64,000 bases of DNA from an uncultured delta proteobacterium (GTDB lineage Bacteria > Desulfobacterota > Binatia > UBA9968). Under the pieces are notes generated by a model. That model did no database searches, was not told the origin of the DNA, and worked only from the letters and a program-made list of their open reading frames with translations. The stretch spans positions 160,001 through 224,000 of the forward strand of contig CAVUVW010000014.1 of assembly GCA_963745035.1 (NCBI GenBank). Reading direction: 5' to 3'. Positions 1 through 64,000 of the stretch are shown here, one piece after another. Position numbers and translations under genes: made by a program. Numbering within the stretch: position 1 is the first letter of the stretch; each line of letters opens with the position of its first letter.

Positions 1-404
1 GGATCATAAATTTCGGTGGAACTAAGAGGGCCGTTTTGGTCCCGGCCGCCCATCACGAGCACGCGCCCATCAGAGAGCGGGGTGGCGCTATGATCGGTTC
101 GCGCGGCTGTCAGAATTGGCCCGAGAGTGGAAGATTGCCCCGTCGGATCGAAAATTTCGGATTGGCCAACGACACCGTTCTGATTGTCGCCACCGATTAT
201 TAGGACTCGGCCGTCCGGCAGTAGCGTTGCCGTATGGCCTCGGCGCTCAACGTTGAGTTGACTTGTACCTAAAATTTGAGCGTCAGCAATGATCGCGGTG
301 AGGAAATTCATTAAGCACAGGATCGCCAATATCGCGCAAAGCTGGCCAAAAAATCCCGGGCACTTTCGCGTACGCGCAATCACCAACAATGTCTCTCGCT
401 TCAT
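1..404 (-). CDS. Secreted Kelch-repeat protein, N-terminal part (runs off the window start)
   Basis: Not in the ORF track. Manual translation from ATG at 404: MKRETLL...hydrophobic signal...ADA-QILGTSQLNVERRGHTATLLPDGRVLIIGG...ARTDHSATPLSDGRVLVMGG...STEIYD, two Kelch repeats. GGAG RBS upstream. Confidence 0.85.
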   Translation of the reverse strand, partial: MKRETLLVIARTRKCPGFFGQLCAILAILCLMNFLTAIIADAQILGTSQLNVERRGHTATLLPDGRVLIIGGDNQNGVVGQSEIFDPTGQSSTLGPILTAARTDHSATPLSDGRVLVMGGRDQNGPLSSTEIYD

Positions 405-415
405 TTCGTCTCTCC

Positions 416-452
416 AAAAAAAACCGGCACAGAAATGTTCTGTTGCCGGTTT
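416..452 (-). terminator. Intrinsic terminator-like hairpin plus T-run just upstream of the Kelch gene RBS (possible attenuator)
   Basis: Minus strand: AAACCGGCAACAGAA-CAT-TTCTGTGCCGGTTTTTTTT, then GGAGAGACGAAATG. Confidence 0.55.
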
Positions 453-718
453 CACCATTTGCTCCCTGATCCCCGTGGTGACCAAATTGGGTGATCAGTT
501 CGTCGCATCAACTCGTCGCGGCCGACAAAGACCGCTTGCGCGGATGGAGCATGGCCAATGCCAGAGAGCGGAATTCCGCGCGGTGGAGTTTTTGTTAGTT
601 CCTGGGTTGCTGTGGAAAAGGTTCCAACGGATGCTGCAAGACAGTGCGCCAACGCCGCTTGTCAGATTTGTCGGCGCTGTCGCGTAAGCATTTCTTACAA
701 CAGAGCTGCTGTCGGTGA

Positions 719-1903
<1,185 letters not shown>

Positions 1904-1904
1904 T

Positions 1905-1930
1905 CGGTTCTCGCCGCGAACCGTTTTTTT
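1905..1930 (+). terminator. Intrinsic terminator after frmA
   Basis: CGGTTC-loop-GAACCG followed by T7. Confidence 0.65.
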
Positions 1931-2113
1931 GTGCCGTTGCCGCAAGCCGTTCCATAGAGCGCAAAGCGGCGCAGATTTTGCGAAAATTTAATCCCTTTCA
2001 AGCGGGAAAACGGCTTGCAGTTTCGGAATTTTCTTTCTATAAGAGAGCCCTGGTAGGTTTTTCCAGCCTGCATCGAAAACTCCGCGATAGAGAAACTGGA
2101 GGGCGAAACGGGG

Positions 2114-2581
2114 ATGAACAAGAAGATCAAATTCCGCGTCAACGGCAAACGGGTCGAGACCGAAGTCCCGACCAACCGGCTGCTCATCGATTACCTGCGC
2201 TACGATCTCGGCTTGACCGGCACCAAGGAAGGCTGCAGCGTCGGCGTGTGCGGCGCCTGCACCGTTTTGATGGACGGCGACATGATCACCGCGTGTCTCA
2301 CTTTGGCCGTGATGGCCGACGGCCACGATCTCACCACGGTCGAGGGCTTGGCCAAGAACGGCGAGCTCAATCCGGTGCAAAAAAGCTTTATTCAGTACGG
2401 CGGCTTTCAATGCGGCATTTGCACTCCCGGCCAAGTAGTCGCCGCCACCGCGCTGCTGGCGGAAAAGCCCAAGCCCAACGAAGACGAGATCAAAGACTGG
2501 ATGATGGGCAATCTTTGCCGCTGCACGGGGTATTACAAGATCATCGAATCGATCCAGAAAGCGCACCAGTTCGCCAAATAA
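2114..2581 (+). CDS. Xanthine dehydrogenase/CoxS-family 2Fe-2S subunit
   Basis: [34 protein letters not shown]. Confidence 0.95.
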
Positions 2582-2591
2582 GGACACGTCC

Positions 2592-3530
2592 ATGATACCC
2601 TTCGAATACCGCACGCCGAAAAACCTCAAGGAAGTGAATGCCACGCTGAAGGAGTTCGGCGGCGACGCCAAGCTCATCGCCGGCGGCACCGCGCTGGTGA
2701 TCATGATGAAACAGCGGCTGGTTCGCCCCAGTTGCCTGGTCAGCTTGCGTTCGGTGCGCGGCCTGAACGGCATCGAGCTCAAAAACGGCGGCATCGCGAT
2801 CGGCGGCCTGGCCACCCATCGCGAAGTCGAAGGCTCCCCGCTGATCCGTCGCCGCCTCCCCATGCTCGCGGAGACCTATCATCATGTCGCTACCCTGCGC
2901 GTGCGCAATATGGCCACCGTGGGCGGCGGTCTCGCTCATGCCGATCCGAACCAAGATCCGCCGCCGAGCCTGATCGCTCTAGGCGCCACGGTCAAGGCGA
3001 CCTCAGCCAACGGCAGCCGGACCATTCCGCTCGATGAATTTTTCAAAGACTACTACGAAACCGTGCTCAACGAGGACGAGATCATCACCGAGGTGATGGT
3101 GCCCAAGCCGGCGCCGAACACCGGCGCGGCGTATATCAAGTTTCTGCCGCGCACCGCCGACGATTACGCCACCGTGTCCGCCGCCGCCGTGTTGACCCTC
3201 GACAAGACCAAAAAAACCATCGCCGACGTGCGCATCGCCCTCGGCAGCGTCGGCGTGACGCCGATTCGCGCCACCGCCGCCGAAGCTTTGCTGCGCGGCC
3301 AGCCGCTCAAGAGCGAGGCTTTCGCCGAAGCCGGCGAGAAAGCCAAGGAAGCAGTCGATCCGGTGAGCGACTTCCGCGGCTCGGCCGGATACAAGAAAGA
3401 CATGGCCGCCGTGTTCGTGCGGCGCGCGCTGGAAAAAGCCCTGGCCGATATTCGCCAGCAGGCCAAAGTCAAGCCGGCGCCGAAACCGGTGAAAAAGAAA
3501 GCCGTCAAAAAGAAAGGTCGACGCCGTTGA
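2592..3530 (+). CDS. Xanthine dehydrogenase/CoxM-family FAD-binding subunit
   Basis: IAGGTAL, VRNMATVGG, DFRGSAGYK. Basic Lys-rich C-terminal tail. Confidence 0.93.
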   Translation: MIPFEYRTPKNLKEVNATLKEFGGDAKLIAGGTALVIMMKQRLVRPSCLVSLRSVRGLNGIELKNGGIAIGGLATHREVEGSPLIRRRLPMLAETYHHVATLRVRNMATVGGGLAHADPNQDPPPSLIALGATVKATSANGSRTIPLDEFFKDYYETVLNEDEIITEVMVPKPAPNTGAAYIKFLPRTADDYATVSAAAVLTLDKTKKTIADVRIALGSVGVTPIRATAAEALLRGQPLKSEAFAEAGEKAKEAVDPVSDFRGSAGYKKDMAAVFVRRALEKALADIRQQAKVKPAPKPVKKKAVKKKGRRR

Positions 3531-3979
3531 AATTTTCTCAGACCGCGCAGATTCCCGTGGCGCGCGAGCCGCTTTGGGATTTTTTAATGGACGTTCCCAA
3601 GGTGGCCAAGTCGCTGCCCGGAGTCGAATCGGTAAAAAAGCTCGACGATACGACCTACGAAGGCGCGCTGACGGTCCGCGTCGGACCGATCAAGCTCAAT
3701 CTGCAAGGCAAGATTATTCTCGAAGAGCAAAACAAGAACGACTGGCGCGCCGCGCTCCGCGCCGAAGCGAAAGACCGCATGGCGGCCGGCGCCGTCAGCG
3801 GCAAGACCAGCATGACCCTCAAGGAGCTCGGCGCCAATCAGACCGAGCTGATGGTCGAAACCGACGTCAATATTCTCGGGAAAATCGGCGAGTTCGGGCA
3901 ACCGATCATCCGCAAAAAAGCCGATGCCATGCTGAAAGAATTCGTCGAGAACATCAAGAAGCAGCTAGCTGGAAAGTGA
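3527..3979 (+). CDS. CoxG/SRPBCC-family protein
   Basis: LWDFLMD...LPGVE, VRVGPIK, GKIGEFGQPII. Overlaps the FAD-subunit stop. Confidence 0.85.
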   Translation: MKFSQTAQIPVAREPLWDFLMDVPKVAKSLPGVESVKKLDDTTYEGALTVRVGPIKLNLQGKIILEEQNKNDWRAALRAEAKDRMAAGAVSGKTSMTLKELGANQTELMVETDVNILGKIGEFGQPIIRKKADAMLKEFVENIKKQLAGK

Positions 3980-4807
3980 TCTTGGCGGCCGCTCGCCGCC
4001 GCTCTCACCGTCGACGTCGGACAATTCGCCGACCGTAAATCGGCCGAGGACGCTGTTGTAGCAGTCCTCGGCCAATTTTTTTCGCCCGGAGGAATTGTCC
4101 GGGTAGCGGAAACACTCGATCTTCGGCTGGATTGTCACCAACACTTCGAGATTGCGCAGCGCCAGAAGACGCCAAAAGTGCGACACGAAATCCATGTCGC
4201 CATACCAGTAAATCAGGTCGCGATTGGCCGCGGTCACCGGCTGCTCGTCGATGGTTTTGTAGGCGACCGTCACCGGCACGATGATCGAGCGGCTGCGCAG
4301 CGGCGCGGCCAGAGGCACGGTTTGGAACGGCAGCATTCGTTCGCCGTTGGTCGACGTGCCTTCCGGGAACAGGAGGATGTTTGACTCCTGCTTTAATTTG
4401 CACGTTAGCTCTTCGATCAACGCGCCCGCCAGTTGCTTGCGCTGCCGATTGACGAACACGGTGCCGCAGAGCACGTTCCATTGGCCGACAATCGGCCATT
4501 TCTTTACTTCGCGTTTGGAGACGAACAAGATCGGAAAGATGCTGCCGAGGACGATGCCGTCGACGTAGCTGACGTGGTTGGCGATGATCACGTAGCCGCC
4601 GCGCTCCAGGCTCCCCTCATCGCCGGAAACGCTCACCTTGATGTTGAGAATCAGGCGGACCAGCAGAGTAAAGTTTCGATTCAGCCGGCTGATGACCTGC
4701 CAGCGATGGGGCAGCCCGAAGATGGAAATCCACAGATGAGCCGTCGCCACCAGGGCGAAGTAAAACCCCCACAATGAAACGAACGCGGCGAGTTTAAGCA
4801 GGCGCAT
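3965..4807 (-). CDS. PlsC-family acyltransferase (OlsA-like)
   Basis: NHVSYVD (HX4D) and FPEGTST motifs. Coupled to the OlsB-like gene. Confidence 0.9.
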   Translation of the reverse strand: MRLLKLAAFVSLWGFYFALVATAHLWISIFGLPHRWQVISRLNRNFTLLVRLILNIKVSVSGDEGSLERGGYVIIANHVSYVDGIVLGSIFPILFVSKREVKKWPIVGQWNVLCGTVFVNRQRKQLAGALIEELTCKLKQESNILLFPEGTSTNGERMLPFQTVPLAAPLRSRSIIVPVTVAYKTIDEQPVTAANRDLIYWYGDMDFVSHFWRLLALRNLEVLVTIQPKIECFRYPDNSSGRKKLAEDCYNSVLGRFTVGELSDVDGESGGERPPRSLSS

Positions 4808-5561
4808 CGCCCATCTTCAGATCAGCCAGGCCCAGGCGCTTCAAATACTCTTCCTTGAGCGTGGCGAAATCCAGCAGCAAGAAAAAATCCGCCGTGCCGA
4901 ATTCGTCATCGAGCGCGGGCGGGCCGCACACCAGCGCGCCGATGCGCAGGTAGGCCTTGATCAAGCCTGGCAATTTTTGAAACAGCGCAGTCTCGTCGGC
5001 GACGGGGAGATCATCCCTTACATCGGGAAATACGCACCTGCTTATCGGCTGCACCTGATACTTTTCGCCGGCGTGGTATTTGCTTTTCAGCAGAGAATAC
5101 ACGGCGCTCACTTCGCCCACGTCGGTGCTGTACAAGCTGCCGCAGCCGAAGAGGTGGCGCACTTTATGGGTGCGCACGTGCTCGGCGATCGCCTCCCACA
5201 TGAGCGGGATTAGCGCCCGGTCGCGGAAATCCCTGCGCGCGCAGGACCGGCCCAGCTCCAGCAGCTCGCCGTCGAGCACTTTGATGCGTGACAGATCGAA
5301 TTCCTTTTCCGAGTAAAAGCCGATGTTGCGGCGCGCCTCGGCGCCGCGCAATAGCCGATAGGTTCCCACCACCGCGCCGCTGCCCAAGTCCCGGACGATC
5401 AGATGATCGCAGTACGGATCGAATTCATCCGCATCCAAACCGCGGTCGTAAGATGATTGGAGCCCTTTATTGAGCTCCAGATTGAAGACTTCAAACCTGA
5501 GGCGTTGCGCTTGTTCGATCTCGCTCTGATGGGCTGCGAACTTGACTTCGAAATCGGCCAT
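4794..5561 (-). CDS. GNAT N-acyltransferase, OlsB-like (amino-acid lipid synthesis)
   Basis: AQRLRFEVF, DEFDPYCDHL, VGTYRLL, FYSEKEFD, ELGRSC, LIKAYLRIGA, DDEFGTADF. Alternative start 5579. Confidence 0.85.
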   Translation of the reverse strand: MADFEVKFAAHQSEIEQAQRLRFEVFNLELNKGLQSSYDRGLDADEFDPYCDHLIVRDLGSGAVVGTYRLLRGAEARRNIGFYSEKEFDLSRIKVLDGELLELGRSCARRDFRDRALIPLMWEAIAEHVRTHKVRHLFGCGSLYSTDVGEVSAVYSLLKSKYHAGEKYQVQPISRCVFPDVRDDLPVADETALFQKLPGLIKAYLRIGALVCGPPALDDEFGTADFFLLLDFATLKEEYLKRLGLADLKMGDAPA

Positions 5562-5618
5562 TTTTCCGGAAAATACCATAGGGCCGGCATTTTGAAAACT
5601 GACTTTCCATGCTCTCCT

Positions 5619-6380
5619 TCAACCATGGCGCCATACAGGCGAACGTTTTTCCAGAAATGCCGCGACTCCTTCGGCCACGTCGGCGGTCTTCAATAACTGG
5701 CTGCAATAGATCTCTTCGGAGCGCCGGAGCGCCTGCTCGAAGCCATCAAGCGCCAGCTCGCGCAGCCCTTTGACGGTCAAGCGCAGCACTGCGCCGCTCT
5801 TGCCGAGCAACTCGTCGCGCAGCGCCGCGGCGCCGCTCTCCCATTCATCTGCGGGAAACACGCGATTGACCAACCCGAACGCCTGCGCGTCGCGGGCCGA
5901 AAACCGCCGGCCCGTGAGCACCATCTCGGCGGCGCGATGATAACCGATCAAACCGGCAAAGCGCGCCAGAGCGACCGGCGGATAGCAGCCGACAAAAATC
6001 TCCGGCGTGGCAAAGGAGCTCTCCTCCGAGGCCACCACCAAATCGCAAGCGCTCGCGATTTCCAGACCGCCGCCCAAACACAAGCCTTTTACCGCGGCGA
6101 TCGATACCTGGGGCAAGGCGGCGAGTTTGCGGATGACGCCGTGCACGACGTCGAGCATCTCCGGAACCTTTTCCGGGGTATGATCGCGGATATCGACGCC
6201 GGCGGAGAAAGCGCGGTCGCCGGCGCCGCGCAGCAGCGCGACATCGACGTCGGTTTGCGCCGCACAGGACGAGAGCGCGTCATTCAATTCGCGCAGCAGC
6301 GCGATATCCAAGACGTTCAAGGGCGGCCGATTCCAGGCAATCGACATGAAGCGCCCGGATTTTTCGCATATTACCGCCAT
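5619..6380 (-). CDS. Enoyl-CoA hydratase/isomerase family (resembles cyclohexadienoyl-CoA hydratase group)
   Basis: AFSAGVDI, CLGGGLE, PEIFVGCYPP, EGVAAFLEKR. Confidence 0.88.
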   Translation of the reverse strand: MAVICEKSGRFMSIAWNRPPLNVLDIALLRELNDALSSCAAQTDVDVALLRGAGDRAFSAGVDIRDHTPEKVPEMLDVVHGVIRKLAALPQVSIAAVKGLCLGGGLEIASACDLVVASEESSFATPEIFVGCYPPVALARFAGLIGYHRAAEMVLTGRRFSARDAQAFGLVNRVFPADEWESGAAALRDELLGKSGAVLRLTVKGLRELALDGFEQALRRSEEIYCSQLLKTADVAEGVAAFLEKRSPVWRHG

Positions 6381-6568
6381 CGCTTTTCACCTCCGTCCGC
6401 CATGGAGAATATTTTCGGGGACACAACCCCATTCAATGCCCCAAGAACGAGCTTTTTTCATAGATCATGGGCGTCCTGCTTACAAGCAGGCCCGCGCCGG
6501 GAAAATTTGACAAAACCAGCGGTTGCCCCTACACTTACGCAACCATGAACTCGCTCAGGAGGGCTCTC

Positions 6569-7330
6569 ATGCGAATCGCCCGATCTTCGCTTCTCGCGCT
6601 CATGTTGGTGGCGGCTCTCGGCTCGGCGGCGCTGGCCGCGCCCGATGAATACGACGACAGCCAATCGCATCCGCTGCGCGTCGCCGCCTATTTGTTGCAT
6701 CCGATCGGCTGGTTGACGGAGTGGATCGTGTTTCGGCCGTTTCACTTCCTGGTCAGCGCCACCGAGCCGCAGGAAGCCTTTTTCGGCCACCGGCCGCACC
6801 CGCCGGTTTTGGCCGAGCCGCAGCCTTTGCATGACTACGGCATGCCGCAAAGAGTTGTGCCTGAACAACAGAGCAAAGCCGAGCCCAGGATGGCGGCGCC
6901 CGCGCCCGCTCCGGAGACCGTCAAGGTCGTCGAAGTGCCGGTGGAAAAGGTCGTTGTCAAAGAAGTTCTCAAGCTCGTCGAAATTGAAAAGGTCGTTTTC
7001 CCCGCCGTGGCGTTCCGCTTCGATTCCGCGGAGCTCACCGACTTGGGCAAGGGTCAGGTTTATCTGGCGGCGCAGCGTCTGAAGGAAAAAAATGATCTTA
7101 CCGTGGTCATCGAAGGCCATGCCGACAAGGTCGGCAACGAAGACTACAATCGCAAGCTCGGCCAGCGCCGCGCCCAGGTCGTGATGAACGAGCTTTCTTC
7201 CCAGGGCATCGATCCGAGCCGCATGTCAGCGGCGAGCGTGGGCGAGAACACGCCGCTCATCGATCAAGACAGCCAGTGGGCGCGGGCGGTCAACCGGCGG
7301 GTCGAGTTTCAGGTTCGCGGCGCGCGCTAA
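6569..7330 (+). CDS. OmpA-family peptidoglycan-binding protein with unrecognised N-terminal domain
   Basis: AGGAGG RBS, signal peptide, C-terminal FRFDSAEL / IEGHAD / YNRKLGQRRA / NRRVE. Confidence 0.88.
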   Translation: MRIARSSLLALMLVAALGSAALAAPDEYDDSQSHPLRVAAYLLHPIGWLTEWIVFRPFHFLVSATEPQEAFFGHRPHPPVLAEPQPLHDYGMPQRVVPEQQSKAEPRMAAPAPAPETVKVVEVPVEKVVVKEVLKLVEIEKVVFPAVAFRFDSAELTDLGKGQVYLAAQRLKEKNDLTVVIEGHADKVGNEDYNRKLGQRRAQVVMNELSSQGIDPSRMSAASVGENTPLIDQDSQWARAVNRRVEFQVRGAR

Positions 7331-7353
7331 GCGCGGCGGCAGCTTCGTCGAAG

Positions 7354-7384
7354 GCCCAGCCATAACCAGGCTGGGCTTTTTTTT
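7354..7384 (+). terminator. Intrinsic terminator
   Basis: GCCCAGCC-loop-GGCTGGGC followed by T8. Confidence 0.8.
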
Positions 7385-7412
7385 CGCCGCGGGTTTCCGA
7401 GCGATGTGATTC

Positions 7413-8021
7413 ATGAGCTACAATCCGCACGATCGCTATTTCCAAAAAGCCAAGCAGGAGGGCTATCGCTCCCGTGCCGCGTATAAACTGCTCGAATTGC
7501 AGCAGCGCTACCGCCTTTTGCGATCGGGCGACAGAGTCGTCGATCTCGGCGCGGCGCCGGGCGGCTGGCTGCAAGTGGCGGCGCAGATCATCGCTCCGCA
7601 AGGCAGGGTCGTCGGCGTCGACTTGCAGGAAATTCGACCTTTCCGCGAGCACAACATCGCTTTAGTTCATGGCAACGCCAACAGCGGCGCGGTTCAGGAG
7701 AAAATAAGGGATCTTCTCGGCGGCCCGGCGGACGCCGTCATTTCCGACATGGCACCCAAGCTCAGCGGCATTCGCGATGCCGACATGGCGCGCGCCGCCG
7801 AGCTTCAGCGGCTCGCTTTGCAAGTGGCGGCGCGGCTGCTCCGTCCGGGCGGCCTGCTGGTGATCAAAAGTTTCATGAGCGATGAGCTGCACGAGCTCAC
7901 CGCCGAGCTCAAAAGCTTTTTCGCCGATGTGCAGCGCACCAAACCGGAAGCGACGCGCCAAGGATCGTCGGAATTTTATTTTCTCGCCAAGAACTTTGGC
8001 GCCGACCGCGCCAACGCGTGA
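7413..8021 (+). CDS. rlmE: 23S rRNA Um2552 methyltransferase (RlmE/FtsJ)
   Basis: GYRSRAAYKL, VDLGAAPGGW, SDMAP, KPEATRQGSSEFY. Confidence 0.93.
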   Translation: MSYNPHDRYFQKAKQEGYRSRAAYKLLELQQRYRLLRSGDRVVDLGAAPGGWLQVAAQIIAPQGRVVGVDLQEIRPFREHNIALVHGNANSGAVQEKIRDLLGGPADAVISDMAPKLSGIRDADMARAAELQRLALQVAARLLRPGGLLVIKSFMSDELHELTAELKSFFADVQRTKPEATRQGSSEFYFLAKNFGADRANA

Positions 8022-8034
8022 GCGGCTAGAGTCG

Positions 8035-9033
8035 ATGCCTGAGCTCCGTCAAGATCCGATCACCGGCCGCTGGGTCATCATCGCGCCGCGAAGGGCGGCT
8101 CGGCCTTGGCATATCAGGGGTGCCGAGAACGAGGCGCCGTCCGAGGCCTGTCCGTTCTGCGCCGGCAACGAAACCATGACGCCGCCGGAAGTCTGGGCCG
8201 ACCGCGACCGCGGTACGCAGCCGAATACTCCGGGTTGGCGGGTTCGGGTGGTGCCCAACAAGTATCCGGCGCTCGAAGACCGCCTCGAAGCGACTGAAGC
8301 GAATGACGGCTTGTACAAGGCGCAGGCGGGGCTCGGCGTCCATGAAGTGATTGTCGAGAGCCCGGACCACGCGGTGCAGATGACCGCCCTCGGCGCCGCG
8401 GAGCTCGCAGGCGTCCTGCGCGCCTATCGAGCCCGCCTGGGCGCGCTGCAACAAGACCCGCGGTGGCGTTATCTGCTGATCTATAAAAACCAGGGCGAGC
8501 GCGCCGGCGCTACCTTGGAACATATTCACTCACAGTTGGTCGCGCTGCCGTTCGTGCCGCCGGAAGCGGCGGACGAACTGCAGGGCGCGCGTACGCACTT
8601 TGAGCGCGCCGGCGCCTGCATTTTTTGCGCAATCATCGAGCGCGAGCGCAAATACGGCGAGCGTTTGGTCCTGGAATCCGCGCGCTTCATCGCGCTCTGC
8701 CCCTTCGCGCCGCGCTTCGCCTACGAGACTTGGATTCTGCCCAAGCTCCACGCGGCGCATTTCACGCAGAGCTCGGATGAAGAGATCGCCGCTCTGGGCG
8801 CGATGCTTTGCAATCTCCTGGCAAAGCTCAACGCCGTCGCCGGGCCGGCGCCGTTCAATTACCTGCTATGCTGCGCGCCTCCCCGGGAGATGGTGGACGA
8901 GTTCTACCACTGGCATCTGGAGATTTTGCCGCAATGGAACCGCGCGGCGGGTTTCGAGTGGGGTTCGGGCATGCACATGAATCCGCTGGCGCCCGAGGAA
9001 GCCGCGCGCTTACTGCGCGACGCGCCGGGTTGA
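8035..9033 (+). CDS. galT: Galactose-1-phosphate uridylyltransferase (GalT family)
   Basis: MPELRQDPITGRWV, CPFC, VPNKYPAL, GATLEHIHSQ (HxHxQ), YHWHLEI, AGFEWGSG. Confidence 0.88.
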   Translation: MPELRQDPITGRWVIIAPRRAARPWHIRGAENEAPSEACPFCAGNETMTPPEVWADRDRGTQPNTPGWRVRVVPNKYPALEDRLEATEANDGLYKAQAGLGVHEVIVESPDHAVQMTALGAAELAGVLRAYRARLGALQQDPRWRYLLIYKNQGERAGATLEHIHSQLVALPFVPPEAADELQGARTHFERAGACIFCAIIERERKYGERLVLESARFIALCPFAPRFAYETWILPKLHAAHFTQSSDEEIAALGAMLCNLLAKLNAVAGPAPFNYLLCCAPPREMVDEFYHWHLEILPQWNRAAGFEWGSGMHMNPLAPEEAARLLRDAPG

Positions 9034-10280
9034 GGCCTCGCGCGGCTCGGTTTCGCGCGCCTGCCGCTGGTAGTAGAGCAACAACGTAGCGGTCAAGGCG
9101 CAGCACAGCCCCGAGACGGCGATCGCATTCGGCGTGCCGATCAGGTGGGCGACGCTGCCGATGAACAGCGTGCCGAACGACCACATGCCTTTGTCCATGA
9201 AGAACAAGCTCAGCATGCGTCCCAGCAGATGCGGCGGCGTTTCCATTTGCACGATCGAATTGGCTACCGCGCGAAACGCGATATTGCTGGCGCCGACCAG
9301 GACCAGAAACAGCATCGAAAGCGGCAACGAACGGGAGAACGAGAACAGGATCAGGAACAAGGCGAACGCATACACGCTCATCACGACAAAGTGCAGCCGG
9401 CGCCGGAGCCGGCCGAGCGATGCGAGGCCCAGACCGGCGATCACCGCGCCGATGCCTGGCGCCGCCAGCAGCAGGCCGAAGGTCGATGCTCCCGCATGCA
9501 AGACATCGGTCGCGATTACCGGCAAAAAGCGCGAATAGGGCGTGCCGACGAGCGCAACTCCGTAGGTGAGCAAGATCACTGCAAACAGCCGGCGCTCCCC
9601 ACGCAAGAAACGATAGCCTTCGCGCACCTCCTCCCAAAACGGCGCCTCCTCGGCGCTTTTGGTCTTCGCCGCCGGAAAAACCATCACGAGCAAAGTCACG
9701 ATAATCGCGAGAAAGCTCACCGCGTTGACGAACAAGCAGCCGGCGACGCCAATCACGCTGATGAGCACGCCGCCGAGGGAAGGCCCGGCGATCTTGGCCA
9801 AATTGGCCATCGACGAGTTGAGCGCGATGGCGTTCATCAGGTCCGCGCGCGGCACCAGACTATTGATCAGCGAGTGGCGCGCGGTCTGGTTGACTGTGTT
9901 CACCGTGCCGAGAAACAGAACCAGAATGATGATGTGCCAGAACTGAATCTGTTCGAAATAAACGAGCGCCCAGAAGATAAACGCCTGGAGCATCGCGAGG
10001 ATTTGCGTCGAGAGCAGCAGCCGGCGCCGCTCAACCCGGTCGACAAAGGCGCCGCCGACGGCGCCGAGGAGAAGCCGCGGCACGGCTTGGCAAAAACCCA
10101 CCAGACCGAGCAGGAACGGCGATCCGGTCATCGTCCAGACCAGCCAGCTTTGCGCCATCACCTGAATGAAGTCGCCGACGTGGGACAGACTGGTGCCGAA
10201 AAACAGCAGGCGGAAATCGCGATGCTTGAGCGAGCTGAGCGTGCGCGCCAGATGCACCGAAGCTCGCTCGCGCCGGGTCA

Positions 10281-10281
<1 letters not shown>
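9010..10281 (-). CDS. MFS transporter
   Basis: Starts MTRRE, overlapping the glmS stop (TAATG). About 12 hydrophobic segments; DFRLLF, GAFVDRVERRRLL, NAIALNS. Confidence 0.88.
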
Positions 10282-12110
<1,829 letters not shown>

Positions 12111-12111
<1 letters not shown>

Positions 12112-13505
12112 TATTTTTTGTTTCCTTTCATTTGCCGGCGCTTCTGCTCGGTCCAACCCTCGCGCACTCGTTCTTCGCGGGAGTTATAAACCAGCGCGCC
12201 CGCGGGAATATCGTGGCGCACCGTGCTCGCGGTGGCGACGTAAACGTCGTCGCCGAGCGTGATCGGCGCCACCAGAGTGGTGTCGCTGCCCACCTGCACG
12301 CGGTCGCCGATGGCGGTCTTGTATTTATGAAAGCCGTCGTAATTGCAAGTGATCGTGCCCGCGCCGACATTGGTATCGCGCCCGATGGTGACATCGCCGA
12401 GATAGGTGAGGTGGTTCGCTTTGGTGCCGTCGCCGAGCTTTGCTTCCTTAGTCTCGACGAAGTTGCCGATGTGGACGTTGGCGCCGAGGTCGGTGCCCGG
12501 CCGCAAATGCGCAAACGGCCCGATGATTGCGCCGCGCTCGATTTTGCAACTTGTCAACACAACCGAGAAGCGCAGGTGCACCTCGTCGCCGATCACGGCG
12601 TCGGTCACAAACGCGCTGCCGTCGATCCGGCAGCCCGCGCCGATGACGGTTTGGCCGCAGAGCTGAGTATTTGGCCCGATCACGGTATCTTTGCCGATGA
12701 TGACGCCCTCGTCGATGTACGTGGTGTCGGGGTCTTTCAGCGTCACACCGGCGAGCAGCCATTTCTGATTGATGCGCTGGCGCAAGTTTCTTTCCATCGC
12801 AGCGAGCTCCTCTCGGCTGTTGATCCCCATCATCTCGCCGGGATCTTCGACTCTCAACGTCTCGATCACCCGGCGCTGATCGAGGCCGATCCCGACGATA
12901 TCGGGCAGATAATATTCGCCTTGTTGATTGCTGTTTTTCACCGCGGGCAAGGCGGCGAAGAGAAACGGCGCACAAGCAGCGTAAATCCCGGCATTGACTT
13001 CCGCGATGGCGCGCTGCGCCGCCGTCGCGTCTTTCTCTTCGACAATACCGCTGATGTTTCCCGCGCCGTCGCGCACAATGCGCCCATAGCCTTTGGGGTC
13101 CGGCAATTGCGCCGTGAGCAAGGTGAGCGCGGCGCGCCGGCTGCGGTGGCGCCCGAGCAACTCGCGCAAGGTCTGCTCGCGGATCAACGGCACGTCGCCG
13201 CTCAAGATCAAAATATCGCCGGTGAAATTGTCGAACGCCTGCCGGGCGCACAGCACCGCATGGCCAGTGCCGAGCTGGCGCTCTTGGGTCACCCAAATAA
13301 TTTCAGCCGATGGCTGCGCCTGCCGCACCGCGGCTGCGCCGTGGCCGACGACGACGGCGACGACCCGGGGCGCGAGCCGGCGGACGGTGTCCAGGGCATG
13401 CAAAAAAAGCGGCTTGCCACCGAGCGGGTGCAGCACCTTCGGCACTTCGGATTTCATCCGGGTTCCCTGCCCGGCAGCGAGTAGAATAACGCCCAAGTCC
13501 GGCAT
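12111..13505 (-). CDS. glmU: Bifunctional UDP-GlcNAc pyrophosphorylase / glucosamine-1-P acetyltransferase
   Basis: [24 protein letters not shown], hexapeptide repeats, NYDG. Confidence 0.96.
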
Positions 13506-13714
13506 AGCGCAGATCCACGAAACGAAAATTAGGATTATAGAGGAACTTGCGTATCAATCCAATCGACAAAACCACCTGGGATCGAGCATCGCAGCCAACA
13601 TGGCGGGTAAAAACACCGGCTTGAAAAATCCTTGTCAGCTCCGGCGATTTCGACTACAAAAAGAGTACGGCAGTCGTCAACTCTTCGCCGTCGCCACCCA
13701 TGGAGGACCATCCG

Positions 13715-13876
13715 GTGAAACGTTCCGAGTCAGCCCCGTCTGAAACCGAAGCCGAGGGAAATTGGTGGGACTACTGCCCGATTTGCAACGCCCGGCTGAT
13801 CAATCAAAAGTGTAGATACGTCTGCTCCGATCCGAAATGTAATTTCTTCATGAGCTGCAGTGAATTCGATCTTTGA
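13715..13876 (+). CDS. Cys-rich zinc-finger microprotein (53 aa)
   Basis: Below the ORF-track cutoff. GGAGG RBS then GTG; ...WWDYCPICNARLINQKCRYVCSDPKCNFFMSCSEFDL*. Alternative ATG at 13700. Confidence 0.75.
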   Translation: MKRSESAPSETEAEGNWWDYCPICNARLINQKCRYVCSDPKCNFFMSCSEFDL

Positions 13877-13925
13877 GATTCCCGGCGCGCTGGCCATCTG
13901 GAAAAGACTGCGGTAGAAAATGCAC

Positions 13926-14654
13926 ATGGCGAAAACCGCTGGCATCGTGGTCATCGGCAACGAGGTTCTGTCGGGCAAGACTCAGGACATCAACTCGCAT
14001 TTTTTCTGCGCCGAGCTACGCCGCCTCGGGGTCGAAGTGCGAAAAATCGCGACCATCCAAGATGAAATCGCGCTCATCGGCGGCGAGGTCGCGGCGTTCT
14101 CCGCGCGCTACGACTACGTTTTCACATCAGGCGGCGTCGGGCCGACCCACGACGACGTTACGATCGAAGGCATCGCCCACGGTTTCGGTCTCCCGGTTGT
14201 CCGCCACCCGGACATCGAGCGACGCATGCGCCAGCGCTTCGGCGGCGACGTGAACGAAGCGCGGCTGCGCATGGCCAACGTGCCGGAAGGCGCCAAGCTG
14301 CTCGCCACCGAGGCGCTGTTTGCGCCGATCATCAATATCCGCAACGTTTATATTTTTCCGGGCATACCGTCGATTCTTCAGGAGCGCTTTCACGCCATCA
14401 AAGAAATGTTTCGCGACGCGCCGTATTATTTGAAAAACGTCTACGTGCGCTACGGCGAGGGAGTTATCGCCGAGATGCTGAACGGTGTCTTGGCGAGATT
14501 TCCCCACCTCCTGCTGGGCTCGTACCCGGTCCTCGATGTCGCCGAGTACAAAGTCAAAGTCACTCTGGAGTCCAAGGACTCCGCCTACCTCGATCAGGCG
14601 CTCCATTCCTTTCTCGCTTCTCTTCCCGAGGACGCCGTCCACCGCATCGACTGA
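13926..14654 (+). CDS. CinA-N / molybdopterin-binding domain protein
   Basis: IGNEVLSGKTQDIN, SGGVGPTHDDVT, FPGIP, LGSYP. Confidence 0.85.
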   Translation: MAKTAGIVVIGNEVLSGKTQDINSHFFCAELRRLGVEVRKIATIQDEIALIGGEVAAFSARYDYVFTSGGVGPTHDDVTIEGIAHGFGLPVVRHPDIERRMRQRFGGDVNEARLRMANVPEGAKLLATEALFAPIINIRNVYIFPGIPSILQERFHAIKEMFRDAPYYLKNVYVRYGEGVIAEMLNGVLARFPHLLLGSYPVLDVAEYKVKVTLESKDSAYLDQALHSFLASLPEDAVHRID

Positions 14655-14662
14655 ACTAAAAA

Positions 14663-16103
14663 ATGGCGGATCATTCTTCCTGGGGAGTGCTGCCGCCGTA
14701 CAAGACTGCGCCGCTGCCGCCGCTGCCGGGTTTGTGGCGCGCGCTCGGTCCCGGCGTGATTTTCATGGCGCTGGCCCAAGGCAGCGGCGAGCTGATTTTC
14801 TGGCCCTACACGATCGCCAAATACGGCCTCGCGTTTCTTTTCCTCCTCCTGCCCGCCTGCCTGCTGCAGGTTCCGATCATTTATGAGATCGGCCGCTACA
14901 CGCTTTTGACCGGCGAAAGCATCTTTCAAGGCTTCATCCGCTTGAACCGCTATTTTGCTTTTTTTCTGTGGCTCTTGATGACGCTGTCGTTTCTCTGGTT
15001 CGGCGCCTTCGCCGCCGCCGGCGGCACTTCGCTGGCCGCGCTCACCGATTTGCCCGCCGGCTGGCCGCGCCAGCACCAGAGCCTTTTCTGGGCCTATCTC
15101 TCGATGGCGGTTTTTCTCGTCGCTATCCTGCTCAGCAGAGTGATTTATCGCCTGATCGAAGTATTCATGTGGGGCGTCGCGCTGTTCACCTTGCTCGGCC
15201 TTTTCTGGGCTTCGGCCAATGTGGAAGTTCTCAGCGTCTTGCCCGCTTTTTTGCGCGGGCTGGTTTTTCCCGAGTGGCCGATGCCGCGGCCGTGGGATCC
15301 GGCCGATGCGACCAGGCTCCTGACCGCGGTGACCTTCGCCGGCCTCGGCGGATTCTGGACGCTCTTCTACTCCTACTGGCTGCGCGACAAAGGGTCGGCG
15401 ATGGCGTTTTACATGGGCAGAATGACCGGCCCGATCACCGGCAAGCCGGAATCGATGTCCGATGTCGGCGCCGTGCCGAGCCGGGATGAGGGCCTCGCTC
15501 ACCTGCCGGCATGGCGTCGCTTCCTGTTTTGCGACATCAGCATCGGCGTCGCCGGCAATATCGTCACCACCCTGCTCACCTGCCTGCTCGCCTATGCGCT
15601 GCTCTATCCCAAAGGCCTGTTGCCGCAGAACTACGAGATCGCGGTGGTCCAGAGCCGCTTTTTCGAGGCCAGTTGGGGCTGGTGGGGAAAAGTTTTTTTC
15701 TTGATCATCGCCGCGGCGTTTCTCTCGGATACCTGGCTCGCCACCGTGGATGCGGTGAGCCGCATCCACACCGATTGCGTCTACGGCTTTTTTCCCAAAG
15801 CGCGCGCGCTGCCCTACCGCAAATGGTACCTGTTTTTTCTGCTCCTGCTGACGCTGATTACTTCCGCCACCATGCAGCTCGACGAGCCCGGCGCGCTGAT
15901 TCTCATCTCCGCCGTGATCGGCTTTCTCGGCACGGTGATCTATTCCATCGCCTTGATCGTGCTCAATCACGTTTACCTGCCGCGCTGGTTGCCCGCGCTC
16001 GCCCGCCCCGGGAGAACAAGTCTGATTTTTCTGATCATCTCCTGCGTCGCCTATCTCAGCCCTCGCCGTTCTCTACTTGCTGACTTTAATGGGGGCTATT
16101 TAA
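14663..16103 (+). CDS. Nramp/APC-superfamily membrane transporter (probable indel near 16060)
   Basis: GPGVIFMALAQGSGELIFWP and many TM helices. The last TM continues in a shifted frame (LAVLYLLTLMGAI*). Confidence 0.72.
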
Positions 16104-16400
16104 ACTCTCAGACGATGGATCATTAGAGTAAATGCGATCTTCCCGCGGGGCGCGATCCTGGAGTCGTGAAGATACCCCAAGCGTGCAGCCGCAAAGTCTC
16201 TCACGACTTGGCATCCATCTCGACATCGGACGATGATTCTCCATAAACCACTGGTGATCACAATCCATTCAGAGCAGTGAAGCATTGTCTTCACGTGGAA
16301 GAGATGCGCCCCGCGGACTCCAATTTTGGATTGAGCGCCGCGCTCGATGGATTTGCCGGGGCCAAGCTGCTACCGTGGTAAAAATTTTGGAGAACTTTCC

Positions 16401-17051
16401 GTGAGCGAAATTCTCAATTGGATCATGGAATCCATCCGCGCCCATGGCGCGTGGAGCGTTTTCGTCGGCGTGATCATCGAATCGGTGATCGTGCCGATCC
16501 CGTCGCCTCTGATCATCATGGGCGCGGGCTTCGTGCTGATCAGCCCGCAGTTGTCCTTTGTTCAGGCGTTGCTGCCGATCATGCTGCAAATCGTGTTGCC
16601 CGGCGCCATCGCTTCCACATTGGGCGCCTACATCGGCTACGCCATCGGCTATCTCGGCGGCAAGCCGATGGTCGATCGCTGGGAAAAGTTTCTGGGATTT
16701 AGCTGGAAAGATGTGGAAGCGCTCGAACGTCGCTTTCAAAGCGGCCAGATCAATACTTTGATTTTTTTTCTTCGCGCGCTGCCGGTTTTTCCGCTTTCGG
16801 TGATTTCAGCGGCGGCAGGCTTGCTGCGCTTGCCGCTCGGCAAATTCAGCCTCTGGACTTTTTACGGCGCCATTCCGCGCTGCTTGTTTCTTGGTTATCT
16901 CGGTTGGGGCCTGGGCGAAACCTATCAGGGCATGGCCAAAGGACTCGACAGGGCGGAAGGCATCGTTTCCGCGGTTCTGATTCTGGCAATCATCGGCGCG
17001 ATCCTTTGGCTCCGCGCTCGCGTACGCGGCAAACTGCTGGACAACGGCTAG
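16401..17051 (+). CDS. DedA-family membrane protein
   Basis: IESVIVPIPS, GYAIGYLGG, FFLRALP, ISAAAG. Confidence 0.88.
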   Translation: MSEILNWIMESIRAHGAWSVFVGVIIESVIVPIPSPLIIMGAGFVLISPQLSFVQALLPIMLQIVLPGAIASTLGAYIGYAIGYLGGKPMVDRWEKFLGFSWKDVEALERRFQSGQINTLIFFLRALPVFPLSVISAAAGLLRLPLGKFSLWTFYGAIPRCLFLGYLGWGLGETYQGMAKGLDRAEGIVSAVLILAIIGAILWLRARVRGKLLDNG

Positions 17052-17755
17052 AAAATTCCTAGCTCCGAACCGATCTCCCAACCCAACCAAAGCCCGAAAA
17101 CCACGCTGGCGACTCCGGCGAAGACGCGGATGGAGCGGTTCATCGCGGCAAAGCGCTGCGCCGTCAAGACGAACGGCAAGCTGATGATGCCGCTCAGCAA
17201 AAGCATGCCGCCCACCGAGCCCAAGCCGAAGATTACGATGTAGAGCAGCGCGCCGAGCGGCGACTCGATCGTCGAAAGCACGAGCAGCATGAGCGCGGCG
17301 CTGCCCGCCAAGCCGTGCACCATGCCGACGACGAACGGCCGGCGCATCGCCTGAAACGGATGGGTGTGGGCGTGGTCCTGCCTGGGATTGTCATGGACGT
17401 GAAAATGGGTGTGCGTCTGCGGACTGTGGCTGTGCGTGTGCAAGTGAACTTGCTCGGCGAATGTTTTGCGCAAAACGTTGATGCCGAGAACGATCAACAT
17501 CGCGGCGACCAAAAGCTCCAGTGCGCCGGCGACGTGCGGCGGGATCGTCAATCTCAGCCCGATGACCAGCAAACCGACGAGGAACAAGGTGGTCGTGTGG
17601 CCCAAACCCCAGAAGGCGCCGATCAGCGACGCCCATTTAAAGCTCTTCTGCTCGCTGACGATCGTTGAAACAGCGATCAAATGATCCGGGTCGAGCGCGT
17701 GCTGGATGCCCAACAGCAGGCCTAGCCCAAAAGCTGCAACCAGAGAGGATTCCAT
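17048..17755 (-). CDS. UreH/NiCoT-like nickel/cobalt transporter
   Basis: HALDPDHL, WGLGH, His-rich loop, GMVHGLAGS. Confidence 0.85.
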   Translation of the reverse strand: MESSLVAAFGLGLLLGIQHALDPDHLIAVSTIVSEQKSFKWASLIGAFWGLGHTTTLFLVGLLVIGLRLTIPPHVAGALELLVAAMLIVLGINVLRKTFAEQVHLHTHSHSPQTHTHFHVHDNPRQDHAHTHPFQAMRRPFVVGMVHGLAGSAALMLLVLSTIESPLGALLYIVIFGLGSVGGMLLLSGIISLPFVLTAQRFAAMNRSIRVFAGVASVVFGLWLGWEIGSELGIF

Positions 17756-17861
17756 AGCTGGTAAAAACTTGCCCCGGCCGACTGTCGGCCCGGCGACACT
17801 TCAACTCACGATAAGTCCGGCGAAAATTACGCGTCGAGAGCGCGCGGGCGGAGGATTAAAG

Positions 17862-18293
17862 TCAGCGATCCGTCAATGGCTGGCCGGTCTGCGTGCCGAT
17901 CCACACCTCGCCCCCCTCGTAGACTTCCTTCTTCCAGATCGGCACGGTTTTTTTGATTTCCTCGATAGCAAACCGGCTGGCGGCAAACGCCGCGTCCCGG
18001 TGCGCCGATGACACCGCGATGATCACGCTGGCCTCGCCGATCCGCACCGGCCCGAGCCGGTGCACGATCGCCATCCGGCAGATCGGCCATCGCTTGGCGG
18101 CGTCCGCGCCGATGCGCGCCAGCTCCTTTTCCGCCATTTCCGGGTAGGCTTCATAGTCGAGGGCGATCACTTTGCGGCCTTCGTTGTTGTTGCGCGTCGT
18201 GCCGATGAAAGGCACGATGGCGCCGGCCTCCGGATCGCCCACGTAGCGCACCAGCTCAGCCAAATCGATGGGATCGTTGGTTACCCGAAACAC
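17862..18293 (-). CDS. moaE: Molybdopterin synthase catalytic subunit
   Basis: LDYEAYPEMA, HRLG, SSAHR, VPIWKKE. Confidence 0.95.
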   Translation of the reverse strand: MFRVTNDPIDLAELVRYVGDPEAGAIVPFIGTTRNNNEGRKVIALDYEAYPEMAEKELARIGADAAKRWPICRMAIVHRLGPVRIGEASVIIAVSSAHRDAAFAASRFAIEEIKKTVPIWKKEVYEGGEVWIGTQTGQPLTDR

Positions 18294-18299
18294 GATCTC

Positions 18300-18545
18300 T
18301 CAACCTCCGCTTACCGGCGGCACGAACACCACCTCGTCGTTGTCTCTGAGCTCGTGATCGCGGCTGACATAGTTCTGGTTGACCGCGTAGAGAAGGCGAA
18401 TGCCGGGCACGTCGAGCTTGGGATACTCCCGCTGCAAAGCGCGCCAGAGATCGGCCACCGTGCTGCCCTCGGCGATTTCTTTCGCGACCTCCGCCGCCCC
18501 GGCGCGCTCGCGCAGGATGGCAAAGAATTTGATTCGCACCTTCAT
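18300..18545 (-). CDS. moaD: Molybdopterin synthase sulfur carrier
   Basis: AVNQNY, C-terminal PPVSGG. Confidence 0.95.
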   Translation of the reverse strand: MKVRIKFFAILRERAGAAEVAKEIAEGSTVADLWRALQREYPKLDVPGIRLLYAVNQNYVSRDHELRDNDEVVFVPPVSGG

Positions 18546-19048
18546 TGCCCCTGGAGCTGAGAGACCATGTGGCGGATTTCGGGCAGGATCAATTTCTCCA
18601 TCGCCAGGGTGACCGCGCCCCTCGATCCGGGTAGCGAGATGAGGATTTTGCCGCGCGCGCTTCCGGCGGCCGCCCGGCTCATGATCGCTGCCGACCCGAT
18701 GTCGAGATAGCTCAAATAGCGGAAGACTTCGCCGAAGCCGTCGAGCTTCTTCTCCAGAAAGCGCCCGACGACCTCATAAGTCCCGTCCCGCGGCGCGATG
18801 CCGGTGCCGCCGTTGACGATCACAGCATCGACATCGGCGCGCGCAAGCGCTTGTTCGAGCAACCTGTGGATTTGCGACGGCTCGTCTTTGACGATCTGGT
18901 AACCCGCCATTTGGTGGTCGTTATCGGCCAACAATTTCTTGATCGTCTGCCCGCTCGTGTCCGTGCTCTCGTCGCGGGTGTCGCTCACCGTGACGATGAA
19001 ACAACGGATGCTCTTCTTCCCTTTTTCTTTATGCTCTTGAACCGACAT
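18542..19048 (-). CDS. moaB: Molybdenum cofactor biosynthesis protein MoaB/MogA
   Basis: TVSDTR, DTSG, GGTGIAPRDGT, SRAAAG, LPGS. Confidence 0.9.
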   Translation of the reverse strand: MSVQEHKEKGKKSIRCFIVTVSDTRDESTDTSGQTIKKLLADNDHQMAGYQIVKDEPSQIHRLLEQALARADVDAVIVNGGTGIAPRDGTYEVVGRFLEKKLDGFGEVFRYLSYLDIGSAAIMSRAAAGSARGKILISLPGSRGAVTLAMEKLILPEIRHMVSQLQGQ

Positions 19049-19191
19049 CGCCGCTCTCCCGGATCTCAGCTCGGATCATAGCAACACCTTTCTTGAATTC
19101 AAAGCTCGGGACAGCTCGGCGATTTCGACCGGCGGCGTTGCCAAAACCTCTGCGAGTTGCCGCGAAACGATGTCCAGAATATTATGGGAGC

Positions 19192-20357
19192 ATGACGCGG
19201 CCGCCCTTTTCTCTCTACATTCACATCCCGTATTGCGTCAGCAAGTGCCCTTACTGCGATTTCAATTCCCACGTCGTCGCGGAGATCCCCGAAGCAGGCT
19301 ACATCGACGCCCTACTGCGGGAGCTGGAGCATTACGGCGCGATGGAGGATTGGCGCGAGCGCACAGTGCAAAGCATCTTTTTCGGCGGCGGCACGCCGTC
19401 GACGTTCAAGCCGCAAAGCATCGGCAAGCTGCTCGCCTGGGTGGCGGCGACTTTTCCGATCAATCTCGACTGTGAAATCACCTTGGAAGCCAATCCCGGA
19501 ACGGTCGACAGTGAGAAATTCTTCGGCTATCGCGACGCCGGGGTGAACCGCATCAGCGTCGGCGTGCAGTCGTTTCAACCGAAGCTGCTGCAATTTCTCG
19601 GCCGGATTCACAGCGCCGACGAAGCGCGTAGCGCCCTCGCCATCGTGCGCGAGGCCGGCTTCGAAAACTTTAGCTTGGATTTGATCTACGCCAATCCCGG
19701 CCAAACGCTTGCAAGACCTGGAAGCCGACCTCGACGCGGCGTTGGCATTTCAGCCGCCGCACCTCTCCGCCTACAACCTGACTTTCGAAGAAGGCACGCC
19801 GTTTCACCACGAATATCGCGCCGGCCGGATGAAGTCGCTCGGCGAAGAAGAAGAAATCGCCATGGCCGAGATGATCCAGGAAAAATTATCGGGCGCGGGC
19901 CTCTCGCGCTACGAAATCTCGAATTACGCCCGTCGCGGCTGGCATTCAAGGCACAACGTCAACTACTGGCGCAGCGGCGACTATCTCGGTCTCGGGGCCG
20001 GCGCGCACAGCTACCGAGTCGATGGCTCCAGACCTCCCGCGCGGGCGCCGTTGGAGCAATGAAAAAAACCCCGGACGTTATATGGCGCAGACGCTGGAAG
20101 CGCGCCCCGCCATCGTCGAAACCGAAGCCATCGAATTTGCCAAAGCGGCCGGCGAGTTCATGTTTCTCGGATTGCGCATGACCGAAGGAATCGCCGTGCA
20201 AAAATTCGCCGCGAGGTTCGGCAAGCCGCCGGCGGACTTTTATCCCAAGATTCGCGACTGGGTGGACGGGAGCCTCTTGGAAGAAACCGCCGGCCATCTG
20301 CGCCTGACGCCCAAGGGTCTGCTGGTCGCCAATGCGATCTTTGTCGAATTCCTGTAG
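19192..20357 (+). CDS. hemW: Radical SAM heme chaperone HemW (frameshifts near 19710 and 20030)
   Basis: LYIHIPYCVSKCPYCDFNS, FGGGTPS, YEISNY, HNVNYW, YLGLGAGAHS, FLGLRMTEG across three frames. Confidence 0.88.
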
Positions 20358-20420
20358 CGCCGCTCGTAAAGCTGCCGAAACTACGATAGGTCTTTGCCAA
20401 AAAGAGTATGAGGAGTATCC

Positions 20421-21599
20421 ATGGCCGCAACCATCGACCTGAACACAACCCGCATCGATCACATCGGCAGCCTGGTGCGCCCGGCGAGTCTCAGAGACTC
20501 CTTCGCGCGCCACGACCGCGGACAAATGTCGCGAGAAGATTTTGTGAAGGCGCAGGATGACGCAATCCGCGACGTGATCCGGCAACAGGAAGCGCATGGC
20601 CTTCCCGTCGTGACCGACGGTGAGTTTCGCCGGCACAACTTTCAGGAAAGCTTTTCGCAGTGCGTTACCGGCTTCGACGTGCCCAAGAACATTTCCCTCT
20701 ACTATGAGAAGCGCGATCTCAACGAAAATCCCCTGGAGCGGGCAGAGCAGAACTTTGACGAAGCCGGACCGGCGATCGTCACGCGCCGCGGAACGACGGA
20801 GCGCCTGAGACTGATCCGCAATCTCCCGCTCGAGGAATTTCGCTATGCGCAGAGCGTCGCTAAAGTGCCTGCCAAGATGACGGTGCTCGGTCCCGACCGC
20901 GTCGCCCAGCGTTTTAGATGGGAATCGTCCCTCGGAGTGTACAAGGGTCTCGACGACTTCGTCGATCACGTCGTGGAAATCGAGCGGCAGATCATTGGGG
21001 AGCTAGTCAACGCCGGCTGCAAGTACATTCAAATCGATGCGCCGGGCTACACCGCTTACGTCGATAAGATTTCATTGGAGAGAATGCGTTCCCGCGGCGA
21101 AGATCCGGAAAGAAACTTCCAGCGCTCCATCGATGCCGACAATGCGCTCATTGAAGGTTTTCCTGGCGTGACCTTCGGCATCCACATCTGTCGCGGCAAT
21201 GCCCGCACCATCGACCCCAAAACCGGCAAGCTCGTGCCGCAATGGCATCGCGAAGGCTCCTACGACGCCATCGCCGAAAAACTGTTCAACACGCTCAAAC
21301 ACCAACGGATCCTCCTGGAATACGACAGCGACCGTGCCGGCGGCTTCGAGCCGCTGCGCCTCGTGCCCAAAGACAAACTCATCGTCCTTGGCTTGGTCTC
21401 GACCAAGAATTCCGACATGGAAACCGTGGACGAGTTGAAGAGAAGAATCGATCAGGCGAGTAAATTTGTGCCGTTGGACCAGCTCGCCTTGAGCCCTCAA
21501 TGCGGCTTTGGCGGCATCGATTCAAAGGTTCTCAGCGAAGACGAGATGTGGAAAAAGCTGGATACGATTGTGGAGACCGCGAAGCAGATCTGGCGCTGA
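20421..21599 (+). CDS. Cobalamin-independent methionine synthase II family (catalytic domain only)
   Basis: DHIGSL, TDGEFRR, IQIDAP, IHICRGN, LEYD, LSPQCGF (Zn ligands). Confidence 0.88.
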   Translation: MAATIDLNTTRIDHIGSLVRPASLRDSFARHDRGQMSREDFVKAQDDAIRDVIRQQEAHGLPVVTDGEFRRHNFQESFSQCVTGFDVPKNISLYYEKRDLNENPLERAEQNFDEAGPAIVTRRGTTERLRLIRNLPLEEFRYAQSVAKVPAKMTVLGPDRVAQRFRWESSLGVYKGLDDFVDHVVEIERQIIGELVNAGCKYIQIDAPGYTAYVDKISLERMRSRGEDPERNFQRSIDADNALIEGFPGVTFGIHICRGNARTIDPKTGKLVPQWHREGSYDAIAEKLFNTLKHQRILLEYDSDRAGGFEPLRLVPKDKLIVLGLVSTKNSDMETVDELKRRIDQASKFVPLDQLALSPQCGFGGIDSKVLSEDEMWKKLDTIVETAKQIWR

Positions 21600-21646
21600 T
21601 CGCGAGTTTTGTCATTTACTTCGAGGGAATTCTGAGCGGAAGCTTC

Positions 21647-21925
21647 TCAGCTATCCTGCCTCGCTGCACTTAACCACTCTTCATGCACGTCGACCCAGAT
21701 CGTGTCCTGATCGTGGCAGGTTGAAACCTCGCTCAAATCGAATTTAACCGTGTAGAGCGGCTTGTGGATGCCGCGGTGGTCGCGGACGTTTTCCAGAATG
21801 CCGTGAACCGAACCGATGACGCCGCGTTTGCCGCGGATGTATTTCGGCGTACGCGGATTGCCTGTGGGATTTTCGACGGCGACCATGACTGCGTCGCCGA
21901 TTTTGTATTTGCTGTTGGAGTCCAT
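21647..21925 (-). CDS. SH3-like nitrile hydratase beta C-terminal domain protein (thiocyanate hydrolase alpha-like)
   Basis: KIGDAV...GNPRTPKYIRGKRGVI...PLYTVKF...VDVHEEWL. Confidence 0.85.
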   Translation of the reverse strand: MDSNSKYKIGDAVMVAVENPTGNPRTPKYIRGKRGVIGSVHGILENVRDHRGIHKPLYTVKFDLSEVSTCHDQDTIWVDVHEEWLSAARQDS

Positions 21926-21933
21926 AGCGGTTT

Positions 21934-23009
21934 CTCAATCGGGCCGGACTCTCGGGCGCCTCCGGCGTCGCTCCGGATTTTTCGGCTTCTCGCTGCTGCC
22001 TAGGTTCCAGCGCATAGCCTGCCCCTAACAAACTGTCGACGGTGACGAGCTTGGCTAACTCTTCTTCCGACATTCCCTCCGTACCAGCCGGGCGTTGCGG
22101 CAAAACAAAATAGCGCACGTCGGACGTGCTGTCCCAGACTTGGACTTCTTTATTGGCGGGCAGCTCCAACTGAAACATTTCTTTGGCGCACGCGCGCGGG
22201 TTCTGCACGATCTTAGTTCGGTAGCTTTCGTGTTTGTACCACCACGGCGTGTCGCCGAGGATGTCGTAGGGGTAGCAGGAGCAGAGCGTGCACACGATCA
22301 GGTTGTGGGTCTTGTCGGTATTCTCCACGACGACGAGTTTGCCGACTTTGCCCTGGTGCACGCCCATTTCTCTCAGCGCTTCCCTGCCCGTAGTCAAAAG
22401 TGCGTTTTTGAACTCCGGATCGGTCCACGCTTTGGCGACGATCACGCCGCCGGCCCAGGGGCGTTCTTCATGAAGCTGCTTCCAACGCTGCTCCAAATCC
22501 TCCCGCGTGGCCCAGCCGCGCTTGATCAGCGCCTGGACGAAGACCTCGAGCAGTTCCTGGTAATCCGAGAGATCTTGCTCCAGATTCACCATGCGCTCTT
22601 GCAGCGTGCCGTGGTGTTCTTTTTTTTTGATTTTGAAAAAGTCGTCGTAGTCGCCGCGTTCTTTACGATTGTCCTCTGTCACCATGTCCATCCCTTCGAC
22701 CGTGCGCGCGGAAACCAGAGCGATGCCTTTTACGTATTCATCGAGCCATTCTTCGAGATAGCGCACGCGCGCCTCGACATTCTTGCCTTGCGGCTTCGCG
22801 AGCTTAAAAAAATGGTCTTTCTTCTTGAGCGCCGCGCGAACCTTGAGCAGGTCATAGAACGTCACCACGCCACGGCGCAGCAGATAAATGATGCGCGGCT
22901 CGAAGCGCTTGGCCCGGTAATACTCCAAGTCTTCCTCGACGGCTTTGACGTGCGCTTCGTAGTCGTGCATGTGGCCTTCGAAGGGCTTGTGGCCGTGTTT
23001 TCCCGACAT
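21934..23009 (-). CDS. Cobalt-type nitrile hydratase alpha-like protein with ~150-aa N-terminal extension
   Basis: VAKAWTDPEFK, VVENT, VCTLCSCYP, WDSTSDVRYFVLPQRPAGTEG. Likely true stop is TGA near 21934 after a 1-bp indel; the track ORF reads on to 21744. Confidence 0.85.
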
Positions 23010-23025
23010 GATATTTCCCCCGAAT

Positions 23026-24735
23026 TCAGTGCGTCTCGAATATCTCTTGATACTCTTTCAGCTTCGTCTTCGTCGCTGCCGTTTCCGCCGCTGTCGGATT
23101 GGCTGGGTCAACAGCGGGCGGCAGGCAGCCGAGTTTCATCAAACATGCCATCAGTAAGAGCCGCGCCTTGGTGGCGGTCAAGTTGCTGCCGGCGATCGCT
23201 AGTGGATCGCGGGTCGGATCAACAAATCCACCAGCATTGCCGCGCCCGACCTTGACGACCGGCATGCCGCTGAAGATCGCGCGCTTGAGCGCGGCGTCGA
23301 CCGAATTGCTCATGGCGCCGAACGGCGCCGATCCCTCGGCGATAAATCCCGCCAAGCGCGCGGATTCGAGATTTTTTTCGATCCGCGCCAGGATATCGAC
23401 TTCGCTCCGCGCGTCTCCCGAAGTATCTTCCGGCAAATAGCGCGCGTGCTTGACGATCGTCACATTTGGAATCGCGCCTGGCAGCAGATCCCCTCGATCA
23501 TCCCGAATAGCGACGGTGACCGTTCCGATCTTTGAACCTTGAGCTCTTGAACCTTGAACCGCGCTTGGGAGTTGGGTCAGATTCACCGCCGAATTATGGG
23601 TGTGCCGCTTGACCGGCTTGAAGGAAAACTGCGGCGCGCCGGGATGACCGATCCGGCCGATGATGCCGCCGTGGCCGCCGGTGGCGACATAGCCGCCGGG
23701 CCGCGCGTCGGCTTTCTGGACGTCGCGCGAGGTAAAAATCTGCTCGTCGAGAATCGCCACCGCTCCGATGCAGTCATTGCCGCTTTCATCGGCCCAGATC
23801 CGCGAAGTAATGTAATCGACGGAATCGACGATGTTGCGGTCACCGTCGTTGGCGATAGCGCCGTGCGGACGTTGGGAGGAATTGCCCGCAATCGGCAGGG
23901 TCGTGTCGATCAGCAGATTGAGCCAGTAGGTCGTCTCTTCAACGAAAGGACTTCCTTCGAGCCAGATTGCGCCCAAATACTTGCCGCTCGCCAGCGCGCG
24001 CTGCACTACGTTCGTTACCTGCGCCAGCGCCGCCATCGGCGGCTCTTTGCGCAAGTAACTCGGGCGGTACGGGAAAAAATCGACGCCGCGAGTCTCCGGC
24101 GCGATGTCGCCAGCGCCGATATCGGTGCGCTCGGCGGCGCTTCGTCCCTTTGCGTAGCCGCCCGACGGCAACGCGCGATAGAAGTCGAACTCGGCTTTCG
24201 CCGTCAGCAAACAGCCCACGCCCTGGTTGGAAATTCCCAGGCGATCGATTTCTTCGAAGAGTCTCGAGCCGTCGGGAAAAAACGACACGCGGCAGAGCTC
24301 ACTCGAAGCGTTCTTCTCCGTGCCGTCCATTTCCCACGCCTGGCCACCGGCCTGGCGCGCCATGTACGGCAGCGGGTAAAGACCGTCCTCGGGGCGCAGG
24401 AGCACTTCGTAGACCGGCTTATCGCCCGGACCGGTGCGCTCCTTATGAAACGCGCCGGCGGCGTCGAGATAACCGTCCGGCGGCGCGTACAGTTCGGCGA
24501 AATCGCGTTCGAGCGGGTGCGCGCTGAACTGCTCGATGTAGACTGTGACCGGCGCCGCCAGGCGCTGCGGGCGCAGAACGTCGAAGCGCATGGCCGAGCC
24601 GTCGGCATGGGTGCGCGGCGGCAAGCCGTGCTGCTCGCGCGCCTTGTTGCTCGTGACCAGCGGTTCGGTATTTTGAATGGTCGCGGTCGGTCCGGAAAAA
24701 ACCGCGATGCGGGGTTTGTCGTTTGTCGCTGCCAT
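23026..24735 (-). CDS. Divergent asparaginase/glutaminase-fold protein
   Basis: SGPTATIQN (GGTI-like), WLEGSPFVEETTYWL (HGTDT-like), SSQRPH, DGDRNI, C-terminal GSNLTATKARLLLM. Confidence 0.75.
   Translation of the reverse strand: MAATNDKPRIAVFSGPTATIQNTEPLVTSNKAREQHGLPPRTHADGSAMRFDVLRPQRLAAPVTVYIEQFSAHPLERDFAELYAPPDGYLDAAGAFHKERTGPGDKPVYEVLLRPEDGLYPLPYMARQAGGQAWEMDGTEKNASSELCRVSFFPDGSRLFEEIDRLGISNQGVGCLLTAKAEFDFYRALPSGGYAKGRSAAERTDIGAGDIAPETRGVDFFPYRPSYLRKEPPMAALAQVTNVVQRALASGKYLGAIWLEGSPFVEETTYWLNLLIDTTLPIAGNSSQRPHGAIANDGDRNIVDSVDYITSRIWADESGNDCIGAVAILDEQIFTSRDVQKADARPGGYVATGGHGGIIGRIGHPGAPQFSFKPVKRHTHNSAVNLTQLPSAVQGSRAQGSKIGTVTVAIRDDRGDLLPGAIPNVTIVKHARYLPEDTSGDARSEVDILARIEKNLESARLAGFIAEGSAPFGAMSNSVDAALKRAIFSGMPVVKVGRGNAGGFVDPTRDPLAIAGSNLTATKARLLLMACLMKLGCLPPAVDPANPTAAETAATKTKLKEYQEIFETH
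23532..23560. repeat. Tandem TTGAACC-type repeat inside the asparaginase-like CDS
   Basis: TTGAACC-TTGAGCTC-TTGAACC-TTGAACC; the minus strand encodes VQGSRAQGSK. Confidence 0.7.
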
Positions 24736-24760
24736 GGAATCTCTCGATCAATCAAAAGCG

Positions 24761-24789
24761 GTAGAGGCGGGTTTGGAACCCGCCCCTAC
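24761..24789. repeat. GTAG-type REP palindrome
   Basis: GTAGAGGCGGGTT-TGG-AACCCGCCCCTAC, intergenic. Confidence 0.75.
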
Positions 24790-24811
24790 GATCCTCCGCA
24801 TTTATCGTGAC

Positions 24812-25397
24812 CTATCTCAGTTCGTAAGGAAGCTGCTTCGGACCGTAACCCTGCCAGTATTTATTTGTCGATGCATCGTAACGCCCTTGCAGAAAACCGC
24901 CAGCTTTTTCCGCGCGCACGATGATCGCCACCGTGCGTTCGGTCGCCGCTTTCCTCGGCGTGGATTTCATAAGGCGGAACGAGGTCGATCTTGCCCGCCC
25001 CGACTTGCACGTTCACGGTCTTGCGGATCTCGGCGTAATCCGGCTTGGAGCCGTCATCCGTGCGCTCGTAGCGCTCGATGGTCTCGCTACCGTCGAGCAC
25101 GCCATAGAGCGTCCAGTTGTGCGCATGATCGTGGATTTGGGTACGAGTCTTCGGCGCTTTAATCAGTCCGTTGATGACGAACTTGTAGTCGGGATCTTCG
25201 TAGAAGAGCAGGTTCTCCGCACGCTCGCTCCCCTGGGAGCAGTCGGGCCAGCTCTTCGATTGTTCCTTGATCGAGGGATCGGCCAGCAATTCTTGCAATA
25301 AGGGCGGCATCTTCGCCCAGCGCTGTGCGGCATCGGCTTCAGCGGCAAAAAGAGCGCGTGTGGAATCGATAAACTTTTGCACGGCGGATTGAGCCAT
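24812..25397 (-). CDS. Cysteine/thiol dioxygenase-like cupin (frameshift near 24940)
   Basis: IHDHAHNWTLYGVLDGSETIERYER and EIHAE give a 3-His set. The C-terminus ...GRYD...GYGPKQLPYELR* is in a shifted frame. AAGGAGG RBS. Confidence 0.72.
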
Positions 25398-25644
25398 AAG
25401 GTCCTCCTTGCGGCAATCTTCTAAGATTGAACTAGATCATTATTATTCTCTCGGCGCGCCGGTCGTCAAGCACATGCGACAGTGGTTGCTAGCGCTGTTC
25501 GGTGTGAGTATGTCGGTCAGCTTGACATATCCGCCAACCCTGGACTAATGGTCCCCTAGCGAGCGCTTTCGCCATGAATTATTAGCCTCGGTTAGCGTAA
25601 CCTGACAGCAAATAGATACGACCGGTTATCAAGGAGATGGTCTC

Positions 25645-26688
25645 ATGAGAAGAACTATTTTTGCGATCATGTTCCTGTTCGGCTTCGCGGTCGTCGCCCG
25701 CGCCGCGCAGGAAAGTTCGCAGGATTTTTTCAAAGGCCAATCGATCCGGCTGCTGGTCGGCAACTCCGCCGGCGGAGCGATGGACGATTGGGCGCGGTTT
25801 GTCGCGCTCCATTTGGGAAAGCACATTCCGGGAAATCCCGATGTCGTGGTGCAGAATATGCCGGGTGCAGGCGGGATCACGGCGGCAAACTACCTTTTCA
25901 ATATCGCCAAGCCCGATGGATTGACCCTGGGAATCGTCAATCCAGCGCTCTATAGCGATCAGCTCATCGGATCCAAAGAAGTAAAATTTGATTGGCCGAA
26001 ATTCGCCTGGATCGGCTCCCCGGAAAGAATCGATCAGGTCTTGTTCATACGGACAGATTTTCCGTCCAAGAACTTGGAGGAGATGCGCACTGCCGCGGAG
26101 CCGGCGAGATGCGGGGCTACGGCGCGCGCGGGTTTGGCCTATTTCCTGCCTAAGCTTCTTGAGGAAGGGCTCGGGCTCAAGATCAACATGGTGCTGGGTT
26201 ACGGCGGCGGCGGCGAAATGAATTTGGCGATGGAGAAGGGAGAAATACATTGCCGCGCCGGCACTGTTTCGGCATATGTGGGCCGCGAACCGACGCGGAC
26301 CTGGATCAAGAAAGGATTTGTTCGGGCGCTGGTTCAAAGCGGAGCGAAGCGATTTCCGAAATTGCCCGATGTTCCGACTTTCTATGAGGTGATGGAAACG
26401 AACAAGACGCCCGATGCAACCAAGCGGCTGGCGCGCGTGCTGCTCTCCTCAGGCGACCTCGGCAGGCCCATCATCGGTCCCCCCGCGATGCCTGCAACCA
26501 GGGTGAAGATTCTGCGCGATGCCTTCACCAAGGCGATGAACGATCCGGCGCTGATCGCGGATGCACAGAAGCGGAAATGGGATCTCGACGCGACCGACGG
26601 CGCGGAGCTCGAAGCGACAGCGAAGGAAATCATGGTGCAGCCGCCCGAAGTAATCGAGCGCATGAAAAAGCTGCTGCTGGAAAAATAG
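25645..26688 (+). CDS. TctC/Bug tripartite tricarboxylate transporter binding protein
   Basis: Signal peptide, AGGAMD, HIPGNP, QNMPGAGG, KPDGLT, GYGGGGE, LPDVPT. Confidence 0.9.
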   Translation: MRRTIFAIMFLFGFAVVARAAQESSQDFFKGQSIRLLVGNSAGGAMDDWARFVALHLGKHIPGNPDVVVQNMPGAGGITAANYLFNIAKPDGLTLGIVNPALYSDQLIGSKEVKFDWPKFAWIGSPERIDQVLFIRTDFPSKNLEEMRTAAEPARCGATARAGLAYFLPKLLEEGLGLKINMVLGYGGGGEMNLAMEKGEIHCRAGTVSAYVGREPTRTWIKKGFVRALVQSGAKRFPKLPDVPTFYEVMETNKTPDATKRLARVLLSSGDLGRPIIGPPAMPATRVKILRDAFTKAMNDPALIADAQKRKWDLDATDGAELEATAKEIMVQPPEVIERMKKLLLEK

Positions 26689-26737
26689 CGCGCAAAAAAG
26701 AGTTCGATCGCACCCGCCACGTAGGGCTGCGATCGGC

Positions 26738-27988
26738 TCAGAGCTGTTCCTTGACGGGAAAAGCGAATAATTCCCACATTCGCTCGAAGATACTCCGGTC
26801 CTGCCAGTCCTCGTAGGTGATCCTCTTCGAATGCTTTAGATCTTCGCGAAAAATCTCTTCCAGGCGCCGCGTGAGGCCGCCGTCGTAGACCGTGAGATTC
26901 AGCTCCTGATTCAAGGCAAAAGATCGATTGTCGAAATTCGTGCTGCCGATGGTGCCCCAAATGCCGTCGATGACCATCGTTTTGGCGTGCATCAGCGCCG
27001 CCTGGTATTCGTAAATCTCCACCCCACCGAGCAGCAACTCTCCGTAATGGCTGCGGCTGGCAACGTAGGTAAGCCGGCTGTCGATTTTGCCGGGCGCCAG
27101 CACGACCACGCGCACGCCGCGCGCGACCGCTTTCAGGAGCGCCTCGGTCATGACCGCGTCCGGAATGAAATAGGGATTTGTGATCAGAATCGAATTTCGC
27201 GCCGAGTTGATCGACAGCAAAAAGAGCATGTAATTTTGAAAGCTGCCGCCGGCGGGCGAGCTGCTGACGATCTGGGCCGGCAGCTTGCCGAGCGATTCTA
27301 GGCGCGGAAAATAGCCCTCGCCGCCGATGGCGATGGCGGTGGTTTCGAGCCAACTCTCTGCAAAGGATGCTTGCAGAAATTTCACGGCCGGCCCCTCGAT
27401 GCGCGCGTTGGTTTCGCGCCAGTGTTTATCCGTGCGCCCGTCCCCTTGCCATGTGTCGGCTATGCCATATCCTCCGGTGAATCCCACCCGTCCATCGATC
27501 ACCAGAATGCGCCGATGGTTGCGGTAATTGTAGCGCAGCAATTTCCACGGGAACAGGATGGCCGGCGCTTCCACCCGGCGAAAAAATTCCACGTGACAGC
27601 CGGCATCTGTCATCATATCGATGATTTCTTTGGGCGTTTTGCCGGAGCCGTGGCTGTCGAGCAGAATATTCGCCTGGACCCCGGCGCGGCAGCGCTCGGC
27701 GAACGCCTCGGCGAACTGTCGCGCAAGCTCGCCGCCCTCAAAAAGGTACTGGGCGAAAGTGATCGTGGACTTGGCTGCCTTTATATCGCGCAGCATGATG
27801 GCGAATGTATCGCCGTTGAGTAAGACCTCGATGCGGTTCCCGCCAACGATCGGCGCGTCCGTGTGCGCCTCGATGGTTGGAAAAAAAGCCGCTTCACCCA
27901 GCGTGATCGGTGGGATTTGCTGAACGGAAATGACCTTGGCGCAACCGGCGAGAAAAAAGACGATGAATAACCAACTCAGTCTTTTCAT
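26738..27988 (-). CDS. Phospholipase D / cardiolipin synthase family lipoprotein
   Basis: Lipobox LAGC; NHRRILVIDG and MHAKTMVIDG motifs; GSTNFDNRSF. Confidence 0.88.
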   Translation of the reverse strand: MKRLSWLFIVFFLAGCAKVISVQQIPPITLGEAAFFPTIEAHTDAPIVGGNRIEVLLNGDTFAIMLRDIKAAKSTITFAQYLFEGGELARQFAEAFAERCRAGVQANILLDSHGSGKTPKEIIDMMTDAGCHVEFFRRVEAPAILFPWKLLRYNYRNHRRILVIDGRVGFTGGYGIADTWQGDGRTDKHWRETNARIEGPAVKFLQASFAESWLETTAIAIGGEGYFPRLESLGKLPAQIVSSSPAGGSFQNYMLFLLSINSARNSILITNPYFIPDAVMTEALLKAVARGVRVVVLAPGKIDSRLTYVASRSHYGELLLGGVEIYEYQAALMHAKTMVIDGIWGTIGSTNFDNRSFALNQELNLTVYDGGLTRRLEEIFREDLKHSKRITYEDWQDRSIFERMWELFAFPVKEQL

Positions 27989-28337
27989 GATCTAGGATGT
28001 CGGAAAGAACAAATCACCAGGGCAAATGATCATGTCTTTCATGCTGAAAGAAATGGGAACGCGGTGGATTTTATGTAGCCGGGATATTGTCTCTTCATAG
28101 GCTGGATATTGAAAGTGTCACGATACAAGTGGAAGCAACTGACCTATCGACTACCGTCCTTTCCGACGGGGCTGAACTGGAGGCGAAACCCGTCGAGTGC
28201 AACTAAAGGCTAGCACTATTCCAGGGTGGAACAAGATGTTTTCGGAAGAGCCATCGTTACCCGTTGATAAAATTTCCTTTTTTTGGGCAAGTGTGGGAAA
28301 AACAAGACTGTTCCAGACGAGGTCAGCTGTCACCAAT

Positions 28338-29321
28338 ATGCCCACGCAGAAGATACTCTTGACGCGATCCCTTCTAATAATTCTCATACCCGTATTCTCG
28401 GTGTTTGTTGATCTAGGCAATAGTCCGGCGCAAGGCAAGAAATTGACGGTCGGCTATTCCACCGTCGGACCGGCGGGAACCGGGCTCTGGATGGCCAAGG
28501 AGACCGGCGCCTTCGAAAAGTACGGCATCGGCGCCGATCTCATTTTCATCTCATCCGGTCCCGTCGTCGTGCAGGCGCTCCTCGGCGGCGATCTGCAAGC
28601 CGGGTTGGCGGCAACCAACTCGGTGATTGCTGCCATCACCGGCGGCGCCTCGCTCGTTTCGGTAATGAGCCTGGTGAACCGTCCCTATTACCGTTTGTGG
28701 GTGCAGCCGGAGATCACGCGCATCGAGGATTTAGCCGGTAAGACCTTAGGCGTTTCCCGCTTCGGATCGGTCACGGACAATCTTACGCGCATGCTTCTGC
28801 GCAGGTACAGGCTCGAGAACGCGGTTACCGTGCGCCAGCTCGGCGGCACGACCGAGATGGCGGCCGCTTTTCAGCGCCGGCAAATCGCGGGTGCGGTGAT
28901 CTCGGCGCTGCGGGTCAATGCGCCGATGCGCATGCTGGTCGATTTGAACGATCTGGATATCCGCTATTCGAATGTCGTCATCGTGTTGTCGCGCGAATAT
29001 CATCGGCGTGCGCCGGACACGGTCGAAGCGATGGTGCGCGGTTATCTGGAAGGCGTGGCGGCGGCGTACCATCAAAAGGACCGAGCGCTCAAGGTCATTC
29101 AGAAATACACCCGGCTCAAAGAGCCCAAGCTGATCGAGGAACTTTACGCCGATGCCGTCAGGTTTCTCGACCGAGCACCGCGCGTGGAAGCCGAGGCCAT
29201 TGCGCCGATCGTTGAGTTCATGGAAAAAAAGCCGATCGCTGTGGAGACGATTGCAGATAACTCCATAATCGACCGGCTCGTGCGGGAGGGTTTCGTCGAG
29301 CGGCTTTACGCCAAGCGCTGA
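28338..29321 (+). CDS. SsuA/NMT1-type ABC substrate-binding protein
   Basis: LWMAKETGAFEKYG, ALLGGD, DLAGKTLGVSRFGS, DNSII. Confidence 0.85.
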   Translation: MPTQKILLTRSLLIILIPVFSVFVDLGNSPAQGKKLTVGYSTVGPAGTGLWMAKETGAFEKYGIGADLIFISSGPVVVQALLGGDLQAGLAATNSVIAAITGGASLVSVMSLVNRPYYRLWVQPEITRIEDLAGKTLGVSRFGSVTDNLTRMLLRRYRLENAVTVRQLGGTTEMAAAFQRRQIAGAVISALRVNAPMRMLVDLNDLDIRYSNVVIVLSREYHRRAPDTVEAMVRGYLEGVAAAYHQKDRALKVIQKYTRLKEPKLIEELYADAVRFLDRAPRVEAEAIAPIVEFMEKKPIAVETIADNSIIDRLVREGFVERLYAKR

Positions 29322-29371
29322 TGTTGAACTTCAGCGAAATGGCGAATTACGAAAAAGCAAAGGAGATTGGA

Positions 29372-30406
29372 ATGATTTATACATCAAAGCAGTGGGTGGC
29401 TGCGGCCGCGACAGTCGCCATACTCCTCGGTTTCGCCCTCAGCGCGCCCGCCCAAGACATCTACAAAGACAAAACGCTTACGTTTATCGTCGGCTATTCT
29501 CCTGGCGGCACCTACGATCAGTATACGCGGATGATCGCCCGCAACATAAGTAAATATCTCCCCGGAAATCCCAGCCGCATCGTCGAGAACATGCCCGGCG
29601 CCGGGGGTATCATCACGGCCAACCATCTCTACAATCGCGTGAAACCGGACGGCTTAACCATCGCCGCCTGGGCGTCTCCGCTGATCTTGCAGCACGTCAT
29701 GGGCAACGACGCGATCAAGATCGACGGCAGAAAAGTCGGGTGGGTCGGCATCCCCGGACCGTACGACACCGCCTGCCACTTCAACGCGCAGAGTGGCATC
29801 AAGACCGTCGATGATTGGTTTGCCGCCAAGCGGCCGATGAAGATCGGCTCCATCGGTCCCGGCACGAGTCTCTCCGACGTGCCGAAGCTGCTCAAAGCGG
29901 CGCTCAACCTGCCGCTCGAAATGGTCGAAGGCTACAAAGGGGGCGCCGAGGCGCGCCTCGCCGTCGAAAGCGGCGAGGTCGATGGACTCTGCGCATCATG
30001 GCAGGCGACAAAGGTGACCTGGCGCAGCCAGATGGACGCGGGGAAAATCCGCGTGGTGCTGCAGGCGACTCTCAAGTCGCATCCGGATTTAAAACAGGTG
30101 CCGCTGGCGTTCAAGTACGCCAAAACTGAAGAAGCACGCACTTTGCTGCGCGTCGCCGACAACGTGCATGTTTACCAGTTTCCCTATTCTGTTCCTCCCG
30201 GCACGGCGCCGGACCGTCTGAAAACGCTTCAAGACGCATTCGTCAAAACCTTACGTGACCGAGATCTCTTGGCGGAAGCCAAGAAAGCCGATTTGGAAGT
30301 CGCGCCCATCGACGGCGTGACAACGGCGAAAACCTTTGCGGGTTTGTACGAGCTTAGCCCGACGCTCATCGCGCAGCTGAAAGAGATTCTGATTCCGAAG
30401 CGATAG
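29372..30406 (+). CDS. TctC/Bug-family binding protein
   Basis: AGGAG RBS; GYSPGGTYD, ENMPGAGG, KPDGLT, GYKGG. Confidence 0.9.
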   Translation: MIYTSKQWVAAAATVAILLGFALSAPAQDIYKDKTLTFIVGYSPGGTYDQYTRMIARNISKYLPGNPSRIVENMPGAGGIITANHLYNRVKPDGLTIAAWASPLILQHVMGNDAIKIDGRKVGWVGIPGPYDTACHFNAQSGIKTVDDWFAAKRPMKIGSIGPGTSLSDVPKLLKAALNLPLEMVEGYKGGAEARLAVESGEVDGLCASWQATKVTWRSQMDAGKIRVVLQATLKSHPDLKQVPLAFKYAKTEEARTLLRVADNVHVYQFPYSVPPGTAPDRLKTLQDAFVKTLRDRDLLAEAKKADLEVAPIDGVTTAKTFAGLYELSPTLIAQLKEILIPKR

Positions 30407-30411
30407 AGGGG

Positions 30412-30447
30412 CGTTGAACCGGTTCAAATCGTTCAAGACGCCGGATC
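30412..30447. repeat. Short GTTCAA-family repeat remnant
   Basis: CGTTGAACCGGTTCAAATCGTTCAA...TGAACG, intergenic. Confidence 0.5.
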
Positions 30448-30472
30448 AAATGAACGCTGGAGAGTCTTTAAG

Positions 30473-31363
30473 GTGAAAAAAGTGGTGGTTACGGGAGGCA
30501 GCGGCAGGTTGGGGCAATTCGTGATTCGCGATCTGCTCGCTCACAAGTATCAAGTCCTCAGTCTCGACCGCGTCGCGCCGCGCGAAAAACTGTGCGCGAG
30601 TTGGCTGGTCGATTTGCGCCACTCGGGCGATCTCTTCGAGGCGCTGAGAAATGCCTACGGCGTCATTCATCTCGGCGCTTATCAGGCGCCCAATCTTGCC
30701 CCGGACGCGGAAACCCTGAGCAACAACGTGTCGGTGACCTACAACGTGCTGCGCGCCGCGGCCGATTCCAAGGTCAAAAAAGTCGTGCTGGCATCGAGCA
30801 CGGCGGCCTTCGGGTTTATCTACGCGACCAAGCTCTGGGCGCCGGAGTACCTGCCGCTTGACGAAGATCACCCGTCGCTGCCGCAGGATTCCTACGGCCT
30901 CTCGAAAGTTCTCGGCGAGCGCATCGCCGATTCGATCGTTTCGCTCAGCCCCGCGATGACCATCAGCAGCCTGCGCTTTCCCGGGGTCAATTTCGATTTG
31001 AGCTATGAAAGCTTCCGCGAGCGCTGGCGCAACCCGGCTTCGCGCGCCAGCGGGTTTTGGACTTATATCGACGCGCGCGACGCGGCGACGACCTGCCGCC
31101 TGGCGCTGGAAGCCAAGTTCAGGGGCCATGAAGTGTTCATCGCCTCGGCGCCCAAAAACTGCATGATTCAACCGAGCCTGGAGCTGGTCAAAAAATACCT
31201 TCCCAAGGGAGCGCGGATCAAGAACGTCGCCGGTACTCATTGGAGCTGCGTCGATTCGAGCAAAGCCCGGCGCATGCTCGGCTTCCAACCGCGGCATATT
31301 TGGCAGGATTATCTGCCGGAAGGAAAAGCACAGCGCCGGCGATTAAAACCGATCTCGAAGTAA
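30473..31363 (+). CDS. NAD-dependent epimerase/dehydratase family
   Basis: VTGGSGRLG, ASST, YGLSK (YxxxK), YIDARD. Confidence 0.9.
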   Translation: MKKVVVTGGSGRLGQFVIRDLLAHKYQVLSLDRVAPREKLCASWLVDLRHSGDLFEALRNAYGVIHLGAYQAPNLAPDAETLSNNVSVTYNVLRAAADSKVKKVVLASSTAAFGFIYATKLWAPEYLPLDEDHPSLPQDSYGLSKVLGERIADSIVSLSPAMTISSLRFPGVNFDLSYESFRERWRNPASRASGFWTYIDARDAATTCRLALEAKFRGHEVFIASAPKNCMIQPSLELVKKYLPKGARIKNVAGTHWSCVDSSKARRMLGFQPRHIWQDYLPEGKAQRRRLKPISK

Positions 31364-31485
31364 TCTGGATCGGCCCGCTTGACGCCCATGCGGCGCTTCA
31401 ACTAGCGTGGGGCGGGTTCGCGGTCGCCGGAAACGTTGCCGGCGCGTAGACGATTAGAACCTCAAACTCGAATAAGGAGCTGCCC

Positions 31486-32556
31486 ATGCTTCTCGTTGGT
31501 TCGCGCGCGGTTTTTCTCGCCGCGTTCTTGAACTTACTCTGCTCCGCTGATCTCGCGGCGCAGCAGCCGGCGAAGGCTTCCTTCGATGAAAAAGCCGTCG
31601 GCGATTTTTATCGCGGCAAGACGATCAGAGTCATCATCGGTTCGGGAGCGGGCGGCACGTACGATATCTACTCCCGACTGATGGCGAAACATATGCCGCG
31701 GTTTGTCCCCGGCAACCCGACCTTGCTGGTCGTGCCACGGCCCGGCGCGGGCGGCCTGATCGCAGCCAACGCGGTTTACAATTCCGAGCCCAAGGACGGC
31801 ACGGTGATCGGCTCGTTCGGTGAGACCTTCGTGTTGCGCCAGGCAATGGGCGCGCCCGGTATCCAATTCGACTCCGCGAAATTTCAATGGCTCGGCGCTG
31901 CCATCAACGCGCCGCTCGCCTGCGTCGCCCGTACCGACTCCGCCATTTCTACGTTTCAGGACGCGATAGACGGCAAGCCCTTCACCGTCGGCACCATGGC
32001 GCCGGGCAGCACGATCTACGACACGCCGGCGGTGCTCAATGCGGCTTTCAACATTCAGATGAAACTCGTGCGCGGATTTGAAGGCGTGGCGACCATCGTC
32101 AACGCCACGGAGAGCAAAGAGGTGGAGGGCTACTGCGCGAGCTGGCTCGCCATGCTGACCACGGGACGGCACCTGCAGCTTATCGACGGCGGCGTCATCA
32201 AGCCGATTCTCATCATGGGCGACAAGACGCCGGATCATCCTCTCCTCAAGCGTGTGCCGGCGGCCGAAAGCTTGGCCAAGAACGAGGAAGGCAAACAGCT
32301 CTTGCGGGCAATGCACGCGCCATCGCAGATCACCAATCCCTACGTCGTCCATCCCGAAGTGGCGAAGGATCGGGTCGAGGCTCTTCGCAGGGCCTTCTGG
32401 GCGACGTTCAACGATGCGGAATTTCTGAGCGACGCCAAAAAGACCAAAATCGAGTTTACGCCGAGCAACGGCGAAAGAACCACGCAAGTGGTCCAATCCA
32501 TTCTGAACACTCCCGCGGCGGTGCTGGCAAGAATGAAGAAGGTGCTCGTCGAGTAG
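31486..32556 (+). CDS. TctC/Bug-family binding protein
   Basis: AAGGAG RBS; GAGGTYD, PGAGG, PKDGT. Confidence 0.88.
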   Translation: MLLVGSRAVFLAAFLNLLCSADLAAQQPAKASFDEKAVGDFYRGKTIRVIIGSGAGGTYDIYSRLMAKHMPRFVPGNPTLLVVPRPGAGGLIAANAVYNSEPKDGTVIGSFGETFVLRQAMGAPGIQFDSAKFQWLGAAINAPLACVARTDSAISTFQDAIDGKPFTVGTMAPGSTIYDTPAVLNAAFNIQMKLVRGFEGVATIVNATESKEVEGYCASWLAMLTTGRHLQLIDGGVIKPILIMGDKTPDHPLLKRVPAAESLAKNEEGKQLLRAMHAPSQITNPYVVHPEVAKDRVEALRRAFWATFNDAEFLSDAKKTKIEFTPSNGERTTQVVQSILNTPAAVLARMKKVLVE

Positions 32557-32583
32557 ACGTTGGAAACTGAAAGGAGCAAAGAG

Positions 32584-32693
32584 TGGTTCGACCGTTCGAG
32601 GAGCCTCACGGCAGGCTTCCCCGACGGCCTTCAGTTCCGAATCCGTCGAGGAATCAGCATGAGCGGAGAATGCTGTTAACCGTTCGTCCTGAG
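32584..32693. repeat. REP-like hairpin, left part, interrupted by IS110 copy 1 (continues at 34118-34130)
   Basis: TGGTTCGAC...TCAGCATGAGCGG...CCGTTCGTCCTGAG | IS | CTAGTCGAAGGAC. Confidence 0.75.
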
Positions 32694-32781
32694 ACTTGTA
32701 TGATGGATGTCGGCTCTGAACCGGGAGTGCTCTGCTACAATGCCCGAAACGCGAAAGGCATTGTGCAAGGAGGCACTCAGC

Positions 32782-33915
32782 ATGGGACACAAAGCGTTTA
32801 TACCACAAGAGTACGATGTGTTTGCGGGCTTGGACGTAGATAAAAGAAGCATCTCGGTGACCTTTAGCAACCATCAGCAAGGATTTGTCCGATCGTTGCA
32901 CATGCCGTACAGCGTGGAGCACTTGCTCAAGCACGTACGCAAGCATTATCCCGATCAGAAGGTTGCGTTTGTCTATGAAGCTGGACCGACGGGGTATGGA
33001 TTGTATGATGGGCTTTCGGCCAGGGGTATAACTGCTTGGTGGCGGCACCTTCGATGATCCCTCGAGCTCCCGGGCAAAGAGTCAAAACCAATCGCCTCGA
33101 CAGCCGAGGGTTGTCGGAGAGCTTGCGCGGTGGACAGTTGAAGAGCATTCAGTGCCTTCGCCCATTTATCGAGAGCTTCGCCATCTCACTCAGCTGCGCG
33201 ACACCTTGGTCAGTGAAGTGGCGGGGATGAAGCAGCGGATTCAATCGCTGTTGCTGTTTGAGGGGATCGCTTTCCCAGCGGCTCCCGCTGGGAGCCGCTG
33301 GTCTTTGAAAGTGAAGAGCCAACTGAGGAAACTTCAGTGCTCTAAGAGCATGCGCTTTAAACTCGATCAGTTGCTCGACAACGTGGAGTTTTCTGAGAAG
33401 CAGGTCGTGAAAGTGACCAAAGAGATTCGCAAGCTCTGTCAGAACGATCCTGAACTGGCGCAGTGCATGAAGTATATGATGAGCGTTTGTGGCATCGGCT
33501 GGATTGTGGCCAGTCAGCTCCTGGCTCGTATCGGTGATTGGCGGGAACTTAAAAACGTGCGTCAGCTGGCAGGGTTTTTGGGGCTGGTTCCGAGTGAGGA
33601 CTCTACGGGAGAGAAAACCGATCGAGGCTCGATCACCGCACGGGACATGGCCGCCTGAGGAGTAAACTCATCCAAGCGGCCTGGTCGGCGATTCGCCAAG
33701 ATGGTGAACTTCGGGAGTTTTACAGTTCGGTATGCCGCAGACACCCGCGGCATATGGGTCCGCGAGTCGCCATCGTCGCCGTGGCGCGCAAGCTCAGCAC
33801 CCGGATTGCTGCGGTGTTGATGGAACAACGGCCCTATGTGATGAGACAAAAAGTTCATTCAGCTCCTTTGACCCAAGAGGAGACATCGCCCCAGGGAACG
33901 GCTCGACGACTTTGA
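32782..33915 (+). pseudogene. IS110 transposase with three 1-bp deletions (~33020, ~33151, ~33637); real decay or sequencing error
   Basis: Direct comparison with the intact copy at 52670-53806. Confidence 0.7.
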
Positions 33916-34115
33916 GAACCGGGAGAAAGAAACTCCTGACGGTTCGATCCTTGAGACAGAGATCCCGGGGCTTTGTGCCTTAGAGAGGGGCGCATTTTAA
34001 GTCAGTGTGACGGCCGGGTGCCGTGCCACGCATAGCAGCAAGTCTCTCTTGGCCGGGAAAGAAGAAGGGATAAACTAAGAGCATTCGCGGTGTAGCGACT
34101 TGACATCCACATAGC
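33916..34115 (+). ncRNA. Candidate bridge/seek RNA region of IS110 copy 1
   Basis: Same as 53807-54006 except G33929; junction-matching CATAGCAG-CAAGTCT at 34031-34045. Confidence 0.7.
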
Positions 34116-34171
34116 AGCTAGTCGAAGGACTCCGATAATTTGTTTGGCAACCAGCTAATCGATAACCCACT

Positions 34172-35191
34172 ATGAAATTCGGCACGCATAGCCTTCCCAC
34201 TTACATGCCCGATGTCGACGGCCGGCTGCCGGACTTCTATCGCTGCATGTTCGAACAGATCGTCGAGGTGGAAAAGCTCGGCTTCGATCATGCCTGGGTG
34301 ACCGAGCATCACTTCGGCGGCTACGGCGGGACTCTGCCCCACCCTCCCACTTTTTTGTCGGCGGTTGCACAGATGACCACGCGCATTCGTCTCGGCGTGG
34401 CTGTCGCGGTACTGCCGCTGCATCGGCCGATCGATCTCGCCGAGGCCTACGCCATGGCCGACGTCGTCTCCAACGGCCGCATCGATTTCGGCATCGGCAA
34501 AGGCAGCGAGCCGGTGGAGTATCGGAAGTTCGGCGCAAGCCAGGATGAAGCGACCCAGCGGTTTCACGAAAGCGCGGAAATCATTCGCCAGGCGTGGTCG
34601 GACGAGCCGGTGAATTTTCGCGGTGAATTCTATCAATACGAAAACGTGAATATCCTGCCGAAGCCGGTGCAGCGGCCGCACCCGCCGATCTGGGTCGGCG
34701 CCACGCGGAACGAGGAAACTTTTCGCTGGGCAGGCGAGCAGGGCTACGACCTCATGACCGTGCCGTTCGTGCATCCATCGACCGAGGCGTTGCGCGAGCT
34801 GGTAAAAATCTATCGCGATGCGCTGGCGCGCAGCGGCCACGACTTCGTCGGTCGCCAGGTTCTCGGCAAGTTTCACATCTATGTGTCGGAAAGCTTCGAG
34901 CGAGGCATGCGCGAGGCTGCGCCGTTCATGAAAAACTATAGCGACATCCACCACGCGGTCGATCCGACGCGAAAACTCACCGAGCGTGACATCGGTTCGG
35001 ACATGGCGCGGGGGTTCATCATTGTCGGCGATCCGGAGCGCTGCGCCGACACGATCCGGCGCTGGCACGAAGAATCCGGCATCACGACTTTCTCCGGCAC
35101 GTTTCATTTCGGCGGCATGCCGCAAGAGCTGGCGCTCAAAAATATTCGCCTGTTCGCCGAGCGCGTGATGCCGGCGCTGAAGGATTTGTAA
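34172..35191 (+). CDS. LLM-class (luciferase-like) flavin-dependent oxidoreductase
   Basis: WVTEHHF, TTRIRLG, SNGRIDFGIG, PKPVQRPHPPIW, LFAERVMP. Confidence 0.92.
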   Translation: MKFGTHSLPTYMPDVDGRLPDFYRCMFEQIVEVEKLGFDHAWVTEHHFGGYGGTLPHPPTFLSAVAQMTTRIRLGVAVAVLPLHRPIDLAEAYAMADVVSNGRIDFGIGKGSEPVEYRKFGASQDEATQRFHESAEIIRQAWSDEPVNFRGEFYQYENVNILPKPVQRPHPPIWVGATRNEETFRWAGEQGYDLMTVPFVHPSTEALRELVKIYRDALARSGHDFVGRQVLGKFHIYVSESFERGMREAAPFMKNYSDIHHAVDPTRKLTERDIGSDMARGFIIVGDPERCADTIRRWHEESGITTFSGTFHFGGMPQELALKNIRLFAERVMPALKDL

Positions 35192-35238
35192 CTTTCAGAA
35201 CTACACTGTGGCCTATCCCGTTCTGCGAGTCGAGCTGG

Positions 35239-35300
35239 AAAGGGGAGATTTTCCTACGCTCGTTGCAAATCCCCCGTTTCCCCCTTTGTCAAAGGGGGAT
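35239..35300. repeat. REP-like palindromic element (CCCCTTT-GTC-AAAGGGG type)
   Basis: AAAGGGGAGATTT...AAATCCCCC followed by the hairpin CCCCTTTGTCAAAGGGG, intergenic. Confidence 0.5.
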
Positions 35301-35427
35301 TCATGCGGAACGTACTGAACCCAAAGGACTGTTTTGAGCGCGTTGGCAAGCCACTGGGATCTGCTTTCCTGGCATTGTATAAAAAACACACGCGCGCATT
35401 ATTCGAATTCCAAGAAAGGCATCACCC

Positions 35428-37082
35428 ATGGCGATCCATCCTCTAGCAGGAAAACCGGCTCCTCGCGAAATATTGATCGACGTCGAAGCGGTGCTCAAAG
35501 CATATTACGAACGCCGCCCGAACGTGGACGAGCCGCAGCAGCTCGTGAGTTTTGGCACCAGCGGGCATCGAGGGAGTTCCGCCGACGGCAGCTTCAACGA
35601 GGCGCACATCCTGGCCATGACCCAAGCCATCTGCGAATATCGCGCGAGCAAGAATATTTCCGGCCCGCTTTACCTGGGTAAGGATACGCATGCCGTGTCG
35701 GGACCGGCGCAGAAGACCGCGCTCGAAGTGCTCGCGGCCAACGAGGTAGAGACGATCATTCAGCGCGACGACGGCTTTACGCCAACGCCGTCCATTTCCC
35801 GCGCGATTCTCGTTCACAATCGAAATAACAAGACCGGCCTCGCCGACGGCATCGTCGTCACGCCGTCGCACAATCCGCCGGCCGATGGGGGCTTCAAATA
35901 CAATCCGCCGGAGGGCGGCCCCGCCGACACGGATATTACCGATTGGATCCAACAACGAGCCAACGATCTGTTGCGCGGCGGCAATCGGAACGTGAAAAGA
36001 ATCCCCTATGAGGCGGCGCTCAAAGCACCGACAACTGCACGAAGCTGACTTGGTCACACCCTACGTCGACGATTTGGCCAATGTCATTGATATGGAAGCG
36101 ATCCGCGCGGCGGGCATAAAGATCGGCGTCGATCCGCTCGGCGGCGCTGCGCTGCCGTACTGGCAAAAAATCGCCGAACGTTATCGCCTGGATCTTACGA
36201 TCGTCAACGACAAAATCGATCCAACTTTTCGTTTCATGACTTTGGATCACGACGGCAAAATCAGGATGGATTGTTCCAGTCCCTACGCCATGGCCGGTCT
36301 CGTGAGCCTCAAGGATCGCTTTCAAGTTGCTATGGGCAATGACGCCGACGCCGACCGTCACGGCATCGTCACGCCGTCGCACGGGCTGATGAATCCAAAC
36401 CATTATCTCGCCGTAGCGATTCACTATTTGCTCACGCACCGGCCGCAGTGGAAGAAAGAAGCTGCCGTCGGCAAAACGCTGGTGAGCAGCTTGCTCATCG
36501 ACCGGGTGGTGGAGAAGCTCGATCGAAAACTTTTCGAAGTTCCCGTCGGCTTCAAATGGTTCTCGCAAGGGACTGTTCGACGGCGATCTCTGCTTCGGCG
36601 GCGAAGAGAGCGCGGGCGCGAGCTTTCTCTGCCGCGATGGAACCGTATGGACGACGGACAAGGACGGCATCATCCTCTCTCTGTTGGCCGCGGAGATGAT
36701 TGCGACCACCGGACGCGACCCCGGTGCTTGGTACGATGAGCTCACCAAACAATTGGGTCGTCCGTTTTACGCGCGTATGGACTTGCCGGCGACCGGGGCA
36801 CAGAAGAAGGCTCTCAAATCGCTTCGTCCCGAACAGCTCGCGGCCGATGAACTTGCCGGCGAGCCGATCACGGCCAAACTAACCCGCGCGCCCGGCAACA
36901 ACGCCGAGATCGGCGGCCTCAAAGTATCGGCGAGCAGCGGTTGGTTTGCCGTACGGCCCTCGGGAACCGAAGATCTGTGCAAGATCTACGCGGAAAGCCT
37001 TCGCTCTGAAGATCATTTGAAAAAGATTCAAGACGAAGCTTTGAAGATTGCGCAGTCGGTGTTTGTTACTGGGCTGAACTGA
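35428..37082 (+). CDS. pgm: Phosphoglucomutase (frameshifts near 36035 and 36570)
   Basis: [40 protein letters not shown] across three frames. Confidence 0.92.
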
Positions 37083-37111
37083 CGCTTGTTACTCCAGCGG
37101 CAGAAACCAAC

Positions 37112-37609
37112 GTGACCATGGCGCCGCAGATTTTTCGCTTGGCGAGTACGGCACTGTCTCTCGGCACGACCGGCGAGTGGCGACTCTCACGTTCTTTGTC
37201 AATGCAAGGAACCGCTCTCCTCGGCGCCGGCTACGCCACCGTCAGCACCATTGGTGGCATCTCCGACGAGCGGTCGAATCAATACGGCGTTGCCCCGCAG
37301 GCACTCTTGGCTTTGCGATTGATCATGGGCGAGCGCGCGTCCATCGACCTAACCGCCAACGAATACTTTGTCAGCGATGTATCCGGAAGCCGTGGCGATC
37401 ACGACAACGTCATACGAGCGGACGCGTCGATCACGTGGCGCATTCTTCGCGAGCATGCAGTCTCAATAAGATATCAGTTGTCCCGACGTGACTCGGATTT
37501 CCGCCAGCTAGGCAGTAGCGTCCAGAGCAGAGGCACGGTCGGGATCTTTTATACGCTTCTCGGTCGTGATCGGTTCGGCACCGGCGATTGGAAGCGCAAT
37601 GGAGATTAG
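37112..37609 (+). pseudogene. Probable C-terminal remnant of an outer-membrane beta-barrel-like protein
   Basis: Alternating beta-strand pattern; no signal peptide or RBS; begins abruptly 30 bp after pgm. Confidence 0.45.
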
Positions 37610-37828
37610 AAAGCGATATTCCGAGAAAATCTGTCTCGCCTTGCTGTGATGGCTTGAATGCTAATTGAGAAAAGACCTCAGCGCAGTCCTGGCCCATTTC
37701 CGGCGCTTTGAACCGACATAACTCCCCGACCATTTGACCGGCGGCCTTCGGAAAAGAAAAACGTTTCCGCAATGACGAATATGGCCTAACTGCACCAGTC
37801 GATGATGACCGAGTGTTCCGCGGGTGCG

Positions 37829-38803
37829 TCATCGCACCAGCGACGGCAGCCGATTTTTGAGGATTGCTTCCGCCTCCGTCACGATCTCTGCAACCACATC
37901 CTTGACGCTCTTGATGGAATCGATCAAGCCCGCGTCTTGACCGAACGACAGCGACGCATTGTCGATATCGCCGGCGGCGCGCGCTGCCGCAACTTCTTTG
38001 CTCACTTCGCTCGCGTTTTGCCGCAGCGCCCATTCGCGGCCGGCCCAGCGCTCGATAAACTTGTTGCGCTGCGCGCGCGACATTGCTCCGGGCCAGACCC
38101 GTTGGCTGGCGAGATCGGGAATCTCGGTGAGCACAGTGTCGTGGCCGTCGCTCTTGACGATCGCCTGTTTGAAGTTGGCGTGAATCGGCGCCTCGGGCGT
38201 CGCCATGAAACGGGTGCCAAGCAGGACGCCTTCCGCACCGAGCGCCAGCGCGGCGGCAAGACCGCGGCCATCGGCGATGCCGCCCGCGGAGAGCACCGGC
38301 AATGGCGCTACGGCTTTGACCATCATCGGCACCAGCGGCAATGATGCCATCCACACGACGTGGCCGCCGGCTTCCGTTCCCTGCGCGACAAGCACGTCCG
38401 CGCCGGCTTCGGCGGCGCGCAGCGCTTCCGGCACTTCGCCGGCCATGTACATGACCTTGCAGCCGGCGTCGTGTGCGCGCGCGAAATAGTCTCGCAAGTT
38501 TTGATCTTTGCGCGCCCACGCAAAGGCCGCCACGTCCGGCCGCGCGCGTAAAGTGACGGCGAACATGTCCTCCTTAATTTGAAACAAGAGATGGTTGACA
38601 CCGAAGGGCTTCTCCGTCCGTTCGTGAATCGCCGCGATCTCCGACTCCAATGTCGCGGCGTTGAACGCCGAGGTGCCGAGCGTGCCGAAGCCGCCCGCGT
38701 TGGACACCGCCGCGACCAGCGGCGCCGTGGTGGCGGTGCCCATGCCGCCCAGAACGATTGGATGCGGAATGCCGAGTAGATCACAAATGCGCGTGTGGAT
38801 CAT
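37829..38803 (-). CDS. Nitronate monooxygenase / FabK-like FMN enzyme
   Basis: PIVLGGM, VSNAGGFG, QGTEAGGH, AGGIADGRG, LGTRF, GQDAGLI. Confidence 0.9.
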   Translation of the reverse strand: MIHTRICDLLGIPHPIVLGGMGTATTAPLVAAVSNAGGFGTLGTSAFNAATLESEIAAIHERTEKPFGVNHLLFQIKEDMFAVTLRARPDVAAFAWARKDQNLRDYFARAHDAGCKVMYMAGEVPEALRAAEAGADVLVAQGTEAGGHVVWMASLPLVPMMVKAVAPLPVLSAGGIADGRGLAAALALGAEGVLLGTRFMATPEAPIHANFKQAIVKSDGHDTVLTEIPDLASQRVWPGAMSRAQRNKFIERWAGREWALRQNASEVSKEVAAARAAGDIDNASLSFGQDAGLIDSIKSVKDVVAEIVTEAEAILKNRLPSLVR

Positions 38804-38837
38804 GGCGCCTCCAGGTCAATCGGAAAATTCGAATACC

Positions 38838-38911
38838 TCACCGCGGAGGCGCTGAGGACGCGGAGAGGAAGCAGAAAATACTCTCTGCGAACTCTGCGCC
38901 TTTGCGGTGAA
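38838..38911. repeat. REP-like imperfect inverted repeat
   Basis: TCACCGCGGAGGCGCTGAG...CGGAGAG / CTCTCTGCG...CTCTGCGCCTTTGCGGTGA, intergenic. Confidence 0.7.
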
Positions 38912-38928
38912 ACTCTTTAGGTGCAAGC

Positions 38929-40020
38929 TCACGGGTCGGCTTTCGGAAAATTCAGCGCGTCGATCTCGAACTTCCTCAATTCCGGCATGACTTGCTCGGT
39001 AAAAAGCTGGAGCGACTTGAGCGCCTGCTTTTGTGTCAGCTCGCCGAACGTGAACTCGCCGAGAAATGTGTCGGCGCCGGCTTCGCCAGCGATTTTTTTG
39101 ATTTGTCCCACAACGGTTTCCGGCGAGCCGCAGATGAATGAGCCTTCAGCAATGGAGTGCTCCATGTCCATCAATTCCTGCCTGCGGCCGCCGTCGAGGA
39201 TCGTCGATAAACCGGTGGCGGCGTGGGCGCCATAGGTGCGCGCGCCGCCGCGGCGCTCCCAGAAATTCTTCCAGTGAAACTCGCCTTCGCCGCGAGCCTG
39301 CCCGTCGGTTTCCGCGACATAGATTTCGCGCATCAAGCCGATGTGTGGTTTGGGCCCGGCGGGTGGCCTCCTGCGATATACTTCCCGGTATTCATCGAAG
39401 GCCTTGCGCGCCGCTTTCATGCCGGCGGGAACCCATTGGACGGTGCTCACGCCGGTGGAGGCCGCTTCTTCGATGGAATCCTTACTCCGGGTCGGCATCC
39501 ACAGCGGCGGATGAGGTTTTTGCACGAGCGGGATGGCGAGGTCCACATCTTTACACTTGAAATAACGGCCTTCAAAGGTGAACGTCTCGTGCGTCCACAG
39601 CCCTTTGATGATGCGCAAAGCCTCCAGGGTCATCTCGCGCTTCTGCTCCCATGATATGTTGTACGCCGCAAAGCTGAACGGCCCGATGCCGGCGCCGAAG
39701 CCGCATTCGAGACGTCCTTCGGTAAGATTGTCGAGCAAGGCGACTTCCTCGGCGACGCGGATCGGATTCCACAGCGGCAGTACATAAACCAGCGGGCCGA
39801 GGCGGATCTTCTTCGTTCGTTGGGACGCTGCGCCGAGAAAAGTTCCCGGACTGGGACACTCGGAAAAACCCATGTCGAAATGATGCTCGGCGACGAAATA
39901 GAAATCCATGCCCGCGTGATCGGCGCATTCCAAGACCTCCAGATGGCTCTTGTAGAGATCGACGTACGAGCGGGCCGGAACATCGTGCTTCTGCATGTGA
40001 TCGAACAGTCCGAGTTTCAT
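38929..40020 (-). CDS. LLM-class flavin-dependent oxidoreductase
   Basis: FVAEHHF, TKKIRLG, EGRLECGFG, QKPHPPLW, LFTEQVMP. Confidence 0.92.
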   Translation of the reverse strand: MKLGLFDHMQKHDVPARSYVDLYKSHLEVLECADHAGMDFYFVAEHHFDMGFSECPSPGTFLGAASQRTKKIRLGPLVYVLPLWNPIRVAEEVALLDNLTEGRLECGFGAGIGPFSFAAYNISWEQKREMTLEALRIIKGLWTHETFTFEGRYFKCKDVDLAIPLVQKPHPPLWMPTRSKDSIEEAASTGVSTVQWVPAGMKAARKAFDEYREVYRRRPPAGPKPHIGLMREIYVAETDGQARGEGEFHWKNFWERRGGARTYGAHAATGLSTILDGGRRQELMDMEHSIAEGSFICGSPETVVGQIKKIAGEAGADTFLGEFTFGELTQKQALKSLQLFTEQVMPELRKFEIDALNFPKADP

Positions 40021-40032
40021 CGTGGATGGTTC

Positions 40033-41021
40033 CTATTTTGCCAAGGATTGCTCTTTTTCGATTTCCTGGAGCAGCGAGTTGTCGAACATCTTTTCGAGCG
40101 CGAGCTTTTTCACTTCCGCGCTGACTTCGGCGCGAAAATCGATGATCGAAGTCAGCCCCGCGAGCGAGACATAGGGAACGCGGAGCGCGTAATCCTTCAC
40201 ATTTTCTTTGTACGTCGCGTCGAGGGTTTCAGCCGTCGCTGGTGCGCGTATACTTGCCGATCGCTTTCTTGGCCACCGCCGGCTCCCGGATCGCCAGATC
40301 ATAGGCGGCGATGGTGGCGCGCAGCAGGCGCTTCAGCTCTTCGCGCTTGGCGCGAGCCTGCGAACTTTTGACGATGATGCAGCCATAGTCGAAGGGCAGC
40401 GCGATGGTTTCGGTCGTGAGCAGTTCCCGGAAGCCCAACCGCCGGGCCTGCAGCGTGAGCGGCAAGCGAAATCGACCCGCCTTGCACCAGATTTTTCTGC
40501 ATGCCGGCGATGATCTCCTGGGTGCCGCCGAGCTGAATCACGGCTACATCTTTGATCGGCTGGAGGCGGTTCTTTCTCAAAACGTGGCGCGCGACGAAGT
40601 CGGAGAAGGCCCCAAAGCGCGAGACCCCGACGGCTTTGCCTTTGAGCGCCGCAATGTTGGCGATCGGCGCGGTCGTAAAAAACGAAGTCTGTCCGGTGTC
40701 GTACTGGCACCCCACCATCATGAGATCGGCGCCGGCGAGATTGGCGTCGACAACCGCGCCGGCGGCGGAGTAAACAACATCGACATCGCCGGCGAGCAGC
40801 GCCTGCACCGCCGTCGTGCTCGAGCCGATGAACAGCAGCTCCATATCGACGCCGTGTTTTTGATAGAGCCCGGACTCCTTGCCGACCCAGAGAATGGCAA
40901 AGGTTCCGGAAAAGGCGGTGTAAGCGACGCGCAGCTTTTGCGCGCTCGCACGGCTCGCCCCGGATAGCAATATCGCGGCAAGCGCAAGAATCGAGACAAC
41001 GCCTTTGATCGATCGTCTCAT
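40033..41021 (-). CDS. SsuA/NMT1-type substrate-binding protein (two frameshifts)
   Basis: Pieces in three frames; signal peptide, ALLAGD, LKGKAVGVSRFG, FDNSLL. Confidence 0.8.
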
Positions 41022-41272
41022 GATAGGCCCGTATGCCGGGAAGACGGCTCCCGTAGATCATGTTTGATCCATGCATGTCAAGATTCGCTTCCTGCAGAAG
41101 ACGAGTGGCAATCTTCTGGTTGACAATCACTTTCGACGCGCCGATATTTTCGTGACGATTCGGCTTGATATTGAACCTCTCCGACAGATGGTCGCGACGC
41201 TCCGAGAAAACTGATACCTCTTACCTTCGCCTCCCCGGTTCGTGATAGATTCGAATCCCGCGAAAGGATCGC

Positions 41273-42260
41273 ATGGCCATGCTGCGCTATCATCTCACTG
41301 TCTCTTTGTTCTTGGGCGGCGCCCTGCTCGCGTCTCCCGCCGGAGCCGAAAAGATTAGATCAGCGGTGCCGGGATTGAACCTGAACTACCTATCCATCTT
41401 CACCGCTGAAGCGCGTGGATTTTTCAAGGACGAGAATCTGGAGAATGAAACCATCGTCATTGGCGGGCCCGCCGGGATCGCCGCGCTGGTGAGCGGCGAC
41501 GTGGATTTTAGCGGCGCCGGCGGCAGCGGGCTGCGCGCGGCGGTCAAAGGCGCGCCGCTGAAGGCGATCCTGTACCAGACCGAGAGGCCGACGTGGTATC
41601 TCGTCGTGCACCCGAGCATTGCTCAGGTCAGCGATCTCAAGGGCAAGCGCATCGGTGTGGCGTTGATCGGCGATAGCGAAGACCGCTTCACCACGCTGTT
41701 TGCCGAGCGCGGCGGTTTGTCTGCCAAGGACTTGACGAAAATCACCCTCGGCACGAGCCCCGGCGACAAGATACTCGCTCTCAAATCGGGAGCGGTCTCC
41801 GCCGTCGTGCTGGATCCGGCGGGAACCATCGTCGCCGAGCGGGAAGGGCTGCGCAGCCTCGCGTACTTGGGTGACGTGTTTCCCATTGCCCTTTCAGGGC
41901 TACGTCGCTACCGACAAAAAGATCGCGGAAAATTCAGCGCAACTTAAGCGCTGGATCAGAGCTATGGTCCGGTCCTTGATGTTCATCCGCGAGCAGCCCG
42001 AAGACGCCGCGGATATCGGCATGAAAAAATTGCCGTTCGGCAAGATCACCAAGCCCATGTTGATCGATGCGATCAAGGCATGGCTGCGCGCCCTGCCCCA
42101 AGGGGTCCCGGGCCTGCCGTCCGCGGAGGGCGTGAAAAATATTCTCGAGTACGAAGTCCGGCTGCCGATGAAAATGACTGAGTCTTTGTCGGCGGAAAAG
42201 TTTCTCGATCTGCGCTGGATCGCCGAAGTCAAGAAAGAGTTGGAGCAGAAGCGCAGGTAA
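41273..42260 (+). CDS. SsuA/NMT1-type substrate-binding protein (frameshift near 41885)
   Basis: GFFKDENL, ALVSGDVDF, DLKGKRIGV; C-terminus in ORF 41871-42260. Confidence 0.8.
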
Positions 42261-42314
42261 TGCCGCACGCACGCGCTGTCGCCCCGGGCAAGCAGCAAAA
42301 TTGGAGGATATTTT

Positions 42315-43456
42315 ATGGTAACAGAGGAACTCGCATCGTTGCGCGTCGATCAGGTCGGCAGTCTGTTAAGGCCGCAAAGATTGAAGGACGCGTTCGCCGA
42401 TTACGGCCGCGGTAAAATCAGCGAAGATGATTTGAAAAGAGCCCAAGACGACGCGATCCGCGACGTCGTGACGAAACAGGCCGCGCACAATCTACCGATC
42501 ATCGTCGACGGCGAATTTCGCCGTACGAGCTTCATGGAAAGCTTCGCCGTGGTTGCCGGGGTGGAGGAATGGCAGACCGGCGTGAAGACCTACCATGAGA
42601 TCCTGGCGCGCCAGGATACCGACGACTCGGTTTCCCACAAAGGCCAGGACCCGATTCTGCTCAATCGCAAGCGCGTCACCGAACGCTTGCGCCTGGTGCG
42701 CAATTCGCTGCTCGACGACTACCGCTTCACGCAGGGGCTCACCAACCGTGCGGTCAAAGTGACGTTGATCAGCGCCGACCGGATCAGCCAATGCTATGAC
42801 AGCGAGGCCTCGCGCGCCGTCTATCCCAACGTCGAAGAATTCCTCAGCGACGTGGTGGCGGTGCAGCGGCAGCATGATCGGCGAATTGGCCCAGGCGGAT
42901 TGCCGCTACATCGGCATCGACGGGCCGGGTTACACGGCGTACGTCGATCCGGATTCGCTCGCCGCCATGCGCTCGCGCGGTGAAAACCCGCAAAGTAATT
43001 TGGCCCGCTCCATTGCCGTTGACAACGAAATCATTGGAGACTTTCCAGGAGATCACCTTCGGCATCCATATTTGCCGCGGCAACCGGCAGAGCATGTGGC
43101 ACCGTGAAGGACACTATGACGCTATCGCGGAGACGCTCTTCAACGGCCTGCGCCACCAGCGCCTGCTGCTGGAGTACGACACCGAGCGCGCCGGCGGTTT
43201 CGCGCCGCTGCGCTTCGTGCCGAAAGGCAAGATCGCCGTGCTCGGCTTGATCACCACCAAGGTCGGCCGGGTGGAGAGCGTCGACGAACTGCGCCGGCGC
43301 ATCGATGAAGCCGCGCGCTACCTGCCGCTCGAGCAACTAGCGCTCAGCCCGCAGTGCGGCTTCGCCTCAAGCCTGCGCGGCAATCTCCTGACCGAAGAGG
43401 AGCAGTTCCGCAAGTTGGACGTGATGCTGGAGACGGCAAGAAAGGTGTGGGGTTAA
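42315..43456 (+). CDS. Cobalamin-independent methionine synthase II family (two frameshifts)
   Basis: DQVGSLLRP, DGEFRR, IHICRGN, LEYD, SPQCGFAS. Close paralog of 20421-21599. Confidence 0.85.
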
Positions 43457-43842
43457 ACAAGCAAAATTTCCGAGCGCCGGGCGCTCGCCGGCGCCGACAC
43501 TCGGAAACCGGCCTTATCGGCCTCGATCGCCCGCTTCGCGCAGCGACCAAGCCGGCCGCTGCTGCGCGCAGAACCGTTTGGCCGAGGTCGACTTCCCGGC
43601 GCGAGCCTTCCAAGTCGACTTGAACTTTGAAGCAATGCCGCAGCGCGCAAACAATAATTCTCGGACGGGCGGAGGTCGATTTCATTGATTCCGGGACGGA
43701 GATTGACGTTTCGGACCTGAGCGACGACATCGTTCCCTTCTCGGACCACGATCTCCGTCTCGCACCTCCCGGATATTCTTGCTGCTCACCGTTGGATAGC
43801 GAGGGCAAACGAGTTCAAATCGTCCGGATAGCTCGATCGCGG

Positions 43843-44722
43843 CTAGGGTTTTGTCCAGCCATAGAGCTTTGCCGGGTTGTTCTGCGAGGATCGAATCGCG
43901 AACTTGTTCATCCGGAGCCGCCGCCAGGAGGAAATCGAGAAGATCTCCGTCGTTGGGCATGGGCACGGAAATTCCCGCGTGCGGCCAGTTGCTGCCCCAG
44001 ATCACATGAGAGGGCCGAGCTTCAATGACTGCGCGCACAACGTCGGCCATGTCGCCGTATTCCGGCGGACCGGATTTCGACAATTGGTAAAAACTGTAGA
44101 GGTTGATCCAGGCGTGCTCTTCACTTTTTAGAATCGACAGCAGCTCGCGGAATTCGCGATCATCTTGGTTCCGTCCGGGCTCGGCATGCGCCACATGGTC
44201 GAAAACGTAGGGCATCGCGAGCGAGCGCAGGAAAGGCATGGCATCAATAACTTCTGCCATCGATTGTGCGAGAAACTCGACGTGCCAATCAAAGTCCGCG
44301 ACCCGTGCCGACATGGCTTGAGCGTCTGCGAACGACAAACCGCCCTTGCCGTTCGCCTTGACCCGAAAACCGGTGATGCCGCCGTTTTTAAGGCGCAGCA
44401 ACTCAGTATCGTTCATCGCGGGATCGAGGAGTGCCAAGCCTTTGAAATTGCCGTTCATGCGCGCGAGCGCGTCCAGCGTCACCTGATTGTCAGTGCCGTT
44501 GGCGCTGCCGGTGACGATGACCGCTCGCTCCAAACCGAGAGTCCGGTGCACTTTCAAGTAATCGTCGAGCGTCGAATGAGGATCGGGATCGTAGTTTCTC
44601 TCGGCGACGAGCGGGTAGCGCTCGAGCGGCCCGTAGACGTGGAGATGCGTGTCGCACGCGCCCGGCGGCGCGATGAGCCTGGGCCGTCTGGTATTCGGAT
44701 CGGGACGATGAACCGCACGCAT
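43843..44722 (-). CDS. Amidohydrolase_2 family, LigI/lactonase-like (frameshift near the C-terminus)
   Basis: CDTHLHVYG, FDHVAH, WGSNWPH; ends NPAKLYGWTKP* in a shifted frame. Confidence 0.82.
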
Positions 44723-44959
44723 CTTGCAACCGCCGAGTCACGCCAATGTAGTCCAACCGGCGAGCCAAATGCCAGGGGAAAGAAGCCCCGACAGTGAATC
44801 ACTTTGGCAATCCGCGCCGCCCAGGATAAACTCCGTGCGAGATCTTTCCCCGACTGAGCCACTACCGAAGTCCGATCCGGCTTGACGTAACTTTGACGAT
44901 TGCCCTATCTTGTTTTGCGCAAGACGATGTCTGAGATAATTTTTCCGAAAGGAGGCGTT

Positions 44960-46132
44960 ATGGCGGCAACCAATGGCAATCTAAATTTGTTTCTGTTGAA
45001 GGCCGACGGGCTGGCGCGGTGTCGTTGGGACGGAAAATCCGAGGGCGTCGAGGAGCTCAACAGCGCCCTGGAAGGCGAGACGGTGCGCGAAGTGGCGCGC
45101 GACCCGTTCCATCCGCGGCGCGTGTATGCGGCGACCTTGACCGAGATCCACGTCAGCGAGGACGACGGCGCAAGTTGGCAGTGGCTTCCCTCGGGCGGCA
45201 TCGATTATCGGGATATTTGGACGATGGCGGTGCATCCGACGCGCGCCGACGAGATCTACGTCGGCACTTTGCCGGCGGCGGTGTATGTGAGTGAAAACGG
45301 CGGAAGGTCGTTCCGCGAGCTTGCGGCCTTTCGCGCTCTGCCCGACTATCACAAGTGGACTTTTCCACCGGGCGCTCATGTCGCCCACACACGCTGCATC
45401 ACCCTGGATGCGCGCGTGCCCGACGAGATCCTCGTCGGCATCGAGGAGGGCGGCGTGGCGCGCAGCCGCGACCGTGGCGCGACCTGGGAAGACATCAGCG
45501 GCCCGGCGAGCGCGACCGCGTTTCCGAAGATCAACGATCCCGCCGGCATCGTGCCTTATGAAATGGGCCGGCACGAAGACGGCCGCGTGTATCGCGACGT
45601 GCACTGGGTGACGCGCCACCCAACTCGTTTGGAGACGCTTTTTGCAAGCACCGGGATCGGCACGTATCAGACCGAGGACGGCGGAAAAACCTGGGTCAAG
45701 TGCGAGTACGGCATGGGGCGCGCGTATGCGATTCCCATGTCCAACCATCATGCGGCGCCGGATCGACTCTTTCTCGGCGCGGCGGAAAATGGCCCCGCGT
45801 CCTGGCCCGGCCACCGCACCGTGCGCGCCGGACCCTACAACACGGTAAGATTCAGCCGCAATCTATCGGCGCAAACCGGCGGCGCCAAGACGCAGATTTT
45901 GCGCAGCGACGACGGCGGTAAAACCTGGGACCGGCTAGACGGCGGATTGCCGGCGGGCCACTCGCACATGACCTGCGGATTTGCCGCGCATCCCGAAGAT
46001 GACCGGACGCTGTGCGTCGGGTACACGGACGGATCGATTTACACCACCGCCGACGGCGGTGACACATGGAGTCGGCTCAAAGTCGCAGAAAGCAAGCTCT
46101 ACGGCCTCCGGCTCCTCGCCGCGGCTTCATGA
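44960..46132 (+). CDS. BNR/Asp-box repeat beta-propeller protein
   Basis: Repeated SxDxGxTW motifs (SEDDGASW, SRDRGATW, TEDGGKTW, SDDGGKTW, TADGGDTW). AGGAGG RBS; no signal peptide. Confidence 0.85.
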   Translation: MAATNGNLNLFLLKADGLARCRWDGKSEGVEELNSALEGETVREVARDPFHPRRVYAATLTEIHVSEDDGASWQWLPSGGIDYRDIWTMAVHPTRADEIYVGTLPAAVYVSENGGRSFRELAAFRALPDYHKWTFPPGAHVAHTRCITLDARVPDEILVGIEEGGVARSRDRGATWEDISGPASATAFPKINDPAGIVPYEMGRHEDGRVYRDVHWVTRHPTRLETLFASTGIGTYQTEDGGKTWVKCEYGMGRAYAIPMSNHHAAPDRLFLGAAENGPASWPGHRTVRAGPYNTVRFSRNLSAQTGGAKTQILRSDDGGKTWDRLDGGLPAGHSHMTCGFAAHPEDDRTLCVGYTDGSIYTTADGGDTWSRLKVAESKLYGLRLLAAAS

Positions 46133-46295
46133 GTTATTGCAAACCCGGAAAAAGTGAGCCGCTTGCCTGCCCTTAAGACCAGCTTCGAGAAAATATAAAC
46201 CTGTTCTGGAGTGTAAAAGTAGTTGACAGACCCGCAACAATGCTGCACAATCGGCCATCAAAAGCAGTCCACTATGGACGGAAGGTGGAGACAAG

Positions 46296-46865
46296 ATGAG
46301 GACGCGAAAGCCGATTTTGCAGTATGGGGCGAGTTCGTTGGTTGTGGCATTCCTAATTTCCTGCGGCAACCCGGCAAACCCGCCGCCGCCTAAATGGACG
46401 GCTGAAAACCAGAGCGCAGAGGCTACAAAACCGGCTCCCAAAGCGGCCCCTTCGAAGCCCGAACCAGGTACGACTTCCAGTTTAGATAATCTGCGCTCAG
46501 GCGATAGCGCCACCGGCGGGCCGCTCAAAGACGTGAGCTTCAACTTTGATAGCGCCGAGCTCTCCGAGAGCGCGCGCGCCACGCTCAAGGCAAACGCCGA
46601 CTGGCTCAAGGGCAATCCCACGGCGCGCGTGCAGATCGAAGGTCATTGTGATGAACGGGGAGCGGCAGATTACAACATGGCGCTCGGCGCCAAGCGCGCC
46701 CAGGCGGCGATGGACTACTTGACCACTCTGGGCATCGCGGGAAATCGCCTCTCGACGATCAGCTACGGCGAAGAAATTCCTGTTTGTAAAGAGAAGGCCG
46801 AAGACTGCTGGGCGAAGAATCGCCGCGCGCGCTTTGTCGTCGCGCCGAGCAAGCCGACTTCCTGA
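46296..46865 (+). CDS. pal: Peptidoglycan-associated lipoprotein
   Basis: Lipobox LISC; FNFDSAEL, IEGHCDERG, YNMALG, ISYGEE, KNRRA. Confidence 0.88.
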   Translation: MRTRKPILQYGASSLVVAFLISCGNPANPPPPKWTAENQSAEATKPAPKAAPSKPEPGTTSSLDNLRSGDSATGGPLKDVSFNFDSAELSESARATLKANADWLKGNPTARVQIEGHCDERGAADYNMALGAKRAQAAMDYLTTLGIAGNRLSTISYGEEIPVCKEKAEDCWAKNRRARFVVAPSKPTS

Positions 46866-46889
46866 TCTCCGCGAACGTTGTCGCTACCT

Positions 46890-46925
46890 AAAAAAGCCCG
46901 CGTCGAAAGGCGCGGGCTTTTTTTT
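46890..46925. terminator. Intrinsic terminator with bidirectional form
   Basis: A6-GCCCGCG-TCGAAAGG-CGCGGGC-T8. Confidence 0.85.
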
Positions 46926-47091
46926 GGTCCAATGAAGCTGCGCGAAATCCATTGCGGCGCTCCCTTTGCGATCATCCCCTCGACTTCAGAAACATAGCAT
47001 CTAATTGACACCGCTTCCGGCGCTTTGTTAGGGTCGCAAACGGCACATCGATTGCGCCATCCTCGAGCGCTCAACGGAGGACTCTTTTCTC

Positions 47092-48105
47092 ATGACGCCA
47101 AGCAAGAGCTTCGCGATGATTCTTGCGCTGCTGCTCAGCGTCCCGATTGCGGCCGCGGCATCGGCCCAGACACTCGACAGCTTCCGCGTTTCCTACGGCG
47201 GCTACAACGAGACCGCCGCGCCCATGTGGGTGGGCATCGACAAGGGAATTTTCAAAAAATACGGCATTGACGCCTCGATGATTCAGGTGCGCAGCGGCGC
47301 CCTAAGTGTGGCAGCGCTCGTTGCCAGAGAAGTTGACGCCGTCTGGCCAGCGCAGTCGACCATACTCAGCACGGTTTTCGGCGGCGTCAAGCTGGGCTGT
47401 ATCGCCAGCCCGATCAACAAGATTCCCCGCCTGCTGGTGGTTCGCAAGGACATCAACACCATCGAGGATCTGCGCGGCAAAGTCGTCGGCGTGCAGAGCA
47501 TCGGCGGCGGCTTTTGGCTGCAGACGATGATCATCTTCGATTCGCTCGGCATCGATCCCGACAAGCACGGACTGAAGTTCCGGGTGATCGGCGACGGGCC
47601 GGTGATCGCCCAGGCGCTCACGACAGGCAATATCGATGTCGCCGCGATGACCTATTCTCTCAGCGAGGCCGCGCTCAAGGCCGGATTCAGATCCATGATC
47701 GACGCGGCGGAGCTCAAGGCGCCGTATCAGGGGCCGAGCGTGTGCGCGTTGAAAGACGGGCTGGCGAACCGCCAGGATTTTTTTCTTCGGCTCACAAAGG
47801 GGCTGGCCGAAGCGACGGCGTTCATCCTGGACAGCGGCAACAAGGCCGAGGTGGTCAAAACGCTGATGAAGCACTTGCGCTTGGCAAAACCCGAGGAAGG
47901 CGAGTCTTCGTACAAAGTGCTCCGGCTCATGACGACACTGGACTTGGCGCCCAATCCGGCCGCATTCAAGATCGTGCAGCGCATCGTCGCGAAGGTGAAT
48001 CCAAAAATCAGCCAGGTCGATATCGATCAGATTATTGACGGCAGCTACGTCCGCAATCTCGAATCGAGTGGTTTCCTGGCGGAACTGCGGCGAAAGAGCA
48101 AATGA
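47092..48105 (+). CDS. SsuA/NMT1-type substrate-binding protein
   Basis: Signal peptide, GIFKKYG, DLRGKVVGVQSIGG, IDGSYV. Confidence 0.85.
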   Translation: MTPSKSFAMILALLLSVPIAAAASAQTLDSFRVSYGGYNETAAPMWVGIDKGIFKKYGIDASMIQVRSGALSVAALVAREVDAVWPAQSTILSTVFGGVKLGCIASPINKIPRLLVVRKDINTIEDLRGKVVGVQSIGGGFWLQTMIIFDSLGIDPDKHGLKFRVIGDGPVIAQALTTGNIDVAAMTYSLSEAALKAGFRSMIDAAELKAPYQGPSVCALKDGLANRQDFFLRLTKGLAEATAFILDSGNKAEVVKTLMKHLRLAKPEEGESSYKVLRLMTTLDLAPNPAAFKIVQRIVAKVNPKISQVDIDQIIDGSYVRNLESSGFLAELRRKSK

Positions 48106-48120
48106 GCAGAATGGCGGCAA

Positions 48121-49086
48121 TCAGCCGAACAGCTCCAATGTCTCTTCGGCGAACAGCTCGGCGATAGCGAATCTTCGCCGGGTGAGACCCTGCTCGTGAG
48201 AGTAGCGCGCCGCTGCCTCCAAGGTCGGCAGATTCTTCGTGACGCCATAGGGCGAGATATCGTCACCTAGCAGTTGGCGGGCATATTCCAAATCCAAGTT
48301 CGACCACGGCATGGCGGAGAGGCCTTCTTCGTAGGCTTCGAAGGCCAGACGCTTCGCCGACTCAAATCCCTCGGTCAATCGCGCGGCGATCGACGGCTCT
48401 TGCTCGTAGATCGCGCGCCGGATCACCACCATGTGCATGATGGGGAAGATTTTGGTTTTGCGATAGTAGTCTGCTTCGACCGCGCGGCTGTCGGGAAAGA
48501 GCCGTCGCACCCGCGGCGAGCCATTGAGAAACGGCCTCGGCGGCTGAGTTACGGCGACGGCATCGAGCTCGCCTTCTTCGAGGAGACCATCGAGCGTTTT
48601 GTCCTTGCCGATGCTGTCGATCCGAATACCCGCCGGGATCTCGATCGGCACATGCTCCGAACGCCGGCGAAACCAGTGGATGTCTTGGGGCGCAACGCCA
48701 TATTCGTGCTGCAAAAATCCTCGCGTAAAGAGCAGTGCCGTCATTGAGTAATCGGCGATGCCGACTTTCTTTCCTTTGAGGTCTTCCGGTCTCTCGATAC
48801 CCGAGCGGGTGTTGATCCAGACATAGGAGTGGCGAAACACGCGGGAGGGAAAAACCGGAATCGCGACGAAGCGCCGATCGTCCTTGCCGAGCGCAATCAT
48901 GTAGTTCGACAGCGACATTTCCGCGGCATCGTAAGCTTCGTCGCGCAGCATGCGCAGGAATATCTGCGACGGCGGCGAGAGATGGACGAACTTGAGATCC
49001 ACGCCGTCGACTTGAATCTGGCCATTGGCCAAAGCGCGGATGTGGTCGTACTCCCGGCAGCCGATTGTGATGGTTCGATTTGCCAC
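48121..49086 (-). CDS. 4,5-dihydroxyphthalate decarboxylase-like protein (periplasmic-binding fold)
   Basis: YDHIRAL, AEMSLS, IPVFPSRVFRHS, IFPIMH, YSHEQGL. Confidence 0.8.
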   Translation of the reverse strand: MANRTITIGCREYDHIRALANGQIQVDGVDLKFVHLSPPSQIFLRMLRDEAYDAAEMSLSNYMIALGKDDRRFVAIPVFPSRVFRHSYVWINTRSGIERPEDLKGKKVGIADYSMTALLFTRGFLQHEYGVAPQDIHWFRRRSEHVPIEIPAGIRIDSIGKDKTLDGLLEEGELDAVAVTQPPRPFLNGSPRVRRLFPDSRAVEADYYRKTKIFPIMHMVVIRRAIYEQEPSIAARLTEGFESAKRLAFEAYEEGLSAMPWSNLDLEYARQLLGDDISPYGVTKNLPTLEAAARYSHEQGLTRRRFAIAELFAEETLELFG

Positions 49087-49157
49087 GCTTTCCTCCTAAC
49101 GGTCCTCGATGGACCAGAATTTAGGTGGAACAGCGCTCAGAAGTCAAAGGATAATTA

Positions 49158-49353
49158 CTATTCGAAGGTGTGATAAACGTCGGGGAATATGTGGACCTTG
49201 ACTGAAGCCCTCGGCTGCTTCGCCAGCGTCTTGCAGGGCGAAAGTCGTTCCTCTCTTTCCAGATCTCCGATGATGACAATGGTTGGAATCGTCTTGGAGT
49301 ACGACAGCAAGTTGCGACAATCACCGTAAAGACTGACCGCTGCCTTTACAATT
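49158..49353 (-). pseudogene. C-terminal remnant of a dienelactone hydrolase-family gene
   Basis: Manual translation IVKAAVSLYGDC...PTIVIIGD...SPC...VKVHIFPDVYHTFE*; upstream in-frame stop, no convincing start, lower GC. Confidence 0.55.
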
Positions 49354-49376
49354 CAGAGCGCCATGCGCCTTGTCGA

Positions 49377-50351
49377 CTATTTCTTCGCTTTCTCGGCGAA
49401 CGTCCAGTCGCGGACGGACTGCGGACCGAGGCTGGTCTTGGATTTTTCCTTCAACCGGAACGTGCCGACGGCGAGCAGGTCGTTGACGATGGCGTCGGGG
49501 AGAGTCAGGTCGGGATTGTACTCGTCGCGGTAAAGCTTGAACAGGTTATCAGCGGTGGCGGCGTCGACGCGCATGATTCTTTGAAACACCGACTGTCGGT
49601 ATTCGGGATTCTGCAGCAAATAGAGCGTCGCCAAGCGCAGCGCGCGCAAGAGCCGGACGATTTCATCCGGATCTTTTTCCATCTTTTTCTGGGTCGCACC
49701 GATGCCGGTGATCGGAATGCGCACGAGCTCTCCCAACTCGCGCGCCGTCATGATCACGCGCAGTCCCTGCTTCTCAGCCGCAAACTCTGCGGGGCTGGTG
49801 ATCACCGTCGCGTCCACGCTGCCACTCACCACCGCCGCCAGACGCTCGGGAGTGCCGCCGCCGATGGCGAGGATGGTGAGATCTTTGTTGGGATCCATGC
49901 CGCTCCGGCTGATGGCGGCGTAGGCGGCGTAGTCAGCCGAGCTGCCGAACGAGTTGATACCGATTTTCTTGCCGCGCAGCGCTTTGACGCTCTCAATCTC
50001 CGGCCGCGCGACCATGAAGTACGAGCTGCTCTTGGTAACCGCGGCCAAGATTTTCACCGGTAGACCGCGCGCCGACGCGCCGGTGAGAAACGGCAGAATT
50101 GTGGCGTAATCCAGCTCGCCGGCCAGCAGCGCGGTAAGCATGAGATTGGTGCCGCGAAAAGTGATGAGCTGAACCTTCAGCCCTTCTTTCTCGAAGAATC
50201 CCCTCTCTTTGGCGACGACATACGGCAAGGTCGTCCAACTCCCCTGCCCGGACCAGCCGAGATTGACATCCTTGGTCTGCCCCGCCGCCGCGTCGACGAA
50301 GCAAAGGAGTAACGGCACCAGCACGATGAACAGTAGTTTCTCTTTTCTCAT
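49377..50351 (-). CDS. SsuA/NMT1-type substrate-binding protein
   Basis: GFFEKEGL, ALLAGELD, LRGKKIGINSFGS. Confidence 0.87.
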   Translation of the reverse strand: MRKEKLLFIVLVPLLLCFVDAAAGQTKDVNLGWSGQGSWTTLPYVVAKERGFFEKEGLKVQLITFRGTNLMLTALLAGELDYATILPFLTGASARGLPVKILAAVTKSSSYFMVARPEIESVKALRGKKIGINSFGSSADYAAYAAISRSGMDPNKDLTILAIGGGTPERLAAVVSGSVDATVITSPAEFAAEKQGLRVIMTARELGELVRIPITGIGATQKKMEKDPDEIVRLLRALRLATLYLLQNPEYRQSVFQRIMRVDAATADNLFKLYRDEYNPDLTLPDAIVNDLLAVGTFRLKEKSKTSLGPQSVRDWTFAEKAKK

Positions 50352-50374
50352 GACCGTCTCCGTTCAAGCGGCCG

Positions 50375-51193
50375 CTACTTATCGCCTAAATCCATCACGC
50401 CTGAAACCGGCCGGAGTTTTTTGTCGATGAATTGTTTCAGACCGGGGCGGCCGCCGTGTTCGCGGATCGTGCGCTCGGAGATCAAGTTAGAAATCTCGAA
50501 GGCGACGTCAGGCGCCGAGTAAGAGCTGTAGTACCACGCTTCCTTAACGGCCTTGAGCGCCGGCGGGCTTTTCTCGGCGAGGCATTTGGCGAGGTCTGCC
50601 ACTTCCTTGTCGAGATCCGCGCGCGGCACGACCCGCGATATGAGGCCGAGCCGCTCGGCCTCGCGCGCCTGCATCATCTTGCCGGTGAGCGCGTAATAAA
50701 GCCCGTGCTTGGGCTGAAGGTGCTCGGTCATCACGTAGGTGGTTTCGCCGGCGGGGAAATGACCGAAGTTGACCTCGGGTAGACCGAAGAGCGCGTCTTC
50801 CGAGGCGATCGCGATATCGCAGCCGGCGGTCACGGTCAACGCGCCGCCGAGGCACCAGCCGGTGATGCGGGCAATGACGGGCTTCGGCAACGTCCGCAGC
50901 ATCTCGCCGCGCCAGAGTCGCACCTTCTGGCGTAGCTCGTCGCGCACGCGCTCCGGCTGTTTGTCCATCTCGAGGGAATACTGTTTCAGGTCCTGGCCCG
51001 CGCAGAAGTTTTCGCCGGCGCCGGTGAGCACGATCACCCGCGTCTCGGTGTCGTAGCGGAGCTCGGTGAGCAGATCGAACATTTCCATGTGCAGCTGCGG
51101 GCTCATCGCGTTGCGCTTTTCCGGACGGTTGAATGCAATCGTCGTGATGCCGTTTTCTTTGGTCACGAGCAAGGTCTCATAGTTTGTCGCCAT
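50375..51193 (-). CDS. Enoyl-CoA hydratase family, hydroxycinnamoyl-CoA hydratase/lyase-like
   Basis: NRPEKRNAMSP, FCAGQDLK, GWCLGG, FGLPEVNFG, LYYALTG, GLKQF. Confidence 0.82.
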   Translation of the reverse strand: MATNYETLLVTKENGITTIAFNRPEKRNAMSPQLHMEMFDLLTELRYDTETRVIVLTGAGENFCAGQDLKQYSLEMDKQPERVRDELRQKVRLWRGEMLRTLPKPVIARITGWCLGGALTVTAGCDIAIASEDALFGLPEVNFGHFPAGETTYVMTEHLQPKHGLYYALTGKMMQAREAERLGLISRVVPRADLDKEVADLAKCLAEKSPPALKAVKEAWYYSSYSAPDVAFEISNLISERTIREHGGRPGLKQFIDKKLRPVSGVMDLGDK

Positions 51194-51271
51194 GTTTTTC
51201 TCCTTTGGCTGATGTTCTCTCAGTTCTCAATTGACATAGCACTGCGTTGTTGAATATTCATCTTGGATGAA

Positions 51272-51432
51272 GGTTCAAGCTATTCAATGGTTCGACACGC
51301 TCACCATGAGCGGCTCGGATTCCGCTCGTCCTCAGCGAAGTCGAAGGATGGGCTCCGTTCAAAACGTCTTGAACGGTTTGAACGGAGGCATCGCGCCGGT
51401 TGAACGGAGTGACCGAAGGGAACGGTTGAACG
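51272..51432. repeat. Composite GTTCAA element containing an uninterrupted REP hairpin (empty IS110 target homolog)
   Basis: TTCAA-[TGGTTCGACACGCTCACCATGAGCGG...CCGCTCGTCCTCAGCGAAGTCGAAGGA]-TGGGCTCCGTTCAA...TTGAACGGAGTGACCGAAGGGAACGGTTGAACG. Confidence 0.88.
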
Positions 51433-51450
51433 CACAGTTTGGAGGAGCAA

Positions 51451-52494
51451 ATGAAGTCATCAATCCTGGCGATTCTGCTTGTGATGCTCGCGGTCGAGGT
51501 TGGATGGTGCCAATCCGCGCCGCCCAAGACCGCCGCCGACCTGGCGAAATATATGGGCGCCGATCGCGAGCGCGTGCTTTACGACGGCGCGAAAAAGGAA
51601 GGCAAGCTCGTCTGGTACACGTCGCTCACCATCTATAAAGAGATGGCCAAGTCCTTCGAAGCGCGCTATCCCGGCGTCACCGTGGAGCCCTATCGCGCCA
51701 CCGCGGTGAATCTCGTCAGCCGGATACTCAGCGAGGGACAAAGCAAGCGCTACCTCGTCGATGTCATCGAGACCACGCCAGGCTCGCTGATGCTGGTACG
51801 CGATAACAAGCTGCTCTTGCCCTACAACTCGCCGCATCTCGCCGCCTATCCGGAAAACTCGAAGGACAAGGCGCCGGGCGGTTTGTTCTACACCAGCGTG
51901 GATCGCGAATCGTACGCCGGCATCGGTTACAACAAAAATGCGATTCCAGCCGCCGACGTGCCGAAAAGCTGGAACGACCTGCTCAAGCCTTCGCTCAAAG
52001 GCAAGATCAGCATCAGCAACGAGGAAATCGCCACGCGGGTGGTCGGCTCGATGCTGAAAGAAAAAGGCGAAGGATTCATCAAGCAACTGGCGGCCCAGGA
52101 GATCAAACAGCACGGTCTCCCCGCGCTCGGCCTGAACGAGCTGATCGTCTCGGGCGAGGTGCCGCTCTCGTTTACCGCCGTCGACAGCAACGTGCGATTG
52201 GCCGCCGCGAGGGGCGCGCCCATCGCGTGGCTCCCCGGCGATCTCGTGCCCGCCAACGCGGGCAGCCTGGGCGCCTTCTTACATCCGCCGCATCCGCACG
52301 CGGCGCTGCTGTTCATCGATTTCATGATCGGTCCGGAAGGGCAAAAATTGTTCTCGGAAAAATACGGCTACGGCAGCCCGCGCAAGGAGCACCCCTTCAA
52401 ACGTTGGTATCCCGAGCAGGGACTATCGAGCTATGACTACGCCAACACCATCGAGAAGTGGAACAAGATTTTGCTGCAAATATCGAGGAAATGA
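51451..52494 (+). CDS. Extracellular solute-binding protein (Fe/thiamine-type ABC family)
   Basis: GAKKEGKLVWYTS, PKSWNDLL, PHPHAALLFIDF, EGQK. GGAGG RBS. Confidence 0.87.
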   Translation: MKSSILAILLVMLAVEVGWCQSAPPKTAADLAKYMGADRERVLYDGAKKEGKLVWYTSLTIYKEMAKSFEARYPGVTVEPYRATAVNLVSRILSEGQSKRYLVDVIETTPGSLMLVRDNKLLLPYNSPHLAAYPENSKDKAPGGLFYTSVDRESYAGIGYNKNAIPAADVPKSWNDLLKPSLKGKISISNEEIATRVVGSMLKEKGEGFIKQLAAQEIKQHGLPALGLNELIVSGEVPLSFTAVDSNVRLAAARGAPIAWLPGDLVPANAGSLGAFLHPPHPHAALLFIDFMIGPEGQKLFSEKYGYGSPRKEHPFKRWYPEQGLSSYDYANTIEKWNKILLQISRK

Positions 52495-52508
52495 ACGCTC
52501 TAGCAAGT

Positions 52509-52581
52509 GTTCAAAACGTTCAAGCCGTTCAATGGTTCGACACGCTCACCATGAGCGGCTCGGTTTGCCGCTCGTCCTGAG
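52509..52581. repeat. Composite GTTCAA/REP element, left part (split by IS110 copy 2)
   Basis: GTTCAAAACGTTCAAGCCGTTCAATGGTTCGACACGCTCACCATGAGCGG...CCGCTCGTCCTGAG; near-identical to 51283-51335. Confidence 0.88.
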
Positions 52582-52669
52582 ACTTGTATGATGGATGTCG
52601 GCTCTGAACCGGGAGTGCTCTGCTACAATGCCCGAAACGCGAAAGGCATTGTGCAAGGAGGCACTCAGC

Positions 52670-53806
52670 ATGGGACACAAAGCGTTTATACCACAAGAGT
52701 ACGATGTGTTTGCGGGCTTGGACGTAGATAAAAGAAGCATCTCGGTGACCTTTAGCAACCATCAGCAAGGATTTGTCCGATCGTTGCACATGCCGTACAG
52801 CGTGGAGCACTTGCTCAAGCACGTACGCAAGCATTATCCCGATCAGAAGGTTGCGTTTGTCTATGAAGCTGGACCGACGGGGTATGGATTGTATGATGGG
52901 CTTTCGGCCCAGGGGTATAACTGCTTGGTGGCGGCACCTTCGATGATCCCTCGAGCTCCCGGGCAAAGAGTCAAAACCAATCGCCTCGACAGCCGAGGGT
53001 TGTCGGAGAGCTTGCGCGGTGGACAGTTGAAGAGCATTCACGTGCCTTCGCCCATTTATCGAGAGCTTCGCCATCTCACCCAGCTGCGCGACACCTTGGT
53101 CAGTGAAGTGGCGGGGATGAAGCAGCGGATTCAATCGCTGTTGCTGTTTGAGGGGATCGCTTTCCCAGCGGCTCCCGCTGGGAGCCGCTGGTCTTTGAAA
53201 GTGAAGAGCCAACTGAGGAAACTTCAGTGCTCTAAGAGCATGCGCTTTAAACTCGATCAGTTGCTCGACAACGTGGAGTTTTCTGAGAAGCAGGTCGTGA
53301 AAGTGACCAAAGAGATTCGCAAGCTCTGTCAGAACGATCCTGAACTGGCGCAGTGCATGAAGTATATGATGAGCGTTTGTGGCATCGGCTGGATTGTGGC
53401 CAGTCAGCTCCTGGCTCGTATCGGTGATTGGCGGGAACTTAAAAACGTGCGTCAGCTGGCAGGGTTTTTGGGGCTGGTTCCGAGTGAGGACTCTACGGGA
53501 GAGAAAACCGATCGAGGCTCGATCACCCGCACGGGACATGGCCGCCTGAGGAGTAAACTCATCCAAGCGGCCTGGTCGGCGATTCGCCAAGATGGTGAAC
53601 TTCGGGAGTTTTACAGTTCGGTATGCCGCAGACACCCGCGGCATATGGGTCCGCGAGTCGCCATCGTCGCCGTGGCGCGCAAGCTCAGCACCCGGATTGC
53701 TGCGGTGTTGATGGAACAACGGCCCTATGTGATGAGACAAAAAGTTCATTCAGCTCCTTTGACCCAAGAGGAGACATCGCCCCAGGGAACGGCTCGACGA
53801 CTTTGA
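52670..53806 (+). CDS. IS110-family transposase/recombinase (378 aa)
   Basis: AAGGAGG RBS. RuvC-like GLDVDK / YEAGPTG / KTNRLD; C-terminal GIG, GLVPSEDSTG (catalytic Ser region), AIVAVARKL. Confidence 0.96.
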   Translation: MGHKAFIPQEYDVFAGLDVDKRSISVTFSNHQQGFVRSLHMPYSVEHLLKHVRKHYPDQKVAFVYEAGPTGYGLYDGLSAQGYNCLVAAPSMIPRAPGQRVKTNRLDSRGLSESLRGGQLKSIHVPSPIYRELRHLTQLRDTLVSEVAGMKQRIQSLLLFEGIAFPAAPAGSRWSLKVKSQLRKLQCSKSMRFKLDQLLDNVEFSEKQVVKVTKEIRKLCQNDPELAQCMKYMMSVCGIGWIVASQLLARIGDWRELKNVRQLAGFLGLVPSEDSTGEKTDRGSITRTGHGRLRSKLIQAAWSAIRQDGELREFYSSVCRRHPRHMGPRVAIVAVARKLSTRIAAVLMEQRPYVMRQKVHSAPLTQEETSPQGTARRL

Positions 53807-54006
53807 GAACCGGGAGAAACAAACTCCTGACGGTTCGATCCTTGAGACAGAGATCCCGGGGCTTTGTGCCTTAGAGAGGGGCGCATTTTAAGTCAGTGTG
53901 ACGGCCGGGTGCCGTGCCACGCATAGCAGCAAGTCTCTCTTGGCCGGGAAAGAAGAAGGGATAAACTAAGAGCATTCGCGGTGTAGCGACTTGACATCCA
54001 CATAGC
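53807..54006 (+). ncRNA. Candidate bridge/seek RNA region
   Basis: Stem CCGGGA/TCCCGG encloses TCCTGA and TTCGA (target-like). Stem CGGCCGGG/CTTGGCCG encloses CATAGCAG and CAAGTCT (both strands of the circle junction). Confidence 0.75.
53991..53996 (+). promoter_or_regulatory. -35 half (TTGACA) of the circle-junction promoter; -10 half TATGAT at 52587-52592
   Basis: Joining the ends gives TTGACA-TCCACATAGCAGACTTG (17 bp)-TATGAT. Confidence 0.85.
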
Positions 54007-54008
54007 AG

Positions 54009-54104
54009 CGAAGTCGAAGGATTCGCTCCGCTCAAACGTTTTGAACGGCTTGAACGCAGGCGCCGCGCCGGTTGAACGGAGTGACCGAAGGGAACGATTG
54101 AACG
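54009..54104. repeat. Composite GTTCAA/REP element, right part
   Basis: CGAAGTCGAAGGATTCGCTCCGCTCAAACGTTTTGAACGG...TTGAACGGAGTGACCGAAGGGAACGATTGAACG; matches 51336-51432. Confidence 0.88.
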
Positions 54105-54126
54105 ATGACTGCCGGCCGGCATTCCC

Positions 54127-54156
54127 TTGACACCTCCGTCAGGCGCACCCTATGAT
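54127..54156 (+). promoter_or_regulatory. Putative sigma70 promoter
   Basis: TTGACA-18 bp-TATGAT, 40 bp upstream of the TctC start. Confidence 0.55.
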
Positions 54157-54196
54157 CCGCGGGTGTTTCCGTTCTAATCGTAGGACCGGAGGGCCG

Positions 54197-55225
54197 ATGA
54201 AACGCTTCGCGTGCGTGCTATTATTTTTGCTGGCATCGACTAGCAATCTCCAAGCTCAGACCCCGTTCTATCAAGGCAAAACTATCCGGATCATCGTCGG
54301 CAATCTCGCCGGTGACGCCTACGATCTTTGGGCGCGAATCTTCGCGCAGCACATGGGCAAATACATCCCGGGAAATCCCACCTTCATCGTGCAGAACATG
54401 ACCGGAGCGGGAGGAGTGGTCGCGGCCAATTACGTTTATTCCGTGGCGAAGCCCGATGGGCTGACGCTGGGCACTTTCGGACCGTCGATGTACTTCGACC
54501 AACTGGCCAGGCGTCCCGAAGTGAAGTTCGACTGGGCGAAATTCACCTGGATCGGCACGCCGGAACAGACGGAATTTATCTTGATCATGCGGACCGATAC
54601 GCCGTACCAATCGATCGAGGACGTGCGCAAGGCCGCGCAGCCGCCGAAATGCGGCGCCACCGGCACGAGCACTTCCGGTTACTACATGCCGAAGTTTCTG
54701 GACGATGGGCTGGGGATCAAGTTCAACATCGTCACCGGGTATCCCGGCGGCGGCGAGATCGATCTCGGCATCGAGCGCGGCGAGCTGCAGTGCCGCAATC
54801 TGACGATCAGCACCTACTTCGCGCGCGAGCCTTTTCTAACCTGGCACAAGAAAGGTTTTGTCCGGCCGATCCTGCAAACGGCGAAGAAAAGAGATCCGCT
54901 CGTTTCCGACGTGCCCTCCATCTATGAGCTCATGGACCAACTCAAAACGCCTGAGGCGACGCGGCGAGTAGCGACCGTCTTGCTCGCGCCCGCGGTTTTC
55001 GGCCGGCCCATGGTGGCGACGCCGGGCGTGCCGCCGGACCGCGTGAAAATGCTGCGTGATGCCTATCACCGCTCGCTCAAAGACCCCGCGCTGCTCGAAG
55101 ACTTGAAGAAGCGGCGTTGGTCGGTGGACGCGATCAGCGGCGAGGAGCTGGCGAAGCTCGCGAAAGAAGTGGTGACCCAGCCGCCCGATGTCGTCGAGCG
55201 GATGATGAAACTCTTGGGTAACTAA
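54197..55225 (+). CDS. TctC/Bug-family binding protein
   Basis: FYQGKTIRIIVG, YIPGNP, QNMTGAGG, KPDGLT, GYPGGGE. Confidence 0.9.
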   Translation: MKRFACVLLFLLASTSNLQAQTPFYQGKTIRIIVGNLAGDAYDLWARIFAQHMGKYIPGNPTFIVQNMTGAGGVVAANYVYSVAKPDGLTLGTFGPSMYFDQLARRPEVKFDWAKFTWIGTPEQTEFILIMRTDTPYQSIEDVRKAAQPPKCGATGTSTSGYYMPKFLDDGLGIKFNIVTGYPGGGEIDLGIERGELQCRNLTISTYFAREPFLTWHKKGFVRPILQTAKKRDPLVSDVPSIYELMDQLKTPEATRRVATVLLAPAVFGRPMVATPGVPPDRVKMLRDAYHRSLKDPALLEDLKKRRWSVDAISGEELAKLAKEVVTQPPDVVERMMKLLGN

Positions 55226-55231
55226 GCTGAG

Positions 55232-55272
55232 CGTTCAAGTCGTTCAACCGCTGCTCTCCGTTCCAACCGTTT
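55232..55272. repeat. GTTCAA-family repeat module
   Basis: CGTTCAAGTCGTTCAACCGCTGCTCTCCGTTCCAACCGTT. Confidence 0.75.
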
Positions 55273-55289
55273 CGATAACGAGATTGCCA

Positions 55290-55574
55290 ATGAAATCGGA
55301 TGTCGAAAAAACTATTGAAGCCAGAGTAGCCGCTGCGTTCGAAGATATTCTCGCCGAGACTGGCGCTAACGCCAGGGATGAAATTCTGCGGGCCGCTCGC
55401 GACATGGTAAAGACCGTATGGACGGGTAAGATTTATGCCGCCTTGCCGAAGGATAAGACCACGATTCCTGAATACTTCCTCGACGCGGAACTCGAGCAGT
55501 TGCTAAACGAAGCCATCGAAGAATGTTATGCGCGGATATGCTCGATAGCAGAGCGGGCAAAAGAGCAATTGTAG
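55290..55574 (+). CDS. Small hypothetical protein
   Basis: 94-aa acidic, helical-looking ORF filling the intergenic space; no recognised motif. Confidence 0.45.
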   Translation: MKSDVEKTIEARVAAAFEDILAETGANARDEILRAARDMVKTVWTGKIYAALPKDKTTIPEYFLDAELEQLLNEAIEECYARICSIAERAKEQL

Positions 55575-55652
55575 CGATCCGCTACTGCCCTCCTTGAATT
55601 CGGAAGAAGTCCCGCTCCCGTCTCAGACTCGTTTTTCAACGGCTCAAGACTT

Positions 55653-56714
55653 TCATTGTTGCGCCATCTTCTTCACGATCTCGCGCGTTGGGCCTGTGGC
55701 GGCGCGAAAAACCGCGGCGTTGACGCGCTCCGCTTCTTCGCCGACAAAGGTCAGCGGCTGGAATTGCAGCATGCGTTCCGCCTCGGCTTTGAAGTCCGGG
55801 TCGGCGAAAGTGGCGGCGAATGCTTTTCGCATGATTTGCAGCAAGTCGTTGGGCGTTTTCGGCGGTGCAGTGATGAAGCGCAGCATGGTGCGCGAGCCGC
55901 CGGAGATCTTGTAAGCGTCGGCCAAAGGTCCGGACGGATCGCTGCCTTTCACCTTCCGGTAGAACTCGGGGAAAGACGGCAGCTCGGATCGAGTATCGCG
56001 CACCGTGCCGCCCTCGGGTCCGAGCAGGCCTTCCTGATAAAGCGGCACCACCGTGCCTTCGCGGACCATCAATGTGCCGCCCGTATTGTAGCCGGTCAAA
56101 CTTTCGGAGGTGACGTTGATCTCGCCGCGCTGCACGGCCACGCGAAGCTCGGCGACGCCCGCGTAACCCGTGACGTATCGGTAAGGAACGCCCAGGAGAT
56201 CGAACGCGAGACGCAGCGCCAGGTCTTTGTTGTTCTCGCGCGTGAAGCCGCCGACGATGATCGGCTTCGCCGGCTTTAGTATATCCGCCGCGTTTTTCAC
56301 CTCGGTATCCGTGCGCACATAGACAATCGAGGTCTCGGCGGCGCCGGCGATGATCGGCATCTTGTTCAGATCGTAGCGCACGCCCGAGCCGCCGAGGATT
56401 TGCGGCAAGTACATGCCGGAGAAAACACCGATGGTGAGCCCGTCGGGTTTGGCGATCTCGTAAACGTAGTTGGCGCCGATGATGCCGCCGGCGCCGGACA
56501 TGTTTTGCACCACGACCGCCGGGTTGCCGGCAACATGCTTGGGAAAGTAGCGGGCGATAAGCCTGCCGAATACATCCGTGGGACCGCCGGCCGAGAAGTT
56601 TATGAGAAAGCGTACAGTCTTGCCCTTGTAGTAGGGCTCTTGAGCATCGCTGCTTGTAAAGTGGCCCTGGAGCAGAAAGATGAGCAACCCGACGGCAAGA
56701 ACTCGTTTGTTCAT
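55653..56714 (-). CDS. TctC/Bug-family binding protein
   Basis: AGGAG RBS; YYKGKTV, AGGPTD, QNMSGAGG, KPDGLT, TGYAG. Confidence 0.9.
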   Translation of the reverse strand: MNKRVLAVGLLIFLLQGHFTSSDAQEPYYKGKTVRFLINFSAGGPTDVFGRLIARYFPKHVAGNPAVVVQNMSGAGGIIGANYVYEIAKPDGLTIGVFSGMYLPQILGGSGVRYDLNKMPIIAGAAETSIVYVRTDTEVKNAADILKPAKPIIVGGFTRENNKDLALRLAFDLLGVPYRYVTGYAGVAELRVAVQRGEINVTSESLTGYNTGGTLMVREGTVVPLYQEGLLGPEGGTVRDTRSELPSFPEFYRKVKGSDPSGPLADAYKISGGSRTMLRFITAPPKTPNDLLQIMRKAFAATFADPDFKAEAERMLQFQPLTFVGEEAERVNAAVFRAATGPTREIVKKMAQQ

Positions 56715-56787
56715 GGCTTGCTCCTGGTTCGCACGCGACAAAGTGAGGCGGATACTATCGCCCGGCACGTCGGGAGGTCAAGGAACA

Positions 56788-56988
56788 CTTCAAGAGTTCA
56801 AATCGTTCAATCCGTTCAACCGCTGCGCTCCGTTCAAAACGTTCAAATCAATGCAGGCGTCATGCAGGAGCCAAAAAGGCACCAGTCCGGAAACGCGTTC
56901 AAAAACGTTTTGCACGGCTTGAACGCAGGTCCTGAGGAAACTCGAAGGACGCCGATTGAACGGAGTGACCGAAGAGAACGGTTGAACG
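56788..56988. repeat. Composite GTTCAA element with both module orientations and a mini target-like hairpin
   Basis: CGTTCAATCCGTTCAACCGCTGCGCTCCGTTCAAAACGTTCAA ... GTCCTGAGGAAACTCGAAGGAC ... TTGAACGGAGTGACCGAAGAGAACGGTTGAACG. Confidence 0.85.
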
Positions 56989-57079
56989 CCGAATCCCACT
57001 GGGCAGTCACAGCTATTTCCAATCGGAACAAGAAGATATAAATGGTCGAAGACAGATGCCTGAGAGGAGAAACGGATCA

Positions 57080-58240
57080 GTGAAGCGCAGCACTCAAAGA
57101 ATTCTCACCACTCACGTCGGGAGCTTGCCCCGTCCCGCTGATATTTTGGAAATGAACGATGCTAGAGCGAACAGCCGCGCCGTCGATCACGCGACGTGGA
57201 GCGTGCGGGTGAAGAGCGCGATCGCGGAAGTCGTGCGGCTGCAGCGCGAGGCCGGCGTGGACATCGTCAACGACGGCGAGCTTTCCAAGTCGAGCTGGTC
57301 GAGCTACGTCAACGAGCGTCTCGGTGGATTTGCCGAGAGCGTCTCCCGGGGGCAAGGCTCCTTGGCGAAGGGCCGGGATAAGAAAGCCTTTCAAGAATTC
57401 TACGACGAGTACGACCGAATCCAACCTTTCAGAACCGTCAACGGCTCGCGCTGGACCGATTTGGTTTGTAACGCGCCGGTCGCGTACACGGGCCAGGCTG
57501 CGGTACAGATGGACATAGATAACCTGAAGGCGGCCTGTGCCTCCGCGGAAACGGACGAGGCGTTCATCACCGCCGTCGCCCCCGGCTCGATCATTACCAG
57601 GCGGATCAATCGATATTATCCGAACGACGAAGCCTTCCTTTTCGCCATTGCCGACGCGATGAAAACAGAGTACCAGGCCATCGTCGACGCCGGCTTCCTG
57701 CTGCAGATCGACGATCCGCAGCTTGTGACGCGCTACGACGCGGAAGATCCTCCGCCCGATGCCGAACAGTACCGCAGGCTCGCCGCAGTGCGTGTCGCGG
57801 CGCTCAACCATGCGCTGGCGGATATTCCACAGGACCGCGTGCGCTACCATATCTGCTGGGGCGGCTGGCACGGGCCGCACACGACGGACCTGCCGCTAAG
57901 AGATATCGTTGGCCTGCTGCTCGAGATCCGCGCCGGCGCCTATTTGATCGAGGCGGCCAACGCGCGCCACGAGCACGAGTGGCGCGTGTGGGAAAAAATA
58001 AAACTTCCGCCGGGCAAGATTCTCATCCCCGGCGTCGTCAGCCACGCCACCAACGTCGTCGAGCATCCCGAATTGGTAGCCGAGCGCATCCTGCGCTTTG
58101 CCAACTTGGTCGGCCGCGAGAACGTCATCGCCGGCACCGACTGCGGCCTCGGCGGACGACTCCATCGCCAGCTTGTCTGGGCGAAGCTCAAGTCACTATC
58201 GGAAGGCGCGCGCCTGGCGAGCCGGCAACTCTGGAGCTGA
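57080..58240 (+). CDS. Cobalamin-independent methionine synthase II family (epoxyalkane:CoM transferase-like branch)
   Basis: ILTTHVGSLPRP, NDGE, LQIDDP, YHICWG, GPHTTD, EAANARHEHEW, AGTDCGLG. Confidence 0.88.
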   Translation: MKRSTQRILTTHVGSLPRPADILEMNDARANSRAVDHATWSVRVKSAIAEVVRLQREAGVDIVNDGELSKSSWSSYVNERLGGFAESVSRGQGSLAKGRDKKAFQEFYDEYDRIQPFRTVNGSRWTDLVCNAPVAYTGQAAVQMDIDNLKAACASAETDEAFITAVAPGSIITRRINRYYPNDEAFLFAIADAMKTEYQAIVDAGFLLQIDDPQLVTRYDAEDPPPDAEQYRRLAAVRVAALNHALADIPQDRVRYHICWGGWHGPHTTDLPLRDIVGLLLEIRAGAYLIEAANARHEHEWRVWEKIKLPPGKILIPGVVSHATNVVEHPELVAERILRFANLVGRENVIAGTDCGLGGRLHRQLVWAKLKSLSEGARLASRQLWS

Positions 58241-58255
58241 GCAATGGAAATGCTT

Positions 58256-58307
58256 CGTTCAAACCGTTCAAGCCGTTCAACCGCTGCGCTCCGTTCAAAA
58301 CGTTTAA
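58256..58307. repeat. GTTCAA-family repeat module
   Basis: CGTTCAAACCGTTCAAGCCGTTCAACCGCTGCGCTCCGTTCAAAACGTTTAA. Confidence 0.85.
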
Positions 58308-58506
58308 GCAGAGACGCTTCCAAATGCGGCTTCGCCGCTCTAATGCAAAACCGAGATCGGAATATTTCGGGCAAGGACCGCAAGAAGCGCCAGATGTCAT
58401 TTCGACAACGGGAGAAATCTTCATAGTCTTCTGCCCTCGGGTTAAAGGCGCCTTGGACGAGAATAATAGTCTTGGTGCGACAATCCGATTGCTAACGAGG
58501 TCTGGA

Positions 58507-59505
58507 ATGACTTGTCGACGATGCTTCTTCGCTTTCGCTATTTTTGTCATGATCGGTACATCCGATCTGCACGCGCAAGGACCGCAGAGGATTCTCTTTC
58601 CTTATTCCGTGGTCAATTACAGCAGTTTGCCGTGGATGATCGCCAAGGATGCCGGGCTTTTTCGCAAGCACGACCTCGATGTTGATCTTATCTTCATGGG
58701 ATCGTCGGCGCTGATCATTCAGTCGATGCTTTCCGGCTCGGTGCCGGTCGCCGGCGTGGCGGGTCCGGCGATCATCTCCAGCGTCGTGAGCGGCGGCGAT
58801 GTGGTCACGGTCGCCAACCTCGCTCCGCTCACCATCGCGCTGATGGTGAAGCCGTCCATCGAAAAGCCGGAGGATCTGCGCGGCAAAAAGATCGGCGTGC
58901 CGCGGTTGGGCGCGGTCGCGCACTTCGCGATTCGCATGATTCTCGATCGCCACGGCATCAAAGATGCCACGATCCTGCAAATGGGCAGCCAGCCCGAAGC
59001 CGCCGCCGGCATGCGCCGCGACGCCATCGACGGCGCAATGATCTCGCTGCCATTGAACTACGTGCTGGCCAAGGAAGGTTATCGCCAGCTCGTTGGCCCT
59101 GAAGATTACCGAAAGCTGGGCATCCAGTTTATTTCCCAGGGCATCTCCGCGCGGAAATCGTACATCGCCAAGAATCGCGACGTGGTGTTGCGGCTGATGA
59201 AGGCGACCATGGAAGGATTGAAACTGATGGCGGCCCAGGAAAGCCAGGCAAAAAAGATTCTTGCCAAGTACACGCGGCAAACCGATCCCGAGTCCCTCGA
59301 CCGCGCCTATCGCTTCGGCCTCGAGACCCTCAACAAAGATCCGACGATCCCGCGCGAAGCGATCGTCTCCATGGTGCGTCTCATGGCCGACCTCGGCCTC
59401 GTCGATCGCGCAGCGGCAACCAACACCGCGCCCGAAGCGTTCTACGACAACAGCTTCGCCGATGAAATGAGGCGTACGGGGTTTTTGGCCGGACTATGGA
59501 AATAG
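58507..59505 (+). CDS. SsuA/NMT1-type substrate-binding protein
   Basis: Signal peptide, WMIAKDAGLFRKH, DLRGKKIGV, FYDNSF. Confidence 0.85.
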   Translation: MTCRRCFFAFAIFVMIGTSDLHAQGPQRILFPYSVVNYSSLPWMIAKDAGLFRKHDLDVDLIFMGSSALIIQSMLSGSVPVAGVAGPAIISSVVSGGDVVTVANLAPLTIALMVKPSIEKPEDLRGKKIGVPRLGAVAHFAIRMILDRHGIKDATILQMGSQPEAAAGMRRDAIDGAMISLPLNYVLAKEGYRQLVGPEDYRKLGIQFISQGISARKSYIAKNRDVVLRLMKATMEGLKLMAAQESQAKKILAKYTRQTDPESLDRAYRFGLETLNKDPTIPREAIVSMVRLMADLGLVDRAAATNTAPEAFYDNSFADEMRRTGFLAGLWK

Positions 59506-59785
59506 CGGAAGTGAGGCGAATCCTCCATGAGCCGGTCATTGAATTCGACTATGACCATCAGGGCAGGATCCACGAGATAAAATTGCCGGACGAACGGATT
59601 ATACTAGGTTCGAATACAAGTAGCGACCGCGCTGACCCAAGACGAGTAATCCATCCATCATAGGGAACCTGCCGCGACGCTGTTGACCAAATTACGATAT
59701 CGGATCTAACTGAGCGACGTTCGACGTCGATCCTAAAGCCACGCCAGCCTTTCTTGAGCGTACGGTTTCGTGTTAGACGAAGGAC

Positions 59786-61108
59786 ATGGACAACGTCGAT
59801 GCGAGTCGAGCTGCCGCACGCCTGCCGCTGTCCGTTCCATTTTATTATGGCTGGTTCATCGTCGCGCTGAGTTTTCTCGCCAATCTGACCGCCGCTGGGA
59901 TACGCTCGGCGCCCTCGGTGCTGATTCATCCCTTCGAAGCCGAGTTCGGCTGGTCGCGAACCGCGATCGCCACGGCCGCAAGTCTCAATCTCTTACTGCT
60001 CGGGCTGTTTGCGCCCATCGGCGGCTGGTTGATCGATCGACTCGGCGCGCGCCGCGTCATCCTCGGTTGTCTCGCGACCATCGTCGCGGGATTGATCGGC
60101 ACGGTTTTCGTCCAAGAGCTTTGGCAGCTCATTATTCTCTGGGGAGTCGTCCTGGGCGTCGCCACCGGTGTCACGCCGCCGCTCGGCGCCAGCATCGCGA
60201 GCCGCTGGTTCGTCGACCGGCGCGGCCTCGCCATCGGCATCATGACCAACGCCAACGCGGCGGGGCAGGTTGTCTATCTGCCGCTGCTGATGGCGATCAT
60301 CGTCGGCAGCGGCTGGCGCAGCGCGCTTTGGGCGATGGCGGCGGCCTCGGCCGTCTTACTGCCGGCGATTTGGTTTTGGATGCGCGATAGGCCCGCCGAC
60401 GTGGGGCTCGAGCCTTACACTGCCGCGCGGCCGAGCGATGCAAGGAAGCGCGGGATTTACGCGCGCGGCGAGATCCGTCCGATGTCGATATCGAGCATCT
60501 CCGAAGTATTCAAGACGTCGACGTTCTGGATTTTGAGCGGCTGTTTTTTTATCTGCGGCGTCACCGCCAACGGGCTCATCGGCACGCACTTGATTCCGCA
60601 CGCGATCGAGCGCGGCATACCGCAGATGACCGCGGCCATGGCCGTGGGGATCATGGGCGGGGCGAGCTTTGTCGGCACGACGTTTTCCGGCTGGATGGTC
60701 GATCGCGTCGATCCGCGCAAAGTGCTCGCGGTAGTCTACGCTTTGCGCGGCTCATCGCTTTTCATTCTACCGTACGTGTCGGAATCGCCGGGTCTGTTTC
60801 TCTTCGCGGTCCTCTACGGACTTGACTGGTACGCGTCGGGTCCGGCGACGACGACGATTATCGCGCGCATCTTCGGGCCGGAGCGGGTCGGCAGCATTTT
60901 CGGCCTGGTGTTCGTCTTCCACCAACTCGGCGGCGCCGGCGCGGCGATCGGCGGCGGCTGGGCACGCGTTCATTTCGGCGATTATCAATACGCCTTTCTC
61001 GCCGGCGGATGTCTGGGATTGCTCGCGGCTTGCCTGGCTCTCACGGTGCGCTCGACCGAGCGGCCTGCCGCCGCCATGCCTTTAAAAACGGAATTCGCCG
61101 GAGCGTGA
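59786..61108 (+). CDS. MFS transporter (monocarboxylate/OFA-like)
   Basis: FYYGWFIV, EFGWSR, IDRLGARR, RWFVDRRGLAIG, HQLGGA. Confidence 0.9.
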   Translation: MDNVDASRAAARLPLSVPFYYGWFIVALSFLANLTAAGIRSAPSVLIHPFEAEFGWSRTAIATAASLNLLLLGLFAPIGGWLIDRLGARRVILGCLATIVAGLIGTVFVQELWQLIILWGVVLGVATGVTPPLGASIASRWFVDRRGLAIGIMTNANAAGQVVYLPLLMAIIVGSGWRSALWAMAAASAVLLPAIWFWMRDRPADVGLEPYTAARPSDARKRGIYARGEIRPMSISSISEVFKTSTFWILSGCFFICGVTANGLIGTHLIPHAIERGIPQMTAAMAVGIMGGASFVGTTFSGWMVDRVDPRKVLAVVYALRGSSLFILPYVSESPGLFLFAVLYGLDWYASGPATTTIIARIFGPERVGSIFGLVFVFHQLGGAGAAIGGGWARVHFGDYQYAFLAGGCLGLLAACLALTVRSTERPAAAMPLKTEFAGA

Positions 61109-61398
61109 AAGCAGCGTGCGGGTTTCTAGTTGGAGTTTGCGTTCAACCGCCATGCGGATCATTGACGGAACCCGCGCGCGGCGCGCCCTGAGACGGAGGG
61201 CAAGGGCGCGACATCTGGAATGCTTTCGCGAGCCTCTACACAAACCAGTGAACCGTCAGCCGCGGCTCGGCCTAACGCAGAGGTCGGTCGCCGCTCGTGA
61301 TTTTGGTGTTCGAGCCTCACCTTGTTTGGTAGCCGGTGGGTTGATAATTTCCCCCGACCCGAATATTGCAGTTCGACATAAGATCAGAGGAGCTAGAC

Positions 61399-62229
61399 AT
61401 GGAGATCCAATTACAACAGCTCGGCAAGCGGGCCTTTGCCGTGATCGGCGAAGACGGCAATACAAACTTCGGCATTGTGCGCGGCGATGACGGCTCTGCG
61501 CTGCTGATCGATGCCGATATCCGGCGTATGGATGAGATCGACGAGGGGCTTAAGCGCGCCGATTGCCGCAGTGTCAGATACCTGTTTATCACCCACGAGA
61601 ACTTCGATCATTGTTCGGCCAATTACTTTTACGAGCAATCCGGCACCGTGGTGATCGCAAGCCGGGGCTGCATGGAGGCGTTGGTCGATGATGGCGACGC
61701 CAAATTCTCAGAGATGTCGAGCCGATCACCGGAGCTGTTCACGCGCTACCCGGGATTGAAGATGAGTCTGCCGCAGGTAGTTTTTCCCGATACGCTCACC
61801 GTGCGCTTGCCCGGCGCCACTGTGCAACTGCGCCATTTCAATCAGAGTCACAGCCGCGGCGACGCGACGGCCTATTATGCCGAGGAAGAAATTTTTTTCG
61901 CCGGTGATCTGCTGTATACCCAATATCATCCGGTCACGATCTATGGCCGAATCCCGAGCTGGATCGACACACTGGCGGGACTCGACAGTTTCAGTTACTC
62001 CAAGATCGTCCCCGGGCACGGGCCGTGCGGCGAGACTCTCGCCGTGGGCCGGCAACAAATTCAGGAATTCAAAATCTATCTGGAGATATTTTTGCGCCGG
62101 CTCGAGCAGGCGAGGTCCGGAGACAAAACCGCGCAGGAGATCATCGACGAAACGCACACCGCGTATCCGTCATTCGGCAAGCGCTGGATGGTCAAAAGAA
62201 ATGTCGAGTATTTTCTCGGCCACGTTTAA
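61399..62229 (+). CDS. Metallo-beta-lactamase-fold hydrolase
   Basis: THENFDH, HSRGD, FAGDLL, VPGHG. GAGGAG RBS. Confidence 0.85.
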   Translation: MEIQLQQLGKRAFAVIGEDGNTNFGIVRGDDGSALLIDADIRRMDEIDEGLKRADCRSVRYLFITHENFDHCSANYFYEQSGTVVIASRGCMEALVDDGDAKFSEMSSRSPELFTRYPGLKMSLPQVVFPDTLTVRLPGATVQLRHFNQSHSRGDATAYYAEEEIFFAGDLLYTQYHPVTIYGRIPSWIDTLAGLDSFSYSKIVPGHGPCGETLAVGRQQIQEFKIYLEIFLRRLEQARSGDKTAQEIIDETHTAYPSFGKRWMVKRNVEYFLGHV

Positions 62230-62411
62230 GATTGTAGAAAGATTACACGCCCTAGTCGCACATGGCGGGGATCTTTGTCAGCTACCGTGGGGACGATAGC
62301 CGAGACATTGGTGGACCGGCTGGCGCCAGGACGATACGGCCGAGCAGGTCACCGGAGACCAATGGAGGCCGCTGACAAAAAATTTCTTTGCGGCGCATCG
62401 CCGCGCAAGGC

Positions 62412-62442
62412 AAAAAAAAGGGAGGCGTTTCGCCTCCCTTTT
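62412..62442. terminator. Bidirectional intrinsic terminator between convergent genes
   Basis: A8-GGGAGGCG-TTT-CGCCTCCC-T4. Confidence 0.85.
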
Positions 62443-62459
62443 GGATGGTGCAGGAACCG

Positions 62460-62900
62460 TTACTGCACGTTGATCTGGATCTGCCGCGGCTTGGCCTCTT
62501 CCGCCTTTGCTACCCGGACCTCGAGGATACCGTCTTTGTAGCTGGCTTCGATGCCGTCCTGCTTCGCGTTCTCGGGCAGGGTGAATGAACGCCAGAACTT
62601 GGCGGCGACCCGTTCTACGTGGCGGTATTCCACGCCGTCCGCCGGCTTCTCGGACTTCATCTCCCCGCTGAGCACCAGCGATCCGTCTTTTACTTCGACT
62701 TTGATGTCTTCCTTTTTCATGCCGGGAAGCTCAGCGCGAATCAGATACGCATCCTTGCTTTCCAGGACATCCACAGCGGGATGCCACTTCGACAAACTCC
62801 GTTGTGCCGGAGCGCGATCGAAAGCGCCATCGAAAAGGTCGTCAAAGACGGAATGCAGATTGCCCAAACCCGTAAATGGTTCCCATCTTACTAGTTCCAT
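62460..62900 (-). CDS. Hsp20/alpha-crystallin small heat-shock protein
   Basis: PAVDVLE, AELPGM, FWRSFTLP, ASYKDGILEV, KPRQIQI. AGGAGG RBS. Confidence 0.95.
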   Translation of the reverse strand: MELVRWEPFTGLGNLHSVFDDLFDGAFDRAPAQRSLSKWHPAVDVLESKDAYLIRAELPGMKKEDIKVEVKDGSLVLSGEMKSEKPADGVEYRHVERVAAKFWRSFTLPENAKQDGIEASYKDGILEVRVAKAEEAKPRQIQINVQ

Positions 62901-63103
62901 AACTGTTTCCTCCTTTATGACAGAAAACTAAGCACGCCTTTTCAGACCGTCAAGCCGCTTGACAAAGGGCCTTGCCGTGCTTAATGGCGGTTTTTCTTTG
63001 GCCAATATTTAGCTGCGCGGGAAAGGGTCGTTCGAGGTTCAAAGCTTCAAGGCTTCGCGCCGGCGCAGGAAATTCGCCTAGCACCGAGAAGTTTTTTGGC
63101 CGG

Positions 63104-64000
63104 TCAGACTTCGATGAAGGCGAGCTCGCGCTTGCCGAGCCTTCTGGCGCCGTGGGCCTCGATGGCGACGGTGTCGCCGGCGCGAATGGAGTCGCGCATG
63201 AAGCCTTGCTTGCAGGCGGGTTTCAAGATGAACACGTGGCCCTCTTTGATCTTCTGCTCCTGCTCGGGAAAATCCGTGCGCGCGCCCCAGAGCATGGGCG
63301 CGTCCTCGCCGAGGCCGCGGCCGTGCAGGAGCGCGCCGTCAGGCTCGTAGCCGGCGGCCTGCACTTCGTCGCGGTAGAACTTGGCGACGGCGCCGAAGGT
63401 GACGCCGGGTTTCAAGAACCGCAGCATGCGCTCGAAAATCACTCTGGGTCGCATCGAAGATTTTCTCCAGCTCTTTGGGCTTGGGGCCGAGGGAGATCGG
63501 CTGCAGCGCCTGGGCGATGTAGCCGGCGTATTTGCCTTCGACTTCGGTGTTGATCAGATCGCCGGGCTTTAACCTGCGCGTGGTGAAGACGCGCTGCGCC
63601 CACGGCACTTCCGGACCGCCGGAGCCGAACAGCATCATGGTGATCGGCTCGCCGCCGCGCCGGACGATCTCGCGCAGCATCTCGGCGATCAACTCGTGCT
63701 CGCCGACGCCCGGCTTGGCGTTCGCGATCAACGCCTCGTTGGCGTGGCCGATAATTTCGGCGGCCTTTTCGATGAACGCCACTTCTTCGGCGCTCTTGAC
63801 CGCGCGGACTTCCTGCATCACGTCCGTGCCGTTGGCGAATTGCGCTTGCGGCAGCGCGCCGCGAATCTTCTCGATCGTCCCCCAGGGCACGACTCCTTCG
63901 GGCGCGCGCACGAGACCCGAAAGGCCGACGATGCCGACCCGCTCGGCGCGGAGCTCTTTCAGACGCTCGATCATGGGCTCGCCGTAAGAGCGGCGCGAGG
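63104..64000 (-). CDS. M24 peptidase/creatinase-fold protein, C-terminal part (frameshift near 63445)
   Basis: RAVKSAEE, KPGVGEHE, TEVEG, HGRGLGED; the start lies beyond the window. Confidence 0.8.

Follow-up and report, generated by a model that had tools for sequence, protein, structure and literature searches.

An extended cobalt-type nitrile hydratase alpha subunit paired with a lone SH3-like beta subunit in Binatia

Two adjacent genes on the minus strand of the analysed DNA (64,000 nucleotides, hereafter the window) encode an extended nitrile hydratase (NHase) alpha subunit (21935..23009) and an SH3-like beta C-terminal subunit of 92 amino acids (21647..21925). Upstream on the same strand are genes for a 569 amino acid asparaginase-fold protein (23026..24735) and a thiol-dioxygenase-like cupin (24815..25397); both are found upstream in Binatia loci only and the former lies outside the conserved core. 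The alpha protein is 357 amino acids long and not 421, the length of the minus-strand frame as assembled (23009-21744). One extra base at position 21953, which the original prediction overlooked, carries the frame over the SH3 gene; this base is missing in every contig that covers the site, from three of four DNA runs (the fourth leaves 21953 without cover) and one of four RNA runs, and the contigs from two of those three DNA runs are ~99% identical to the window over 500-670 bases. The corrected stop codon is at 21937-21935, 9 nucleotides ahead of the SH3 start. The alpha protein has 357 residues in 100 of the 120 homologues listed, with R-x-R-P-D/E as the C-terminal end in 114 of them, and the stop comes 118 residues after the metal-binding motif in the 18 loci of relatives that have this stretch complete, compared with 182 here. 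The extra base is probably an assembly indel, since other genes of the window also break frame relative to their relatives, namely hemN (19093-20357), the cupin (near 24945) and a metE paralogue (42303-43450), a pattern that points towards indel errors of the assembly. A fused alpha-SH3 gene, or a pair of overlapping genes, was ruled out as the overlap is an artefact of the one base. Short contigs from four RNA libraries span parts of the alpha and SH3 genes; expression was not deduced from them because such contigs cannot demonstrate transcription.

Residues 152-330 of the alpha protein match PF02979 (NHase_alpha) with an E-value of 1.9e-64, and the intact VCTLCSCY of the original prediction was confirmed, its cysteines spanning C240-C245 (nucleotides 22292-22275). 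In the Co-type metal-binding motif CTLCSC (22275..22292, minus strand) C240, C243, S244 and C245 are conserved in 62 of 62 aligned rows and T241 in 60 of 62. A model of a homologue that is 97% identical (P0003) superposes over residues 133-337 on residues 6-205 of 4ob3_A (Z 25.0, rmsd 3.7, 199 residues aligned, 41% identity). The canonical alpha chain therefore starts at residue ~133, and the N-terminal extension comprises ~132 residues and not the ~150 first proposed. The enzyme is likely to work like a Co-type nitrile hydratase. The NCBIfam equivalog cut-offs are missed by both TIGR01323 (211.9 against 249.85 bits) and TIGR03888 (43.2 against 152.2 bits), and on subunit structure the pair falls outside the canonical NHases. 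The NHLP leader peptide model TIGR03793 does score above its cut-off. Leader peptides of this kind, which are RiPP precursors, have lost the metal-binding motif and are encoded with a core peptide and near RiPP enzymes; this identity was ruled out, as the metal motif is preserved and the neighbours scanned include no RiPP enzymes. PF27793 is precomputed on many of the homologues and absent from our own Pfam scans. Two deep members of the family, P0184 and P0219, carry C-F-F-C-S-C and C-F-G-C-S-C, respectively, in place of C-T-L-C-S-C and may differ in metal choice. In some Binatia genomes the extended alpha gene is present in truncated or decayed form (L123:3237-3725, L124:5971-6567 and L038).

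The 92 amino acid protein matches PF02211, the beta C-terminal domain, and no other profile (E 3.7e-14). N23-P-R25-T-P and D49-H50 are invariant (44 of 44 rows), and the loop bearing D49-H50 is shortened by ~4 residues. R25 aligns with the arginine of the G-H-T-R motif of known beta chains, a column which we take to be the beta-Arg141/157 position. The SH3 gene follows the alpha gene in 71 of 80 loci; seven of the nine misses end at a contig edge and the other two are truncated alpha genes. The same arrangement is found in six of the seven metagenome loci of an archaea-like branch that show the extension, with no SH3 match on the short contig of the seventh. In phylogenetic trees the SH3 partners of the extended alphas form one group with those of three related loci, L156-L158 (support 100/99; 94 in a repeat tree that omits 19 rows of the previous set). 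The shortened loop is common to both sets of partners, and its D-H motif is present in all 112 SH3 sequences of this group and is absent from 33 SH3 domains of full-length beta chains.

The extended alpha subunit with its lone SH3 partner is a real and widespread variant of a known enzyme. Residues 1-150 gave 105 matches in a search of 1.84 billion representative sequences; two of the 105 (P0224 and P0225) are repeat proteins and were left out. A scan of species genomes yielded 206 pattern hits, of which 139 were confirmed and 80 kept. The record titles, some of which look unreliable, are mostly Ca. Binatia, together with Pseudolabrys, Xanthobacteraceae, Stellaceae, Chloroflexota, Methylomirabilia and Acidiferrales, and two members bear the label Nitrososphaerales archaeon. 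Within the window's genus, 29 of the 30 genomes searched have a match that spans the extension, so that the enzyme probably takes a routine part in the turnover of soil nitrogen; such matches are also present in some genomes from other families of the same order. The alpha cores of the extended family form one clade (support 100/99), which falls in a group with the split-beta and fused enzymes and apart from the canonical alpha-beta enzymes (98/95); the split-beta types in this tree are those of the genomes studied, and not the named enzymes thiocyanate hydrolase (SCNase), ToyJKL and AnhDEA.

The N-terminal extension (residues 1-132; 22614..23009, minus strand) is likely to be a remodelled beta N-domain (beta-N). 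It is conserved to the same degree as the catalytic core, with a column identity of 0.80 for residues 13-47 and 0.83 for residues 110-125 compared with 0.77 for the core. D27, Y30, K34 and R35 of the helix pair at residues 17-60 (22830..22961, minus strand) do not vary in any of the 60 rows that include these positions, and in the loop at residues 110-122 (22644..22682, minus strand), D113-x-R115-x-E117-x-G119-x-Y121, the residues R115, E117, G119 and Y121 are present in 62 of 62 rows. Extension and SH3 subunit together amount to 224 residues, near the length of a normal beta chain (206-233). A model of residues 1-195 alone (pTM 0.77) contains helices at 17-45, 51-60, 78-100, 136-163 and 169-182, with the loop at 111-119 unsure, and in the alpha monomer model the pLDDT is below 50 for residues 110-127. 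The extension is predicted to fold as a three-helix bundle and to occupy the alpha arm that a beta-N would need (pTM 0.77).

The internal repeats of the original prediction hold in part. They are weak on the single sequence, where 26 and 28 of 2000 shuffles reach the score, and 81 of 2000 for unit 1 against unit 2, and they are clear by profile for residues 73-133 against 131-184 (HHalign score 26.4, 0 of 60 shuffles, reversed control 9.6) and marginal for residues 13-62 against 131-184 (1 of 60 shuffles). Since the two pairs first proposed have unequal offsets (56 and 118), the repeats consist of one amphipathic helix in three copies, at residues ~16, 78 and 135, and not a single tandem repeat. 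The helix pair at residues 17-60 may be a module of two helices that was duplicated or permuted; its identity as a permuted second half of beta-N was rejected as unsupported (score 13.3 against 12.8 for the reversed control).

When the profile of the extension was compared directly with beta-N, the result was not significant (E 0.014-0.26), nor was that for a permuted profile (E 0.065), and the score of unit 2 against the first half of beta-N was matched by 17 of 60 shuffles. No profile alignment was found to the beta subunit of NHase or to that of SCNase; neither of the two results that would have contradicted the original prediction, a full alignment to SCNase beta or a conventional beta-N partner gene, was obtained. 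A PDB sequence search with the extension profile gave no match below an E-value of 0.1, and Pfam scans returned weak coiled-coil hits and no beta-N match. With the 1-195 model Foldseek found nothing at E ≤ 0.001 and the best VIA-align row was an unrelated chain (Z 6.6), neither of which shows that the folds differ. Beta chains ranked 4, 5 and 20 of 48,161 in VIA-align with the same model (Z 4.9, 4.8 and 4.1; rmsd 9.5, 6.7 and 5.1), in matches that include the alpha arm, and beta chains of NHase and SCNase ranked 4, 5 and 13 of 48,161 with the full model, in a Z range of 4-5.4 and among generic bundles.

A bridge between the extension and beta-N is provided by a second clade, in which a plain fusion of beta-N to alpha is encoded with a lone SH3 gene. 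It includes L156:909-2100 (genome G037), L157:1471-2724 (G041) and L158:899-2100 (G039), with alphas of 305-318 amino acids and the SH3 gene upstream, and a fourth fused gene, L216 (G421), that is matched by the fused-extension profile and brings the range of the clade to ~290-318 amino acids. The extension of this clade aligns with beta-N over 72 columns (HHalign 97.5%, E 7e-12), its profile also matches stand-alone beta-N genes, L156 scores above the PF21006 cut-off (30.6 bits), and there is a weak match to the SCNase beta subunit (E 0.01). Residues 73-133 of the extended alphas, including the helix at 78-100 (22710..22778, minus strand), which aligns with the first helix of the fused beta-N, match the first half of this domain with an E-value of 7e-4, placing V-I-E-D-x-R115 on V-V-E-D-G-R. 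The score of 23.7 is reached by 0 of 60 column shuffles (reversed control 9.6); the alignment comprises 34 columns of a four-sequence profile and has an HHalign probability of 27%. The bridged arginine column is that of the beta-N D-E-x-R motif and, by manual count of the alignment, R91 of SCNase beta. The tyrosine of the beta Y-Y-E-R motif (beta-Tyr72/68), from a manual motif reading, falls on a column that is apparently Leu/Val in the extended alphas (L136); the invariant Y121 and Y30 are candidates for its role. Beta-N and the alpha arm have the same helix pair in common (E 3e-7). In the alpha-core tree a sister relationship of the extended clade and the fused clade is neither shown nor rejected (support 6).

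A third fusion type was observed in another family of the order (L165-L179 and L181, e.g. L168:1878-2989), where it is present in 15 of 15 loci fetched from one genus. An SH3 gene accompanies an alpha of 270-288 amino acids, whose N-terminus consists of a second beta-N helix pair, a His-rich linker and an arm resembling the first pair that ends in T-D-E-V-R-R. The profile of this type matches the beta-N helix pairs with E-values of 5e-8 and 8e-5, and it looks like a circularly permuted fusion of beta-N to alpha. Fusions of beta-N to alpha with a free SH3 subunit thus occur in several forms in these bacteria, the extended alpha being likely the most derived. We favour the descent of the extension from beta-N, with some reserve, and lean slightly towards R115 as the equivalent of the beta-chain Arg56/52.

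No PF21006 (beta-N) match was found at the window locus even at E ≤ 1, 95 loci searched with a beta-N HMM of our own yielded no significant match (best E 1.1), and no activator gene was found in these loci, so that the absence of either gene nearby, as originally predicted, holds across the loci searched. The genome of the window (G000) encodes three NHase architectures together, as it also contains a three-subunit NHase-like set (G000:C17:88234-89436, L002), with beta-N, a beta-C with a frame break and an alpha carrying C-S-C-Y-P-R, and a canonical alpha-beta-activator set (G000:C21:345999-347555, L001).

The complex was modelled with two alpha and two SH3 chains, of which only alpha against SH3 was scored. 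The ipSAE of 0.77 compares with 0.00 for the best of three controls; the mark applied is reached by 116 of 157 solved pairs and 2 of 215 mismatched pairs, a comparison that is only rough because the alignments used here were our own. At least 81% of contacts were common to the runs and the partner pLDDT was at least 81. Such a pass is expected, because alpha and SH3 resemble the solved NHases. The confident interface includes residues 110-112 and 120-121 of the extension, residues 241-242 of the metal motif and, on the SH3 side, residues 23-27 (with R25) and 44-51. The loop at residues 110-122 is thus predicted to touch the SH3 subunit; R115 itself is absent from the listed interface residues.

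In known enzymes of this superfamily the motif cysteines are oxidised to sulfinate and sulfenate. Two beta arginines hydrogen-bond these oxidised cysteines and Arg56 is essential, according to the accessible text of PMC4618400 and PMC7193024. By analogy, Co(III) in the extended alpha would be held by C240, C243, S244 and C245, where C243 and C245 would be present as sulfinate and sulfenate. The helices at 17-45, 78-100 and 136-163 are predicted to pack where beta-N normally wraps the alpha arm, with the loop at 110-122 docked on the SH3 subunit near the metal site, where Arg115 and SH3 Arg25 would take the place of the two beta arginines. The nitrile would be hydrated to the amide, and maturation would proceed with no dedicated activator. 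We are fairly confident that the extension does the job of beta-N, and consider it probable that the two genes constitute a self-contained Co nitrile hydratase in which a beta-N-derived extension fused to alpha replaces beta-N and the SH3 protein is the C-terminal half of beta.

Beyond the alpha and SH3 genes, scanning of 58 neighbour ORFs (54 out of 115 listed candidates, for the most part those lying closest, and four of the rest from L034-L036) revealed no common partner. The asparaginase-fold gene is present in 44 of 80 loci and in only two of the 33 distant ones, and the thiol-dioxygenase-like gene in 39 of 80 and in only three of the 33. In Binatia the two are co-oriented and were both kept through one rearrangement. 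A four-gene pathway that included them was dropped, as they are rare in the distant loci, and is kept as a lineage-limited hint: the asparaginase-fold protein may be an amidase companion that hydrolyses the amide, an arrangement that would fit, as a hint only, the sequence nitrile to amide to acid. The asparaginase-fold protein is divergent, the H-G-T-D-T motif appearing as E-G-S-P-F in the alignment, and its chemistry may differ from that of asparaginase. The cupin resembles mercaptosuccinate and 3-mercaptopropionate dioxygenases (mercaptosuccinate dioxygenase match, E 2.5e-10). The proximity of a thiol-to-sulfinate cupin to an enzyme that needs a Cys-sulfinate is suggestive, though it is absent from most distant loci. 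A NicO-family nickel/cobalt transporter-like gene lies ~4 kb downstream (17048-17755 of the window), beside molybdopterin genes, and is not conserved beside the alpha-SH3 pair in most loci.

Two other accounts of the extension were weighed. If a three-subunit enzyme were completed by a conventional beta-N encoded at another place in the genome, the extension would be incidental. PF21006 genes are indeed encoded by G000 and by 36 of 41 searched relatives; however, the strong matches in G000 and the other genomes tested each adjoin another alpha of their own. In G043, G061 and G439 the extended alpha is the sole alpha and there is no PF21006 match, and no stand-alone beta-N was found in G037, G039 and G041. 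Most of the genomes searched are drafts (G043 is 95% complete in 500 contigs and G037 is one contig, 97% complete), and the genome-wide search is imperfectly sensitive, since it missed the fused, divergent beta-N of G037 that hmmscan detects. As the extension is also predicted to sit on the arm that such a beta-N would require, we regard a separate partner as very improbable. The other account, raised in the original prediction as a coiled-coil scaffold, holds that the extension is an unrelated helical element that arose by duplication of the alpha-arm helix and serves in oligomerisation or protein binding, catalysis being performed by alpha and SH3 alone. The repeat between residues 73-133 and 131-184 equals in strength the alignment that links the extension to the fused clade (26.4 and 23.7), the fold neighbours of the 1-195 model include generic three-helix bundles, and the coiled-coil Pfam hits would suit a scaffold. 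The isolated alpha subunit of toyocamycin NHase, ToyJ, is reported to be active alone, as cited in the accessible text of PMC7329996, and a substitute for beta-N is therefore not strictly required; in a three-subunit NHase described in the same text, alpha and beta-C without beta-N retain ~4% of full activity. Against a scaffold, invariance of R115, E117, Y121, D27, Y30, K34 and R35 across bacterial and archaea-labelled proteins would be unusual, and in the predicted complex the loop forms part of the interface with SH3. Repeat-likeness, moreover, is also expected from beta-N descent because beta-N and the alpha arm have a helix pair in common. The evidence thus favours replacement of beta-N and suggests descent from it, with a pure scaffold unlikely; the two roles are not mutually exclusive, the predicted fold being a three-helix bundle.

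An alternative that keeps this architecture is that the enzyme acts on something other than an organic nitrile, for example thiocyanate, an isonitrile or a sulphur compound tied to the neighbouring thiol dioxygenase. Consistent with this are the placement of the alpha core among split-beta types, the remodelled SH3 loop (D-H-R), the mercaptosuccinate-dioxygenase-like gene and the two missed equivalog cut-offs. On the other side, the cupin is rare in the more distant loci and the thiocyanate hydrolase model TIGR03887 scores 146.7, below its cut-off of 291.45. The residue that follows C-S-C-Y-P (Y248) is Tyr in 40, His in 19 and Arg in 3 of 62 rows; read from mutant titles, this position corresponds to W116 in P. 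thermophila NHase and to gamma-R136 in SCNase. Position 114, before R115, corresponds to SCNase beta-Arg90 and is T/N/G/S/V/M/Y/L in 60 of 62 rows, hence non-Arg in at least 60 of 62. Gamma-R136 and beta-R90 are, we presume, the pocket arginines that govern the choice of thiocyanate in SCNase; if so, thiocyanate is an unlikely substrate because neither is kept, and the enzyme is probably not a thiocyanate hydrolase. A non-nitrile substrate as a whole seems to us slightly less probable than the scaffold. For the nitrile hydratase, a small polar or amino-bearing nitrile is our tentative guess at the substrate, because acidic residues are conserved in the loop (E112, D113, E117 and D122), behind the metal motif (D249) and in the SH3 subunit (D49). 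A bolder scenario, which we hold to be possible rather than probable, is that beta-N, once fused to alpha, was reshaped through duplication or permutation of helix pairs with the catalytic Arg loop alone surviving; the outcome would be a fourth architecture of the superfamily, common to soil bacteria and archaea, activator-free and with an acidic pocket for an unrecognised natural amino-nitrile or a non-nitrile, and the two further fusion types would show beta-N and the alpha arm to be interchangeable copies of a helix-pair module.

This architecture is apparently new to the literature. No description of an extended alpha with an SH3-only beta was found in the literature searched, which mostly excludes subscription papers and supplements. 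The accessible part of a 2012 survey reports beta-alpha fusions in eukaryotes only and none in prokaryotes (PMC3323583), a statement that the prokaryotic fused clades described here qualify. Section 10 of a review, in the text available, gives six gene organisations, none of which is an extended alpha with an SH3-only beta (PMC7193024), and nitrile hydratase is mentioned in the accessible text of two papers on archaeal genomes with no reference to this architecture (PMC13753752, PMC12625717). Annotation pipelines assign the label 'nitrile hydratase alpha' and miss the design. The NHases are of major industrial use as catalysts; how they assemble, with activators and swapping of subunits, and what the beta arginines do have long been studied. 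A two-gene, activator-free form with the beta-N half inside alpha is directly testable and could differ in substrate range.

The pair resembles the Co-type alpha2beta2 NHases (P. thermophila, 1IRE/4OB3; Bacillus/Geobacillus, 2DPP and 1V29) in its alpha fold, its CTLCSC motif and an SH3-like beta C-domain with the G-x-x-R-x-P-x-Y arginine. Unlike these enzymes it lacks a full-length beta chain as well as an activator gene, and it has a fused extension of 132 amino acids and a shortened SH3 loop that carries D-H-R; the Trp after the motif in the P. thermophila enzyme (alpha W116) is Tyr or His in the extended alphas. As in SCNase (2DD4), toyocamycin NHase (ToyJKL) and Streptomyces canus AnhDEA, the last in the accessible text of PMC7329996, the beta chain is split and its SH3 half is a separate small gene, and AnhDEA, according to the same text, is also without an activator. 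These three-subunit enzymes, however, have beta-N as a recognisable gene of its own, which is absent here with the extension in its place, and SCNase differs further in having three subunits instead of two genes and in its pocket arginines, which are not kept. The fused NHases of the Monosiga brevicollis type, in the parts of PMC3323583 and PMC7193024 available, likewise have beta-derived sequence ahead of alpha and no known activator. In that type the whole beta chain is fused through a linker, whereas in the extended alphas the N-terminal half alone seems to be fused, in a form unrecognisable by Pfam, and the SH3 half remains a separate subunit.

Follow-up and report, generated by a model that had tools for sequence, protein, structure and literature searches.

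An IS110-superfamily insertion sequence in a Binatia genome is very probably directed into a hairpin-loop motif by a bridge/seekRNA

The 64,000-nt window (the whole stretch of DNA analysed here, from an uncultured Binatia bacterium) contains two copies of an insertion sequence (IS), and three more lie elsewhere in the genome. The element is a real insertion sequence, recently active and of the IS110/IS1111 type, and we hold with high confidence that it is an autonomous member of the IS110 superfamily with an IS1111-type organisation, directed by a bridge/seekRNA into a hairpin-loop motif. The five copies are 99.65-100% identical, and 23-nt probes for the IS ends had no match in 100 shuffles. 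As shown in Table 1, both copies of the window lie where an earlier reading of the sequence alone (the sequence-only reading) had placed them. The 378-aa frame is intact in three of the five copies; in copy 1 it is broken at 91 aa by three 1-nt deletions, which may reflect a pseudogene or an assembly error.

Table 1. Features of the element and of its target sites in the window (a slash marks the insertion point)
Feature	Position	Strand	Basis or remark
Left half of copy 1 target (CCGTTCGTCCTGAG)	32680-32693	+	Junction reading
IS copy 1	32694-34117 (1424 bp)	+	Sequence ends, genome copies
Right half of copy 1 target (CTAGTCGAAGGA)	34118-34129	+	1 base short of guide-matched loop
Uninterrupted paralogue of copy 2's repeat	51283-51410	+	Loop CCTCAG/CGAAGTCGAAGG at 51330-51347
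Left half of copy 2 target (CCGCTCGTCCTGAG)	52568-52581	+	Junction reading
IS copy 2	52582-54008 (1427 bp; alternative 52580-54006 with AG given to left end)	+	Sequence ends, genome copies
Left subterminal inverted repeat TATGATGGATGTC	52587-52599	+	End alignment; TATGAT 52587-52592 = putative -10
Transposase gene, 378 aa (DEDD_Tnp_IS110 + Transposase_20)	52670-53806	+	Profile and structure-database matches
Predicted first target guide CGACUUUG, then AG	53798-53807	+	Reverse complement of right flank CAAAGTCG; overlaps stop codon 53804-53806
Stem-loop between target guides (ACCGGGAG ... CUCCUGACGGU)	53809-53834	+	Pairs 83-87/100-104; both arms altered in 2 sequences
Predicted second target guide AUCC-U-UGAG	53838-53848	+	Same sense as left flank GTCC-TGAG, one bulged base
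First donor guide candidate UUUAAGUC, then AG	53887-53896	+	AAGUC = reverse complement of G+ACTT, core/left-end junction
Stem-loop between donor guides (GUGACGG ... CCGUGCCAC)	53897-53921	+	Pairs 174-184/191-200; conserved, no covariation
Predicted second donor guide CAUAGCAG, then CA	53922-53931	+	Identical to IS right end including core
Right subterminal inverted repeat GACATCCACATA (53993-54004), overlapping TTGACA 53991-53996 (putative -35)	53991-54004	+	
Right half of copy 2 target (CGAAGTCGAAGGA)	54009-54021	+	Junction reading

The junctions read CGCTCGTCCTGAG-IS-CGAAGTCGAAGGA in copy 2 and CGTTCGTCCTGAG-IS-CTAGTCGAAGGA in copy 1. AG is present both at the end of the left flank and at the end of the IS, which leaves a 2-nt ambiguity in the boundary, and direct reading of the two window junctions agrees with the earlier statement that no target duplication extends beyond this AG. 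The fixed orientation and fixed base that had been noted for these two copies were seen in all five: the left flank ends in ...TGAG and the right flank begins with C..GTCGAAG, AG alone is common to both sides, and every copy has the same orientation relative to the motif ..TGAG/C(N1-3)GTCGAAG, with unrelated outer flanks. The 7-8 nt of identical sequence on each side of all five copies could also suggest that a larger mobile unit includes the flanks, or that the copies arose by segmental duplication, with no choice of site. We give this explanation practically no weight and regard it as already refuted: the flanks diverge completely beyond about 13-20 nt, 41 uninterrupted CTGAG-N2-6-GTCGAAG sites in the genome carry no IS, and two filled sites have empty paralogues that run on without a break at precisely the AG, which shows that insertion is precise. 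One of these paralogues lies in the window and has CAG instead of GAG at the core; the other, at C13:~982583, corresponds to the insertion site of the copy at C26. Since the outer flanks of the five same-orientation copies differ, segmental duplication, the alternative raised in the sequence-only reading, is excluded.

The transposase belongs to the IS110 family, as had been proposed, with matches to PF01548 (E 1.7e-14) and PF02371 (E 1.5e-21) above the curated cut-offs and to NCBIfam NF033542 'IS110 family RNA-guided transposase' (218 bits, cut-off 140); its PDB matches were the ISCro4 and IS621 transposases. The motif GLVPSEDSTG fits the IS1111 pattern GL-P----S(T)G, which the accessible part of PMC11187229 gives as GL-P----(S/T)G. 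Residues D18, E66 and D107 are retained, but the complete D-E-D-D tetrad (D11, E60, D102 and D105 in IS621) is not: in K102-T-N104-R-L-D107, Asn stands where IS621 has D102, and the ISCro4 alignment places N104 at the Asp of KTD. Asn at this third DEDD position also separates the protein from IS1111 types. All 13 close relatives compared have N104, and among 100 full-length cluster representatives the pattern was D-E-N-D in 17 and D-E-D-D in 81. At 378 aa the protein is longer than the 330-350 aa reported for IS1111 transposases (PMC11187229, accessible part) and about 50 aa longer than that of IS621, which it matches weakly (E 2.7e-11, C-terminal domain). Identity to the plasmid IS5075/IS4321 transposases was 23-25% (E about 1e-6). 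Nearer kin, at 31-35%, are other IS110-family genes, among them those of the ISSso6 and ISEc45 types, neither of which is named in the accessible main text of PMC11187229.

The reading frame occupies IS positions 89-1225 of 1427, between an 88-nt 5' end and a 3' non-coding region of about 200 nt. The inverted repeat TATG(A)TGGATGTC matches at 12 of 13 positions with one indel, and weaker similarity extends to about 35 nt. These subterminal inverted repeats and the longer downstream non-coding region are IS1111 traits, and the IS end motifs were present in 101 of the 103 related loci collected. With AG counted to the right, the terminal extensions are 5 nt on the left and 4 nt on the right by alignment, values that depend on the core assignment, in contrast to 7 (or 6) and 3 nt given for IS1111 (PMC11187229, accessible part).

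The targeting is very probably RNA-guided, as judged from sequence comparison and in agreement with the earlier proposal, since the 3' non-coding region contains guide blocks that covary with the two flanks. A single-protein search for related loci on genome contigs gave 3 loci only; in a set of 83 related loci from genomes and metagenomes, the 8-nt block at the transposase stop codon was compared with the right flank and is its reverse complement. Over 73 unique events with 32 distinct 8-mers, the mean match of this right guide was 6.88/8 (8 matches in 23 events, 7 in 32, 6 in 11, 5 in 4, 3 in 2 and 2 in 1). In shuffle tests, which overstate significance because the relatives are not independent, the four variable nucleotides of the right guide matched at 3.07/4 compared to 1.62 ± 0.12 in 2000 shuffled pairings (maximum 2.04), the left guide matched at 2.54/4 in 69 events compared to 2.01 ± 0.09 (maximum 2.29), and the handshake base, the first base of the CA that follows CAUAGCAG, agreed with the base that opens the right flank in 64 of 66 events compared to 39.0 ± 2.9 (maximum 51). 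A model with one bulged base fitted the left guide better (4.43/6) than an unbulged one (3.0). The AC after the second target guide repeats the two bases with which the IS left end begins and resembles a handshake-type extension, and the AG beside the first guides is not complementary to the core. The core itself is fixed as had been claimed, with the left flank ending in AG in all 66 unique events among the relatives and in all five local copies. Two pairing registers, one base apart, were found: the in-register fit of the right guide is poor at copy 1 (2/8) and at the C26 copy (3/8), and a shift of one base raises it to 5/8 and 6/8, respectively.

Two other explanations of these matches were weighed. 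The transposase protein might recognise the hairpin by its sequence or shape, with the complementary non-coding blocks being incidental or regulatory. The target does lie in a potential hairpin loop whose surrounding stems covary among repeat copies, the left half varies little (..CTGAG in 51 of 66 events) and hence could be read by a protein, and the predicted RNA structure covaries weakly. We nevertheless consider protein recognition very improbable, given that transposases at least 92% identical to the present one come with five different right guides that each resemble the flank beside them (L021, L022, L024 and L026/27 compared to G000), that the handshake base tracks the flank, that the C26 copy lies in a non-hairpin site resembling the guides, and that guide RNAs derived from the non-coding region have been demonstrated experimentally in relatives (PMC11187229, accessible part). 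Alternatively, the blocks could be true RNA-DNA pairing sites that serve mainly excision or copy-number control by half-site recognition rather than the choice of site. According to the accessible part of a 2026 preprint (bioRxiv 10.64898/2026.08.31.748434), IS621 excision needs recognition by the donor arm only and half-matches account for many off-target insertions, and two of the five local copies here are at sites with only one half matching well. Such a role in place of site choice is also most unlikely, because the guides covary with both flanks over many independent insertion sites and both perfect full sites of the genome are filled. RNA-guided site choice is the reading we prefer.

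The natural target of the element is GTCCTGAG/CAAAGTCGAAGG. Two sites in this genome are perfect (left 5 nt plus right 8 nt), with none empty, and two empty sites have a single right-half mismatch each. In a contig of another metagenome run, X6, the left end of the IS abuts the left flank of C27:69194-, a site that is empty here (compared by eye). The imperfect-hairpin arms described in the sequence-only reading, TTCGAC..GTCGAA and ATGAGCGG..CCG(C/T)TCGT, were both found at the target. Its placement of the site in a hairpin held, but 'the 3' arm' is too simple: the element enters a short hairpin at the loop, with a stem of the GTCC/GGAC type enclosing TGAGC..GTCGAA. Its 'one REP-like hairpin family' was too narrow, with at least three repeat subfamilies and one non-repeat site (C26), and the loop motif is all that the five insertions have in common across at least three repeat contexts. 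The C26 copy is in non-repeat, multi-copy sequence that is tentatively terminase-like: the flank fragments match Pfam TerL_nuclease weakly (E 0.009), and the uninterrupted paralogue scored 22.5 bits for TerL_ATPase against a cut-off of 23.7. Nor is the repeat 'abundant'; the motif is only moderately common, with the 41 CTGAG-N2-6-GTCGAAG sites, many of which have covarying flanking stems and which form several subfamilies, and 12 matches to GTCCTGAG-N3-5-TCGAAGG. The broader pattern TGAG-N3-6-TCGAA had 377 matches with weak flanking-stem enrichment (at least 4/5 pairs at 63 sites compared to 42 after shuffling). The name 'REP' is apt in part: the repeats are short, intergenic, multi-copy, imperfect palindromes, as in REP/BIME sequences, but an association with RAYT was not seen, since none of the five PF01797 (Y1-transposase, RAYT/IS200-type) genes in the genome has the motif within 1.5 kb.

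The structure of the RNA is proposed by analogy and from conservation, because the consensus fold has 30 pairs with a compensatory change in one only. Single-sequence folding of 53790-54008 was no better than that of shuffles (z = 0.26). Two candidates were rejected: UCCUGA at 53825-53830 as the left guide, since it is one strand of the inner stem-loop, and an outer closing stem of GCCCCAGGGA with UCCCGGGGC, proposed by eye, whose few alignment variants are uncompensated. An Rfam scan of 52400-54200 found no bridge-RNA family at the E-value threshold, its sole match being a sub-threshold 'uup' in the right flank (23.1 bits, with the gathering score at 36.8). A search of this genome showed the RNA region nowhere on its own.

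By the mechanism known for the family, the element would be excised as a circle, whose abutted ends would form a predicted sigma-70 promoter, TTGACA-N17-TATGAT, with a 17-nt spacer as computed from the sequence. This promoter would transcribe the transposase gene together with a downstream two-loop bridge/seekRNA that begins inside the last codons of the gene. In the target loop, CGACUUUG would pair with the top strand of the right half CAAAGTCG, and AUCC-U-UGAG with the left half GTCC-TGAG on the bottom strand, AG core included, as the covariation suggests. The donor loop may act likewise on the element's own ends through AAGUC and CAUAGCAG, which were assigned by sequence match only, as the invariant ends preclude covariation. 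As in the handshake guides of IS621, one or two bases that extend the guides (AC, CA) would agree with the partner DNA. The element would be inserted by recombination at the AG core (CT on the opposite strand), with no target duplication, at a site determined by CGACUUUG and AUCCUUGAG. Since the loop TGAG/C..GTCGAAG occurs in several intergenic hairpin families, most copies would land between genes. RNA-library contigs cover parts of the element, which does not show transcription. A contig of RNA-library run X15 that joins 52578 to 54006, skipping 1427 nt, was rejected as an excision product: its joint, CCT/CAG, is of the paralogue type at window position 51330, and we take it as another repeat copy. 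Other joints in read contigs, which skip 1502, 1506 and 154 nt, are cross-matches of repeats or relatives. No circle junction was found in the metagenome and RNA-library contigs compared, whose uncovered parts are uninformative.

REP-targeting IS110/IS1111 elements and their guide RNAs have already been described (accessible parts of PMC11187229 and PMC11208158). ISPa11 and other IS1111-family elements whose seekRNA lies 3' (Siddiquee et al. 2024, PMC11187229, accessible part) share with the present one a long non-coding region 3' of the transposase gene, subterminal inverted repeats, the absence of a target duplication, a circle-junction promoter (here predicted) and the order of guides, with the guide complementary to the top strand before that complementary to the bottom strand. 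REP sequences are likewise the target of ISPa11, whereas the target motif differs. IS621 of E. coli, whose bridge RNA is described in Hiraizumi et al. 2024 (PMC11208158, accessible part), also targets REP; its 2-nt core CT is the opposite strand of the AG used here, and the layout is alike, each RNA loop having stem, guide, stem-loop and guide, with a handshake base 3' of the second guide that matches the partner DNA. In contrast, the IS621 RNA lies 5' of the gene rather than 3', its LTG has 9 nt including the core whereas the first guide here has 8 nt and usually excludes it, and the bulged base of the second guide and the two pairing registers are differences of the present element. ISPpu9 of Pseudomonas putida (PMC12288879, accessible part), likened here by description, is also an IS110-family element with several copies in REP sequences and an RNA gene that follows the transposase gene downstream, in another host and repeat. 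The pairs ISEc11/ISXne4 and ISEc21/ISMch6 (PMC11187229, accessible part) are near relatives whose changed guide bases go with correspondingly changed targets; the series here is larger (32 right guides in 73 events), all within variants of one loop motif.

We tentatively put forward a wider reading, which we consider somewhat doubtful, that the element represents a separate lineage of bridge recombinases, spread widely in soils and outside both canonical IS110 and canonical IS1111, that co-diversifies across phyla with a REP-like hairpin superfamily. Its marks may be the Asn in place of the third catalytic Asp together with the Ser-Thr-Gly nucleophile motif, a 3' bridge RNA that starts inside the reading frame, and a bulged guide with two registers; guide turnover may be fast (32 right variants, five of them within the clade of at least 92% identity) and always on variants of one loop motif. 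If this reading is true, the family would be a ready-made natural collection of guides already reprogrammed, with examples of the mismatches, wobble pairs and register shifts that are tolerated.

Nothing here is categorically new, as both the RNA guidance of IS110/IS1111 elements and their preference for REP sequences are established; the mechanism is known, and this soil lineage is an unusually clear natural record of it. The value is that of a clean natural data set, in which dozens of independent insertions by close relatives expose the guide rules: the right guide spans 8 nt, the left guide is bulged, the handshake takes one base, and wobble pairs and register shifts of one base are tolerated. 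The replacement of Asp by Asn, in a clade that is evidently active, is relevant to the catalytic chemistry, and the variety of guides to the engineering of bridge recombinases. For annotation, the element accounts for one class of genes labelled 'IS110 family transposase' in soil genomes of the Binatia-like type, and for assembly breaks at these hairpins.

As the sequence-only reading had described, a 1.4-kb element is present twice in the window. A BLAST search of the whole genome (7.43 Mb, 28 contigs) found exactly five copies with 99.65-100% identity: two on contig C14, from which the window comes (C14:160001-224000), and one each on contigs C26, C2 and C10. The reading had also noted AG at both junctions with nothing longer duplicated, and we found the same at all five copies. 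Because the left flank and the element both end in this AG (hereafter the core), the element boundary is ambiguous by two bases. The flanks of the five copies are unrelated past ~13-20 nt, which rules out a segmental duplication, the alternative raised for the two copies in the window. Two uninterrupted paralogues show that the insertion is exact: positions 51283-51410 of the window are an empty copy of the whole repeat carrying copy 2 (loop CCTCAG/CGAAGTCGAAGG), and on the reverse strand of C13, around 982583, an 87%-identical paralogue of the C26 site, likewise empty, reads ..TTGCGTTGAG/CAGGTCGAAGAG...

Features of the element and junctions of its five copies (positions in the window unless a contig is named)
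Feature	Position	Length or sequence	Left flank	Right flank	Remark
Copy 1	32694-34117	1424 bp	CGTTCGTCCTGAG	CTAGTCGAAGGA	
Copy 2	52582-54008	1427 bp	CGCTCGTCCTGAG	CGAAGTCGAAGGA	
C2 copy			GCATGTCCTGAG	CAAAGTCGAAGGG	
C10 copy			GCCTGTCCTGAG	CAAAGTCGAAGGA	
C26 copy	C26:73093-74519		GACCGTTGAG	CAAGTCGAAGAG	
Transposase ORF	52670-53806	378 aa			Pfam DEDD_Tnp_IS110 and Transposase_20
N104 codon	52979-52981				inside ORF 52670-53806; Asn in place of third DEDD acidic residue
Block 1 (first target guide)	53798-53805	CGACUUUG			overlaps transposase stop codon; constant AG next
Stem-loop	53809-53834				between blocks 1 and 2
Block 2 (second target guide)	53838-53846	AUCC-U-UGAG			sense of left flank and core (GTCC-TGAG), one extra base
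Candidate first donor guide	53890-53896	AAGUC then AG			conserved stem-loop next
Candidate second donor guide	53922-53929	CAUAGCAG			right end with its core

The transposase is recognised by the NCBIfam model NF033542 as well ('IS110 family RNA-guided transposase'). Its ORF occupies IS positions 89-1225, and therefore the long non-coding region (~200 nt) lies 3' of the gene. The subterminal inverted repeat at the ends is TATG(A)TGGATGTC, with weaker similarity out to ~35 nt. When the ends are abutted, the right-end TTGACA and the left-end TATGAT are 17 nt apart, as in the circle-junction promoter reported for the IS110 family (PMC11187229; PMC11208158). The frame is intact in three of the five copies; it is broken by three single-base deletions in copy 1 and by a 2-nt insertion close to the 3' end in the C10 copy, which may reflect decay or assembly error. 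The last ~10 transposase codons (53778-53806, ..SPQGTTRR..) encode a C-terminal tail without a domain and are invariant in relatives, likely because this stretch doubles as the 5' part of the guide RNA and contains the first target guide.

Proteins of 74-95% identity abound in soil metagenomes. Four full copies of a related element with 73% nucleotide identity are present in G018, a genome of the same genus, and fragments of the related element were found in five other genomes. We collected 3 loci from named MAGs (two 'Candidatus Binatia', one 'Candidatus Sulfotelmatobacter') and 80 metagenome loci; the end motifs were present in 101 of the 103 loci examined for them. For the 66 unique events with both flanks, the left flank ended in AG in all 66; the longer endings TGAG and CTGAG occurred in 60 and 51 events, and (G/C/A)TCGAA was found inside the first 13 nt of the right flank in 55. 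Thus, the whole clade uses the same loop, base and orientation.

Alignment of the last 240 nt of 91 elements showed a mostly constant region with a few short variable blocks. Read in reverse complement, block 1 gives the right flank (CAAAGTCG at the C2 and C10 copies). Leaving out loci L007, L019, L020 and L093 (not matched by the extraction pattern) and L003 and L099 (no usable right flank), 73 events after de-duplication carried 32 different 8-mers, which matched their own flanks at a mean of 6.88/8. At the four variable positions the match was 3.07/4, compared with 1.62 ± 0.12 for shuffled flanks (maximum 2.04 in 2000 shuffles), and several of the mismatches were G-T or U-G wobbles. Two pairing registers are used. 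When the guide ends in G, it pairs with flank positions +1 to +8; when it ends in C, it pairs with +1 to +7 and also with the core G, and this second register goes with loops that are shorter by one base. For block 2, the match was 4.43/6 with the extra base modeled as a bulge and 3.0/6 without it, and the variable four bases matched at 2.54/4 compared with 2.01 ± 0.09 when shuffled (maximum 2.29). In a sub-lineage with the target ..TCCACAG, block 2 lacks the extra base (guide AUCCGCAG), and in another, CAGAG is present in guide and flank alike. The AC directly after block 2 corresponds to the element's first two bases, and the stem-loop between the blocks is retained with different sequences in two divergent elements. 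Taken together, the natural covariation of both blocks with their flanks strongly supports the RNA guidance that the sequence-only reading had proposed.

The candidate donor-guide part of the 3' non-coding region has the same layout as the target module: guide, stem-loop, guide, plus two trailing bases. In 64 of 66 events the first trailing base is identical to right-flank base +1, compared with 39.0 ± 2.9 after shuffling (maximum 51). This layout of stem, guide, stem-loop and guide plus handshake base (an extra base 3' of the second guide), present for both target and donor, is the one reported for IS621 (PMC11208158). The core on the opposite strand is CT, the same as in IS621, and the placement of the top-strand complement first is the order reported for IS1111-type seekRNAs (PMC11187229).

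Sites in the genome were scored by guide match over the 5 nt ahead of AG (left half) and the 8 nt that follow it (right half). The two sites perfect in both halves are those of the C2 and C10 copies, and no empty perfect site was found in the genome. Copy 2 has one right-half mismatch; two further such sites (C14:999145- and C20:94471-) and thirteen two-mismatch sites are empty. Within the window, 2.9 kb downstream of copy 2, an empty motif at 56924-56950 (CGCAGGTCCTGAG/GAAACTCGAAGGAC) matches perfectly in its left half and has two mismatches in its right half. Counting filled and empty GTCCTGAG-N3-5-TCGAAGG sites, as had been proposed, gave 12 empty sites, and four of the five filled sites would fit. 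The right guide fits copy 1 (5/8) and the C26 copy (6/8) only after a one-base shift, and these look like half-matched insertions, a kind reported for IS621 (bioRxiv 10.64898/2026.08.31.748434). The C26 site lies in a multi-copy sequence with weak terminase-like similarity and is no hairpin repeat, which argues for recognition of sequence rather than shape. Paralogues of this flank are at C13:981912-982583, C6:8136-8649 and C7:33203-33366; the sequence scored 22.5 bits for TerL_ATPase, just below the cut-off, and E 0.009 for TerL_nuclease, and could represent a gene family of the prophage-like or GTA-like type. A 4-nt difference beside the C26 insertion shifts the frame relative to the C13 paralogue.

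The motif CTGAG-N2-6-GTCGAAG occurs 41 times in the genome, in several different contexts that include CATGAGCGG..CCGYTCRYC-CTGAG.., ..CCCGCAAAGCATGTC-CTGAG.., ..GAGTTTATC-CTGAG.. and ..GATTGCC-CTGAG.., with GTC/GAC, GCC/GGC or ATC/GAT pairing directly outside the loop. The loop is therefore a module common to several repeat families, and with the C26 site not being a hairpin repeat, the idea of one hairpin family is too narrow. The repeat had also been called abundant, which with 41 sites is true to a moderate rather than a high degree. The data bear out the label 'REP-like' but stop short of 'REP' in the strict sense; the motif was near none (0/5, within 1.5 kb) of the genome's five Y1-transposase genes. 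The repeat arm to the right of copy 2 (GCTCCG..TTGAACGG..CGGAG), which recurs at 51350-51410, contains a sub-threshold match to the Rfam 'uup' RNA motif (54016-54082; 23.1 bits vs 36.8) that is probably no more than the repeat's hairpin.

The KTDavDA motif of the solved ISCro4 transposase, shared by IS621, aligns to KTNRLDS here, and thus the equivalent of IS621 D102, reported as one of four catalytic acids (PMC11208158), is Asn104. All 13 close relatives compared have this Asn. Of 100 full-length sequences representing 50%-identity clusters, D-E-N-D was found in 17 and D-E-D-D in 81; among the 30 representatives listed, Asn forms occur with Ser-Thr-Gly or a close variant (STA/STS) and Asp forms mostly with Ser-Ser-Gly. 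Since the clade is evidently mobile, the Asn variant has to permit activity.

The near-identical copies and the occupied perfect sites suggest recent movement. A near-identical element was found in run contigs from 10 studies of soil, rhizosphere and winery samples. In one metagenome run (X6), a 1210-nt contig runs past the element's left end into 53 nt of flanking sequence; compared by eye, 30 nt of this equal the left flank of C27:69194-, which is unoccupied in the present genome. The run contigs compared with the element showed neither a circle junction nor an excision product, and did not prove transcription. Deleted derivatives were also observed. Two solo remnants (L019:1496-1543 and L020, reverse, ~1501-1540; G005) consist of the element's last 38-40 nt, the right inverted-repeat region, and occupy the same loop between ..TGAG or ..CCTTG and (C/T)..TCGAAG. 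Both begin directly after an AG internal to the full element (..CTAAG/AGCATTCG..) and may result from site-specific internal deletion at a pseudo-core. A truncated copy (L007:1501-1620, G003) has the last ~113 nt only, begins directly after the AG behind the first donor guide (..CAG/GTGTGACGG) and has the right flank CGAAGTCGAAGG. An internally deleted copy in another family of the same order (L006 ~1455-1951, G025) still has its left end, the 3' portion of its transposase gene and a complete RNA region. Its flank is a different one (CTCTGCCG), which the copy's right guide matches at 7/8, and the copy may be a non-autonomous guide RNA carrier.

The element is IS1111-like in its 3' non-coding region, subterminal repeats, guide order and GL-P----TG motif, and unlike canonical IS1111 in its transposase, which has 378 aa, compared with the stated 330-350 aa (PMC11187229), and shares only 23-25% identity with those of IS5075 and IS4321; other plasmid-borne IS110-family genes are somewhat closer (31-35%), and no plasmid record among the matches listed exceeds 36%. 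We file the element in the IS110 superfamily with IS1111-type organisation, no lower than superfamily. RNA-guided element-target pairs of this kind are already known and the present pair is an additional one; the interest of the element lies in its natural series of guides, its bulged guide, its two registers and its Asn variant.

Follow-up and report, generated by a model that had tools for sequence, protein, structure and literature searches.

Introduction

RNA-guided recombinases of the IS110 family are under development as genome-writing tools. The bridge RNA of IS621, as set out in the relevant parts of PMC11208160 and PMC11208158, has two internal loops in which a guide lies on either side of a hairpin. 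The core of IS621 is CT (PMC11208158), and its handshake guides are core-adjacent bases in one loop; once strands have been exchanged, these bases pair with non-cognate DNA, according to the passages on IS621 in PMC11208158 and PMC13626964. For elements of the IS1111 type, RNAs derived from the non-coding region, about 82-96 and 148-172 nt long, are described as co-purifying with the transposase in the sections devoted to them in PMC11187229 and PMC13604230; in these seekRNAs, the match to the top strand precedes that to the bottom strand in the 5' to 3' direction (PMC11187229, same sections). Predicted bridge RNAs of the IS1111 group are located in the right end, with donor- and target-complementary bases in loops (PMC11208160, Fig. 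6 and Extended Data Fig. 10). The passages on IS1111 that we consulted in the review PMC13604230 make no mention of a handshake, and in PMC13626964 the name IS1111 appears in the reference list only.

In this report, we describe an element of this kind from an uncultured delta proteobacterium. It lies in a window of 64,000 nucleotides, the whole stretch of DNA that was analyzed. A short segment downstream of its transposase gene had been flagged, in a reading of the sequence alone (hereafter "the sequence-only reading"), as a loop matching both strands of the circle junction of the element. We conclude that, very probably, the element is of the IS1111 type within the IS110 family, its 3' end encodes a bridge/seek RNA, and the flagged stretch forms the 3' arm of the donor-binding loop of this RNA. 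The element is a divergent and unusually well-documented new example of the RNA-guided mechanism described in 2024, and not a new kind of system.

The likeness to the seekRNA elements ISEc11, ISPa11 and ISKpn4, in the account that PMC11187229 gives of them, extends to a non-coding region downstream of the transposase gene and to subterminal inverted repeats. Further, the target is a repeated palindrome, no target duplication accompanies insertion, and a guide complementary to the top strand is placed 5' of one that matches the top strand, all as in the seekRNA elements of that account. The 84-nt target loop found here is comparable to the short seekRNA (82-96 nt), and the approximately 165 nt that run through the donor loop to the long one (148-172 nt). 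The transposase differs, having 378 amino acids against the 330-350 of the seekRNA elements and being at most 35% identical to its plasmid-borne relatives. Moreover, PMC11187229 assigns target matches only in its sections on these RNAs, whereas the donor loop and the handshake positions are resolved here from sequence.

Results

The element, its ends and its insertion sites

The insertion sequence at issue (copy B) occupies positions 52582-54008 of the forward strand, or 1,427 bp counting one AG core; its limits are set by the identity between the two copies in the window and by an empty site. The target's own AG is at 52580-52581. A second copy of the same element (copy A; 32694-34117, forward strand, 1,424 bp) contains the same loop at 34031-34045, but its transposase frame is broken: three single-base gaps separate it from copy B, the longest forward open reading frames within it encode 116 and 168 amino acids, and a protein-level search found no match for a copy A transposase. 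In pairwise comparison the two copies are identical from ACTTG through CATAGCAG. The genome holds five copies, all of which begin with ACTTG after an AG and end with CATAGCAG. Their flanks read (G)TCCTGAG before the element and C-N(1-3)-AGTCGAAGG after it, and all five are inserted at sites of the type TGAG/C..GTCGAAG, where the slash marks the point of insertion.

An empty copy of the palindromic target repeat, at 51326-51348 on the forward strand, reads CGTCCTCAG/CGAAGTCGAAGG and contains a single AG. This site fixes the core dinucleotide as AG, and the element therefore consists of ACTTG...CATAGC plus one AG, without target duplication. From the limits 52582-54008 follows the circle junction CATAGC-AG-ACTTG. 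The sequence-only reading had predicted exactly this junction, and the prediction fits the ends, given the single AG of the empty site and five copies with the same ends. Twenty further unoccupied sites in the genome match CCTGAGC-N(2-4)-GTCGAAGG, as against 0 for a reversed control pattern. The target of the element reads GTCCTGAG/CAAAGTCGAAGG. To its host, the element is a mobile element of the ordinary sort, whose target is a family of repeats.

The left end (52582-52599, forward strand) starts with a 5-nt extension, ACTTG (52582-52586), followed by the subterminal inverted repeat TATGATGGATGTC (52587-52599). The right end (53991-54008, forward strand) comprises TTGACA (53991-53996), the subterminal inverted repeat GACATCCACATA (53993-54004), GC and the core AG (54007-54008); the two repeats match over 12-13 bp. 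Junction promoters have been described for elements of the IS1111 type in the passages on them in PMC11187229. Here, TATGAT (52587-52592) is the predicted -10 and TTGACA the predicted -35 of such a promoter, and joined ends would create TTGACA-17 nt-TATGAT.

The transposase and its family

The transposase gene (52670-53806, forward strand) encodes 378 amino acids, with a DEDD/RuvC-like N-terminal domain, a Tnp domain and the motif GLVPSEDSTG. It matches the Pfam families PF01548 (residues 15-158, 54.3 bits) and PF02371 (residues 231-315, 77 bits), and also the NCBIfam model NF033542 (218 bits, cutoff 140), whose title is "IS110 family RNA-guided transposase". The combination of a DEDD/RuvC-like N-terminal domain with a C-terminal Tnp domain is that of the IS110 family. 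So are the site-specific insertion with the core dinucleotide at both junctions and the absence of target duplication. The family is further marked by a non-coding RNA, encoded in the element, whose loops are complementary to target and donor; such an RNA is indicated here by the co-variation of guides with flanks and by the conserved structure described below.

Several features place the element more narrowly. Its subterminal inverted repeats are accompanied by short terminal extensions (ACTTG, and GC plus core), where the IS1111 group has repeats of 7-17 bp with such extensions. As in that group, the downstream non-coding region is the longer one, with 202 nt (53807-54008) against 88 nt upstream (52582-52669). 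The C-terminal motif GL-P----S(t)G, which PMC11187229 gives for the IS1111 group in its treatment of that group, is present as GLVPSEDSTG. The order of guides is that of IS1111 as well, the match complementary to the top strand (53798-53805) preceding the one complementary to the bottom strand (53838-53846). The size of the protein falls outside 330-350 amino acids, at 378 here and 376-386 in most close relatives; the same part of PMC11187229 quotes those limits as a size range for IS1111 transposases and not as a strict criterion. By the features defined in the corresponding sections of PMC11187229 and PMC11208160, the element probably belongs with the IS1111 group of the IS110 family.

The closest plasmid-borne relatives of the transposase are 29-35% identical to it. 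Among solved structures, matches at E <= 0.001 comprise chains of IS621 and ISCro4 only, and the similarity is confined to the C-terminal domain (E 2.7e-11). On that search, solved structures within the IS110 family are limited to IS110-type members.

Relatives of the element

In soil metagenomes, 5,383 transposase relatives were found at E <= 1e-30 among 8,000 candidates scored. A single-protein search of genome contigs gave 3 close loci, and a search of viral contigs found no relative. We fetched 3 genomic and 80 metagenomic loci with 74-94% protein identity and located the ends of most relatives via the inverted repeats. Altogether 88 loci were read, of which 82 have the loop, 78 have a right flank of at least 10 nt together with an in-register guide, and 79 have an anchored left end. 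Within the close family (74-94% identity), the right end and the core are constant, as is the left end for the most part; the flanks and parts of the RNA vary.

A covariance model was built from the alignment and the five-helix structure presented below, and was then used to search more distant relatives. It matches the RNA in three elements from another phylum, labelled G420, G523 and G493 (43-50% protein identity; E 1e-18 to 2e-8), and finds nothing in the 29-37% identity relatives from the window's own phylum, whether with default filters or with filters off (best E 0.34). In a fourth distant element, G264 (35% identity), the RNA was read by eye.

A conserved RNA structure

The flagged strings lie where the sequence-only reading had placed them: CATAGCAG at 53922-53929, CAAGTCT at 53930-53936, and the two strands of a proposed enclosing stem, CGGCCGGG and CTTGGCCG, at 53902-53909 and 53939-53946. 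Likewise, the loop is present in both copies of the element, the 15-mer CATAGCAGCAAGTCT occurring exactly twice in the window (34031-34045 and 53922-53936). Chance would supply about 0.05 matches to this 15-mer at up to two mismatches, and three matches were reached in 0 of 100 shuffles; the third in the window (34110-34124, two mismatches) corresponds to copy A's right junction. The observation holds and lies far beyond chance expectation, and its general interpretation as a donor-reading segment is right.

The enclosing stem fared differently. Eight pairs are possible between its strands (two of them G-U), yet 54.8% of alignment cells pair among 62 distinct relatives, and 175 of 500 shuffles pair as well as the observed strands. 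The stem appears in neither the minimum-free-energy fold nor the centroid fold of 53807-54008, a 202-nt stretch that folds no better than its shuffles (z = -0.29).

What is conserved is a set of five helices. Across the same number of distinct sequences (62), 97.7% of cells are paired in them, compared with 32-50% when the partners are slid. There is little co-variation within these close-family sequences. When relatives of about 50% identity are added, the pairs that change on both sides number 18 of 32, compared with 1.9 for shuffled data and with none of 500 shuffles reaching the observed value, in an alignment of those relatives that was fitted to the covariance model, which favors the structure. 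Further, three guide segments of the RNA co-vary with the flanks of the elements. At gathering score, the only Rfam 15 match in the whole window is a c-di-GMP-II riboswitch located elsewhere, and at E <= 10 the region 52500-54100 yields three chance-level matches and no family that fits a guide RNA.

The helices delimit a target-binding loop and a donor loop, each treated below, with a hairpin between the two loops at 53866-53884 (forward strand; GUGCCU on one side and GGGGCGC on the other). This hairpin is paired in 97.8% of cells; three of its pairs vary on one side only, from U-G to C-G. Two other pairings were considered and rejected. In a closing helix of AGAGAG (53873-53878) with CUCUCU (53935-53940), the 3' strand is constant, but the 5' strand differs between relatives, some of which lack part of it; in a pairing of CCCGG (53855-53859) with CCGGG (53944-53948), the 3' partner varies freely.

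Contigs from RNA libraries, assembled from four metatranscriptome runs in three studies, cover 53742-53928, and whole contigs span 53781-53861, 53759-53862 and 53759-53870. They differ from the window exactly at guide positions 53801-53805. One study supplies two runs with contig ends at 53861/53862, and a second study a contig end at 53870. We regard these contigs as a weak hint that the guide RNA is present, because contigs are uninformative about the ends and levels of an RNA and such libraries may contain DNA. None of the RNA-library contigs contains a circle-junction joint. One contig joint skips 1,427 bases (52578 to 54006); it fits an uninterrupted copy of the repeat and need not derive from this locus.

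The target-binding loop

The target-binding loop (53779-53862, forward strand) is closed by a helix of GCCCC-A-GGG (53779-53787) with CCC-GGGGC (53855-53862); the loop is thus 84 nt long and starts inside the transposase reading frame. The closing helix is paired in 99% of cells (62 relatives), and six of its eight pairs change on both sides once relatives of about 50% identity are included. Between the arms of the loop stands a hairpin (53807-53836, forward strand) of two helices, paired in 94.6% and 97.6% of cells; with distant relatives included, 3 of 6 and 3 of 4 of their pairs, respectively, change on both sides.

Mutual information was scanned between each aligned column of the 3' region and each flank position, and it fell into two clusters. 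The first joins 53801-53804 to the first bases of the right flank. These positions belong to the right-target guide, CGACUUUG (53798-53805, forward strand), which is complementary to the top strand of the right flank from +1 to +8; in many relatives the guide instead complements the core G plus +1 to +7. After position 53930, to which we return below, the columns of this guide have the top mutual information with right-flank bases R+1 to R+5. Over 58 distinct guide/flank pairs, 7.17 of the 8 guide positions pair with the element's own flank, compared with 5.24 (sd 0.15, maximum 5.88) in 2,000 permutations of the flanks. About 29 right-guide classes are found among 78 loci, with many exact matches, including some to targets outside the repeat (loci L033, L034 and L087). 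The guide overlaps the last transposase codons and the stop codon TGA (53804-53806), and this overlap accounts for C-terminal length differences among relatives, most of which have 376-386 residues. Another candidate for the right-target guide, CGACTTG (53988-53994), was rejected; it is a conserved part of the -35 and inverted repeat, and is constant whatever the flank.

The left-target guide (53838-53848, forward strand) is in the sense orientation and reads AUCC, a bulged U, UG, the core AG (53845-53846) and AC (53847-53848). With the one bulge, 2.69 of its 4 variable positions match the element's own flank by identity or wobble, versus 2.32 when flanks are permuted (sd 0.095, maximum 2.64; 0 of 2,000 permutations reached the observed value). 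This signal is modest. The ungapped register gave none (1.71 versus 1.66) and was discarded. The terminal AC, the handshake position of this loop, equals the first two bases of the left end: of 70 loci, 66 have AC directly after the core, and all have a left end that begins with AC.

Relatives at 43-50% identity follow the same guide logic with other targets. The guide of G420 is CGCCUGG-C where the flank is CCAGGCG, and its left arm is AAAU-AG-AC where the flank is AAAT-AG. At the greater distance of G264, the two copies of that element differ in both target arms, in step with their flanks.

The donor loop and its right-end guide

The donor loop (53889-53931, forward strand) lies 3' of the target loop and has the arms UAAGUC (53889-53894) and G-CAUAGC-AG-CA (53921-53931). 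A conserved hairpin separates them (53896-53920, forward strand; GUG..ACGGC, loop, GCCGU..CAC). It is paired in 98.6% of cells, and five of its eight pairs change on both sides when distant relatives are compared, as in GCCUC/GAGGC and CUCUC/GAGAG. The suggestion of a distinct architecture, in which the guides abut with no intervening hairpin, is not supported by this result: a conserved hairpin stands between the arms of each loop, as in IS621.

The first of the flagged strings is the right-end guide CAUAGC with the core AG (53922-53929, forward strand). It is identical to the right end of the element (54001-54008) and, being in the sense orientation, would pair with the bottom strand. Nearly all relatives retain AUAGCAG, and the first base is free (C, U, G or A). 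Since the right end and core are constant in the family of 74-94% identity, the claim that CAUAGCAG reads the right end rests on this identity and on three distant elements. One of these is G264, with the right end ATATC-AG and the guide AAUAUC-AG; another is G493, with the right end CACAGC-AG and the guide CACGGC-AG, where pairing is kept through a G-T. The third, L118, has the guide AAUUUGCAG and the outer end CATAGCAG, and is ambiguous because an inner AATTTGCAG site is present. The proposal that CATAGCAG is the guide for right end plus core is borne out, the string being constant together with the right end in the close family and changing with it in distant relatives.

A probable handshake base that follows the target

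The core is followed by the handshake position or positions, 53930-53931 (forward strand). C53930 equals the first base of the right target flank, and 53931 follows the second flank base weakly. The identity of 53930 with R+1 holds in 76 of 78 loci (C-C 56, G-G 17, T-T 3), and the mutual information between the two, 0.92 bit, is the highest among all column pairs; 53931 equals R+2 in 26 of the 78. On a tree inferred from the transposase body alone, base 53930 changes at least 11 times. In independent contrasts on well-supported branches, the flank base moved with 53930 in 8-9 of 9 cases and the opposite way in 0 (median p 0.008), and in about eight of these nine the left-end variant was unchanged; position 53930 shows no link to the left end. 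More distantly, the post-core base is U with a flanking T in G523, and the post-core bases are CC with a flanking CC in both G420 and G493; those of G264 do not match the flanks. Because 53930 varies with R+1, and not with the left end, we identify it as a handshake guide.

This behavior bears directly on CAAGTCT, which the sequence-only reading had taken as the second of two abutting guides, being the exact reverse complement of AGACTTG. The first base of that string, 53930, follows the target flank in 76 of 78 loci, and the second, 53931, is unpaired with the left end in 29 of 79. Only AGUCU (53932-53936), constant in the close family, remains of the proposed guide. Covariation of the loop with the element ends is thus found for the right-end guide, which changes with its end in G264 and G493, and not for 53930 and the left end.

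Which bases read the left end

Two segments may read the left end. The 5' arm of the donor loop, UAAGUC (53889-53894, forward strand), is a candidate as the complement of ACTTG plus the core G. Its pairing with the left end holds at base 5 in all 79 loci and at base 4 in 78 of them, though the RNA varies there (UA, CA or CG); pairing at these two bases is kept through transitions only. Against left-end bases 3, 2 and 1, the same 79 loci have 12, 3 and 10 mismatches. A 5' arm of CGAGU accompanies the left end ACTCG in locus L008. A T-to-C change at left-end base 3, giving ACCTG ends, is uncompensated by the 5' arm in 12 loci, and the 5' arms of G523 L113 and of G264 contain no left-end complement.

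The other candidate is the tail AGUCUCUCUU (53932-53941, forward strand), which is constant in 62 distinct relatives and whose first five bases, AGUCU, complement the core and left-end bases 1-3. Relatives of about 50% identity keep AGUC, and all of them have left ends that start with AC. In G493, whose left end is ACCTG, one handshake base is followed by CAGUUCU, which complements AGACCTG at 6 of 7 positions. We consider it plausible, if not quite probable, that the 5' arm (53889-53893) is the left-end reader. The tail AGUCU is a possible reader and on the unlikely side; that neither segment serves is unlikely.

These results also weigh on the model in which CAUAGCAG and CAAGUCU are abutting donor guides, one for each strand of the junction, in one hairpin loop without an intervening hairpin. 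The model draws on the fact that CAAGTCT is the exact reverse complement of AG plus ACTTG in this element, and the constancy of AGUCU, the retention of AGUC beside left ends beginning with AC, and the near-complement in G493 all speak for it. Against this, the 7-mer fails to pair with the left end at position 1 in 17 of 79 loci and at position 2 in 29; the former position tracks the target flank; the enclosing stem lacks conservation; the ACCTG left ends of 12 loci are uncompensated; G264 has no such complement after the core; and the target loop has no equivalent segment. The geometry would count against it as well, as the first guide stops at the core, and its partner would need to start five bases off, on the other strand, without a linker. 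We therefore judge the model improbable. It is scarcely credible that the segment is a relic, that is, a copy of the right junction that stayed inside the element after an old nested or tandem insertion and has no RNA function: CATAGCAGCAAGTC is identical at 14 of 14 positions to the right junction of genomic copy L002, and L118 has an inner second end-like site, but a relic would drift, whereas this segment keeps its place in a structure that is conserved and co-varies, both among more than 60 distinct elements and among relatives of 43-50% identity, and its post-core base changes with each element's own target.

We thus retain the donor-binding loop of a guide RNA, with the flagged stretch as its 3' arm. 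The proposal of such a loop in an IS110/IS1111 guide RNA survives as to the donor-reading part and the placing of the RNA in the 3' region, and fails as to the enclosing stem, the first base of the second guide and the lack of a hairpin. The details that would have carried novelty (abutting guides, no hairpin, a simple loop) are not supported.

Discussion

We propose that the transposase would carry an RNA spanning at least 53779-53941. The 5' arm of its target loop would be complementary to the top strand of the right target flank; the hairpin would come next, and then a 3' arm made of a sense copy of the left flank, the core AG and the first two left-end bases. In the donor loop, the 5' arm and the conserved hairpin would be followed by a 3' arm consisting of the sense right end (AUAGC), the core AG and base 53930, which matches the right flank. 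Around the shared AG, the RNA would base-pair with the circle junction and with the target repeat, in each case on both strands. Once strands have been exchanged, non-cognate DNA would be the partner of the two handshake positions, as shown for IS621.

The plan of this RNA is close to that of the IS621 bridge RNA. Both have two internal loops in which a hairpin separates one guide from another, by the descriptions in PMC11208160 and PMC11208158, and in both an arm ends in guide, core and handshake, the core-adjacent handshake base matching non-cognate DNA (PMC11208158, in its account of IS621). On the strand opposite to the transposase gene, the core reads CT, like the IS621 core. Read on that strand, the order in each loop (left guide, hairpin, right guide with core and handshake) is that of IS621, and therefore the architecture is not a distinct one. 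The differences lie elsewhere. The RNA is encoded here at the 3' end of the element, overlapping the end of the reading frame, whereas the IS621 RNA is at the 5' end, and the polarities of the guides relative to the transposase gene are mirrored. Unlike in IS621, the 5' arms cover at most one core base, and inverted repeats of 12-13 bp flank the programmable donor bases. The likeness of the proteins, too, stops at the C-terminal domain. To judge from the aligned sequences, the guide RNA follows the IS621 plan, with transcription from the opposite strand and from the opposite end of the element.

The bridge RNAs predicted for the IS1111 group deserve separate comment. In many IS1111 elements, the donor-binding bases are placed in a multi-loop by the part of PMC11208160 that deals with them, whereas the present element has a simple internal loop with a hairpin. 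We set those predictions apart from ours by their description in that text, and an overlap between them and this lineage is possible.

IS1111-type guide RNAs may in general be strand-mirrored relatives of the IS621 type with a working handshake base, with AGUCUCUCUU as a further functional module. We put this joint reading forward tentatively and hold it to be doubtful. If the mirrored part of it is true, the strand antisense to the transposase gene would be exchanged first; also, since the right-target guide is part of the last codons, stop codon included, any change of target would alter the C-terminal tail of the protein as well. For its part, the module AGUCUCUCUU could be a second, abutting reader of the core and the left end, or of the left junction GAG-AC. 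If so, it would represent a layout of donor recognition not seen in IS621.

The lineage is very abundant in soil metagenomes and has been naturally retargeted many times, as the approximately 29 right-guide classes and the at least 11 changes of the handshake base attest. This natural retargeting amounts to a mutagenesis series that marks the programmable positions of the RNA in an IS1111-type system, and it reveals the handshake position from sequence data alone. Finally, the overlap of a guide with the end of a protein-coding frame matters for any reprogramming of such elements.

Insertion sites and copies of the element

The element inserts into a palindromic repeat family of the form ...CATGAGCGG...CGTCCTGAG-N-GTCGAAGG...TTGAACGG..., members of which lie in the window at 51270-51420 and at 52510-52581 with 54009-54100, and also in the organism's own genome. 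The pattern CCTGAGC-N(2-4)-GTCGAAGG identifies 20 unoccupied sites genome-wide, and the reversed control pattern none. At occupied sites, the spacer between the AG core and GTCGAAGG is variable, ranging from 3 to 5 nt.

Three of the five genomic copies of the element look intact. Copy A (32694-34117) differs from copy B by three single-base gaps, all of which fall inside the transposase gene, and its only remaining forward ORFs encode 116 and 168 amino acids; it is either a decayed copy or one that contains assembly errors. In another genomic copy, L004, the length is increased by 2 bp and the protein match ends at residue 359.

The left flank of L006 is tandemly duplicated immediately outside the element, such that a stretch of about 21 nt ending in ...CGTTCGTCCTGA is present twice; in L008, GAGACAGTGTAT is likewise present twice, in tandem, immediately upstream of the left end. 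These duplications could possibly be the footprint of past insertion and excision. In L118, from the distant relative G523, an inner site lies some 60 nt upstream of the right end and reads AATTTGCAG|CTCG. The donor-arm guide of L118 itself, AAUUUGCAG, matches this inner site more closely than it matches the outer end, CATAGCAG|CTCA, which suggests that the right end is nested or composite.

Elsewhere in the window, positions 435-519 on the reverse strand match the c-di-GMP-II riboswitch aptamer (RF01786) over its full length, at 55 bits (gathering score, 53.5 bits).

Constraints on the guide RNA and the transposase

The target-loop core and handshake, GAGAC (53844-53848), and GUCUC (53933-53937), which lies in the invariant tail 3' of the donor arm, are mutually complementary, and both are invariant. 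An RNA-RNA contact joining the two loops would be conceivable.

The transposase C-terminus (53767-53806, forward strand) carries the residues E-E-T-x-P-Q-G-T, which are unchanged in the 11 proteins compared (78-93% identity); the residues C-terminal to them vary along with the guide. The E-E-T-x-P-Q-G-T residues are encoded by sequence that doubles as the 5' strand of the target loop's closing helix. Protein and RNA constraints therefore overlap in this segment.

Follow-up and report, generated by a model that had tools for sequence, protein, structure and literature searches.

Covarying guides beside the transposase stop codon favour contiguous over gapped target recognition in an IS110-family insertion sequence

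How an RNA-guided insertion sequence could select targets whose conserved letters lie at different distances from the core is the question raised by two copies of one element in the window, a stretch of 64,000 nucleotides from an uncultured delta proteobacterium (assembly GCA_963745035.1, contig CAVUVW010000014.1, positions 160,001 to 224,000). The two targets read ..TCCTGAG/CTAG-TCGAA for copy A and ..TCCTGAG/CGAAG-TCGAA for copy B (the slash, here and below, follows the core), and the variable spacing is real. The original prediction sought the answer in a loop next to the transposase stop, closed by CCGGGA (53810-15) and TCCCGG (53854-59), in which TCCTGA (53825-30) would read the left flank and core and TTCGA (53834-38) would read TCGAA, either across a gap of variable length or on an extruded hairpin. 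All of these letters are in place, and the two-copy alignment confirms G33929/C53820 as the sole non-coding substitution between the copies. If borne out, gapped recognition would have added a new way for an RNA to choose a target; it is not supported by the evidence. It is instead very probable, in our judgement, that the target guides are the segments 53798-53805 and 53838-53846 of an IS110-family bridge/seekRNA, the right guide being contiguous and working without gapped recognition.

The element boundaries and the AG core follow from the comparison of copies with one another and with an empty paralogous site (51326-51347), which reads ..CCTCAG/CGAAG.. (Table 1). Five copies are present in the genome, two of them in the window; all five have common ends and carry AG at both junctions (in copy B, left flank 52580-81 and right end 54007-08), with no longer target duplication. 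Apart from the non-coding substitution, copy A differs from copy B by one coding substitution and by three 1-base deletions (copy B coordinates 52908-10, 53041 and 53526-28), which break its transposase frame. The non-coding ends are unequal, with 202 nt on the 3' side and 88 nt on the 5' side. Once the ends abut on an excised circle, TTGACA of the right end, a 17-nt spacer and TATGAT of the left end (52587-92) would constitute a predicted junction promoter.

Table 1. Coordinates of the insertion sequence, its targets and the features of its predicted RNA.
Feature	Positions	Strand	Details
Copy A, same insertion sequence	32694..34117	+	1,424 bp
Unoccupied paralogous target, TCGTCCTCAG/CGAAGTCGAAGG	51326..51347	+	inside a repeated intergenic element
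Left target flank of copy B, TCGTCCTGAG	52572..52581	+	includes core AG
IS110-family insertion sequence, copy B	52582..54008	+	1,427 bp; two-copy alignment, five genome copies with common ends
Subterminal inverted repeat, left arm TGGATGTC	52592..52599	+	read from the sequence
Transposase gene	52670..53806	+	378 aa; ATG behind ribosome-binding site AAGGAGG; stop TGA 53804-06
Predicted outer stem P1, 5' strand	53779..53795	+	GCCCC 53779-83, GGG 53785-87, CTC 53793-95; inside the transposase frame
Right target guide (RTG), CGACTTTG	53798..53805	+	overlaps the stop codon; directly 5' of AGAAC; covariation
Hairpin P2	53807..53836	+	GAACCGGGAG (53807-16) pairs with CTCCT (53824-28) and GGTTC (53832-36)
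Left target guide (LTG), ATCC-T-TGAG	53838..53846	+	directly 5' of ACAGAG; covariation
AC directly 3' of LTG	53847..53848	+	identical to the first two letters of the left end
Predicted outer stem P1, 3' strand	53850..53862	+	GAG 53850-52, CCC 53855-57, GGGGC 53858-62; contains TCCCGG
Candidate right donor guide, AAGTC	53890..53894	+	complements core G and ACTT of the left end; weak
Inner donor-module hairpin	53896..53920	+	GTG 53896-98 with CAC 53918-20; ACGG 53901-04 with CCGT 53912-15
Candidate left donor guide, GCATAGCAG	53921..53930	+	same sense as right end CACATAGCAG including core; 9/10 identity
TTGACA, right end	53991..53996	+	read from the sequence
Subterminal inverted repeat, right arm GACATCCA	53993..54000	+	8 bp; ends conserved in relatives
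Right target flank of copy B, CGAAGTCGAAGG	54009..54020	+	one mismatch to the RTG-predicted CAAAGTCG

Judged by the protein it encodes, the element is an IS110-family element with an RNA-guided (DEDD) transposase. The protein comprises an N-terminal DEDD/RuvC-like domain (Pfam PF01548, 2e-14) and a C-terminal Transposase_20 domain (PF02371, 1.5e-21), scores 218 bits against the NCBIfam model NF033542 ('IS110 family RNA-guided transposase'; cut-off 140) and has as its nearest solved chains, aligned over the C-terminal domain only, those of ISCro4 (9t56, 3e-14) and IS621 (8wt6, 2.7e-11). Most close relatives measure 376-404 aa. In those of 385-386 aa, the stop codon is the TGA inside CTCCTGA, while in the window element the guide letters TTTG and the following A create a stop eight codons earlier. 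A tblastn search against plasmids returned 710 matching records, all less than 60% identical and, in the 85 matches listed, at most 35% identical; ISSso6 and ISEc45, about 31% identical, are the sole specific names among them. Overall, the element is an ordinary new example of a kind of system that is already known, and the module is one of uncultured soil bacteria.

Covariation between guides and targets requires relatives at a suitable distance. A protein database contained 5,383 proteins at E <= 1e-30 among 8,000 candidates scored, and a protein search of 401 genomes of the phylum found relatives only at 37% identity or less, unusable for RNA covariation. A genome collection contributed 3 relative loci (80-93% identity), and metagenomes a further 80 (72-94% identity), fetched via an alignment of 20 database proteins. 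Together with the 5 copies of the own genome, these make 88 loci, with the right end found in 77; guides were compared in 75 loci having both guide anchors (72-100% transposase identity), L078 and L090 being left out for their aberrant 3' regions, and structures were counted on 53 distinct sequences. Since the ends of the element are nearly invariant across relatives, the flanks can be read in them, and the targets thus recovered are diverse, with 20 different 7-mers on the left and 47 different 10-mers on the right.

The segment that spans the transposase stop codon, the right target guide or RTG, is the reverse complement of the right flank CAAAGTCG adjoining the core. Across 54 unique pairs with 26 guide types, cognate guides and flanks agree at a mean of 6.70 of 8 positions, against 4.59 in permutations and 4.49 for non-cognate pairs; none of 5000 class permutations reaches the cognate value, in a set of relatives that are not independent and whose kinship a permutation by guide class controls only in part. 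All eight letters match in 16 pairs, seven in 21, six in 9 and five or fewer in 8. Individual cases, four right guides having been read by hand, illustrate how thoroughly the segment is rewritten along with its target: GTTGCGC faces G/CGCAACG, GGCTGGC faces G/CCAGCCG, GAGAGCC faces G/GCTCTCG, GATAAAC faces G/TTTATCG, and GATGGCTTCGC faces G/CGAAGCCA.

The left target guide (LTG) runs in the sense of the left flank and core, GTCC-TGAG, and carries one additional unpaired letter (53842 or 53843) ahead of TGAG; it would therefore pair with the bottom strand. In 48 unique pairs with 18 guide types, the better of two models gives 6.56 of 9 against 5.54 when permuted, with 0 of 5000 permutations as high. 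Taken separately, a model with the extra letter bulged, which was fitted after the data had been seen, reaches 6.33, and an ungapped model reaches 5.23, which barely exceeds the background of 4.79. Examples are GTGC(T)TGAG with ATGCTGAG, TTGG(C)TGAG with ATGGTGAG and GCGAT(T)TGAG with GCGATTGAG. The fit is weaker than that of the RTG, and the lineages L079/L082 and L042 misfit. What emerges from the comparison is an internal loop in which two segments, each matching a different target strand beside the core, both covary with the target, as in a bridge RNA or seekRNA.

The two guides are set between two stems that RNAalifold, run on the 53 distinct sequences, recovered unprompted. Of 954 cells in P1 and P2, 98.7% are paired, as compared with at most 63% for slid partners, and two pairs, both in P2, show compensatory changes. 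The outer stem P1 (53779-83 with 53858-62, 53785-87 with 53855-57 and 53793-95 with 53850-52) remains a predicted one, with more than 99% of its cells paired, three wobble-compatible single changes only and 0 compensatory changes; its 5' strand is coding and nearly invariant, which accounts for the latter. In the hairpin P2, 98.1% of cells are paired, a CG pair is replaced by UA in 3 sequences and an AU pair by GC in 1, and a G/A change at 53812 still pairs with U in 50 of 53 sequences. G53829-C53831 are bulged, and the apical loop (53817-23) carries the C53820/G33929 difference between the copies. Folded as a single sequence, the region is no more stable than its shuffles (z = 0.30 and -1.05). 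A reading of GGTTCGATCC as a T-loop resembling that of a tRNA T-arm was dropped, since its closing pair falls within the variable guide.

A mechanism that would accommodate these features can be proposed. A bridge/seekRNA would be encoded by the final ~30 nt of the transposase gene together with ~140 nt of 3' non-coding sequence (roughly 53779-53945), and would be co-transcribed with the transposase. The junction promoter (TTGACA, 17 nt, TATGAT) would form on the excised circle. Its target module would be the internal loop between P1 (53779-95 with 53850-62) and P2 (53807-36), the 5' strand of the loop bearing the RTG CGACTTTG and the 3' strand bearing the LTG, ATCC(T)TGAG. The half of the guide duplex nearer the core would accommodate one-letter slips.

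Such slips, together with a host repeat whose spacer varies, explain the variable distance between the core and GTCGAA and leave no need for a gapped guide. The own genome contains 17 unoccupied TCCT[GC]AGC-N2-4-GTCGAA sites, against 0 for a reversed control, and their spacers are N2 in 3, N3 in 13 and N4 in 1. A perfect CAAAGTCG is found in none of these 17 sites and is present only at occupied ones (L002, L003). Among the right flanks of the five own-genome copies, two match the ideal CAAAGTCG perfectly, CGAAGTCG of copy B has one mismatch, and CAAGTCG and CTAGTCG (the latter of copy A) fall one letter short, a one-letter slip in 2 of 5 copies. Further, the CGAC half of the RTG constitutes Arg-Arg codons and hardly varies; GTCG is conserved in right flanks because it pairs with this half, fixed as it is by the coding of Arg-Arg, and targets carry CTCG, ATCG, AACG or GCCG in place of GTCG where the distal half of the RTG differs. 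The distance of this constant 4-mer from the core depends on the guide. Where the last guide letter is C, which pairs with the core G, the 4-mer could be located in 35 pairs and is 3 nt away in 31 of them; where the last letter is G, as in the window element, 11 of 16 pairs show a distance of 4 nt. Of 51 pairs whose register was determined, 8 are off by one and 1 is off by six. As for TCGAA itself, 55 of 73 right flanks have it no more than 14 nt from the core, and in the 8 closest copies the distance is 3 to 5 nt.

One feature of the right flank, an A at +8/+9, is conserved beyond the stretch paired with the RTG and finds no explanation in the guide. It could be accounted for if contiguous guides were assisted by TTCG (53834-37) as a fixed anchor, which, whenever the base of P2 opens, would read the conserved right-flank CGAA (+6..+9) or else the GTTCG in the left arm of repeat-type targets. 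TTCG is present in all 75 relatives; the A is kept even in L035-37, where the flank reads CCAA or GCAA; many left flanks read CCGTTCG.., in the same sense as GGTTCG; and partners that are invariant on both sides would lie beyond the reach of covariation. This idea nevertheless appears improbable to us, given that the TTC pairs with GAA in P2, adjoining the compensatory CG-to-UA change of 3 sequences, that 18 of 73 flanks have no TCGAA, that the anchor would overlap with the RTG pairing at +6/+7, and that the match to the left arm needs two extra bulged letters. A contact with the protein, or a property of the host repeat, would account for the conserved A equally well.

The gapped loop of the original prediction is very unlikely, even though its letters match both targets in the window and TCGAA is near the core in the majority of right flanks. 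Covariation, compared between this loop and the target flanks, points to 53798-53805 and 53838-53846. TCCTGA, proposed as the reader of the left target, is kept in 68 of 75 relatives, and 45 of the 64 of these with a known flank have targets that do not end in TCCTGAG and present 17 different 7-mers. Likewise TTCG(A), proposed as the reader of the right target, keeps its TTCG in 75 of 75, while 18 of 73 known right flanks are without TCGAA within 14 nt, and its last letter, A53838, varies (A 47, G 21, C 6, T 1) independently of target position +6. TTCGA would moreover compete with the covarying RTG for the T-C-G of the top strand. For the enclosing stem CCGGGA/TCCCGG, 86.5% of cells are paired; two of its six pairs are disrupted, one in 13 and the other in 25 of the 53 sequences, no compensatory change is seen, and the minimum-energy single-sequence fold goes without it. 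TCCCGG belongs to P1; CCGGGA, TCCTGA and the TTC of TTCGA belong to P2, the hairpin with compensatory changes, and TCCTGA doubles as the site of the transposase stop codon in most relatives. TCCTGA and TTCGA are thus the structural 3' strand of P2, and they do not read the target. Nor are the targets hairpins for the most part: reconstructed empty sites have a mean z of -0.27, with z < -2 in 5 of 68, and in 20 of 68 the junction falls within an unpaired segment that is enclosed. What does stand is the location, as the module beside the transposase stop is indeed target-binding by its covariation and the LTG lies within the span originally singled out.

Most of the original matches do not exceed chance when the 201-nt non-coding region is shuffled with its dinucleotides preserved. 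Of 2000 such shuffles, 68% contain a perfect 6-bp stem closing a loop of 20-60 nt; of 5000, 80% contain a 5-mer that complements the right flank (24% in a 38-nt window) and 18% a 6-mer identical to the left flank (3% in a 38-nt window). The two motifs fall together in one 38-nt window in just 0.9%, which speaks for the original loop, with a window that was picked post hoc. A general caution is that guide-region/target matches of 5-6 nt are to be expected by chance and may fall on structural stems.

A reading in which guides and flanks agree through co-inheritance of the insertion sequence lineage with a host repeat family, and not through base pairing, draws on the kinship of the relatives, on the many targets that are host repeats and on permutation tests that overstate independence, but we give it hardly any credence, as co-inheritance predicts correlation and not complementarity, whereas what is found is strict reverse-complementarity for the RTG and identity for the LTG, position by position over 7-9 letters, anchored at the core and in 26 + 18 types, with the two own-genome flank sequences that match the RTG perfectly present only at occupied sites and with base pairing of this kind experimentally established for the IS110 family according to the text of PMC11187229 and PMC11208160.

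Returning to contiguous guides, the several peculiarities of the target module might belong together. Tentatively, the right guide would be an in-frame one, such that retargeting rewrites the last residues and the stop of the transposase; the guide duplex would be elastic, with an obligatory bulge in the LTG and with slips; and recognition of the A at +8/+9 would fall to something outside the guide. We regard this combination as possible rather than probable. If it were true, the elastic duplex would amount to a mechanistic, if limited, version of the tolerance for spacing that had been suspected from the two targets in the window.

It is instructive to place the element among the characterised systems, in so far as the text of the respective reports describes them. 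IS1111-type seekRNAs place the segment matching the top strand 5' of the one matching the bottom strand (PMC11187229), and the IS1111 group has subterminal inverted repeats of 7-17 bp (PMC11208160). The window element resembles IS1111-type elements (ISEc11, ISPa11 and ISKpn4; Siddiquee et al., 2024, PMC11187229; Durrant et al., 2024, PMC11208160) in having its predicted RNA downstream of the transposase, subterminal inverted repeats (8 bp here), frequent repeat targets and a predicted circle junction promoter, such promoters having been described for the family (PMC11187229, PMC12288879). It also shares the long non-coding region downstream of tnp and the 5' position of the top-strand match (PMC11187229). 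The differences are that the transposase has 378 aa (385-386 in relatives) against a quoted 330-350 aa, that P1 and the RTG reach into the reading frame and over the stop while the published RNAs are said to lie downstream of tnp, and that the RTG extends at most to the core G and in the window element not even to that G. No statement of a guide overlapping the transposase stop was found in the text of PMC11187229 or PMC11208160. The mode of action would be of the IS1111 type as far as the sequence tells, and the element is a candidate member of that subgroup, its 378 aa exceeding the quoted range.

With IS621 of the IS110 group (PMC11208160, PMC11208158), as those texts describe it, the element shares the DEDD and Tnp domains and possibly extensions of the handshake type. 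The guides of IS621 have handshake dinucleotide extensions that match the partner DNA (PMC11208158, PMC13626964). Here, the AC that follows the LTG, itself nearly invariant, equals the first two letters of the left end, so that LTG and AC together resemble the product junction, and it may represent a handshake-like extension. Unlike in IS621, the predicted RNA occupies the opposite end, and its loop presents the two guides in reverse order. On the transposase strand the core reads AG and not CT, and the candidate handshake letters extend the bottom-strand guide, where those of IS621 extend the top-strand guide. ISPpu9 of Pseudomonas putida (PMC12288879), compared by its description in that text, likewise has AG at both ends and uses repeats as targets, in its case repetitive extragenic palindromes. 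Also an IS110-family element, it is placed in the IS110 group without inverted repeats, and differs from the window element in having its bridge RNA upstream and no junction promoter.

The value of the element lies in its natural variation: it offers an IS1111-style bridge RNA with dozens of reprogrammed guide pairs (26 RTG and 18 LTG types in 75 loci). For bridge recombinase engineering, it suggests that a guide is able to overlap the end of the recombinase gene, that a coding-constrained guide half forces a fixed GTCG in targets, and that natural insertions include register slips and a bulged guide letter.

As for the RNA itself, a scan of positions 30000-56000 with Rfam gave nothing in the element at E <= 1. 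Contigs from four RNA-library runs in three studies extend over parts of 53003-54021 (for example 53753-53902 and 53746-54009), and such contigs may derive from DNA and cannot show transcription, strand or ends. The RNA is presumably made, processed and bound by the transposase.

A candidate donor module follows the target module, a reading that draws on resemblance, with ends that hardly vary. RNAalifold on 46 sequences gives its inner hairpin with 0 compensatory changes, and the possible closing stems conflict, as either AGAGA (53849-53) or AGAGAG (53873-78) could pair with TCTCT (53934-38), again with no compensatory change. An earlier donor-loop reading, in which CAAGT (53930-34) complements ACTTG, was discarded: its first letters follow the target and not the left end, and AGTCTCTC is invariant. 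C53930, which stands after the candidate left donor guide GCATAGCAG (53921-29), matches target position +1. Across relatives, the letter that follows CAG agrees with target +1 in 44 of 50 unique pairs, with only 5 classes and with 469 of 5000 permutations as high, which is not significant; agreement at +2 is seen in only 13 of 50. The AC after the LTG and the letter after the left donor guide could be mirror images of the handshake guides of IS621. At the candidate right donor guide, relatives whose left end reads ACCTG are without covariation, and the relative L008, whose left end reads ACTCG, has CGAGT at this position.

The transposase of most relatives (385-386 aa) terminates at the TGA (53828-53830 in the window) within CTCCTGA. 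The element found here, the IS110-family insertion sequence that we call copy B, stops eight codons earlier, at 53804-53806, where the guide letters TTTG and the A that follows them create the early stop codon. The C-terminus of the protein and the sequence of the guide are therefore coupled.

Beyond the stretch of the right target flank that pairs with the right guide, an A, and often AA, is conserved after the guide-paired TCG (at 54016-54018 in copy B and at the corresponding sites of the relatives). Counted from the core AG junction, this A(A) falls at +9/+10 in copy B, whose +8 is G54016, and at +8/+9 in those relatives whose guide ends in C. It is kept even in lineages (L035-L037) in which guide and target otherwise differ. 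On the left side, the target flank is present as a tandem duplicate of 21 nt in L006 (L006:100-161) and of 12 nt in L008 (L008:1085-1108). The duplicated units begin with AC and end with GAG, resembling a junction with the left end of the IS, and these duplications may be the footprints of recombination at GAG|AC.

The pattern TCCT[GC]AGC-N2-4-GTCGAA occurs at 17 unoccupied sites in the element's own genome (L108-L124), as against none for the reversed control. One of them, L120, is empty although it has the same letters as the copy B target over the whole of this pattern. Separately, an intergenic repeat rich in GTTCAA/TTGAACG motifs, which may be a REP cluster or a MITE, has several members in the window (repeat families D5-D7), one of which is interrupted by copy B.

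Members of the intergenic repeat, and promoter-like hexamers at the ends of copy B
Feature	Position	Remark
Intergenic repeat	51270-51432	intact member
Intergenic repeat	52515-52566 with 54034-54104	interrupted by copy B
Intergenic repeat	55224-55274	
Intergenic repeat	56796-56988	
Intergenic repeat	58257-58307	
TTGACA	53991-53996	right end of copy B
TATGAT	52587-52592	left end of copy B

In the second copy of the IS in the window, copy A (32694-34117), the transposase gene carries three single-base deletions relative to copy B (at 52908-10, 53041 and 53526-28 in copy B coordinates), two of which lie in runs of C; its RNA region is intact except for one loop substitution. Copy A is either a decayed element or the deletions are assembly errors. 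Further, the copy on contig 10 of the same genome (L002) is 2 bp longer, at 1,429 bp, and its protein match ends at residue 359 of 378. It probably carries a frameshift towards the 3' end of its transposase gene, close to where the RNA module starts. Two relatives, L078 and L090, have aberrant 3' regions in which a recognisable target module is absent, and both were excluded from the counts: L078 measures 1,647 bp and contains about 220 bp of additional sequence, and L090, at 1,310 bp, has a deletion.

Finally, abutting the two ends of copy B, as on an excised circle, brings TTGACA and TATGAT together at a spacing of 17 nt. This near-consensus arrangement is a predicted junction promoter, and both the transposase and the 3' RNA would be under its control.
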